Shown: positions 1 through 36,519 of the stretch, piece after piece
Layout: each line of letters starts with the position of its first letter
How positions within the stretch are numbered: position 1 is the stretch's first letter
Assembly (NCBI GenBank): GCA_964619115.1
Contig: CAZUEB010000003.1
Location: 2,764 to 39,282 of the forward strand
Reading direction: 5' to 3'
Length of the DNA stretch: 36,519 nt
DNA from: an uncultured Dehalococcoidales bacterium
GTDB lineage: Bacteria; Chloroflexota; Dehalococcoidia; GIF9; UBA5629
The notes under the pieces: generated by a model
What the model saw: only the letters and a program-made list of their open reading frames with translations
What the model was told of the DNA's origin: nothing
Database searches by the model: none
Translations under genes and position numbers: made by a program

Positions 1-195
1 CAGGCCGAGCGCGAACAAGATTTCGGTATTGCTCGGTGACAGAGAGATTATTCTCTGGGGTATTTTTTCGATTGCTATGCTTCTGCCAAGGCCGTCAACT
101 ATATTGCCCGGCGTAGATTGTGCGGCACAACTGGGGCAAATAAGAAGCGCTAGTGCTAACAGGATAAGGAAGTATTTTGGAATATGTCGGCTCAT
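1..195 (-). CDS. ABC-transporter substrate-binding protein, BtuF/FepB-like (cobalamin/siderophore class); 5' part only, gene continues past the window start
   Basis: Absent from the ORF track because it is open at the window edge. Reverse-strand ATG at 195-193 is preceded by AGGGGA. Translation: MSRHIPKYFLILLALALLICPSCAAQSTPGNIVDGLGRSIAIEKIPQRIISLSPSNTEILFALGL. This is a signal peptide with a Cys lipobox-like site, followed by the RIxSLSPSxTExLxALG N-terminal signature of this binding-protein class. It lies directly downstream of a B12 riboswitch. Confidence 0.65.
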   Translation of the reverse strand, partial: MSRHIPKYFLILLALALLICPSCAAQSTPGNIVDGLGRSIAIEKIPQRIISLSPSNTEILFALGL

Positions 196-219
196 TATTT
201 TTCCCCTTTGCATCGATTG

Positions 220-277
220 CAAATTAAAATCCCCATGCTCCAGAAAGCAAGGGGATTAATTCTAAATAATAAATCCC
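220..277 (-). terminator. Riboswitch expression platform: intrinsic terminator plus a mutually exclusive alternative hairpin
   Basis: On the minus-strand transcript, AATCCCC (rc of 251-257) pairs with GGGGATT (rc of 228-234) and is followed by UUAAUUUG. The same 251-257 segment can instead pair with GGGAUU (rc of 272-277) further upstream. This gives a terminator/antiterminator choice between the aptamer and the ATG at 195. Confidence 0.5.
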
Positions 278-295
278 ACCCCCTTACTCCGCGGA

Positions 296-420
296 GGTAG
301 CCATACCTAGTAGGGCCGATGTTCTGACTTTTACAGCAGGCGGGACTGTGCCGGGATTACACCGGCTTGCATTCCAATTAAGCCCAAGATTGCCCCTGGG
401 CACCCTACCACAGCTATTCA
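296..420 (-). promoter_or_regulatory. Cobalamin (B12) riboswitch aptamer
   Basis: The reverse strand reads GGTAGGGTGCCCAGGGGCAATCTTGGGCTTAATTGGAATGCAAGCCGGTGTAATCCCGGCACAGTCCCGCCTGCTGTAAAAGTCAGAACATCGGCCCTACTAGG. It shows a closing helix GTAGGG/CCCTAC, a conserved core (GCCGGTGTAATCCCGGCAC, AGTCCCGC, CTGTAA) and a B12-box-like AAGTCAGAACATCGGCC. The downstream gene is a BtuF-like binding protein, a typical regulatory target. Confidence 0.75.
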
Positions 421-575
421 GTTTGTTAAAAGAATAGCTGGAAATCGGGCTAAAGTCAATAGGCTCAATATATCGAATGTGCCGGGCATACTATAAATCA
501 GCCTGGTTGATTACCGTTTCGTTGCTTTTTGGTGGTTTTGAATACGTCTTGATCGATGTATGCCTAGCGACCTGC

Positions 576-604
576 TTGACAAAGATCCGTTGTTCCTTTA
601 TTTT
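576..604 (+). promoter_or_regulatory. Sigma70-like promoter candidate for the kinase/regulator operon
   Basis: TTGACA (576-581), a 17-nt spacer, then TATTTT (599-604), about 22 nt upstream of the ATG at 627. Pattern match only. Confidence 0.3.
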
Positions 605-626
605 ATGAGTACTGAGGTACGAAGAG

Positions 627-2291
627 ATGGGTGGGCGGAGGACAAAGCCCCAACTTGCCTCTGGAGATGAGGCTCTAGGCTTAAGTCTGCAAGACCTGGT
701 TAACAGTCTGGAAGATGAACTTTTTATCGTAGATAATGAATATCATATCAAGTTCGTTAACTCAGCTATCATGCAGAGGTTAGGTGGACATGACGCTTCT
801 CCGGTTGGCAGACTGTGTTACGAGGTCTTTGAGGCTAGAGGTAGCCCCTGCGGTTCACCGTTGTGGTTATGCCCTATAAACAAAGTATTACACAGCGGTA
901 AGCCAATTGTAATCGTCCACCCCAAATACCCTATAAGCCCGGACATTGTTTCAAACGAGCACATTAGGATTGTTATGTATCCACTAAGAGATAACCGTGG
1001 CAATATTAGCACTATCGCTGAATTGAGACGAGACGTCACTGTAGAAAAGGAGATGGAGCATCAGGTTCTGAGACGTCATCATCATCTTCAAGCCTTAAGC
1101 CGCATCTCAAGCGCTACGAGCGGGTTACGGAATTTGAATAGTATCTTAAATGTATGCCTAGACATTGCTTTGGAGTCTGTCGATGGTGAAATAGGGGGTA
1201 TCCTACTTTTCGATGAACAAAAACAAAGGCTACGTTATCGTGTTTCTCGTGGTTTATCCGCCAAATATGTTGAGAAAATGCAGATGGCTCCGGGAGAAGG
1301 GATAGCGGGCAGAGTGGTTAAAATTGGGGAGCCTATCCTGGTGGAAGACATCTCAAAAGATACGCGTGTTGTTCATAAGGATTTGATCAGTACTGAGGGA
1401 CTTAAGGGATTTGCCAGCGTTCCATTAAAAGCGAAGGAAAAGGTTGTAGGTGTGATTAACATGGCGAGTCATATGCCATGCCGATTCAGGGAGGATGATA
1501 TCTATCTTTTAAACTCAATGGGTTGCCAGATAGGAATTGCAATTGAGCAGGCGAGACTCTATGACCGCCTGGCAAGTGCAGCGAGGAGGTACCAAACTCT
1601 TCTTCGACATGCTTTGACTGCCCAGGAGGATGAAAGAAAGAGAATCGCACGCGAGTTGCATGATGAGACAAGCCAGGCTATTACCAGCTTGACTCTCAGT
1701 CTACAAGCAATTATAGGGATGGCTGAGATAAAGGGTATTGCAGATAAAGACATTATAGAAAGGCTTAGCACAACGCATGCCTATACAGTTCATGCCGGCA
1801 ATGAAATAGTTAAACTTATGAAGGAACTCCGCCCCACACTATTGGATGAACTTGGAATGCCTGCAGCTATTCACCGCTATGCTAAAGATAATCTGCAAAC
1901 TCAAGGAATTGGTGTAGCCGCTGAATTTTTGGGTATGGATAGGCGTTTTCCCCCGGAGACTGAAGTGACACTTTTCCGTGTTGCCCAGGGACTTATAGGG
2001 AACATCTTGAAACATTCAGGTGCGAAAAATGTTGTAATTAAGCTAGAGTGTGATAACGCCAAATGTATATTAAAAATCAAAGATGACGGCAAGGGTTTTG
2101 ATGTTAGCAAGCTTACACGTGTAGACCCTAGTGGTCGGGGTGCGGGTCTATTCACTATGAAGGAGAGAGTGAAGTTAGCCGGAGGTAATTGTAAGATTGA
2201 ATCCCGGCCGGGACAAGGAACCAAGGTTACGGTGAATATCCCGCTCCCTGCGAGTGAGGTAGATGAAAAAGATAAAAGTCCTGATAGTTGA
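627..2291 (+). CDS. Sensor histidine kinase, PAS-GAF-HisKA_3-HATPase_c (NarX/DegS-type dimerisation domain), apparently cytoplasmic
   Basis: 554-aa ORF; ATG 627 with GAGG about 9 nt upstream. It has an N-terminal PAS-like segment with a Cys triad, then a GAF-like segment (GEGIAGRVVKIGEPILVEDI). The H-box ARELHDETSQ is typical of HisKA_3. ATPase boxes are GNILKHSGA, DDGKGFD and GRGAGLFTMKERV. No obvious N-terminal transmembrane helices. Confidence 0.9.
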   Translation: MGGRRTKPQLASGDEALGLSLQDLVNSLEDELFIVDNEYHIKFVNSAIMQRLGGHDASPVGRLCYEVFEARGSPCGSPLWLCPINKVLHSGKPIVIVHPKYPISPDIVSNEHIRIVMYPLRDNRGNISTIAELRRDVTVEKEMEHQVLRRHHHLQALSRISSATSGLRNLNSILNVCLDIALESVDGEIGGILLFDEQKQRLRYRVSRGLSAKYVEKMQMAPGEGIAGRVVKIGEPILVEDISKDTRVVHKDLISTEGLKGFASVPLKAKEKVVGVINMASHMPCRFREDDIYLLNSMGCQIGIAIEQARLYDRLASAARRYQTLLRHALTAQEDERKRIARELHDETSQAITSLTLSLQAIIGMAEIKGIADKDIIERLSTTHAYTVHAGNEIVKLMKELRPTLLDELGMPAAIHRYAKDNLQTQGIGVAAEFLGMDRRFPPETEVTLFRVAQGLIGNILKHSGAKNVVIKLECDNAKCILKIKDDGKGFDVSKLTRVDPSGRGAGLFTMKERVKLAGGNCKIESRPGQGTKVTVNIPLPASEVDEKDKSPDS

Positions 2292-2916
2292 TGACCACAC
2301 TCTCGTGAGAGATGGAATTCGGGCTTTACTAGGTCTAGTTGCCGATATAGAAGTAGTTGGTGAGGCAACGAATGGCAGGGACGCACTGGAAAAGGTCGAG
2401 CAGCTTGCTCCAGATGTGGTACTGATGGATCTGGCAATGCCTATTATGGGTGGGCTTGAGACGACACGGAGAATACGCAAGAAATATCCGGAGACGAAAG
2501 TGCTGGCACTAACCCAATATGATGATAGCGACTATGTGGTTCCTGTTATCGAAGCAGGAGCTCGTGGTTTTGTTACTAAGATGGCGGCGTTTTCAGAACT
2601 TGCCTCAGCTATTCAAGCCGTGTATAAAGGAGATTCTTATCTGTCGCCTTCGGCAGCAAAGGCACTTGTTCAGGAATATCAGCAAAAAACTACTGTAGAG
2701 GGGGACAAAGACCCTTATAATCAGTTGACAGACAGAGAGAGAGAAGTGCTTAAGCTTGTTGTTGAAGGATACACTGCTCGCGAAATAGCAGACATACTGG
2801 TCATCAGTCCTAAAACAGTGGAGTGGTATAAAACCAGCTTAATGAGTAAGATTAACATCCATAACAAAACTGACCTCATTAAGTTTGCCATACGCAAAGG
2901 AATTATAGCCGCGTGA
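2263..2916 (+). CDS. NarL/FixJ-family response regulator (REC + LuxR-type HTH)
   Basis: REC motifs: LIVDDH, acceptor VVLMDLAMP, KVLALTQY, GFVTK. C-terminal HTH: LTDREREVLKLVVEGYTAREIADILVISPKTVEWYKTSLMSKI. The ATG at 2263 overlaps the kinase 3' end by 29 nt. Confidence 0.92.
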   Translation: MKKIKVLIVDDHTLVRDGIRALLGLVADIEVVGEATNGRDALEKVEQLAPDVVLMDLAMPIMGGLETTRRIRKKYPETKVLALTQYDDSDYVVPVIEAGARGFVTKMAAFSELASAIQAVYKGDSYLSPSAAKALVQEYQQKTTVEGDKDPYNQLTDREREVLKLVVEGYTAREIADILVISPKTVEWYKTSLMSKINIHNKTDLIKFAIRKGIIAA

Positions 2917-3107
2917 TGACCCGGGCGAAGTTCATCCGCTAATCTTAAGACCTTCTGCCCTAGATTCTTCCCCGCAGAAATCAAGTGTTATTCCAGTAAT
3001 AATTCTGGGAATCAAGCCATGTTATCTTAGATATTTCCCTATTGTCGCTTAATTTATAACCATGTACTATTCTCGTAGATTTAGTAGTCCATGTTCAGGA
3101 AGAGCCC

Positions 3108-5231
3108 ATGTATCCATCTACAGCAAAAGACGCCAATAGATATCAGCCCAATGAAGTGACAAAATTATCTTTTGATCACAGCCTGGTCCCACCATGCCAG
3201 GCTGCCTGTCCATTACATATGGAAATACGTGAATATATTGATTTGGTTGCCCAGGGAAGGATTATGGAAGCTCTGCAAGTGATAAGAGATGGCAATCCAT
3301 TCCCCTCTATTTGTGCTTATGTTTGCACTCACCCATGTGAGGACGCTTGTAGACGTAGTCAGGTAGACAAGTCTGTTGCTATTCGTGCGCTGAAGAGGTT
3401 TGCAGTTGAATTTGGCGGTGATAGAAGAGTCCGTGCTGAGGCAGAAACTACACATAGCGATAGGGTAGCTATAGTAGGTTCTGGTCCGGCAGGGATGGCC
3501 TGTGCCTACTATTTGCGGAAATTGGGTTATCCTGTAACTGTCTTTGAGGCTCATTCGGGTGTAGGTGGCATGCTTCGGGTAGGTATTCCGCAGTATAGGC
3601 TTCCCCGTGAAGTATTGAATACAGAAGTGCAAAGATTGATGCAGATGGGCGTTGAAATAAGGACGAATACGCGTGTGGTCTCATTGGATCTGCTGTCTGA
3701 CATGGGCTATAAAGCCATCTTTATAACTATTGGTGCTCACCAAAGTCTTAGGATGGGCATAGAGGGTGAGGATGGCCCCGGTGTAATAGATGGTGCCACT
3801 TTCCTCCGCGAGGTGAATCTTGGTCTCAAACCATCTTTAGGTAAAAAAGTTGCAGTAGTGGGAGGTGGTAATGTAGCAGTTGATGCTGCGCGTACAGCTC
3901 TCCGTTTGGGCGCGCATAAAGTAAGTATTCTCTACCGCCGTAGCCGGACAGAAATGCCAGCAGATCCGGTAGAAATAGAGCAAGCCTTGGAAGAAGGGAT
4001 CGACATTCGCTTCTTGGTGGCGCCGGTTAAATTAAAAAGGCGTAATGGGCAGTTAAGTATAAGTTGTATAAAGATGGAACTTGGCGAGCCTGATGCTACC
4101 GGTAGACGGCAGCCTATGCCTATTAAGGGCAGCGAATTCAATAGGCAGGTAGATGTACTGATTACCGCTATTGGACAGGCACCTCAGACTCCAAGTGATT
4201 TCCGTCTGCGTATCGGCAGAGGGAGTACTATTCATGTTGACCCAGTCACTCTTACTACAAACAGAGTAGGAGTTTTTGCTGGTGGTGATGCTGTTACCGG
4301 GCCGGCGACGGTAACCGAAGCTTTGGCATCTGGTAGGCTGGCAGCTTTTCGTATTGATGATTATCTTCAGCATAGATATCCGCGAGTTGACAAGGAGATG
4401 CGAGCACATTTGGCAGGCGACTTGCTGCCTGAGACTATAGAGATGATCAGAAAAATAGGTCGGCTTGAGCCTCCGATTCTTCCGCCTGAATCAAGAATGG
4501 AAGATTTTAAGGCGGTGGAGTCGGTCTATGATTGGTCAACTGCTGTTAATGAGGCAAGAAGGTGTCTTCGGTGTGGTATGGGAGCTGAGATTGTGTCGCA
4601 AGACAAATGTGCTACCTGCCTGAATTGTATAAGAGTCTGCCCATATCATGTTCCACGTCTCGATGTTAACGGTGCAGTTCAGATACCAGTCGAACAATGC
4701 CTAGCTTGTGGTATATGTGTTGCGGAATGTCCGGCGAAAGCGATAATTTTACGGAAGCCATATGACCAGAGGCAGGTAACCGATGAATTACGTCATATAC
4801 TTAATTCCGCAGAGAAATCGAAATTCAGGCCGTTCATCGTCGGTTTTTGCTGTCAATATGGACTTTTTGGTACTGGCACTCTGGCAAACCTGTGGCGGGA
4901 AGCTAAAGCTGGCATATGGATAGTGCCTGTCTTGTGTGTGGCAAAAGTAGAAGCCGAACATATGTTATATCCCTTTGAGATGGGCGCAGAAGGAGTTTTC
5001 ATTGCTGGATGTGGGGAACAATGCGCCAGAGAGAATACGGCTTTGTGGATTAGTCAACGTATCGGTAAGGTTAGGAAGATGCTAGTTCAGATTGGTCTTG
5101 AGCCTGAGCGAATACGAGGTTTTATGTTGAGCTCTACTAATAAAGATATTGCTCAGGACCTGGATAAGTTCGTTGAACAAATAACCCGGTTATATTTGAC
5201 CTCGACAATAGTGGAGGAGGTGAAAAGTTGA
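3108..5231 (+). CDS. Fusion oxidoreductase: GltD/NfnB-like FeS + FAD/NAD(P)H module, 2x[4Fe-4S] ferredoxin domain, MvhD/FlpD-like domain
   Basis: 707 aa; AGGAAG lies upstream of the ATG. The N-terminal Cys-rich helical domain is CQAACPLH...CAYVCTHPCEDACRR. Dinucleotide folds are VAIVGSGPAGMACAYYL and VAVVGGGNVAVDAARTA, plus VFAGGDAV. Two ferredoxin motifs are CATCLNCIRVCP and CLACGICVAECP. The C-terminal MvhD-type motifs are VGFCCQYG, VLCVAKV and IAGCGEQCAREN. Confidence 0.85.
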   Translation: MYPSTAKDANRYQPNEVTKLSFDHSLVPPCQAACPLHMEIREYIDLVAQGRIMEALQVIRDGNPFPSICAYVCTHPCEDACRRSQVDKSVAIRALKRFAVEFGGDRRVRAEAETTHSDRVAIVGSGPAGMACAYYLRKLGYPVTVFEAHSGVGGMLRVGIPQYRLPREVLNTEVQRLMQMGVEIRTNTRVVSLDLLSDMGYKAIFITIGAHQSLRMGIEGEDGPGVIDGATFLREVNLGLKPSLGKKVAVVGGGNVAVDAARTALRLGAHKVSILYRRSRTEMPADPVEIEQALEEGIDIRFLVAPVKLKRRNGQLSISCIKMELGEPDATGRRQPMPIKGSEFNRQVDVLITAIGQAPQTPSDFRLRIGRGSTIHVDPVTLTTNRVGVFAGGDAVTGPATVTEALASGRLAAFRIDDYLQHRYPRVDKEMRAHLAGDLLPETIEMIRKIGRLEPPILPPESRMEDFKAVESVYDWSTAVNEARRCLRCGMGAEIVSQDKCATCLNCIRVCPYHVPRLDVNGAVQIPVEQCLACGICVAECPAKAIILRKPYDQRQVTDELRHILNSAEKSKFRPFIVGFCCQYGLFGTGTLANLWREAKAGIWIVPVLCVAKVEAEHMLYPFEMGAEGVFIAGCGEQCARENTALWISQRIGKVRKMLVQIGLEPERIRGFMLSSTNKDIAQDLDKFVEQITRLYLTSTIVEEVKS

Positions 5232-5911
5232 TAGTTGCGGAACAGAAGCCTCTTGAAGCAATCAGGCAAATGATTGCTCCCTACCATAGGGTGTTGATTC
5301 TTGGCTGCGGTACATGTATGACGGTTTGTGATGCTGGCGGCGAACGCGAAGTATCCTTTCTCCATAGCTCATTACGATTGATACAGGCAAAAAGCGGGGA
5401 AGAGCCACATATCTTTTCTGAGTATATTTTGAAAAGGCAGTGTGACCCTGAATTTATAGACCTTCTTGTTGATAAAGTCAGTGATGTGGATGCCATTCTT
5501 TCATTAGGTTGTGGTATAGGGGTGCAAGCCATAGCTGAACGTTTTACAGATATGCCAGTATTGCCTGGCGTTAATACTTCTTTTATGGGCATGGCTAAGG
5601 AGTGGGGGGTCTGGGACGAACGGTGCGCTGCTTGTGGAGATTGCAGACTGGAGGATACTGCCGGTATTTGCCCTATTACCAGGTGCACCAAGGGAATACT
5701 AAATGGGCCCTGCGCCGGTGCCAAAAATGGTAAATGTGAAGCAAGTAAAGACATGGAGTGCGCGTGGATTCTCATCTACAAGCGACTGGAGAGGCTGCAG
5801 CAGCTTGAGAAAATGCGCCGATATTACCCGCCGAGAAATTTCCGCGCTGTCCCGAGGCCAAGGAGGCTTGTTAAAAAAGTTAGTGTTGGTGCAGGAGAAA
5901 GTGATGGCTAA
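5228..5911 (+). CDS. metV: MetV, methylenetetrahydrofolate reductase C-terminal-domain (FeS/zinc-ribbon-like) subunit
   Basis: TTG start at 5228 overlaps the upstream TGA (TTGA) and is preceded by GGAGGAGGTG. Signature: CAACGDCRLEDTAGICPITRCTKGILNGPCAGAKNGKCEASKDMECAW. Confidence 0.8.
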   Translation: MIVAEQKPLEAIRQMIAPYHRVLILGCGTCMTVCDAGGEREVSFLHSSLRLIQAKSGEEPHIFSEYILKRQCDPEFIDLLVDKVSDVDAILSLGCGIGVQAIAERFTDMPVLPGVNTSFMGMAKEWGVWDERCAACGDCRLEDTAGICPITRCTKGILNGPCAGAKNGKCEASKDMECAWILIYKRLERLQQLEKMRRYYPPRNFRAVPRPRRLVKKVSVGAGESDG

Positions 5912-6806
5912 TTCATTGTTTGAGGAGAAGCTCTATTCTGGTACGTTCTTAGTGACGACGGAAGTTGGTCCACCCAAAGGGGTCGATGTGTCAGAATTAA
6001 TTCACCACGTAGAACTACTAAAAGATAAAGTTGATGCCATCAATGTTACTGACCATCAGAGTTCGGTTATGCGTTTTCCGTCGTTGGGTGGCTGTCTGTT
6101 GGTAAAAGAATTAGGTGGGGAGCCAATTCTGCAAGTAACCTGTCGTGATAGGAATCGCCTGGCTCTCCAAGCTGATCTTCTGTTTGCATACTCCAGGGAT
6201 GTTCGTAATGTCCTTTGTCTTACGGGTGATTCTATTGATGTAGGTGACCATAGGGAAGCCAAGCCTGTCTTTGACCTAGATTCAATACAGTTATTGAAAG
6301 CGATAAAAACTCTGGAATCTGGAACAGATATGGCGGGCAACGAGCTTAAAAGTGCTCCGAAATTTTGTGTGGGTGCCTCAGTACATCCTGAAGCAGATTT
6401 CATCGAACCTCAACTCGTTAAATTTGACAAGAAGGTCGCTGCGGGAGCTCAATTCTTTCAGACCCAGGGCATCTTCGACCTAGCAAGTCTTCGGCGGTTC
6501 ATGCAATATGCCTCACAGTTTAATGTGAAAATCCTGGCTGGAATTATAGTGCTGGCTTCCGCCAGAATGGCTCGATATATGAATGAAAATGTCCCTGGGA
6601 TAATTGTCTGCCAGGCTATTATAGACGAACTTGCTGCTGTGGAGAAAGGCAAGGGACTCCAAAAGGGGATAGAGATTGCTGCCCGCCTGATAAAGGCAAT
6701 AAGGGATGAAAGACTATGCCACGGTGTACATGTTATGGCTGTAGGTAATGAAGGTATTGTGCCTGAAATACTGGAGGCAGCCGAATTAGCTGGTGTCAGC
6801 CGATGA
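5904..6806 (+). CDS. metF: Methylenetetrahydrofolate reductase, acetogen-type MetF
   Basis: The track ORF (5703) overlaps metV out of frame. The internal ATG at 5904 (MANSLFEEKLYSG...) follows GGAGAA and overlaps the metV stop (ATGGCTAA). The sequence is MetF-like throughout: VTTEVGPPKG, INVTDHQ, VTCRDRN, LCLTGD, AGAQFFQTQ. Confidence 0.85.
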   Translation: MANSLFEEKLYSGTFLVTTEVGPPKGVDVSELIHHVELLKDKVDAINVTDHQSSVMRFPSLGGCLLVKELGGEPILQVTCRDRNRLALQADLLFAYSRDVRNVLCLTGDSIDVGDHREAKPVFDLDSIQLLKAIKTLESGTDMAGNELKSAPKFCVGASVHPEADFIEPQLVKFDKKVAAGAQFFQTQGIFDLASLRRFMQYASQFNVKILAGIIVLASARMARYMNENVPGIIVCQAIIDELAAVEKGKGLQKGIEIAARLIKAIRDERLCHGVHVMAVGNEGIVPEILEAAELAGVSR

Positions 6807-6875
6807 GATGATACTTTACTAAGGTGAATGCAGGATATAATGAGTGAGTTAATGAAAATTATGGAGGTAAGGAAG

Positions 6876-7664
6876 ATGGGAAACGGCGCAAAAATACTGA
6901 TTATAGATGATGAGCCCGATTTTGTAGAAGCCTTCCGGATGGTATTCGAAGCTAAATCATATCAAGTGGTCATAGCATCGAACAAAGCAGGGGCTCAGGA
7001 TGTGATGAGCACGAAGCCTGACATTATTGTCTTGGGCACCCTTGCCCCTGCGGGACAAGCCTTTGCGATGCACAACTGGTTAAAGCAGCATCCAGAATAC
7101 AAGGACATACCTTTAGTGGTGATTGATGCGAGCTATGAGGAGCGCCATATCAAAGGATGGAGAAGGTTTGAGGGCATACAAATCGAATGTGAATCTTACA
7201 TGACTAAGCCGATAGAGCCGGCTTCGATAGTGCCGAGAATTCAAAACCTGCTTGAAGAAGCAACCAGACCCAGAAAGATAAAGGTGCTCATAGTAGATGA
7301 CCATACAATGGTCAGGCATGGGATACGTGCTCTTCTCACAGTGCAAAAAGACATGGAAGTGATAGGTGAGGCTGTAAATGGTCAGGATGCGCTTGAACAG
7401 GTGCAACGCCTTTCCCCTAATGTTGCACTGATGGATATAGTCATGCCTGTCATGAGTGGACTGGAGGCGACAAGACTAATAAGTAGCGAATATCCTCTAA
7501 CAAGAGTTTTGATCCTGACTCAATATGATGAGGAAGAGAACATGCTTGTTGCCAAACAGGCAGGGGCGCACGGCTTTATACCTAAAAGGGCAGCAAGCTC
7601 TGAACTCGTGGATGGCATAAGGGCTGTAAATGAGGGGAAATATTCTCCGTGGTCATTATCTTAA
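6876..7664 (+). CDS. Tandem-receiver protein (pseudo-REC + NarL-type REC), no output domain
   Basis: The preferred start is ATG 6876 (GGAGGTAAGGAAG upstream); the track start is 6828. REC1 is KILIIDDE...PDIIVLG...YMTKP, with Gly where the phospho-acceptor Asp is expected. REC2 is KVLIVDDH...VALMDIVMP...VLILTQY...GFIPK, and by eye it closely resembles the REC of the regulator at 2263. The ORF stops where the LuxR HTH would begin. Confidence 0.8.
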   Translation: MGNGAKILIIDDEPDFVEAFRMVFEAKSYQVVIASNKAGAQDVMSTKPDIIVLGTLAPAGQAFAMHNWLKQHPEYKDIPLVVIDASYEERHIKGWRRFEGIQIECESYMTKPIEPASIVPRIQNLLEEATRPRKIKVLIVDDHTMVRHGIRALLTVQKDMEVIGEAVNGQDALEQVQRLSPNVALMDIVMPVMSGLEATRLISSEYPLTRVLILTQYDEEENMLVAKQAGAHGFIPKRAASSELVDGIRAVNEGKYSPWSLS

Positions 7665-7700
7665 AAATGTTAGGTGCGAGAGGACAATCAGGAGGGTAGA

Positions 7701-7967
7701 ATGCGACAAATATGTGAGACCTGTGTGTTCGCTAAGGATTTTACCGTGGGACCTGGCATATCAGGTTCACAAGAGGGTGTGGAGTGCGCTAATTTAGAGT
7801 TTGCCAAATATCTTGATAGGCTACAAAAAAGCAATTCTTACCAGAGAGAGTTCAATGAACGCGGCTTCGTAAAAGTATTTAGAGTAGAAGCCGTCGCCTC
7901 TGGTGAAAGCGAAGCATGTCAATTTTGGAGAGCTAAAAAATCGAAGCGTAAGAAACGCACAAAGTAA
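7701..7967 (+). CDS. Hypothetical small protein (about 88 aa), four Cys and a polybasic C-terminal tail
   Basis: ATG 7701 is preceded by GGAGGG. Sequence: MRQICETCVF...C...C...WRAKKSKRKKRTK. No family recognised. Coding status rests on ORF length, the RBS and tight spacing after the REC-REC gene. Confidence 0.4.
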   Translation: MRQICETCVFAKDFTVGPGISGSQEGVECANLEFAKYLDRLQKSNSYQREFNERGFVKVFRVEAVASGESEACQFWRAKKSKRKKRTK

Positions 7968-8000
7968 CTGAAAAATCTGTTTAATGACAGTATTTGCCTC

Positions 8001-8030
8001 TTGCTTTCGTGTAATTGTGCATGATATAAT
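8001..8030 (+). promoter_or_regulatory. Sigma70-like promoter candidate with extended -10, upstream of folD-fhs
   Basis: TTGCTT (8001-8006), an 18-nt spacer ending in TGa, then TATAAT (8025-8030). A 7-bp hairpin, AGCTTCG/CGAAGCT (8033-8056), follows immediately. Confidence 0.4.
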
Positions 8031-8422
8031 CTAGCTTCGGCAAGGCAAGCGAAGCTCGGAGATTTACTTGCAGGCGACCCTAGTCTATTACACTCTAGAC
8101 CCTGGGCTTATTATTGCGGCTGTTGCTAACGCTCCAGCTTCTAAATCAACCATCGAAGAATTTCGGCATAAACTAAGCCATCAACAGATAGATAGCCAGC
8201 TTAAGCGGTTTTGGACTCAGGACATCTATCGCCTTCCGGATATGTCGTTTTGTTGTCGGTTGTTTTTATAACGGAGAAAACTGTGACGTTTTTGATACAA
8301 TCGAACCTGAAGCATGGGTAAAGTAGTAAATTGGGGGTGATAGGTATAGTTAATATATATTGAATCTACCCCGGAATTTGAGCGAAATAAACAGTCTTCA
8401 ACAGAGGGAGGGTAAAAGAGAA

Positions 8423-9313
8423 ATGACTGCAAAGATTATCAGTGGTACTGAAGTAGCTGCCGAGATTCGCGAGGAATTAAAAGGCAGAGTGAAAAAACTA
8501 AAAGACAGGGGAGTGACTCCGGCACTAGCTGTGGTGCTGGTAGGAGAAGACCCAGCCTCGATCTCCTATGTTACCGCTAAGGCTAAGGGCTCTGAGGAAA
8601 TAGGCATGCACGAGGAGACGATTCGCCTACCAGCAGATACTCCAGAAGCAGAAGTCCTTAAAAAAGTCGATGAGCTCAATAAAGACCCTAAATTTCATGG
8701 CGTGCTGGTACAGTTGCCTCTGCCTAAGCACATTGACACTGAAAAGGTGATTAACTTTATCTCTCCAGAGAAAGACGTGGACGGATTCCATCCGGTGAAT
8801 GTGGGTAAGGCGCTCAGAGGTGAACCTTGTCCCTTGCCTTGCACTCCTCATGGAGTCCAGGAGTTGTTGGTCAGGAGCGGCAATGACCCCAGCGGCAAGC
8901 ATGTCGTTATCTGTGGCAGGAGCAACATTGTAGGTAAGCCACTGGCGGCTATCCTGATGCAGAAAAAGAAAGGGGCTAATGCCACAATCACCATCTGTCA
9001 CACCGGGACCAAAGATATAGGCTATTTTGCCAGACAGGCTGACATTGTCGTGGCTGCCATGGGTGCTCCTAAGGCAATAACTGCCGATATGGTTAGAGAT
9101 GGCGCGGTGGTTATTGATGTTGGCGTTAACCGTGTAGAAGATAAGACGAAAGAGAAAGGTTTCCGTTTGGTGGGTGATGTCGACTTCGATGTCATCAAGG
9201 AAAAGGCATCGGCGATAACTCCGGTTCCCGGTGGCGTCGGTCCGATGACCGTAACCATGTTGCTGATGAATACAGTAGAAGCAGCCGAGATGAAAGCAGG
9301 TATAACTGGCTAG
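8423..9313 (+). CDS. folD: Bifunctional methylenetetrahydrofolate dehydrogenase / methenyl-THF cyclohydrolase
   Basis: ATG 8423 (MTAKIISGTEVAAEIR...) follows GAGGGAGG; the upstream extension of the track ORF has no homology-like features. Motifs: GVLVQLPLPKHID, GRSNIVGKP, PGGVGPMTVTML. Confidence 0.93.
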   Translation: MTAKIISGTEVAAEIREELKGRVKKLKDRGVTPALAVVLVGEDPASISYVTAKAKGSEEIGMHEETIRLPADTPEAEVLKKVDELNKDPKFHGVLVQLPLPKHIDTEKVINFISPEKDVDGFHPVNVGKALRGEPCPLPCTPHGVQELLVRSGNDPSGKHVVICGRSNIVGKPLAAILMQKKKGANATITICHTGTKDIGYFARQADIVVAAMGAPKAITADMVRDGAVVIDVGVNRVEDKTKEKGFRLVGDVDFDVIKEKASAITPVPGGVGPMTVTMLLMNTVEAAEMKAGITG

Positions 9314-9400
9314 AAAGTAAATATCTTAATAAATTGTTAACTTCTTTGGCTATTCAGCACAGGCTTAAAATAAACTAAATAATAAGGAGGATACTACTAT

Positions 9401-11161
9401 ATGGCTTATGATGCGGTAAAAATGAAAGACTGGCAGATTTCAGAAGCAGCCGAGAAAAACATGCCTACCTCCGACGAGTGGCGGGAGAAACTCGGACTGC
9501 AGAAGGATGAGATTATTCCCTATGGGAGGCTGTGCAGGCTCGACTTCCTGAAGATAATCGAGCGTCTCAAAAAAAAGCAGGATGGCAAGTATATCGAGGT
9601 AACAGCTATCACACCCACACCGTTAGGTGAAGGTAAAAGTACCACTTCGATGGGTCTCATTGAAGGTCTGGGCAAACGAGGCAAGAACGTAGGCGGTTGT
9701 CTTCGCCAGCCATCAGGCGGTCCCACCATGAACATCAAGGGTACTGCTGCCGGCGGTGGCAATGCGCTCCTCATTCCCATGACCGAGTTCTCAATGGGTC
9801 TTACCGGTGATATTAACGACATCATGAATGCCCACAACCTGGCTATGGTAGCGCTGACTTCCAGGATGCAGCATGAGCGGAACTATGATGATGCCGAGCT
9901 TGCCAAGCGTAACCTGCGCCGGCTGGATATTGACCCCAACCGCGTGGAGATGGGCTGGATTATGGACTTCTGTGCCCAGAGCTTGAGAAATATCATTATT
10001 GGCCTCGGCGGTCGTATGGATGGCTTCCTGATGCAATCCAAGTTTGGCATTGCTGTGAGCTCCGAGCTTATGGCTATGCTATCAATAGTCACAGATTTAG
10101 CAGACTTGCGCCAGAGGATGGACAAAATCACGGTTGCCTTCGATAAGAAAGGCAACCCTGTGACTACCGGCGACCTGGAAGTTGGTGGCGCTATGACTGC
10201 CTGGATGCGAAACACCATCAATCCCACGCTGATGTGCACCGCTGAGTATCAACCCTGCATGGTGCATGCCGGTCCCTTTGCCAACATCGCTGTGGGTCAG
10301 TCATCTATCATTGCCGACCGCATCGGTCTGAAAATGTTCGAATATCATGTTACCGAGAGTGGCTTTGCTGCAGACATCGGCTTCGAGAAGTTCTGGAACG
10401 TCAAATGCCGCTTGAGCGGGCTCATACCGCATGTATCGGTGCTCACCACCACCATCAGGGCACTTAAGATGCATGGCGGTGGCCCTAAGGTTGTAGCCGG
10501 GTTACCCCTGCCGGATGCTTATACAAAGGAAGACCTCAAAACTCTAGAAAAAGGCTTGCCCAATATGATTCACCATATCAATACCATCAGGACGGCAGGC
10601 ATAAATCCAGTGGTCTGCATTAATTCTTTCCACACCGACACTAAAGATGAGATTGCTATTGTGCGTAAGGCTGCCGAGGCGGCAGGTGCTCGTTGTGCCG
10701 TATCTACTCACTGGGCAGATGGCGGCGATGGCGCACTGGAGCTAGCCGATACGGTCATGGATGCCTGCAATGAGAAGAATGATTTCAAGTTCCTGTATCC
10801 GCTGGAGACGAAGCTTCGTGAGCGGGTGGAGAAAATCGCCAAGGTGGTCTATGGAGCAGACGGTGTGTCCTGGACACCAGATGCTGAAGCTAAGGCTAAG
10901 ATGCTTGAAAGTGACCAGCAATACAGTGACTATACGACCATGATGGTTAAGACGCATCTCAGCCTGACGCATGACCCAACTTTGAAAGGTGTTCCCAAGG
11001 GCTGGACGTTACCTGTTCGTGATGTCTTAATCTACTCCGGTGCCAAGTTCCTCTGCCCCTGTGCCGGAACCATCAGCCTGATGCCGGGCACCAGCTCCGA
11101 CCCTGCATTTAGAAGGGTGGACGTGGATGTTAAGACTGGTAAGGTAATGGGGCTATTCTAA
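9401..11161 (+). CDS. fhs: Formate--tetrahydrofolate ligase
   Basis: 586 aa with AAGGAGG upstream. P-loop region [12 protein letters not shown] and family-typical sequence through to the C-terminal GLF. Confidence 0.95.
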
Positions 11162-11184
11162 AGAGAGCCGTAGAAAGGCTATAG

Positions 11185-11219
11185 GGCTGGGTGGTGCTTT
11201 GCACTGCCCAGCCTTTTTT
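11185..11219 (+). terminator. Rho-independent terminator after fhs
   Basis: 12-bp stem GGCTGGGTGGTG / CACTGCCCAGCC (two G-U pairs), a 5-nt loop, then TTTTTT (11214-11219). Confidence 0.75.
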
Positions 11220-11244
11220 GGTTAAAATCAATTCCGAGGTTGAA

Positions 11245-12693
11245 TTGACACAAGAAAAAGTAATCCGAGAATTCGAGCCTGTCTTTTACCCTGAATCTAT
11301 CGCTATCGTCGGCGTTTCCCAGAACGTATTTAAGGTCGGCTCTCTGTGGTTGAAGGCAATTATAGACGCTGGCTTCAATGGTCCTGTTTATCCGGTTCAT
11401 CCACTGGGCGGTGAGTTTCTAGGACTGAAAGTATATTCTAGCGTTAAAGAAATTCCAGGGATTGTAGACTATGTCATTGTCTCCATACCGAGGGAAGCCG
11501 TACCTGAGTTGCTGGACGATTGTGCTGATAAGGTAAAAGCTGTTCATTTTTTCACCGCTGGCTTCAGCGAAATAGGCGATGTTTCGGGGTATGAGCTTGA
11601 GGAAGAGTTGGTGAGAAAAGCACAAAGTGGAGGGTTCCGTATAATCGGGCCTAATTGCATCGGCGTTTATTGCCCGGAGGGTAAGGTGCCCTATGGACCT
11701 AGCGGTAGAATAGGCAAAGCTGGCTCAGTAGGCTTTATCTCCCAAAGCGGCGGCATCGGTGAAAAGCTTGTTGAGTTAGGTGCTGCCAGGGGCATAAACT
11801 ATAGCAAAGGAATTAGCTTCGGCAACGGTATCGACCTTGATAGCGTCGATTTCATGGAATATATGGCTGTTGACCCGAAAGTTTATATTATAGGCGCTTA
11901 TCTAGAGGGGACAAGAAATGGTCGTCGCCTATTCACGACCATGAAAAAGGTGGCTAGGTTAAAGCCTTTAGTCGTGTGGAAAGCCGGAAGGACCGATGTC
12001 GGCGCTGCGGCAGCCATGTCTCATACCGGTTCTTTAGCTAGTCCGGCGTCAATCTGGTCGGCGGCACTAAGACAGTGTGGCGCTGTTGAGGTCAGAAGTG
12101 TTGAAGAGATGGCTGACACCCTGCTAATCTTTCAACAACTCGGGCAGTGGAGAGGCAGCGGCAAAGGCAACGGCATAGCTGTAGTCGGTGGATTAGCAGA
12201 TGGTGGTGGAGGCATTTCCGTCTCATCCAGCGATGCTTGTGCTGAGCTTGGACTTCATATTCCATCCCTATCTATGGAGACAAGGCATAAATTGACCGGT
12301 ATCCTGGGTCAGGTAGGCAGTATCCTGCATAACCCTGTTGATGTAAGCCAGAGCGGCAGCAATCCGGATATTATAAGGGAAGCACTTGGGATTGTCCTCG
12401 CCGACCCCTCGATAGAGCTGGTTATAATCCAAGAAGATGCCGGGATACTTTTAAAGTATTTTCCCATGGAGTGGGTGCAAGACATAAACACTGTTTTTGT
12501 CGATTTCAGAGCCAGTCAGGAAAAGCCGATTGTTATTGTCTCACCGCCCGGGGCTTCTGATTTGCAGCGCCTTGAAATAGAACAAAGATTGACGCAGGCA
12601 TCTATACCTGTTTTCCCCACCATGGAACGAGCAGCTAAAGCTGTAGCGAACATCAGCAGCTATTATCAGATGCAGGAAGCTTCAAAGAGCTAG
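11245..12693 (+). CDS. ADP-forming acetyl-CoA synthetase alpha-like protein (CoA-binding + succinyl-CoA-synthetase-like domains; AcdA-like)
   Basis: The track start (GTG 11191) lies inside the fhs terminator hairpin. TTG 11245 follows GAGG by 6 nt and gives MTQEKVIREFEPVFYPESIAIVGVS. Motifs: GPNCIGV, ISQSGG and the phosphohistidine loop MSHTGSLAS. No ATP-grasp (beta) part is present in this ORF. Confidence 0.75.
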   Translation: MTQEKVIREFEPVFYPESIAIVGVSQNVFKVGSLWLKAIIDAGFNGPVYPVHPLGGEFLGLKVYSSVKEIPGIVDYVIVSIPREAVPELLDDCADKVKAVHFFTAGFSEIGDVSGYELEEELVRKAQSGGFRIIGPNCIGVYCPEGKVPYGPSGRIGKAGSVGFISQSGGIGEKLVELGAARGINYSKGISFGNGIDLDSVDFMEYMAVDPKVYIIGAYLEGTRNGRRLFTTMKKVARLKPLVVWKAGRTDVGAAAAMSHTGSLASPASIWSAALRQCGAVEVRSVEEMADTLLIFQQLGQWRGSGKGNGIAVVGGLADGGGGISVSSSDACAELGLHIPSLSMETRHKLTGILGQVGSILHNPVDVSQSGSNPDIIREALGIVLADPSIELVIIQEDAGILLKYFPMEWVQDINTVFVDFRASQEKPIVIVSPPGASDLQRLEIEQRLTQASIPVFPTMERAAKAVANISSYYQMQEASKS

Positions 12694-12697
12694 TAGT

Positions 12698-12922
12698 ATG
12701 GAAGGAATAGGCAAAATTCTGCTTATAGTCGGCGGCATCATAGTAATCCTGGGGCTGATGCTGGTTTTCAGTCACCACATACCCTTTTTTGGTAAGTTGC
12801 CAGGCGATATATTCATAAAGAGGGACGGTTTTTCCTTCTATTTTCCCATTGTCACCCTGCTTATCTTGAGCCTCCTGATAACTATAATAGTTAATGTAGT
12901 CTTGTATTTCCTGAATAAATAA
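12698..12922 (+). CDS. DUF2905-family small membrane protein
   Basis: 74 aa with two hydrophobic helices flanking the characteristic GKLPGDIFIKRDGFSFYFP motif. Confidence 0.7.
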   Translation: MEGIGKILLIVGGIIVILGLMLVFSHHIPFFGKLPGDIFIKRDGFSFYFPIVTLLILSLLITIIVNVVLYFLNK

Positions 12923-12935
12923 GAAGTCTCTTCTG

Positions 12936-13964
12936 ATGAAGACAAGCGATTTTGATTATCATCTGCCCCCTGAATTTATTGCTCAGACACCTGTAGAACC
13001 ACGAGACCAATCTCGTCTTATGGTGCTTCATCGGCTCGATGGCTCCATAGAACACCACCGCTTTTACGATGTTGTTAACTATCTTCAAAGTGGAGATATT
13101 CTGGTTCTCAACAATAGCCGAGTTATACCAGCTAGGCTCATGGGACGGAAAAATGGCAGCAACACAAACGTCGAAATCCTGCTGCTGCGTCGCTTGGAAA
13201 ACAACGTCTGGGAAACGCTGGTCCGCCCGGGCAGGAAAGTCACCACCGGCACACAAATAAAAATATCAAGTGGTCCTGATACCGCTGAGGAGGGAATAAA
13301 CGCCGAGGTGCTGGAACAGGCTGAAGATGGCATCAGACTCATTCGTTTCTCAGACGACAGCTTGCTTGAGGGATTTGGTCGGGTTCCGTTGCCGCCTTAT
13401 ATACATACTCCGCTGGCTGATGCAGGCCGGTATCAAACGGTCTATGCTGAAATAAACGGAAGTGTGGCAGCACCTACAGCCGGGCTGCACTTTGCGCCGC
13501 GGCTACTGAATGAGTTGCAGAAAAAAGGCGTTCAACTGGCTTTTATAACCCTTCATATCGGGCTTGATACCTTCCGCCCGGTCAGAGTTGATGATCCTGG
13601 TCAGCACAATATTCATAGAGAGTATGGGGAATTAAGCTCAGAAGTGGCTATTTTGCTCAATCAGACCAAAAGACAAGGTAAAAAAGTAATAGCTGTGGGC
13701 ACCAGCACGGTGAGGATGCTCGAAGCAGCAGCTTTATCCGGTACAGTGCAGCCTTTTTCCGGCTGGGTTGACCTGTTTATCCTGCCCGGGCACCGGTTTC
13801 GTGTCACGGATGCCATGGTCACTAATTTCCATTTGCCCAGGTCGACCCTGCTGATGCTCGTTTCAGCCTTTGCCGGTAAGGATTTCATCTGGCAGGCGTA
13901 CGAACAAGCTAAGAATTTTAGCTACCGCTTTTACAGTTTTGGCGACGCCATGTTAATTCTTTGA
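12936..13964 (+). CDS. queA: tRNA preQ1(34) S-adenosylmethionine ribosyltransferase-isomerase
   Basis: The N-terminus MKTSDFDYHLPPEFIAQTP is typical of QueA, and the ORF has QueA length (342 aa). Motifs: VAAPTAGLHF, GTSTVR, FYSFGDAMLI. Confidence 0.93.
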   Translation: MKTSDFDYHLPPEFIAQTPVEPRDQSRLMVLHRLDGSIEHHRFYDVVNYLQSGDILVLNNSRVIPARLMGRKNGSNTNVEILLLRRLENNVWETLVRPGRKVTTGTQIKISSGPDTAEEGINAEVLEQAEDGIRLIRFSDDSLLEGFGRVPLPPYIHTPLADAGRYQTVYAEINGSVAAPTAGLHFAPRLLNELQKKGVQLAFITLHIGLDTFRPVRVDDPGQHNIHREYGELSSEVAILLNQTKRQGKKVIAVGTSTVRMLEAAALSGTVQPFSGWVDLFILPGHRFRVTDAMVTNFHLPRSTLLMLVSAFAGKDFIWQAYEQAKNFSYRFYSFGDAMLIL

Positions 13965-14046
13965 AGTGGTTCTTCCATAGCTCTGTCATGCATAGTGTTT
14001 TGGTAGTGGGAAAAATAGATTAATAAATATTGATAACGTTGCAGCT

Positions 14047-14075
14047 TTGCCAATTAGCCAGCATATAGATATAAT
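14047..14075 (+). promoter_or_regulatory. Sigma70-like promoter candidate for glmS
   Basis: TTGCCA (14047-14052), a 17-nt spacer, then TATAAT (14070-14075), about 60 nt upstream of the ATG. Confidence 0.45.
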
Positions 14076-14134
14076 TTACTCCAAAATGTAACGGCGATAG
14101 TAAAAATGATGTTTGGAGGTATAATCGGTTAAAG

Positions 14135-15910
14135 ATGTGCGGCATTATCGGCTATTGCGGCAGACAAACAGCGGCTCCACTTGTTTTTGAATGCTTAAAG
14201 CGTGTGGAATACCGTGGTTATGATTCTGCAGGCATGGCTACTATATCTGATGGGCAACTGTTTTTAAAAAAAGATACCGGCAAGCTTGAGGAGATTGAGA
14301 GCAAACATATCTTGAGTTCGTTGTCCGGTAATATAGCTATCGGACATACCCGCTGGGCTACTCATGGCGGCGTTACTACAGCCAATGCTCACCCCCATTG
14401 TGACTCAACTGGCACCATAGCTGTTGTCCACAATGGCATAATTGAGAACTATCAGGAGCTACGTCAGCATCTCACCAGCAACGGGCATCATTTTGTTTCA
14501 GAAACCGATACCGAAGTCATACCTCATCTTATTGAAGAGGAAATGAAAAATGGGTGTTCTCTTGAAATGGCGGTTCTAGCTGTAGCACCGAAGCTTGAAG
14601 GCTCCTATTCTTTTCTGGTTATATCATCCCGTGATTCAGGCAAAATTGTTGGCACCAGAAAAGACAACCCTTTGGCTATTGGGATAGGCGAGGATGGCTA
14701 TTTTGTTGCCAGCGACGCTTTGGCTTTCTCAGGGTTGGCTAATCAACTGGTGCCTCTGGCTGACACTGAGGTAGCGGTACTAACATCAAAAGGGGTTGAG
14801 ATTTTCGATGCCGCAGGTAATAAGCTGAAAAAAGAAGCACGGCATATTGACTTGCAATGGTGCGATAGTGATAAACAGGGCTACCAGTTTTTCATGCTTA
14901 AAGAGATTATGGAGCAACCACAGACTATTGAGGCAGCTACCAATCAGGATAAAGAGTCATTCACCAAGATTGCCATGGATATACTTAGAGCTGGTCAAGT
15001 GATAGTCACCGCTTGTGGCACTTCCAGGTATGCTGCTCTGGTTGGCAGGTACCTCTTCTCCAAAGTTGGCAGAAAGTTTTGTGATGTGGTTATGGCGTCC
15101 GAATTTCATTATTTCGCTGATTCTGTAGATAGGAATACCGTGGTCTTAGCTGTCTCACAGAGTGGCGAGACGTCAGACGTAATCGAAGGTGTAAAAAGGG
15201 CCAGAGAGGCTGGCGCCCAAATCGTTTCTATCGTCAACAGGCCATATTCTCAGCTAGCTGAGATGAGCCATCATGTTATCTATCTTAATTGTGGTCCTGA
15301 GCTATGTGTCGCAGCTACCAAGTCTTTCATCAGTCAGTTGGTTGTCTTCTATCTTTTGTCGTTTTCCATGGTCAACTCTTTTGATAAAGCCGTTACCGAT
15401 CTCAAAAACATCAGCAATAAAGTGGCTAAAACTATCGAATGGAACAATGACAAGATTAGTACGCTGAGCCAGGAATTGAAGACCACGAATGATTTCTACT
15501 ATATAGCCAGGGGGATTAACTTCGCCATCGCCTCCGAGGGCGCTCTGAAGCTAAAGGAAATCTCCTATATTCATGCAGAGGGTATGCCGGCAGGCGAACT
15601 CAAGCATGGTACCCTAGCCCTTATCGAACAAAGGACCCCTGTAGCTGTAATCTGCCCCGATGACTATACTTACCGTGAAACATTAAGCAATGCCACGGAG
15701 GCTAAGTCAAGAGGTGCTTATATTATTGCCGTCTCTGATAGAAAAAATGAGATTTATGATTTCTGGGTCAAGATTCCCAAAGTCGACGAGCTCTTATATC
15801 CCATAATCGCTGTAGTCCCGCTTCAGCTCCTGGCATACCACCTGGCGGTTAGCCGGGGATATGACCCTGATAGACCCAGGAATTTGGCAAAATCAGTCAC
15901 GGTAAAGTGA
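14135..15910 (+). CDS. glmS: Glutamine--fructose-6-phosphate aminotransferase (isomerising)
   Basis: N-terminal nucleophile MCGIIGY, an Ntn glutaminase domain, two SIS domains (SQSGETSD) and a C-terminal LAKSVTVK. Confidence 0.95.
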   Translation: MCGIIGYCGRQTAAPLVFECLKRVEYRGYDSAGMATISDGQLFLKKDTGKLEEIESKHILSSLSGNIAIGHTRWATHGGVTTANAHPHCDSTGTIAVVHNGIIENYQELRQHLTSNGHHFVSETDTEVIPHLIEEEMKNGCSLEMAVLAVAPKLEGSYSFLVISSRDSGKIVGTRKDNPLAIGIGEDGYFVASDALAFSGLANQLVPLADTEVAVLTSKGVEIFDAAGNKLKKEARHIDLQWCDSDKQGYQFFMLKEIMEQPQTIEAATNQDKESFTKIAMDILRAGQVIVTACGTSRYAALVGRYLFSKVGRKFCDVVMASEFHYFADSVDRNTVVLAVSQSGETSDVIEGVKRAREAGAQIVSIVNRPYSQLAEMSHHVIYLNCGPELCVAATKSFISQLVVFYLLSFSMVNSFDKAVTDLKNISNKVAKTIEWNNDKISTLSQELKTTNDFYYIARGINFAIASEGALKLKEISYIHAEGMPAGELKHGTLALIEQRTPVAVICPDDYTYRETLSNATEAKSRGAYIIAVSDRKNEIYDFWVKIPKVDELLYPIIAVVPLQLLAYHLAVSRGYDPDRPRNLAKSVTVK

Positions 15911-15917
15911 TGATTTT

Positions 15918-15976
15918 TAGAGATGGATAGAGATTAGTTGAGATTGGTTGAGGCTGTAGAGATTGGTAGAGAATGG
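15918..15976 (+). repeat. Tandem decanucleotide array, six units (consensus TAGAGATTGG / TTGAGATTGG)
   Basis: Units: tagagatgga tagagattag ttgagattgg ttgaggctg tagagattgg tagagaatgg. The last unit contains the ATG (15973) of the four-helix-bundle gene. Confidence 0.85.
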
Positions 15977-16350
15977 GTAAATCGTTTGAAGACCTTGAGG
16001 TATGGCAGATGGGAAAAAACATAGTTATGGAGACCTACCAGATAAGCAGGCATTTTCCCAATGAAGAATCCTTTGTATTGGTTTCCCAGATTAAACGAGC
16101 CGCTTTATCTGTACCAGCTAACATTGCTGAAGGCTTTGGACGCTATCACTACCTTGACAAAGCCAAATTCTATCTCAATGCTCGAGGCTCGCTTTATGAA
16201 CTCAAGAGCCATTTGCCTATTGCACAGGAACTCGGTTATTTCAATCAATCTCAACCAATCACCAGTCTCTTAATCACCATCGACAAACTGGGTGTCAAAC
16301 TGAATAACCTAATCTCTAACTCTCGGAAGCTAAGTAAGGCATCTCAGTGA
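15973..16350 (+). CDS. Four-helix-bundle protein ('23S rRNA intervening-sequence protein' family)
   Basis: 125 aa. FEDLEVWQ...VSQIKRAALSVPANIAEGFGRYHYLDKAKFYLNARGSLYELKSHL matches the characteristic motifs of this family. Confidence 0.85.
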   Translation: MGKSFEDLEVWQMGKNIVMETYQISRHFPNEESFVLVSQIKRAALSVPANIAEGFGRYHYLDKAKFYLNARGSLYELKSHLPIAQELGYFNQSQPITSLLITIDKLGVKLNNLISNSRKLSKASQ

Positions 16351-16390
16351 ATACTCAACCGGTCTCAATAAATCTCAATAAATCTCAACT
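16341..16390 (-). repeat. Tandem decanucleotide array in inverted orientation relative to 15918-15976 (plus-strand units AATCTCAAnn)
   Basis: Units: atctcagtga atactcaacc ggtctcaata aatctcaata aatctcaact. AATCTCAA is the reverse complement of TTGAGATT. More degenerate copies lie at 16241-16280, inside the 3' end of the CDS; CTCAACCAATC at 16250-16260 is the exact complement of 15942-15952. Confidence 0.75.
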
Positions 16391-17081
16391 TGTGCTCATC
16401 GCTGCCATTCCTTGTCTGAATGAGGAGCAGTTCATCAAAGATATAGTAACTAGAACTCGCAGATACGTTGATAAAGTGATTGTTATAGATGATGGGTCAA
16501 CTGACAATACCTCTAAAGTAGCTAAAGATGCTGGTGCTGAGGTCATAAGGCATGGAACGAGGCAGGGTGCTGGAGCGGCTACCAGGTCGGCGTTCGAAGC
16601 GGCAAAAACATGTGGTGCTGATGTGATGGTGACTCTGGATGGCGATGGTCAGCACAATCCTGATGAGATTCCGCAGGTTCTGGCTCCGATTCTTCATGGT
16701 GAGGCAGACCTGGTCATTGGCTCCCGCTTTCTCCAACCCGCTCAACAAACCCAAGAAACTCAAAGAACTAATATCCGGCGTTATCGTAAATTCGGTATCG
16801 ACGTAATCACGTGGTTGTACAACTTCGGCTCGAGGATAAAGGTATCTGATTCACAGAGCTGCTTCCGTGCCCATAGTCGAAAGCTGCTCGATGCCATAAA
16901 TATCACAGAAAGCGGTTTTAGTTTCAGTGTTGAAGTCTTAATTAAATCCAGAAGAAGGGGCCTGGTCATCGCTGAAGCGCCCATCTCCTGCGTCTATCAC
17001 TCCCAGGGCTCCAGCCTTAATCCTGTAGCGCACGGCCTTGGTGTTGCCTTTGCCGTGATAAAGCTCCGCCTCTTAAGGTAG
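16347..17081 (+). CDS. Family-2 glycosyltransferase (soluble, DPM1/GtrB-like catalytic domain, no C-terminal TM helices)
   Basis: Motifs: AIPCLNEE, VIVIDDGSTDNT, TLDGDGQHNPDEIP. The start is uncertain. GTG 16347 overlaps the upstream stop (GTGA), but the first 15 codons are encoded by the decamer array. GTG 16392 (MLIAAIPCLNEE) gives a typical GT2 N-terminus. Confidence 0.8.
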   Translation: MNTQPVSINLNKSQLVLIAAIPCLNEEQFIKDIVTRTRRYVDKVIVIDDGSTDNTSKVAKDAGAEVIRHGTRQGAGAATRSAFEAAKTCGADVMVTLDGDGQHNPDEIPQVLAPILHGEADLVIGSRFLQPAQQTQETQRTNIRRYRKFGIDVITWLYNFGSRIKVSDSQSCFRAHSRKLLDAINITESGFSFSVEVLIKSRRRGLVIAEAPISCVYHSQGSSLNPVAHGLGVAFAVIKLRLLR

Positions 17082-17140
17082 AAGTATGACCAGTAAGTGA
17101 AAGCTAATAAACTCAATAACACGGATAAAAGGAGGCTAAA

Positions 17141-18364
17141 ATGAGCTTGAAGAGCAAGAACGTATTCATCACCGGCGTAAGCGGCTTTGTCGGTTCAAAT
17201 ATGGCAAAGCATGCCCTAAATGAAGGAGCCAATGTCTTCGGGCTGGTTAGAAGGCGGGCTGATGGCAGCCTCCCGCAAAATATTAAATATCTGGGAATTG
17301 AGAATGAGGTTGTCTTACTGGAAGGAGATGTGCGAGACATTTCCAGCGTTGCCTTTGCTTTAGACCAGGCTAAGCCGGATATCGTCTTTCATCTAGCTGC
17401 CCAGTCTTTTATTCCCAGGTCATTTTGTTCTCCGACTGAAACCATGGATATCAATTGTATGGGGACGGCTAATCTCCTTGAGGCAATCAGAAATAAAGGC
17501 TTGGATGCTGCAATAGTTTTCGCAGGAAGCAGCGAGGAATATGGTCTCGTATTTTTCTTAGACTATCAGTATCAGCAAATCAAGAAGAAGTACGGGACAG
17601 TCTTCCCGGAGCCGACCAGCATCCCTGAATTGCCCATAACTGAGACCAATCCTCTTCGTCCCATGTCTCCCTATGCCGTCAGCAAGGTTTACGCTGATTA
17701 TCTTATGAGAAACTATCATGCCTGTTATGGATTGAAAACAATAGTCTCTAGAGGCTTCAATCAGGAAGGGGCTGGCCGAGGCACGATGTTTGTGACCGCG
17801 TCGATTACTCGACAGGTGATGCAATACAAGCGTGGTGAAATCGATAAGCTAGTTATAGGCAATGTCAATGCCTTCAGGGACTGGTCGCATGTCAATGATA
17901 TTCTGAAGGGATACTGCCTGCTGGCTGAAAAAGGCAGATATGGAGACGTTTACAACCAGGGCTCACAGAGGACAAACTCGGTGCTGAGCTATCTCCTGCT
18001 TAGTCTGGAATGTGCTGGATATGCTGTGAATAGAATTGAGACGCTTGGTGGCAAGAAAGCGGTAGATAATCCCAATGAGTTGGACAACTCAAAGATGTTC
18101 GGGCTTGGCTTTGAAAAGACGAAGGTGGATAAGCTGATGCTGGAAGGTAAATTGGAGTTCCAGCTTTCGGATAGAGGAATTTTTGTTACTACCGATAAAG
18201 GAAAAATAACTATAGAGTTTGATGAGGAAAAGTTCAGACCGGCTGAAGTGCCGATTTTGTTGACCAAAACGGCAAAGATTGAAGAACTCGGCTTTAAGGT
18301 GCGGCATAGCCTCAGGGACATAATTAATGACCAGTTGAACTATTTCTTGGACGCGTCTCGCTAG
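17141..18364 (+). CDS. Extended-SDR NDP-sugar dehydratase/epimerase, GDP-mannose-4,6-dehydratase-like N-terminus, with insertions
   Basis: AAGGAGG upstream. Motifs: FITGVSGFVGSNMAKH, VFHLAAQSF and the catalytic SPYAVSKVYAD (YxxxK). At 407 aa it is longer than typical family members. Confidence 0.75.
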   Translation: MSLKSKNVFITGVSGFVGSNMAKHALNEGANVFGLVRRRADGSLPQNIKYLGIENEVVLLEGDVRDISSVAFALDQAKPDIVFHLAAQSFIPRSFCSPTETMDINCMGTANLLEAIRNKGLDAAIVFAGSSEEYGLVFFLDYQYQQIKKKYGTVFPEPTSIPELPITETNPLRPMSPYAVSKVYADYLMRNYHACYGLKTIVSRGFNQEGAGRGTMFVTASITRQVMQYKRGEIDKLVIGNVNAFRDWSHVNDILKGYCLLAEKGRYGDVYNQGSQRTNSVLSYLLLSLECAGYAVNRIETLGGKKAVDNPNELDNSKMFGLGFEKTKVDKLMLEGKLEFQLSDRGIFVTTDKGKITIEFDEEKFRPAEVPILLTKTAKIEELGFKVRHSLRDIINDQLNYFLDASR

Positions 18365-18473
18365 CAGGACAAACTGCTTGTTGGTATGAGTTGCCGGCTT
18401 CGCCTCATTGCATTGCAGCACCGAAAGATTACTGGCACCTGGTAAGGTATTGGTGTAGTATAAGATTGTGCAG

Positions 18474-19577
18474 ATGAAGATTGCTGTAATTGTGGGTACC
18501 CGCCCCGAAATAATTAAGATGGCTCCGGTAGCAAGAGCGCTTGAGAGCAATAGGGTAAACTACTTTATCCTCCATACGGGGCAACACTATTCGTATAACC
18601 TGGATAGGGTCTTTTTTGAACAGCTAAGATTACAAGATGCTAGATATAACCTGGAGGTAGGTTCCGGCTCTCACGCGGAACAAACCGCTAAGATACTTAT
18701 CGGTGTGGAGAAAGTTCTTGAAATTGAAAAACCTGACATTGTTTTAGTTGAGGGTGATACTAACTCCGTGTTTGCTGGCGCAGTGGCAGCGGTTAAGCTC
18801 CATATATCCGTTGGGCATGTCGAAGCTGGTCTGCGAAGTTATGACAGGCAGATGCCCGAGGAAATCAATCGTATTCTAACCGACCATTGCTCCGATTACC
18901 TGTTTGCTCCGACGGAGAAGGCAGAGGCAATCCTCCTCGGTGAGGGCATCCACCGCGACAAGATATTTGTAACTGGTAATACCATCGTTGACGCTGTCTA
19001 TCAGAATCTGGAAATAGCTAAAAGAAGTTTTAAGTTCGATGTTACACCTATAACTTCAAACGCAGAACATAGAACCTTGAATCCTGAACCCAGAAACTAC
19101 TTCCTGATAACACTTCACCGCCAGGAGAACGTGGATAATGAGGCAAGGCTCTCTTCAATTCTAGAGGGGCTGGATAGAGTAACTACCGAGTTTGCATTAC
19201 CTGTAATTTATCCAATTCACCCCCGTTCTCGAAAGATGATGGAACATTTTAACCTTGACCCCAAGAACTTGAAACTTGTTGAACCTTTAGATTTCCTCTC
19301 CTTCCTTCAACTCGAATGCAATGCCAGGCTTATATTGACTGACTCTGGAGGAGTTCAGGAAGAGGCTTGTATACTCAAAGTCCCCTGCGTTACTCTGCGA
19401 GACAATACCGAGAGACCGGAAACCATTGATGTTGGCGCTAATATGCTAGCTGGTGCGTCTTCAGACAAAATACTCGATTGTGTTAAGATTATGATTAGCC
19501 GCGAGAATAACTGGATTAATCCTTTCGGCGATGGGAAAGCGGGCGAGAGGATAGTTGAAATCATAACAGGAGATTAA
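18474..19577 (+). CDS. wecB: UDP-N-acetylglucosamine 2-epimerase (non-hydrolysing)
   Basis: ATG 18474 (MKIAVIVGTRPEIIKMAPV); the track start is GTG 18468. Motifs: HTGQHY, VEGDTNS, HVEAGLRS, EEINR, TLHRQEN, TDSGGVQEE. Confidence 0.9.
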   Translation: MKIAVIVGTRPEIIKMAPVARALESNRVNYFILHTGQHYSYNLDRVFFEQLRLQDARYNLEVGSGSHAEQTAKILIGVEKVLEIEKPDIVLVEGDTNSVFAGAVAAVKLHISVGHVEAGLRSYDRQMPEEINRILTDHCSDYLFAPTEKAEAILLGEGIHRDKIFVTGNTIVDAVYQNLEIAKRSFKFDVTPITSNAEHRTLNPEPRNYFLITLHRQENVDNEARLSSILEGLDRVTTEFALPVIYPIHPRSRKMMEHFNLDPKNLKLVEPLDFLSFLQLECNARLILTDSGGVQEEACILKVPCVTLRDNTERPETIDVGANMLAGASSDKILDCVKIMISRENNWINPFGDGKAGERIVEIITGD

Positions 19578-19579
19578 CT

Positions 19580-20503
19580 ATGGCTAAAATATTGATTACT
19601 GGTGGCAGTGGCTTTATTGGCTCAAATCTTGTCCCTGAACTAACAAGACGGGGACACGAAGTCTGGATTTGTGACTTAGGTCATTCAGAGTGCCAAAACT
19701 ACACCCGCTGCGATGTTACCGAATACCGCCAGCTGGAAAGGATTTTCGAGCGGCATGACTTTGATTATGTATATCATCTGGCGGCAGAGTACGGACGCTG
19801 GAACGGCGAGGACTATTATGAAAACCTGTGGCTGACCAATGTGATAGGTACTAAGAATATGCTTCGGATTCAGGAGCAGAAGAAGTTCCGCATGATATTC
19901 TTTTCCAGTGCCGAGGTCTACGGAGATTATGATGGGATAATGAGTGAAGACGTGATGGACAAAGTAGCTATAAAACAGATGAACGACTACGCTATAACTA
20001 AATGGGCGGGAGAGCTACAGTGCTTGAACTCTCAAGCCATGTTCGGCACGGAGACTGTCAGGGTTAGACCGGTCAATGCTTACGGTCCGCACGAGCATTA
20101 CAGCCCCTACCGTGGCGTAATCCCGGCTTTTATTTATAAGGCTCTGCATGATGAGCCGTATACAGTCTATCTGGGGCACAAGCGTATCTTCGATTATGTG
20201 GAAGATACCTGTCGCACATTCGCCAACATTGTAGATAACTTCATACCCGGCGAAGTTTATAACATCGGAGGCAAAGAGGAGTGGGAGCACGATATCAAAT
20301 ATGTTTCCGACCTGATATTAAAAAATCTGGGCAAAACTGATGCTAAAGTCACCTATAAGGAAGCGGAGCCGTTTACAACGCGCTTCAAGCACATGGACTT
20401 CTCCAAATCCAGGAGAGACCTTAAGCACGCCCCCAAGGTTCCGCTGGAGGACGGAATCCCCAAGACTATTGAATGGATGCGCAAAGCCTACGGATTTAAG
20501 TAG
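19580..20503 (+). CDS. NAD-dependent epimerase/dehydratase (extended SDR)
   Basis: AGGAG lies 8 nt upstream. Motifs: ILITGGSGFIGSNL, SSAEVYG, YAITKWAGE (YxxxK). The specific substrate cannot be called. Confidence 0.8.
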   Translation: MAKILITGGSGFIGSNLVPELTRRGHEVWICDLGHSECQNYTRCDVTEYRQLERIFERHDFDYVYHLAAEYGRWNGEDYYENLWLTNVIGTKNMLRIQEQKKFRMIFFSSAEVYGDYDGIMSEDVMDKVAIKQMNDYAITKWAGELQCLNSQAMFGTETVRVRPVNAYGPHEHYSPYRGVIPAFIYKALHDEPYTVYLGHKRIFDYVEDTCRTFANIVDNFIPGEVYNIGGKEEWEHDIKYVSDLILKNLGKTDAKVTYKEAEPFTTRFKHMDFSKSRRDLKHAPKVPLEDGIPKTIEWMRKAYGFK

Positions 20504-20515
20504 CCCAATCCAAAC

Positions 20516-20557
20516 CTTGAACTTAAAACCTAGAACTTAGAACTTAGAACCTAGAAC
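20516..20557 (+). repeat. Heptanucleotide tandem array A, six units of NTAGAAC
   Basis: Units: cttgaac ttaaaac ctagaac ttagaac ttagaac ctagaac. The array ends 4 nt before ATG 20562. Confidence 0.9.
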
Positions 20558-20561
20558 TCTT

Positions 20562-21761
20562 ATGAAAATCCTTATTGTCCAGGAAAGCGATTGGCTCAAG
20601 AGAGGGCCACACCAACAACATCAGCTAGCAGACCGCCTTTCGCTTAGAGGTCACCAGATTCGGGTTATCGATTACGAGATTTTGTGGCGAGACCAGGACA
20701 AAAGGGAGCTTTATTCCAAAAGCCAGCTATTCGAAAATGTATTCAAGGTTAATCAAGGGGCGAAGGTCACCGTAATTCGTCCTGAAATAATTAAAATCCC
20801 CTTGCTGGATTATGTTTCTCTGATTTTCACCCATAGAACAGAAATCAAACACCAGATAGCGGAGTTTTCCCCCGACGTGATTATCGGTTTCAGTATACTG
20901 AATAGCTATCTGGCAATAAAGGCAGCCAGGAGAAATAACATCCCCTTCGTTTATTACTGGATAGACGTGTTACATCGATTGATACCATTTAAGCCGTTAC
21001 AGTTTCTCGGCAAGATATTGGAACACAGAACGCTAAGGCAAGCGGACAGGACGCTGACAATCAATGACAAGCTTAAAGACTATGTTATCACTGCCGGTGC
21101 CGCAGCCAGCAAAACTAGTGTAATCAGAGCTGGCATAGACGTTGAACAGTTTAAACCATCAGCAAGCATCGGCAATTTAAGGAAACAATATGGACTCAAG
21201 GAAACTGACACTGTATTGTTTTTTATGGGCTGGCTGTATCATTTCTCCGGCTTAAAAGAGGTAGCTCACGAGTTAACCAAAGAAACTAACAAGAACCTGA
21301 AATTACTTATAGTTGGCGAAGGCGATGCTTTTGAAGACCTTAAGCAAATACGAGATAAACACAATTTGCAGGACAGGCTCATCTTAACCGGGCAGAAGCC
21401 GTATACAGAGATGCCGGCTTTCATCTCTGCCTCGGATATATGCCTGTTACCGGCATACCCCTGGGAAAAAACAATGCATGACATAGTGCCCATTAAGTTG
21501 TATGAGTACATGGCTATGAAGAAACCAGTGATATCTACAAGACTGCCCGGAGTTATGAAGGAATTTGGTAAAAGCAACGGCGTAGTCTATGTTGATAAGC
21601 CAGCTGATGCCATCGTTAAAGCCAAAAGCCTTGTCAAAGATGGTAAAATAGTAGAGCTCGGCGATAAAGCCAGGAAATTTGTCCAGAAATACAGCTGGGA
21701 CAGAATAACCGACGAATTCGAGAAAATTCTAGAAGAAGTTGTAAAAAGTTCTAGGTTCTAA
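20562..21761 (+). CDS. GT-B fold glycosyltransferase, family 4-like
   Basis: 399 aa starting MKILIVQE. The C-terminal half has LLIVGEGD, the LILTGQKPY...ASDICLLP region and KLYEYMAMKKPVIST (an E-x7-E-like region). No Shine-Dalgarno sequence is visible upstream. Confidence 0.8.
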   Translation: MKILIVQESDWLKRGPHQQHQLADRLSLRGHQIRVIDYEILWRDQDKRELYSKSQLFENVFKVNQGAKVTVIRPEIIKIPLLDYVSLIFTHRTEIKHQIAEFSPDVIIGFSILNSYLAIKAARRNNIPFVYYWIDVLHRLIPFKPLQFLGKILEHRTLRQADRTLTINDKLKDYVITAGAAASKTSVIRAGIDVEQFKPSASIGNLRKQYGLKETDTVLFFMGWLYHFSGLKEVAHELTKETNKNLKLLIVGEGDAFEDLKQIRDKHNLQDRLILTGQKPYTEMPAFISASDICLLPAYPWEKTMHDIVPIKLYEYMAMKKPVISTRLPGVMKEFGKSNGVVYVDKPADAIVKAKSLVKDGKIVELGDKARKFVQKYSWDRITDEFEKILEEVVKSSRF

Positions 21762-21804
21762 GTTAAGAGGTTCAGAGTTCAACGTAGAACCTAGAACGTA
21801 GAAC
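21748..21804. repeat. Heptanucleotide array B: inverted units (GTTCTAN) followed by forward units (NTAGAAC), forming a 13-bp perfect hairpin
   Basis: Units: gttctag gttctaa gttaaga g gttcaga gttcaac gtagaac ctagaac gtagaac. 21748-21760 (GTTCTAGGTTCTA) is the exact complement of 21785-21797 (TAGAACCTAGAAC). The left arm contains the last codons and the TAA of the GT4 gene. Confidence 0.9.
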
Positions 21805-21819
21805 TTAAAAAGGAGCACC

Positions 21820-22818
21820 ATGAAACACTATATGAGCGAATATAAAGATAAAAACATCCTCATCACCGGTGGAGCTGGGTGCATTGGCAGTAATCTGACT
21901 AAAGCTCTAATAGAAGCCGAAGCCAGCAAAATAATCGTTCTTGACGACCTCTCAGCGGCTGAAAAATGGAATGTACCTGTTGACTCCAAGGTGATATTTA
22001 TCGAGGGCAGTGTATTGGATGAAGAAGCACTAAAGAGAGCGTTCTCTGCAAAACTCGACTTTGTCTTCCACCTGGCAGCGCACTTCGCCAATCAGAATTC
22101 AGTTGATAATCCTGAGACCGACCTCGAGGTCAACGGTCTCGGCACTCTCAAGGTACTCGAGTACACTCATCTTGCCAGAGTAAGCAAGTTTGTCTTCGCT
22201 TCATCCGGCTGCTCGGTTTACGGCAGCCAGGCACCGCTTCCATTGAAAGAGGATTACGTATCCCTACACCTCGACACTCCTTATCAAATCACCAAGCTTC
22301 TGGGTGAACTTTACTGCAATTTCTTCCACAACTATTATGGCTTGCCTGTAGCCATAGCCCGATACTTTAATGTTTATGGTCCCGGTGAAATACCAGGCGC
22401 TTACCGCAACGTCATTCCCAATTTCATGTGGTGGGCACTGCACAAGATGCCCCTCCCCATAACCGGCACCGGTGAGGAGACCCGGGATTTCACCTATGTT
22501 GAAGACATAGTTGACGGCACGTTACGACTCGGGGCAATACCTCAGGCGGTAGGCGATGCCTTCAACCTGGCGTCGGAAACAGAAACCAGGGTGATTGATA
22601 TAGCTAATATGGTCAATGAGCTAACGGGAAACCCGTCAGGCGTCGCCTTTAAACCTCGCCGCGATTGGGACCAGATTACACGCCGGAGAGCCTCCATAGA
22701 GAAAGCCAGGAAAGCCCTCGGTTATGAGCCAGGAACAAAAATAAAAGATGGGATAAAAAGAGTATACGCTTGGATTGTCGAAAACCAGGATAACATAGAG
22801 GCCTGTGCCAGGTTCTAA
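21820..22818 (+). CDS. NAD-dependent epimerase/dehydratase (extended SDR; UDP-sugar 4-epimerase / decarboxylase-like)
   Basis: AAGGAG lies 5 nt upstream. Motifs: ILITGGAGCIGSNL, VFHLAAHFANQ, SSGCSVYG, YQITKLLGE. Confidence 0.8.
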   Translation: MKHYMSEYKDKNILITGGAGCIGSNLTKALIEAEASKIIVLDDLSAAEKWNVPVDSKVIFIEGSVLDEEALKRAFSAKLDFVFHLAAHFANQNSVDNPETDLEVNGLGTLKVLEYTHLARVSKFVFASSGCSVYGSQAPLPLKEDYVSLHLDTPYQITKLLGELYCNFFHNYYGLPVAIARYFNVYGPGEIPGAYRNVIPNFMWWALHKMPLPITGTGEETRDFTYVEDIVDGTLRLGAIPQAVGDAFNLASETETRVIDIANMVNELTGNPSGVAFKPRRDWDQITRRRASIEKARKALGYEPGTKIKDGIKRVYAWIVENQDNIEACARF

Positions 22819-22834
22819 TTATCGACACAAAAAC

Positions 22835-22876
22835 GTAGAACGTAGAACCTAGAACATAGAACATAGAACATAGAAT
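22835..22876 (+). repeat. Heptanucleotide tandem array C, six units of NTAGAAC
   Basis: Units: gtagaac gtagaac ctagaac atagaac atagaac atagaat. An inverted unit AGGTTCTA at 22810-22817, carrying the stop codon of the preceding gene, is complementary to 22843-22850. Confidence 0.9.
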
Positions 22877-22908
22877 TCTCATGTGCCAGATTTTAGCTTG
22901 TTAGGAGA

Positions 22909-23991
22909 ATGATGCCATCTAAACTTAACGTTGCCATAGTGGGTTGTGGTGCTGTAGCCGATAAGCGCCATATTCCCAGTTTTGCCAGGTTGAAAGACAG
23001 GGTCGTTGTGCGGGCTGTATGTGATAAAAATGAAGAACTGGCAAGACAAGTCGCCTTGAGACATCGAATTCCCAAAGTGTTTGTTAGTCAGGCAGAGATG
23101 CTCAAGGCTGAAAAAGTCGACATGGTTGATGTCTGCACTCCACCTCAGATACATGCTCCCATAGCAGTTGAGGCGCTTGAGGCCGGTTGCCATGTGCTGA
23201 TGGAAAAACCCATGGCGCTTACTACTGCTGATTGTGACAAGATGATAGAGGCAGCAGCAAAGAACAATCGCAAACTTTGCATTGTTCATAACGTGCTCTT
23301 TCATCCCCCGCTTATCAAAGCCAGAGAGCTGGTCAAAGCGGGAGCCATAGGCGATTTCAGAGGCATGAGAATTCTGTTATCAGACCCGAAAGATGAAATG
23401 ATAATGCGCCAGGACTACTGGATACACAAGCTGCCCGGTGGATTGATTGGTGAAACTGGTCCTCATCCTGTCTATATCTCCCTGGCTTTTCTGGATAGGG
23501 TTAATAATGTGGAAGTATTCGCCAAAAATTACCTGGTGCATCCCTGGGCACCATTTGATGAGTTCAGGCTCGATCTCGATGCTGGTAATGGCATTAGTTC
23601 CGTGGCTATCTCATATTCCGGTGAACGATATGCTGCGGAGGTAGAGATATTCGGTTCAGAAGGTGCTCTTTATATAGACCTCCAGAGCATGCTGCTGGTG
23701 AAACACGGCATTAAGAAAACGCTCAGTTCCGCTAAGTTAGTCTCAACATCTCTCAGCACGGTAACGCAAACTATCAGCGGTCTCATAGCCAACGGATTCA
23801 AGACAATCACCGGCCAGTTCAGAGTGGGACACGAGAAAATAGTGGAGCTATTCGTCGATAGCATTATCAAAGGTACGGCTCCGCCTGTTACAGGTGAAGA
23901 AGGGCGCGAGGTTATAAGGGTAATGGAGATGATAGTCGACAGGCTTTATACCAAATACGGTCGCCCTCAACCATCTAAACCTAGAACCTAG
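22909..23991 (+). CDS. Gfo/Idh/MocA-family NAD(P)-dependent sugar oxidoreductase
   Basis: N-terminal Rossmann fold VAIVGCGAVADKRHIPSF and the EKP motif VLMEKPMALT. AGGAG at 22903-22907 favours the second ATG (22912) as the start. Confidence 0.85.
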   Translation: MMPSKLNVAIVGCGAVADKRHIPSFARLKDRVVVRAVCDKNEELARQVALRHRIPKVFVSQAEMLKAEKVDMVDVCTPPQIHAPIAVEALEAGCHVLMEKPMALTTADCDKMIEAAAKNNRKLCIVHNVLFHPPLIKARELVKAGAIGDFRGMRILLSDPKDEMIMRQDYWIHKLPGGLIGETGPHPVYISLAFLDRVNNVEVFAKNYLVHPWAPFDEFRLDLDAGNGISSVAISYSGERYAAEVEIFGSEGALYIDLQSMLLVKHGIKKTLSSAKLVSTSLSTVTQTISGLIANGFKTITGQFRVGHEKIVELFVDSIIKGTAPPVTGEEGREVIRVMEMIVDRLYTKYGRPQPSKPRT

Positions 23992-24029
23992 AACGTAGAA
24001 CCTAGAACTTAGAACGTAGAACTTTGAAA
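23974..24029 (+). repeat. Heptanucleotide tandem array D, about eight units of NTAGAAC
   Basis: Units: tctaaac ctagaac ctagaac gtagaac ctagaac ttagaac gtagaac tttgaaa. The array starts inside the last codons of the oxidoreductase gene (AAA CCT AGA ACC TAG) and ends 3 nt before ATG 24033. Confidence 0.9.
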
Positions 24030-24032
24030 CAG

Positions 24033-24809
24033 ATGCCACAGAAAGAAAAGGAATCGGTCCAGCAGTTTTGGGACACAACTCCCTGCGGGACTGGCGATAT
24101 AAATATTGAGCCTGAGACACTCGAATACTTCGAGGCTATATCGGAAAAACGCAACAAACTGGAGCCATTTATCGCTGACTATGCCCAGTTTAATAGATGG
24201 GAAGGTAAGGGAGTGCTGGAGGTGGGGTGTGGCGCTGGTAGCGACCTGTTGCGCTTTGCTAAAGCAGGTTCTCTTATCACGGGCGTAGATTTATCATCGC
24301 ACTCAGCTTCACTGGCAAAGACCAGACTGCGTTTTTACAATTGCCAGGGCAACGTACTAATAGCCGATGCCGAACAATTGCCCTTTAAAGCAGGTTCATT
24401 CGACCTGGTATATTCCTGGGGTGTCTTGCACCACACGCCTGATACTGAACAAGCTATTAAAGAAGTGTATCGTGTAACCAGGACGGGCGGTGAGGTTTGT
24501 ATTATGCTCTACCACAGGCATTCGCTGGTCGCTCTACAAATGTATCTCAGGTACGGTCTTTTTGCCTTTAAGCCTTTGAGGAGCTTGAAAGACATACTCG
24601 CCAAACACCATGAAAGCCCGGGCACGAAAGCCTATACTGCAGTCGAGACCCGGAAGATGTTCTCGGCGTTTGAAGATGTGAAAATAAAGTTTCGCCTCAC
24701 TCCTTACGACCTTCGCTACAAGAGGGACGGATACTTCCCGTCATGGGTTGGCAAATTTATCCCACAGCGTCTCGGATGGTTCATGGTCATACGGGGGCGA
24801 AAATCTTGA
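24033..24809 (+). CDS. Class I SAM-dependent methyltransferase (Methyltransf_11-like)
   Basis: ATG 24033 (MPQKEKESVQQFWDTTPCG); the track start at TTG 24024 lies inside the repeat. Motif I is VLEVGCGAGSDLLRFA; also DLVYSWGVLHHTPD. Confidence 0.8.
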   Translation: MPQKEKESVQQFWDTTPCGTGDINIEPETLEYFEAISEKRNKLEPFIADYAQFNRWEGKGVLEVGCGAGSDLLRFAKAGSLITGVDLSSHSASLAKTRLRFYNCQGNVLIADAEQLPFKAGSFDLVYSWGVLHHTPDTEQAIKEVYRVTRTGGEVCIMLYHRHSLVALQMYLRYGLFAFKPLRSLKDILAKHHESPGTKAYTAVETRKMFSAFEDVKIKFRLTPYDLRYKRDGYFPSWVGKFIPQRLGWFMVIRGRKS

Positions 24810-24825
24810 AAGGAGTTTAACTGAA

Positions 24826-26685
24826 ATGTCTGGAATATGCGGCGCTATAGGAATCGAGAACGAGGCGCTATTGAAGAGGATGACGTCCCTCATGGAGCAC
24901 AGAGGTGAGATAGTCGAAGTCTCCGCCAATAATGGTGCCACGATTGCGGCAATCCGACGTGCAGATGAGCCTGGACTGTATAGCAAGAGAGCCACGTCTA
25001 TCGTGCTTGACCACGATATTTATGCCGTAGGCAACCGGCTGGTTGAAGACGATTCACAAATTTACCAGCACCTCGTAACTGCCGGTTCATCTAAAGGCAC
25101 TATAAAAGCTTTGAGGGGAAGCTTCGCTCTCGCCATAGTCAACACAGGCAGCAGCCACACAAAGCTAACTTTAGCCCGGGACATATACGGCACCAGGTCG
25201 TTGTATTACTTGCAGACCCGGCAGGCGCTTTTTTTTGCTTCGGAGATGAAATGTTTCCTGGCTCTTGAGGAATTTAAGCCGGAGGTCAACCCCGAAGCGC
25301 TGGGCTATTATCTGAGTTGCGGCTTTATCTCTGATAACCAGACTTTACTCAAACACGTTTACAAGGTCTTGCCCGGAGACATGGTGGAGCTTGAAAACGG
25401 AGAGGTTAGACATTGTAAATACTGGCACCCCATGCCCTGTGAGCAAGCGCCTTTAGATATGGACCACTGGACTCAAGCCACCTGGACAAACCTCAAAAAC
25501 GCCGCCACAGCCCAGTTGCCCGGGAAAGAAGGTAAGATAGGAGTAGCGCTGAGTGGGGGACTGGACTCATCTTTGATTGCCTCTGCTCTAAAACATGTCA
25601 GCCGAAACTCCAAAATACTAAGCTTCTCCCTGGACTATGGTGATGGTGATAGTTCTGAGCTGGACATGGCTGTAAAAATATCCAGATACCTGGATATGGA
25701 TTGTCGCATCGTCAAATTAGATACAGAAAAAATCGTAAGCGATCTGGAGCGATTGCAGTGGCTCTACGATGAACCTCTGGTAAAGTTCACCTTCATACCT
25801 ACCTATTATCTTATGCAAGCAGCCAGGGAGGAGGTGAAAACATTGTTCACCGGTGATGGTGGAGACGAGCTATTTATAGGCTATAGGAATGACTATTGGG
25901 AAGACCCCATGGTAATCAGCTTTTTCTCGAAGTTGGGACCAATCAGGAAACCAGCCTTGAAGGTGGGTAGGGGGTTGGCTATGCCCCTGGCTAACTGGAC
26001 CGGCTCGAAAACTCTGTCTTTAGCAGCAGAATTTTTCACCCGGGAGCATGCCAGTCATCCTGAATGGCAATATAGAATCGCCTCTCGAGTTTTTCATCCT
26101 TATTTCCCGGAGGAAGATCTGGCGAGAATGCTTAATGATGCCAGTTCGCAGGGGTTAACTGACAGCACAGTCAAAACCATAAATATGGCGAATTCCGGCA
26201 GTAACATCGAGAAAATATCACATGTCATGGTTAGCGGTGAACTCCCCAACGACCTGCTCAGGCTGGACAAATCTGTGGCGGCTACAGGGTTGAAAATAAG
26301 GTCTCCGCTGCTTGACCCGCCTATGACTGATTTTGCCCTGAGTATTCCGATATCGCTGAGGCACCGGCATGGGACGACCAAATACCTGCTCAGGAAGTTG
26401 ATTAATAGATACGACCTGCTGCCGCCGGAAGTAGCTGCCGGCAGGCAGAAAGCCGGGCTAACGGCGCCGATACATAAGTGGCTAACTGAAAGTTCATCAA
26501 GAGATTACTTTGATGCGCTGCTGCAGTCCAATGCCAGCCTCCCCAACCTGGATATGACTTATGCGCGTCGGTTCTATCCCCCAAAAACATATACTCAAAC
26601 CTTGAAAGCCTGGGACTTGATAGGCATACTATTGTGGGTGAAGACCTTTTTCACCCATGCGACCTTTTTAAAAAATAAAGGGTAA
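24826..26685 (+). CDS. Asparagine-synthase-family amidotransferase (AsnB-like, PP-loop ATP pyrophosphatase domain)
   Basis: ATG 24826 follows AAGGAG at 24810-24815; the track start at 24748 overlaps the methyltransferase. PP-loop VALSGGLDSS and FTGDGGDELF. The N-terminus is MSGICGAIG rather than the canonical MCG. Confidence 0.8.
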   Translation: MSGICGAIGIENEALLKRMTSLMEHRGEIVEVSANNGATIAAIRRADEPGLYSKRATSIVLDHDIYAVGNRLVEDDSQIYQHLVTAGSSKGTIKALRGSFALAIVNTGSSHTKLTLARDIYGTRSLYYLQTRQALFFASEMKCFLALEEFKPEVNPEALGYYLSCGFISDNQTLLKHVYKVLPGDMVELENGEVRHCKYWHPMPCEQAPLDMDHWTQATWTNLKNAATAQLPGKEGKIGVALSGGLDSSLIASALKHVSRNSKILSFSLDYGDGDSSELDMAVKISRYLDMDCRIVKLDTEKIVSDLERLQWLYDEPLVKFTFIPTYYLMQAAREEVKTLFTGDGGDELFIGYRNDYWEDPMVISFFSKLGPIRKPALKVGRGLAMPLANWTGSKTLSLAAEFFTREHASHPEWQYRIASRVFHPYFPEEDLARMLNDASSQGLTDSTVKTINMANSGSNIEKISHVMVSGELPNDLLRLDKSVAATGLKIRSPLLDPPMTDFALSIPISLRHRHGTTKYLLRKLINRYDLLPPEVAAGRQKAGLTAPIHKWLTESSSRDYFDALLQSNASLPNLDMTYARRFYPPKTYTQTLKAWDLIGILLWVKTFFTHATFLKNKG

Positions 26686-26785
26686 GATGGTTCAATCCTG
26701 AAATCTATCACTGGGAATACATTTTGAGATGGAATCTTGCTATCTCTGCGGTTATAGACTTGTAGGTTTTATGCTGTGTTCTTCA

Positions 26786-28246
26786 TCAGTTTGGCGGCGT
26801 AGCTAATTTCTTAGCCTCCCTGCTACCCTTTATCATGCCATAGATATAATCTAAAGCAACAGCACTTAAAATTATATAGCCCACAGTGCCCGGCGCTATG
26901 CTTTTATAAGAGGAACTAAAGAAAAATATATGCACCAGAGAAAAATATACCGGTAAAAGTGCCACCAGAAGCAGTGTTTTCCACCTTCTCCTCATAATCC
27001 ATACAGCAAATAGACTGAGCAAAATGGGGGTAATGGTAAACATTGCCCCAAGCCCTCTGCAAAGTACGATATTAAACGGGCTTTTCAATACTGCGGAAAT
27101 AAATTCACAAAAGTAAACCCCAAGCTCGCTAGAATAACCCAGACTGGAAGGAATTCTCCTGGCTAATAGGCTTAACCACCAGGATGGATGTTCTTTTATA
27201 GCATCCAAAACTTTTGGTTTAAAGAAATCATTATATTCAGGTGTAAAGATTTTACCTTCATAGCCCCAGCTTTTAGCCTGCTCGTAGGTTATGGTGTCAT
27301 CCAGTGCTGCTCCAGCAGGGTTTTCCCCGAATTCCCCAAAGCCTTCCCAGATAGTAACCCATAATCCAGGACCGCGCATAGCATAAGTAACAGTGCCAAG
27401 GATATTATAGTTTCTTACTACCCAGGGTGATATAAATAATATAAGAACTGCCATCATAATCACAGTAACTTTGATTGCCTTAAAGACATGTTTCTTTAAA
27501 TCTGCCCTGTGAAATTCGTGAAGAAACAAGACCAGCCCAAATATAAGCGGCAAAAGCATTATAGTTGGCTGGAAATAGCAACCGATACCAACTGAGATAG
27601 CTGACAAGATGTAAAATTTATTACCTCCGGTCCGTATAGCCACTATGAAAAAATACAGCGAAAGCAAGGTAATAAATGGCATCAAAGCATCATGCAGTAC
27701 CCAGGTCGATAGATACGCAATGGGAACCCATATAGAATACAGGAAAGCTGAAATCAGCCCGATTCTCTTGCTAAATAGCTCTCTGCCAATTAAAAATATC
27801 AGCAGGCAGCCGAATGAATCAATTATTGCCTGAATCACCCGTAGATAAATATACCTGTATTCCCCGAAAACCCAGAAGGTGCCAGCAAGCAAGAAACTGG
27901 TCCCCGGGGTAAACTGGTAAATTGGGCTGAAATGCTCTTCTTCAGGGGGAGGAATGTCTTGCAAATCTATTAACTTGTAGCCTTGCTGAAGACCAAGTAT
28001 GATGCCTACATAATTTTCATCGGCAACAAATCCTCTGCCTTCAACCAGGTTTCTCGCCCCCTCCCCGTGGAGAGCTGTTTCTCCGCTGTAAGGCGAGAGA
28101 AGATAATGAGATAGCATTCCGGTATAAGGCGTCGATATGCAAGTGCCAAATATTATGCCGAGCCTGATACCAAAAGCCAGGATAATGATAAGGATTAAGA
28201 ATTTATATAATTTGATTTTGTGCAGTAAGCCTGTAATCCGATTCAC
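26786..28246 (-). CDS. Polytopic membrane protein, GT-C-like (ArnT/PMT_2-type) glycosyltransferase candidate, paralogue 2
   Basis: 486 aa with many hydrophobic helices. The GTG start overlaps the upstream stop (GTGA). ARNLVEGRGF resembles the first-loop motif of family 39/83 GT-C enzymes. Long blocks are shared with the neighbouring ORF: VFGEYRYIYLR, QAIIDS, HDALMPF, CYFQPT. Confidence 0.6.
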   Translation of the reverse strand: MNRITGLLHKIKLYKFLILIIILAFGIRLGIIFGTCISTPYTGMLSHYLLSPYSGETALHGEGARNLVEGRGFVADENYVGIILGLQQGYKLIDLQDIPPPEEEHFSPIYQFTPGTSFLLAGTFWVFGEYRYIYLRVIQAIIDSFGCLLIFLIGRELFSKRIGLISAFLYSIWVPIAYLSTWVLHDALMPFITLLSLYFFIVAIRTGGNKFYILSAISVGIGCYFQPTIMLLPLIFGLVLFLHEFHRADLKKHVFKAIKVTVIMMAVLILFISPWVVRNYNILGTVTYAMRGPGLWVTIWEGFGEFGENPAGAALDDTITYEQAKSWGYEGKIFTPEYNDFFKPKVLDAIKEHPSWWLSLLARRIPSSLGYSSELGVYFCEFISAVLKSPFNIVLCRGLGAMFTITPILLSLFAVWIMRRRWKTLLLVALLPVYFSLVHIFFFSSSYKSIAPGTVGYIILSAVALDYIYGMIKGSREAKKLATPPN

Positions 28247-29727
28247 CGATTGCGCCTATCTGTTATTCTGCCATAAATATAGTCCAGAGCAATAGCACTG
28301 AAGACAATATAGGCTATACTTCCGGGCAATAAGCTTTTTCCGGCGCCGGACACGAATACTAGAGTATGAACCGCAGAGAAGTAAATTGGGACTGTGGCAA
28401 CCAATACCAGAGACCTCCAGTCCTTTCTCCTGACCCAAATCCCGGCTAAGCTGAGGAGAACGGGCACAATACCAAACGAAGCCACAAGAGCCCAGTAAAA
28501 TGTGGTATAGGGGTGCTCTATCACTAATCGAATAAGCGAGCCGTCTCTTGCGGCTGGCAGGTAATCCGCCCAGGTAACTCTCTGACTATCCCATTCTGCC
28601 CAGGATAAACCCTCAGGGCAACGTTCTTCAATGCCGAGTGCGTTCACATAGAAAATGGTTCTGGGAATCCTCCTTGCCAGGGCGCTGGCGTACCATCCTG
28701 GATGCTCCTTAACGAGGTTTAACATTTTTGGTTTGAATACCGCGTCGAAAGCAGGTGAGCCGAATTCAACGTCATAGCCCAGCTCTTCTCTGGCAATAGC
28801 CCATGCCGTGGCATCACAAAGCTTTGCTCCTATCGGATTATCCGGAAACTCGCCGATACCTTCCCACAGCCCAGCCCACATACCAATGCGCATGCTGGGA
28901 CTCAAAACTCCGGTGACGTGATAGTTCCTGATAATCCAGGGCAACACGATAGCAGTCAGGACTACCACCATCACAGCCGTCACCTTTGCCACATTTAATA
29001 ATTGAGCCCGGAAACCGGATTTACGGAGGCTATATATGAACAGACCCGCCCCGTATAGCAATGGCAGGAAAATCGCGGTTGGCTGGAAGTAGCAGCTTAT
29101 CCCCACGAAGACGGCTGAAAGCACGTAGAACTTCAGCGCCCCTCTGCGCACCCCCATTACGAAAAAGTAAAGAGAGGTCAATGTAAGGAATGGCATGAGG
29201 GCGTCATGTATTACCGCAGTCGCCAGGGCTGCGATTGGCAGGAAAACAGCATATATGCCCGCGGCTATCAGCCCCGTTCTTCTATTGAAAAGCTCCCTGG
29301 CTAGCAGGAATATCACGAGGCAACCAAGGGAGTCAATGATTGCCTGCAGTATGCGGAGATAGATGTATCTGTACTCTCCAAAAACCCAGTAGGTGGCTGC
29401 CAGCAGAGCGGGAGTCCCCGGTGTAAGCTGGTAGAAAGGTGTGAATTTCTCTTCTTCAGGCGGGGGAACATCTTCCAGGTCTACCATCACATTGCCCTCA
29501 CATATCAACCCGGTGATGCTTTCCACATACTGTCTATCAATAACATAGCCCCTGCCTTCCACAAGGTTCCTGGCAGCTTCACTGTTTAATGTCCACATGG
29601 TGTAGGAGCCTACACCCGAATTCCATATCAAACCAATCCGCACGCCCAGAGCCAGAAGACAGATGAGAAGAAGAGCAAGTTTCAGTGGGATGCCGGAATG
29701 AATGTTGCCAGGTGTCCTCTTGGGCAT
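28243..29727 (-). CDS. Polytopic membrane protein, GT-C-like (ArnT/PMT_2-type) glycosyltransferase candidate, paralogue 1
   Basis: 494 aa with the same architecture and motifs as 26786-28246 (AARNLVEGRGYV, VFGEYRYIYLR, HDALMPF, CYFQPT). It starts 3 nt after the stop of the small membrane protein gene. Confidence 0.6.
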   Translation of the reverse strand: MPKRTPGNIHSGIPLKLALLLICLLALGVRIGLIWNSGVGSYTMWTLNSEAARNLVEGRGYVIDRQYVESITGLICEGNVMVDLEDVPPPEEEKFTPFYQLTPGTPALLAATYWVFGEYRYIYLRILQAIIDSLGCLVIFLLARELFNRRTGLIAAGIYAVFLPIAALATAVIHDALMPFLTLTSLYFFVMGVRRGALKFYVLSAVFVGISCYFQPTAIFLPLLYGAGLFIYSLRKSGFRAQLLNVAKVTAVMVVVLTAIVLPWIIRNYHVTGVLSPSMRIGMWAGLWEGIGEFPDNPIGAKLCDATAWAIAREELGYDVEFGSPAFDAVFKPKMLNLVKEHPGWYASALARRIPRTIFYVNALGIEERCPEGLSWAEWDSQRVTWADYLPAARDGSLIRLVIEHPYTTFYWALVASFGIVPVLLSLAGIWVRRKDWRSLVLVATVPIYFSAVHTLVFVSGAGKSLLPGSIAYIVFSAIALDYIYGRITDRRNR

Positions 29728-29730
29728 GTA

Positions 29731-30093
29731 CTAGCTCCTCATGACGAGAAAGACCCCCAGGCAGACCAACACAGTGCCAATCCAAGCCCACAGGGTCACA
29801 TTCTCCTTAAGAAACAGTACACTGAATATGGTAACCAGCACGAAGGACAGTCCCATGAAGGGGTAGAGCCGGCTTAGTTCGCCCTTGGATAGCGCCACAA
29901 TCCATGCCAGAGCAGTAACCAGTACTGCAAATATGGCAGCAAGCACGTAAAGGTTGGTGAAAACCCCCGTGAAGAAGTGAATGAGTCCGCCAACTTCTGA
30001 AGGGGACTGTCCCAACTCAATCAATCCCTTCTTAAGCAGCAATTGTGCCGCAACCATGCCTGCCAGAGTAATCAGTAGTAGCACATATATCAT
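29731..30093 (-). CDS. Small four-helix DMT/SMR-like membrane protein (ArnE/ArnF- or EamA-half-like; candidate lipid-linked-sugar flippase subunit)
   Basis: 120 aa with four predicted helices. The LSRLYPFMGLSFVLVTIFSVLFLKENVTLWAWIGTVLVCLGVFLV pattern is typical of the family. It sits between the aminotransferase and the GT-C genes. Confidence 0.6.
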   Translation of the reverse strand: MIYVLLLITLAGMVAAQLLLKKGLIELGQSPSEVGGLIHFFTGVFTNLYVLAAIFAVLVTALAWIVALSKGELSRLYPFMGLSFVLVTIFSVLFLKENVTLWAWIGTVLVCLGVFLVMRS

Positions 30094-30108
30094 AATGCTC
30101 CCTTCGGT

Positions 30109-31236
30109 CTATCCGGCGGTCGACTCGTTAACCGCGCTAATTATATACTCCACTTCCTCGTCACTTAACTTGGGATATAGAGGCAGAGTTATGGTGCTGT
30201 CGCCTATTCTTTCGGCGATGGGGTACATGCCTCTCTTGTAACCAAAGGTTTGCCTGTAGAAAGTCAACAAATGAATTGCTCTGAAGTTCACTGCCACTCC
30301 AATTCCCTTACGCTGAAGTCGCCCCAATATTTTGTCGCGCTTCTCCGGCGGCACCAGGACTGTGAATAGATGTCTTGCGCTCTTCGAGTTGGCAAGCACT
30401 TTCGGATAAGACACTTGAGGATTATCCCTGAATGCCTCTTCATATCTCCGGCAGATAGCCTCACGCCTCTGCCAGTTTCTCTCAATCCTTTCCAATTGGT
30501 TCAGCAGGAGAGCAGCCTGAATGTTGCTCATGTTGTATTTCCAGCCCAGCATCTCCATGTCCCAGTGCTCGTATCTCCTGGAATACCTGTCAGCAGCTCC
30601 TTTGCTCATACCGTGCAGCCTTAGTTTCTTAAGCCTCTCGGCGATTTCTTCGCTATTGGTGCTAATGGCTCCACCTTCGCCTGATGTGATGTTCTTGGTA
30701 GCATAAAAGCTGAAACAGGCTGCGTCTCCCAGTTCGCCGGGTCTGGCGCTATCCCTTACCGCCTCTAGGGCATGTGCAGCGTCCTCGATGACAGCCAGAC
30801 GATGCGTATCTGCAATATTCTTAATTTTCCTCATATCGCACATCTGCCCGTACAGATGAACCGGCAAGATGGCTTTTGTCTTTGAGGTAATGGCGCTTTC
30901 AACTAAATCCGCGTTAATGTTTCCCGTTTCAGGTTCCACATCCACAAAAACAGGCGTTGCGCCAGCGTATATTATCGAGTTAGCGCTGGAGATAAATGTC
31001 ATCGGCGTGGTAATGACTTCGTCACCCGAACCAATACCGTATGCCAACAGGGCCAGGTGTAAAGCGGCTGTGCAACTGGTTACTCCCACGGTATATCTGC
31101 AGCCCAAATACCGCGACAACCTGTCCTCAAACTCATTAACCACTTCGCCAGTGGTCAGAAAAAGCGAATTCAGCACCTCGACCACATTGTCGATATCCCC
31201 CTGCTCGATATTGTGTTTGTAGAACTCAATCTTCAT
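30109..31236 (-). CDS. DegT/DnrJ/EryC1/StrS-family PLP-dependent NDP-sugar aminotransferase
   Basis: 375 aa. Motifs: TSCTAALHLAL, DEVITTPMTF, VIEDAAHA and the Schiff-base lysine context SFYATKNITSGEGG. Confidence 0.9.
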   Translation of the reverse strand: MKIEFYKHNIEQGDIDNVVEVLNSLFLTTGEVVNEFEDRLSRYLGCRYTVGVTSCTAALHLALLAYGIGSGDEVITTPMTFISSANSIIYAGATPVFVDVEPETGNINADLVESAITSKTKAILPVHLYGQMCDMRKIKNIADTHRLAVIEDAAHALEAVRDSARPGELGDAACFSFYATKNITSGEGGAISTNSEEIAERLKKLRLHGMSKGAADRYSRRYEHWDMEMLGWKYNMSNIQAALLLNQLERIERNWQRREAICRRYEEAFRDNPQVSYPKVLANSKSARHLFTVLVPPEKRDKILGRLQRKGIGVAVNFRAIHLLTFYRQTFGYKRGMYPIAERIGDSTITLPLYPKLSDEEVEYIISAVNESTAG

Positions 31237-31242
31237 TTTGAG

Positions 31243-32175
31243 CTACTTTTTCTCAGCCAGAACCAGCAGCGAAGTGCCAAAGGGCAAATCGAAATAGCGC
31301 AATAAAAATCTCTCCAACCTCAATAGTCCCAGAAAGACCTCGTTCACCACCGGGACCGTCCTTACTTCCAAAGACGACTTGACGTTTATCTTCCTGTTAT
31401 CTCTGCGGTGCCTGGCGTTGCCGATTAGCCTGATGGCAGCAAGCAGGGGGAACAGGAAAAACATGTAATATGATGCTTTCTTTACAGCAAAGCCAGCCTG
31501 TTCTAGTTTGGTCACCATCTCCAGCTTGCTATACCGGCGCTTGTGGCTTGAAGCCTCGTCAAAATAGCTCCAGAGAAACCTGTGTGCTGGTACAGTCAAT
31601 ATCAAGTTCCCTTCACTTTTTAGAGTACGGCTCATTTCTGCCAGCGCCTTCTTGTCATCGTCGATATGCTCCAGTACATCGAAGGCTCCTATTACGTCGA
31701 ATTTATCATTAAATGGGAGAGCCAGTATATTTATCTGATATAGAGCAACAGAGCCGGCTCGCTTTCGGCAAAAATTCAAGCCCTCAAGAAAAATATCTCC
31801 ACCTTCGATGTTAATCCCGTTCTGCTTCAAGTACCATAATATGTTCCCATTACCACAGCCAGTTTCAAGCATCCTGGACCCGGCTAAGTCGGGGATGTCC
31901 CTTCTAAGTACATCCAGAATTATTTCCCTTCTTCCCACATGCCAGAAGTGTTTCTGCTCCATCTCAAACAGAAACTCAAAAGCCGAAGCATCAAAGCTGC
32001 CTGCGGTTACATATTGGTCAACAAATGAGGGGATGCCATCAATTATGGGAAAGGAACGAGCACAGCTCCGGCAGAAATACCCTTCGTCCAGTTGTTCCAG
32101 AGGGTTTCTGCAGTTCGGACAGCACAACATGGGCGGATAAACACCGGAAACTTTAGTGGTACTCAACCTTGCCAT
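31243..32175 (-). CDS. Class I SAM-dependent methyltransferase with an N-terminal Trm112-like zinc ribbon
   Basis: CPNCRNPLEQLDEGYFCRSCARSFPIIDGIPSF, then motif I LETGCGNGNIL and DVIGAFDVLEHI. The start is either ATG 32175 (overlapping rfbB by 23 nt) or ATG 32130 (MLCCPNC...). Confidence 0.8.
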   Translation of the reverse strand: MARLSTTKVSGVYPPMLCCPNCRNPLEQLDEGYFCRSCARSFPIIDGIPSFVDQYVTAGSFDASAFEFLFEMEQKHFWHVGRREIILDVLRRDIPDLAGSRMLETGCGNGNILWYLKQNGINIEGGDIFLEGLNFCRKRAGSVALYQINILALPFNDKFDVIGAFDVLEHIDDDKKALAEMSRTLKSEGNLILTVPAHRFLWSYFDEASSHKRRYSKLEMVTKLEQAGFAVKKASYYMFFLFPLLAAIRLIGNARHRRDNRKINVKSSLEVRTVPVVNEVFLGLLRLERFLLRYFDLPFGTSLLVLAEKK

Positions 32176-33184
32176 CCCTTGTCTTTATAGGCACGTGCCT
32201 CATCCACAGTAGCTTCTGCCACCAGGCGGGATTTTGCTGGTACCACTCAATGGTCCTGGCGAGACCGTCTTCGAAATCAGTCTGTGCCTTCCAGCCCAAC
32301 ACACTCAAAGCCTTATTGGTAGAAGAAATATGCTTACTCACCTGCCCGGGACGGTCTCCAATTTGTGTAATCAGCGATTTTGGCTTATCGAGAATATCCA
32401 GGACCATCTCCGCAATTGTCATGACAGCAGTGTCCCTCCCTGTGCCGATGTTAATCACCTCTCCCTTCACCTTGTCTAGATTTGTATGCATTACCTTATC
32501 AAGCGCCTGGCACACATCTTCCACGTAGACCCAGTCTCTGGTATTATCTCCTGAGCCGTGAACGGTCAGCGGTTCGTCCAACAAAGCGCTGGTGATAAAG
32601 CGGGGAATCACCTTCTCCAGATGCTGATTAGGGCCGTAGTTGTTGAAGGGCCGTATGATAATTGCCGGTAGACCATAGGTCACCCAATAAGAATAGACCA
32701 GCCTGTCAGCACCAGCTTTGGCGCTGGCGTAAGGGCTTGCCGGGTTCAAAGGGTGCTCTTCGGTCATTGGTGTTTCTGTAGCCGTGCCATATACCTCAGA
32801 GGTGGAGATGTGAATAAACCTCTTGACGGAATCCCGGTTTTTCAGCATAGCATTTGCCACCGTCTGGGTTCCCAGAACGTCGGTTTCAAAGAAGACAGCG
32901 TTGTCAAAAATTGACCTGGCGACATGGGACTCAGCGGCGAAGTGAAAGACGACATCTGATTTTGCCACCAGGTCATTGACCAGTTCCCCATTCCTCACAT
33001 TGCCATACCAGAAACTGAACCTCGAATCCTTCTTGATGTTATCCGGGATATTGTCGGTATTGCCGGCATAGGTAAGAGCATCGAGGACGATGATGTTGTA
33101 ATCAGGGTAATGCTCAAATATATAACGCACAAAATTACTGCCGATGAAACCAGCCCCACCCGTAATTAGGATATTCTGCTTCAA
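32153..33184 (-). CDS. rfbB: dTDP-glucose 4,6-dehydratase
   Basis: Motifs: ILITGGAGFIGSNFVRYI, STSEVYG, SPYASAKAGADRLV. The preferred start is TTG 33184 (MKQNILITGG), 6 nt after AAGGAG and overlapping the upstream stop (TTGA). The track start at ATG 33205 is the alternative. Confidence 0.9.
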   Translation of the reverse strand: MKQNILITGGAGFIGSNFVRYIFEHYPDYNIIVLDALTYAGNTDNIPDNIKKDSRFSFWYGNVRNGELVNDLVAKSDVVFHFAAESHVARSIFDNAVFFETDVLGTQTVANAMLKNRDSVKRFIHISTSEVYGTATETPMTEEHPLNPASPYASAKAGADRLVYSYWVTYGLPAIIIRPFNNYGPNQHLEKVIPRFITSALLDEPLTVHGSGDNTRDWVYVEDVCQALDKVMHTNLDKVKGEVINIGTGRDTAVMTIAEMVLDILDKPKSLITQIGDRPGQVSKHISSTNKALSVLGWKAQTDFEDGLARTIEWYQQNPAWWQKLLWMRHVPIKTRDGKVEYH

Positions 33185-34176
33185 CTTGTTCTCCTTCTTA
33201 TCCATTTGTGAAATGTATGCCTTGCATCAAGTATTTGCCACATCAATGTTGCATAGCCTCTCTGAACTGGATAATTATTAACGTGGGTGGGACCTTCGAT
33301 AATGTCTGCTTTTCCCTTTAGCCATTTCATGCCGGCCAGGGTTAGAGCTTTGAAAATACCCATCCCATGTGCGTCGGGATGGATACCGCAAATGCCATAT
33401 GAACCAACTCTTATGCCGAGTAACTCTTCAGCTAAACCTGGCTTTTTCCAAACAGAATATCCAACAATTCTCTTGTCTAATTGGGCTACAAAAACAATAT
33501 CTGCATAGCCCCGGTAAGCATTTTTTGCCCATCTCGCATACAGTTCACTCGCGCCCTTTCGGGCAAGCCTCTTGTCAGTATGAAAACGACCAAAGTGGTT
33601 TCTGAATGCTACCAGGGCTACCTCAGCAATATCCTTATCCTCTCCCTTTTGAATGGGCCTGATAATACATGGAGGTTCAAAGTCCTCTATTGGATACCTC
33701 CTGAAATCGAAGGCATAGTCCAACAACGTATCCATCAATCTAAACCGATTTTTTTCAAGTGCGTGAATACTGGCGATGTCGTCTGTATTAACTTTGCATG
33801 ATAGGTGCTCAATTCCCATTTCTATACATTGTCCACATATAGTTGCTATTAGCCTGTCTTTAATTATTTCTGTTTTTATGCGGGAATCATCTGCGATTAA
33901 ATGTTCTACCTTCGCCATTCTTATTCCAAATACAGTGGAATCCCACTCTAACTCTTCTATGATTCCTAGACCTACTGCCTTGCCTTTCATGCAAGCAACA
34001 TAGGGAGTTTTCAATTTGTCGGTAAGAGTTTCCAGAATTTGATTATAGAAATAGTCATTCAATTTTTCTGCCGGTATCTCTCTCAGTAAATATCGGTAGG
34101 GTTTAAAGTTTGTACTAATAACCAGCCTTCTAACTTCATCTAAATGAGACCTATTAAGCAATACTACATCTACCAT
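33181..34176 (-). CDS. GNAT-fold N-acetyltransferase, WecD/RffC-like (dTDP-4-amino-4,6-dideoxyhexose acetyltransferase) with about 70-aa N-terminal extension
   Basis: LEWDSTVFGIRMAKV parallels the WecD N-terminal LTWENAFFG motif. FRNHFGRFHTDKRL...LYARWAKNAYRG parallels WecD SRFRAPWY...FYAQWIENAVRG. The acetyl-CoA loop is HPDAHGMGIFKAL. AGGAAG lies upstream of the ATG. Confidence 0.7.
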   Translation of the reverse strand: MVDVVLLNRSHLDEVRRLVISTNFKPYRYLLREIPAEKLNDYFYNQILETLTDKLKTPYVACMKGKAVGLGIIEELEWDSTVFGIRMAKVEHLIADDSRIKTEIIKDRLIATICGQCIEMGIEHLSCKVNTDDIASIHALEKNRFRLMDTLLDYAFDFRRYPIEDFEPPCIIRPIQKGEDKDIAEVALVAFRNHFGRFHTDKRLARKGASELYARWAKNAYRGYADIVFVAQLDKRIVGYSVWKKPGLAEELLGIRVGSYGICGIHPDAHGMGIFKALTLAGMKWLKGKADIIEGPTHVNNYPVQRGYATLMWQILDARHTFHKWIRRRTS

Positions 34177-34204
34177 CTTCCTGATTTATCCTGACTTCAA
34201 ATAT

Positions 34205-35167
34205 CTAGCTGGAGGGCTTCTCTCCACTCTCCAATCTATCACGCACGACGTATTCTGGTTTATTCTTCACCTCTTTATTCATCCTTCCAAGATACTCGCC
34301 CAGGATGCCTAAACAAAAGAGTTGGACACCAGAGAACACAGTAATAAGAATGACAGTGGTGGCAAAACCGGGTATGCCGAATCCATACACAAAGCGCCAC
34401 ACAAGATAGAATATTGCCAGCGCAAAGCCTACTATACCGAGTAATAGCCCGCCAAATGTGGCAATTTTAAGAGGCAGGTCGGTGAAAGAAACAACCATGT
34501 CCAGCCACAGGCTAACCAGCCTGAATATACTGTATTTTGTCTTTCCAGTATGTCTCGCATCATGTTTCACTTCAACTGTCCCGATTTTGTAGCCCATCCA
34601 GCATAGCAACCCATCGAGGAACTTGCTTTTCTCGTTTAGTAACTTAAGCTGGGCGACTGTATAGGACCTCAATACCCTGAATCCACTCAGGTTGGTAGCC
34701 CCCACAGGCAATATTCTAGCCAGTACCCACTTGGCAAACCACGAGCCTGCCCTCCTGAAGGCAGAGTGTTTACGCCGTTCGAAAACTCCAAATACCACCT
34801 CGTACCCATCGTCGAGTTTTCTGATAAGCTTCGGTATCTCCTCTGGTGGATTCTGCAGGTCCGCATCTAAGGTTATTATGATTTCGCCTCCGGCAGCACT
34901 GAACCCCGCCATGATTGCCGGGTGCTGCCCGAAGTTCCGTGTAAATCTTATAACCCTGACTCTCTTATCTTTACTATGGATATCCTTTAATACCTGAAAT
35001 GAGCGGTCGCTGCTGCCGTCGTCAACGAAGACTATTTCATAAGGCTTCCCCAAATCCTTCATCACCTTCGTGAGCCGTGTATATAGAGGTTCAAGGTTGC
35101 CTTCTTCATTGAATACAGGGATGACTACCGAGAACACTGTGTCAATCCTGGAATTCCTGGCACCCAT
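34205..35167 (-). CDS. Polyprenyl-phosphate glycosyltransferase, family 2, ArnC/GtrB-like
   Basis: Motifs: VVIPVFNEE, IVFVDDGSSDRS, RNFGQHPAIMAG, TLDADLQNPPEEIP. Two C-terminal transmembrane helices (LLLGIVGFALAIFYLVW, ATTVILITVFSGVQLFCLGILGEY) are characteristic of the lipid-phosphate-acceptor subgroup. Confidence 0.85.
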   Translation of the reverse strand: MGARNSRIDTVFSVVIPVFNEEGNLEPLYTRLTKVMKDLGKPYEIVFVDDGSSDRSFQVLKDIHSKDKRVRVIRFTRNFGQHPAIMAGFSAAGGEIIITLDADLQNPPEEIPKLIRKLDDGYEVVFGVFERRKHSAFRRAGSWFAKWVLARILPVGATNLSGFRVLRSYTVAQLKLLNEKSKFLDGLLCWMGYKIGTVEVKHDARHTGKTKYSIFRLVSLWLDMVVSFTDLPLKIATFGGLLLGIVGFALAIFYLVWRFVYGFGIPGFATTVILITVFSGVQLFCLGILGEYLGRMNKEVKNKPEYVVRDRLESGEKPSS

Positions 35168-35434
35168 CTACAATTTACCTTCCTTCAAAGAGCGGTTGCC
35201 GTTCAGCCGTTTCGTCTCAGGAGCAAGTTCACTTTCTCCATTTGACTAGCCAATATAATACAACAAGGTCTATTACACAGCAACTGCTGCAAATCGCTAC
35301 CTTGGAGTTCGCTATACCACAAGAACCAGCCTTCGCCGGCGAAGCAGTGCCGTTTGGTGAAAGGTTAATACGAAATAGGAGAAACGGTTATACAAGCCAA
35401 AACTGCCAAACCAGTGTAGTTTCACAAATTCCTG

Positions 35435-35443
35435 TGCTATAAT
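35435..35443 (+). promoter_or_regulatory. Extended -10 promoter element candidate (TGcTATAAT)
   Basis: TGCTATAAT at 35435-35443, about 90 nt upstream of the epimerase-like gene. No good -35 element. Pattern match only. Confidence 0.3.
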
Positions 35444-35530
35444 ATTTGCTCCAGGCGAATTTTGAAGAAGCATGGCAACAGGACACAGAGACTGGAAAAA
35501 CTCGGCACTAACAAGCTGGAAAGAGGTGAA

Positions 35531-36519
35531 ATGACGATGGCAATCAACTGGGCTGACAGGAGAGTTCTGGTGGCGGGTGGGGCTGGGCTGATAGGGTCGC
35601 ATATAGCGCGCACTCTGATGAACAAGGGAGCCAGGGTCACCATAGCAGATGACCTGTCCAGCGGCTCAACTAAGAATATCGAGGACATCAAAGGCGGGGT
35701 GGAATTTGTGTCAGTTGACCTGAGAAAGGAAGACAACTGCAAGAAGCTGACCAGAGATAAGGACTATATCTTCCAGCTTGCAGCCAATATGGGAGGCATC
35801 GGTTACATAACCGCCGTCGGCGCTGATATTATGCGGGACAACATATTGATAAATGCCAACATGCTGCAGGCTGCTCTGGAGAATAAAGTCCAGGGGTATT
35901 TCTACAGCTCATCAGCCTGTGTCTATCCCGAGTACCGCCAGAAAGACACGGCTGTGACCCCCTTGAAAGAGGAAGATGCCATACCCGCTGAACCTGACCA
36001 GTTCTACGGCTGGGAGAAGCTCGTCACGGAAAAAATGTGCGAGGCTTACCAGAAAGACTACGGCATGAATATAAGAGTGACTAGATTCCACAACGTTTAC
36101 GGCGAGGTGTACACAGCCTTCGATAAGGACAAGGGCAAAGCACCATGCCACATTATATTGAAAGCTCTCAGGTATCCAGAGCAGGAATTCGTCATCTGGG
36201 GCGATGGCAAGCAAACCAGAAGTTTCCTGTACATTGACGATTGCGTCGAGGGAGTGCTCAAGCTGATGGAGAGCAATTACCTGAAGCCGGTGAATATAGG
36301 CTCGGACAGGCTGGTCACCATAGATGAACTGGCACAGATTGCCATCAAAATCTCAAGCAAAAACATAGCTATAAAGCATGACCTGTCCAAGCCACAGGGC
36401 GTCAGAGGCAGAAATGCCGATATAACCCTGGTCAGGAAAGAAGTGGGCTGGGAGCCCAAAATCAGCCTCGAAGAGGGCATGAGAAGGACATACGAGTGGG
36501 CAAAGGTGAGAATGAACGA
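35531..36519 (+). CDS. GDP-mannose 3,5-epimerase-like extended SDR (3' end beyond window)
   Basis: Absent from the ORF track because no stop falls inside the window. ATG 35531 follows AAGAGGTG. Translation: MTMAINWADRRVLVAGGAGLIGSHIA...FQLAANMGGIGYI...FYSSSACVYPEYRQ...EPDQFYGWEKLVTE...RFHNVYG...KAPCHII...IWGDGKQTRSFLYIDDCVEG...VNIGSD...GVRGRNADITL. These blocks parallel those I recall from GDP-mannose 3,5-epimerases. Confidence 0.75.
   Translation, partial: MTMAINWADRRVLVAGGAGLIGSHIARTLMNKGARVTIADDLSSGSTKNIEDIKGGVEFVSVDLRKEDNCKKLTRDKDYIFQLAANMGGIGYITAVGADIMRDNILINANMLQAALENKVQGYFYSSSACVYPEYRQKDTAVTPLKEEDAIPAEPDQFYGWEKLVTEKMCEAYQKDYGMNIRVTRFHNVYGEVYTAFDKDKGKAPCHIILKALRYPEQEFVIWGDGKQTRSFLYIDDCVEGVLKLMESNYLKPVNIGSDRLVTIDELAQIAIKISSKNIAIKHDLSKPQGVRGRNADITLVRKEVGWEPKISLEEGMRRTYEWAKVRMN

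Follow-up and report, generated by a model that had tools for sequence, protein, structure and literature searches.

TAGAAC heptanucleotide arrays in a Dehalococcoidales glycan operon as probable arm repeats of small PF05635 cassettes

Why does a glycan operon carry arrays of one seven-base repeat in four consecutive intergenic gaps, all on the same strand? We addressed this question in a 36,519-nucleotide stretch of DNA from an uncultured Dehalococcoidales bacterium (the window), in which arrays A to D separate an SDR gene (19580-20503), a GT4 gene (20562-21761), a second SDR gene (21820-22818), a GFO/IDH/MocA gene (22909-23991) and a methyltransferase gene. Array A (20516..20557, plus strand) has six heptads (CTTGAAC, TTAAAAC, CTAGAAC, TTAGAAC, TTAGAAC, CTAGAAC), four of them with the exact TAGAAC core, and ends 4 nt upstream of the GT4 start codon, which lacks a Shine-Dalgarno sequence. 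Array C (22835..22876, plus strand) has six heptads (GTAGAAC, GTAGAAC, CTAGAAC, ATAGAAC, ATAGAAC, ATAGAAT), and an AGGAG Shine-Dalgarno lies between it and the GFO/IDH/MocA gene. Array D (23974..24029, plus strand) has seven heptads up to 24022 and then a degenerate tail (TCTAAAC, CTAGAAC, CTAGAAC, GTAGAAC, CTAGAAC, TTAGAAC, GTAGAAC, TTTGAAA); it encloses the GFO stop codon (23989-23991) and ends about 13 nt upstream of the methyltransferase ATG, a start likewise without Shine-Dalgarno. Arrays A and C have a common 3' flank, TCTYATG, and array D has TTTGAA(A)CAGA in common with the array in the second gap (site B) of a related locus, L128.

With up to one mismatch allowed, TAGAACNTAGAAC matched the window 18 times against 0.12 expected, and none of 100 shuffles reached 18. 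Motif and repeat searches found no TAGAAC array elsewhere in the window; the remaining short-period arrays are all of period 10 and flank a PF05635 gene (15973-16350). The preliminary description had placed same-strand arrays of six to eight heptads in these four gaps alone; the positions are confirmed, as are the sizes of A, C and D (six, six and seven), but site B has three direct units. Its arithmetic on TAG closing all three plus-strand frames is correct, minus-strand closure applies to array A alone, in which every N is C or T, and the arrays are indeed not CRISPR, REP or terminators. An assembly artefact is ruled out, as the arrays are base-for-base identical in five independent metagenome assemblies that elsewhere diverge from the window by 0.06-0.5%; the proposed check for strain-level variation accordingly revealed no hypervariability among near-identical strains.

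We consider it somewhat probable (about 0.6) that the TAGAAC arrays are the arm repeats of small selfish cassettes built on a PF05635/TIGR02436 four-helix-bundle gene. The first members of this family came to light within 23S rRNA intervening sequences, and the family is related to the diversity-generating retroelement (DGR) protein Avd. A full cassette would comprise a left arm of tandem short units, an ORF of about 380 bp and a right arm of reverse-complement units, with (GTTCTAN)n on the left and (NTAGAAC)n on the right in the TAGAAC subtype. Since the right arm is the reverse complement of the left, base pairing between the two could produce a long stem whose loop holds the ORF.

Site B has this architecture in reduced form. 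Its left arm (21748..21783, plus strand) consists of the inverted units GTTCTAG, GTTCTAA, GTTAAGAG, GTTCAGA and GTTCAAC, the first two of which form the last GT4 residues and the GT4 stop codon, and its right arm (21784..21804, plus strand) consists of the direct units GTAGAAC, CTAGAAC and GTAGAAC. The arms contain a perfect 13-bp inverted repeat (21748-21760 / 21785-21797, 24 nt between arms), and the RNA fold of the site (-21.9 kcal/mol, z = -4.7) was equalled in none of 200 shuffles. At the same site, L128 has a left arm, an intact PF05635 gene and a right arm; L563 has the same arms around a PF05635 pseudogene with a Trp-to-TAG change; and in the window the gene is absent and the left arm is fused directly to the right. 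By comparison with these relatives, site B is an emptied PF05635 cassette. In a further relative, L187, site B holds PF05635 and an Asp-protease-like small ORF, each bracketed by direct TAGAAC arrays.

An intact cassette of a 10-nt-unit subtype survives in the window at 15918-16390. Its gene (15973..16350, plus strand), the sole PF05635 gene in the window, encodes a 125-aa Avd-like four helix bundle protein (Pfam PF05635, 2.6e-31; NCBIfam TIGR02436, 3e-29). The left arm (15918..15972, plus strand) comprises about 5.5 period-10 units (TAGAGATTGG-like) as called by TRF, and the right arm (16354..16390, plus strand), which falls inside the called 5' end of a GT2 ORF, comprises complementary period-10 units (TCTCAATAAA-like). 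The left arm forms a 33-nt inverted repeat, 79% complementary, with 16354-16386, and the RNA fold of 15905-16400 is closed by the arm stem (z = -3.0). Homologues 64-90% identical to this protein have period-10/11 tandem arms in 11 of 11 loci, mostly on both sides. Counting against the cassette reading, no integrase, transposase or reverse transcriptase was found in the window.

We also analyzed 80 PF05635 loci belonging to one subfamily, whose proteins share 45-73% identity with that of L128, and checked one further subfamily. A tandem repeat of period 6-10 lay within 130 nt of the gene upstream in 58 of 76 loci and downstream in 68, and short-period arrays flanked the gene on both sides in 56 of 76 (74%), across many phyla, against a background of 0.11 such repeats per 260 bp. 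The period was 7 in 55 of the 68 downstream arrays, and of 59 loci, 42 had arms in inverted and 5 in direct orientation. The arms comprised 38 different heptads, and the unit tracked protein similarity, being common to four of five pairs at 80% identity or more and to 7-10% of pairs at 40-60% identity. Paired arms may form a double-stranded RNA stem cleavable by RNase III, an analogy drawn from rRNA intervening sequences that carry an ORF. However, arm-arm mismatches showed no clear bias for G:U (81) over A:C (60; p = 0.09), and the RNA-level stem is therefore a candidate only; the arms may act at the RNA level, as such a stem, or at the DNA level. In L187 and four other loci the arms are direct and not inverted, an observation that runs against the cassette reading.

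Arrays A and C are solo arrays of right-arm type (AACNTAG in A). No inverted partner was found within 150 nt of array A, the RNA of which is unstructured (z = +1.26), as is that of array D (z = -0.85); array C RNA pairs weakly, over 8 bp, with the 3' end of the SDR (z = -1.4). We infer that A, C and D, with neither partner arm nor ORF remnant, are solo right arms of former cassettes, probably left, in a manner likened to solo LTRs, after loss of the partner arm or deletion between directly repeated arrays.

Among 160 related loci, TAGAAC arrays were found only in the species of L128, L552 and L553, in L563 and in L187. Array-free Dehalococcoidales relatives keep the order Epi2-SDR1-GT4-SDR2(-GFO-MT), the genes lying about 0-40 bp apart; thus the arrays are dispensable for the operon, and this distribution points to lineage-specific insertions. 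They would have invaded a compact operon that was probably translationally coupled before, and may grow, shrink and degenerate through replication slippage and point mutation. Same-site arrays differ in unit number and sequence between species: L128 has a degenerate homologue of array A (CCGAACT, TCAAACT, CTGAACT, TCGAACT), eight degenerate units at the array C site and four units at the array D site, and L187 has a 17-unit array just 3' of its SDR orthologue. The near-invariant TAGAAC core noted in the window is therefore not conserved, the L128 array A lacking any TAGAAC unit. The present effect on the operon is probably incidental, in that the arrays would provide unstructured A-rich spacers with stops in all frames and uncouple neighbouring cistrons.

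Alternatively, the arrays may be ordinary heptanucleotide microsatellites that arose in place, neutral and unrelated to PF05635, which we regard as unlikely. Replication slippage favouring 7-nt units was reportedly proposed by Mrazek in 2007. Consistent with such an origin, the TAGAAC core is no commoner in genomes than the composition-matched control (NTACAGA)3, which occurs at no fewer than 120 genome loci and at 91 viral loci against 51 for TAGAAC, and unit number and sequence vary between species at the same sites. Furthermore, in other genomes about two-thirds of the TAGAAC arrays are solo, and most adjoin unrelated genes, about 3% adjoining a PF05635 gene; the neighbours span 238 Pfam families among 133 proteins, contrary to the glycan-locus restriction raised earlier. 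Heptamers are also reported to be the commonest of the long simple-sequence repeats in bacteria (cited in PMC4679880; PMC4692102). However, pair topology is one-sided, and independent slippage is therefore disfavoured: partnered TAGAAC arrays have the order GTTCTA...TAGAAC in 18 cases and the reverse order in 1 (41 vs 7 by alignment score), with loops that are empty at 9-78 nt and hold PF05635 at 464-505 nt, whereas TACAGA pairs have the opposite, left-arm polarity (1 vs 17) and TACAGA arrays lie 5' of PF05635 genes. Nor does slippage in place account for the gene that relatives hold between the site B arms, for arrays on both sides of so many PF05635 genes against so low a background, or for the common flanks described above, which suggest that array and flank were copied together. 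Arrays far outnumber PF05635 genes, and the causal direction could be either decay of arms or establishment of genes within arrays that were already there.

It is improbable that the arrays are cis-acting RNA sites, whether periodic UAG(AACN) sites for a multimeric RNA-binding protein (for example S1, a cold-shock protein, CsrA or a HutP/TRAP-like ring), or unstructured standby or re-initiation pads governing translation of the glycan genes that follow them. UAG with a 4-nt spacer presumably fits a HutP site. All four window arrays have sense orientation, the solo ones lack RNA structure, A and D end shortly before starts without Shine-Dalgarno, and an equivalent role has been proposed for the TAACTGA heptamers that precede start codons in Beggiatoaceae (PMC4679880). 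However, the motif is not conserved, the L128 array A being without a UAG-bearing TAGAAC unit; close relatives with the same operon are array-free and their GT4 likewise lacks a Shine-Dalgarno; and the locus yielded no candidate gene for a binding protein. Solo arrays elsewhere are 25 sense and 18 antisense, frequently between convergent genes, so that the suggested obligatory co-orientation with transcription is not supported either. Equally doubtful is a role as recombination substrates, that is, homology blocks or attachment sites for gene insertion, deletion or exchange, RecA-dependent or integron-like and site-specific: although the two array-bracketed ORFs of L187 are missing from the window site, the PF05635 gene of site B is intact, a pseudogene or missing depending on the relative, and array lengths of 40-120 bp suffice for homologous recombination, array-free relatives show identical glycan gene order, neither swap junctions nor content polymorphism appeared among five near-identical strains, the units do not match the integron core site GTTRRRY / RYYYAAC, no integrase lies nearby, and the mostly inverted PF05635 arms would give inversion, not excision. 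The idea of portable cassettes survives to the extent that relatives have small genes between arrays at site B which the window lacks, but the genes that vary in presence are small selfish ORFs, not glycan genes.

The cassettes proposed here resemble the rRNA intervening sequences (IVS) of Leptospira and Coxiella in that terminal inverted repeats close a loop containing a PF05635 ORF. They differ in lying in mRNA operons rather than in helix 25 or 45 of 23S rRNA, in that both arms are tandem arrays, and in that most window copies lack the ORF. A precedent is the Coxiella burnetii IVS, which is considered a selfish element and has an S23p ORF, a terminal stem of 28 bp that RNase III cuts and, upstream of the ORF, GACAGAT heptamers in strain-variable number (PMC4990558); RNase III cleavage is a property of that IVS and is predicted by analogy for the cassettes here. 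Avd is a homologous four-helix bundle, and the L187 protein matches PF22296 (bAvd) weakly; no DGR context was found, there being neither a reverse transcriptase nor a template or variable repeat nearby. Correia, ERIC and REP/BIME elements are likewise small, non-coding, co-transcribed, hairpin-capable repeats in operons, but have fixed-length arms of unique sequence instead of tandem heptads, and no four-helix-bundle ORF. Correia elements are RNase III substrates, and REPs depend on RAYT transposases.

The TAGAAC arrays belong to the known heptanucleotide-repeat class, which includes cyanobacterial STRR, Mrazek's LSSR(5-11), TAACTGA (Beggiatoaceae, cyanobacteria, Bacteroidetes) and GGGAATC (Xanthomonas), although the TAGAAC unit differs in sequence from these; the link to cassettes appears under-described. 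Known heptad repeats are similarly intergenic, often within operons and just upstream of starts, and occupy the same sites in related species with different lengths and no gene-function pattern, and 70 of about 186 in Xcc form convergent inverted pairs (PMC4679880, PMC4692102). The cassette reading would tie the unexplained bacterial excess of seven-base repeats to PF05635 cassettes. The same papers do not connect the repeats to PF05635, though their own table lists a repeat at the start of XCC0516 (PMC4679880, PMC4692102). This Xanthomonas repeat, GGGAATC x4, overlaps the start of the gene for a PF05635 protein, that of PDB 2GSC.

All four arrays lie on the plus strand in consecutive gaps of the glycan operon, whose genes are likewise on the plus strand. 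Array A (20516-20557) comprises six (N)TAGAAC-type units between an SDR gene (19580-20503) and a GT4 glycosyltransferase gene (20562-21761). Array B (21784-21804) has three direct units, preceded on the 5' side by the inverted units GTTCTAG GTTCTAA GTTAAGAG GTTCAGA GTTCAAC (21748-21783) and followed by a second SDR gene (SDR2, 21820-22818). Array C (22835-22876) has six units and precedes a GFO/IDH/MocA oxidoreductase gene (22909-23991), and array D (23974-24022) has seven, with a degenerate tail to 24029, ahead of a methyltransferase gene that starts at 24036. TRF gave a period of 7 and 3.4-6.4 copies per array in the window, the tandem 7-nt repetition of the STRR/LSSR5-11 class, and all four arrays fall in gaps between genes, as is typical of heptanucleotide simple-sequence repeats (SSRs). 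With at most one mismatch, TAGAACNTAGAAC matched 18 times in the window against 0.12 expected, and none of 100 shuffles gave as many; pattern search and TRF found no further TAGAAC arrays in the window. Thus, the preliminary description was right that the arrays occupy four consecutive operon gaps and none of the window's other intergenic DNA, while its figure of 6-8 units per array holds for A, C and D but not for B, a short inverted pair with three direct units. Five independent metagenome assemblies, matching the window at 99.5-99.94% identity, contain the same locus, and arrays A-D were base-for-base the same in each. The arrays are therefore neither assembly artefacts, as had been considered possible, nor hypervariable on that time scale, and the strain-level variation in unit number that had been proposed as a check was absent among these five assemblies. 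Arrays A-D are a new member of the known bacterial heptanucleotide-repeat class.

Several other identities were rejected. CRISPR arrays combine repeats of 21-48 nt with unique spacers, whereas the units here are 7 nt long, contiguous and spacer-free; integron attC sites (GTTRRRY / RYYYAAC) require purines at positions where GTTCTAN has pyrimidines; and no integrase, transposase or reverse transcriptase is encoded in the window. A structured RNA family was rejected as Rfam gave no match at the arrays at gathering or permissive thresholds, a search of 15500-24500 with E up to 5 returning only two eukaryotic chance matches. The elements sit in a protein-coding operon, and not in helix 25 or 45 of 23S rRNA like a strict intervening sequence (IVS); Rfam found no rRNA in the whole window. 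Intrinsic terminators were dismissed because no terminator-like site lay at any array and the total for the region equalled the shuffled expectation. The exclusion of CRISPR and of canonical terminators agrees with the first reading of the sequence. Promoter-like sites were also at the shuffled expectation and none coincided with an array; given this and the identity of the arrays in five assemblies, phase-variable contingency SSRs were rejected. Arrays A-D lie outside ORFs except for supplying stop codons.

Scanning one genome per prokaryotic species for (TAGAACN)2TAGAAC yielded at least 120 loci. Those among the matches listed came from Acidobacteriota, Shewanella, Pseudoalteromonas, Vibrio, Geobacter/Geomonas, CPR, Chloroflexota, Bacteroidota, Planctomycetota and others, sometimes with several loci per MAG (L003, L005, L028 and L074, for example, share one), and about 92% of 154 arrays among these matches were intergenic. 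It had been asked whether such arrays are restricted to glycan loci and always co-oriented with transcription, and neither was the case. The neighbours at the 120 loci listed were heterogeneous (133 proteins, 238 Pfam families) and showed no glycan bias, and among the matches listed solo arrays, i.e. those without an inverted partner, were sense to co-directional genes in 25 cases and antisense in 18. These solo arrays were found in convergent-gene gaps more often than in divergent-gene gaps (21 versus 7). Furthermore, the composition-matched control heptad TACAGA, searched as (NTACAGA)3, was as common in genomes (at least 120 loci) and more frequent in viral sequences (91 loci versus 51), and TAGAAC was rejected as a special conserved motif. 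Thus, the control heptad, the mixed neighbours and the use of both strands together identify the TAGAAC core as one variant within a general class. Arrays of other heptads, including CTAGGGG, GGTCTAA, CACCTGG, TAGAAGT and GAACTAG, are often found directly next to TAGAAC arrays (at L004, L017, L042, L091, L103, L104, L112, L117 and others), and so several heptad families coexist at one site. In four related IMG/VR contigs labelled 'viral' (L443, L446, L447 and L423), successive TAGAAC arrays are exactly 1710 bp apart, suggesting that a unit of gene plus array is repeated.

The window belongs to a MAG of the Dehalococcoidia (Dehalococcoidales), and the history of the operon was read from its relatives. 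Loci such as L126, L127, L135, L144 and L185 keep the order Epi2-SDR1-GT4-SDR2(-GFO-MT) with gaps of about 0-40 bp and no arrays; because these array-less relatives retain the gene order, the arrays are insertions into a formerly compact operon that does not need them. Besides the window, only a few lineages carry arrays: L128 (also L552 and L553), L563 and the more distant Dehalococcoidia locus L187. The GFO protein of L128 is 91% identical to that of the window, but its arrays differ from the window's in unit number (A, 4-5 versus 6 in the window; C, 8 versus 6; D, 4 versus 7) and are degenerate, array A of L128 lacking any TAGAAC unit, so that the near-invariance of the core noted in the window does not extend to its positional homologues. 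Such differences are how slippage-prone, weakly constrained repeats behave.

Site B differs between these lineages in its content. At site B of L128, inverted units at the 3' end of GT4 are followed by a 129-aa PF05635/TIGR02436 four-helix-bundle gene, the direct units GTAGAAC ATAGAAC GTAGAAC and then SDR2; in L563 the same arms enclose a PF05635 ORF broken by a Trp-to-TAG change; and in L187 four long TAGAAC arrays bracket an aspartic-protease-like ORF, a PF05635 gene and SDR2. The protease ORF of L187 (1893-2249; 118 aa, clan AA, retropepsin-like) has direct TAGAAC arrays on either side and adjoins the PF05635 gene, and thus small ORFs of other kinds can also stand between arrays. In the window, the left arm is joined straight to the right arm, leaving a perfect inverted repeat of 13 bp whose arms are 24 nt apart, i.e. 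complementary terminal repeats whose RNA fold has an energy of -21.9 kcal/mol (z = -4.7). No ORF was found at A, B, C or D in the window, in contrast to the PF05635 ORFs at site B of L128 and L187 and the L563 pseudogene, and the window's arrays are therefore filed as cassette arms or relics and not as full cassettes. From this comparison of sites we conclude with high confidence that site B represents an emptied PF05635 cassette; our confidence that A, C and D are solo arms derived from cassettes is moderate. The idea that arrays are portable boundaries allowing glycan genes to be swapped or deleted is the only earlier hypothesis to gain partial support: relatives do carry genes between arrays, but these are small selfish ORFs and not glycan genes.

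The association of PF05635 genes with tandem arms proved to be general. Using a four-sequence alignment as query, 80 loci from many phyla were retrieved whose PF05635 proteins are 45-73% identical to that of L128, and 76 of them could be evaluated for arrays, defined as tandem repeats of period 6-10 within 130 nt of the gene. Arrays were present upstream in 58 of the 76, downstream in 68 and on both sides in 56, against an outer-flank background of 0.11 per 260 bp, and the period was 7 in 55 of the 68 downstream arrays. Under the most stringent criterion (at least 80% identity over 28 nt), periodicity was seen in 26% of upstream and 37% of downstream flanks compared to 1.2% of 1145 control segments. 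Where arrays stood on both sides, the units were reverse-complementary in 42 of 59 loci and direct in 5 of 59. Furthermore, 38 distinct heptads occurred among these loci, and the arm unit co-varied with the protein: it was the same in four of five pairs at 80% identity or more, in 29% of pairs at 60-70% and in 7-10% of pairs at 40-60%. AAC was present in 46 of 68 downstream units and GTT in 33 of 58 upstream units, the reverse arrangement being rare, and right arms were on average A- and C-rich and G-poor; a compositional rule for left versus right arms was nevertheless rejected, since TACAGA, with the same composition as TAGAAC, is a left arm. A stop triplet occurred in 27 of 71 right-arm units versus 12 of 61 left-arm units. 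Commonly, PF05635 ORFs extend into the right arm and terminate within it, so that the heptads encode C-termini of the form ...(E/P)(P/H)RT (L128, L187, L048 and L014). Membership of PF05635 in a defence system was rejected, PADLOC giving no match.

The window carries a PF05635 gene of its own (15973-16350), built on the same plan as the heptad cassettes with period-10 arms: each of the two arms (15920-15952 and 16354-16386) measures 33 nt, and they are 79% complementary. In all 11 loci examined, homologues with 64-90% identity to this gene's product had period-10/11 tandem arms, mostly on both sides. The homologue loci L628-L641 all lie within Dehalococcoidia glycan clusters, after GlmS, between GT2 genes or after an SDR gene, and their arms are of the TAGAGATTNN type with up to 16 units (L634, 500-667); some adjoin HicB- or ParE-like toxin-antitoxin genes. 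The 5' end of the GT2 ORF called in the window (16347-17081) overlaps the right arm of the cassette (16354-16390). The Pfam match of this GT2 begins only at residue 20, and its true start probably lies downstream of the right arm.

Arrays without a gene could in principle have arisen by independent slippage. At the listed loci, about two thirds of arrays are solo and PF05635 genes adjoin only about 3% of them all; arrays far outnumber genes. However, partnered TAGAAC arrays at these loci showed the topology GTTCTA...TAGAAC in 18 cases and the opposite in one (41 versus 7 by alignment score). Since both topologies give equally good hairpins, this bias points to common descent from the cassette architecture or to a functional asymmetry, and not to independent slippage. 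The loops of 16 such pairs measured 9-78 nt, as against 464-505 nt with a PF05635 gene inside (L014 and L060). The control TACAGA had the opposite polarity, with the partner downstream in 17 cases and upstream in one (L286-L405), and TACAGA arrays stood 5' of PF05635 genes in L308, L316, L341 and L398, where they resemble the GACAGAT repeats upstream of the Coxiella PF05635 (S23p) ORF. Both array-selected sets contained about 8 PF05635 genes per Mb, and in each of them at least 4 of 7 such genes directly adjoined an array. Moreover, a loaded cassette (L014) and an empty hairpin (L021) with the same TAGAACG unit were found in one MAG. Solo arrays such as A, C and D, which have no inverted partner and no stem, could have formed if the DNA between directly repeated arrays was deleted, which could happen in L187, or if one arm was lost.

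The arms of PF05635 cassettes are complementary, vary in step with the gene, lengthen and shorten between species and are dispensable for the host operon. With both arms present, the transcript would form a long stem closing a loop that contains the ORF, and this stem would be cut by RNase III, by analogy with the ORF-bearing 23S rRNA IVS, for which stem cleavage has been demonstrated (PMC4990558). In a test for an RNA-strand signature, G:U mismatches between arms outnumbered A:C mismatches (81 versus 60), a difference that was not significant (p = 0.09), and the arms may instead act at the DNA level as protein-bound terminal repeats or as a cruciform. As RNA, solo arrays A and D are unstructured (z = +1.26 and -0.85, respectively) and their role is probably confined to that of A-rich spacers carrying stop codons in all frames. 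We tentatively propose, at a probability of about 0.3, that tandem-armed PF05635 cassettes are a widespread, unrecognised selfish class across most bacterial phyla, that their arms are functional cis-sites and that their decay products feed the heptanucleotide excess. On this view the arms would be kept complementary and co-evolve with the gene, and they might be binding sites of the pentameric four-helix-bundle protein or substrates of RNase III. Empty hairpins and solo arrays, as products of cassette decay, would explain a sizeable share of the long-noted surplus of heptanucleotide repeats in bacterial genomes, such as STRR, TAACTGA and GGGAATC.

Reports of heptanucleotide tandem repeats in bacteria go back to 1990, and no other long simple-sequence repeats are as over-represented, yet we know of no accepted origin or function for them; TIGR02436/PF05635 four-helix-bundle proteins are very abundant and equally unexplained. 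What this analysis adds is evidence tying the repeat class to PF05635 cassettes. It joins the two puzzles: most PF05635 genes examined lie between complementary arrays whose unit changes with the gene, and that unit also turns up in empty hairpins and solo arrays, either at the sites of cassettes or in genomes that have them.

Published repeats share several of these features. Cyanobacterial STRR and Mrazek's LSSR(5-11) are heptanucleotide-repeat classes, as cited in PMC4679880 and PMC4692102. TAACTGA repeats of Beggiatoaceae, cyanobacteria and Bacteroidetes are intergenic, provide stop codons in all frames and often stand just upstream of start codons without a ribosome-binding site (PMC4679880). 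GGGAATC repeats of Xanthomonas include 70 convergent pairs in Xcc; in related species they stand at the same sites and differ in length (PMC4692102). Neither paper links PF05635 to heptad repeats, and in the openly accessible full-text literature we found no description of the general cassette architecture and, for a heptamer-PF05635 link, only the note on the Coxiella IVS, in which the number of heptameric repeats preceding the S23p ORF differs from strain to strain (PMC4990558). Yet repeat #15 of the Xanthomonas supplementary table sits on the start codon of XCC0516 (PMC4692102), and XCC0516 is a PF05635 protein crystallised with five chains (PDB entry 2GSC). Should the link hold genome-wide, both puzzles could be tested in organisms that grow in culture, e.g. 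with Xanthomonas XCC0516, in Geobacter and in Coxiella. For annotation, such arrays should not be taken for operon regulators, and they can produce false ORF extensions and mis-called start codons, as at the window's GT2 gene.

Arrays A and C are both followed by TCTYATG (20552-20564 and 22871-22882), and array D (24017-24035) and the site-B array of L128 (2934-2965) are both followed by TTTGAA(A)CAGA; these common 3' flanks hint that array plus flank was copied between sites. The SDR2 protein natively ends in ...ARF stop (GGTTCTAA/G; 22809-22818), which equals one inverted heptad unit, also in array-less relatives (SDR2 3' ends compared in L126, L144 and L187), and this heptad may have seeded or attracted the downstream array. 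Elsewhere in the window, a cobalamin riboswitch aptamer (RF00174) lies on the minus strand at 297-422, scoring 42 bits against a gathering score of 31.5.
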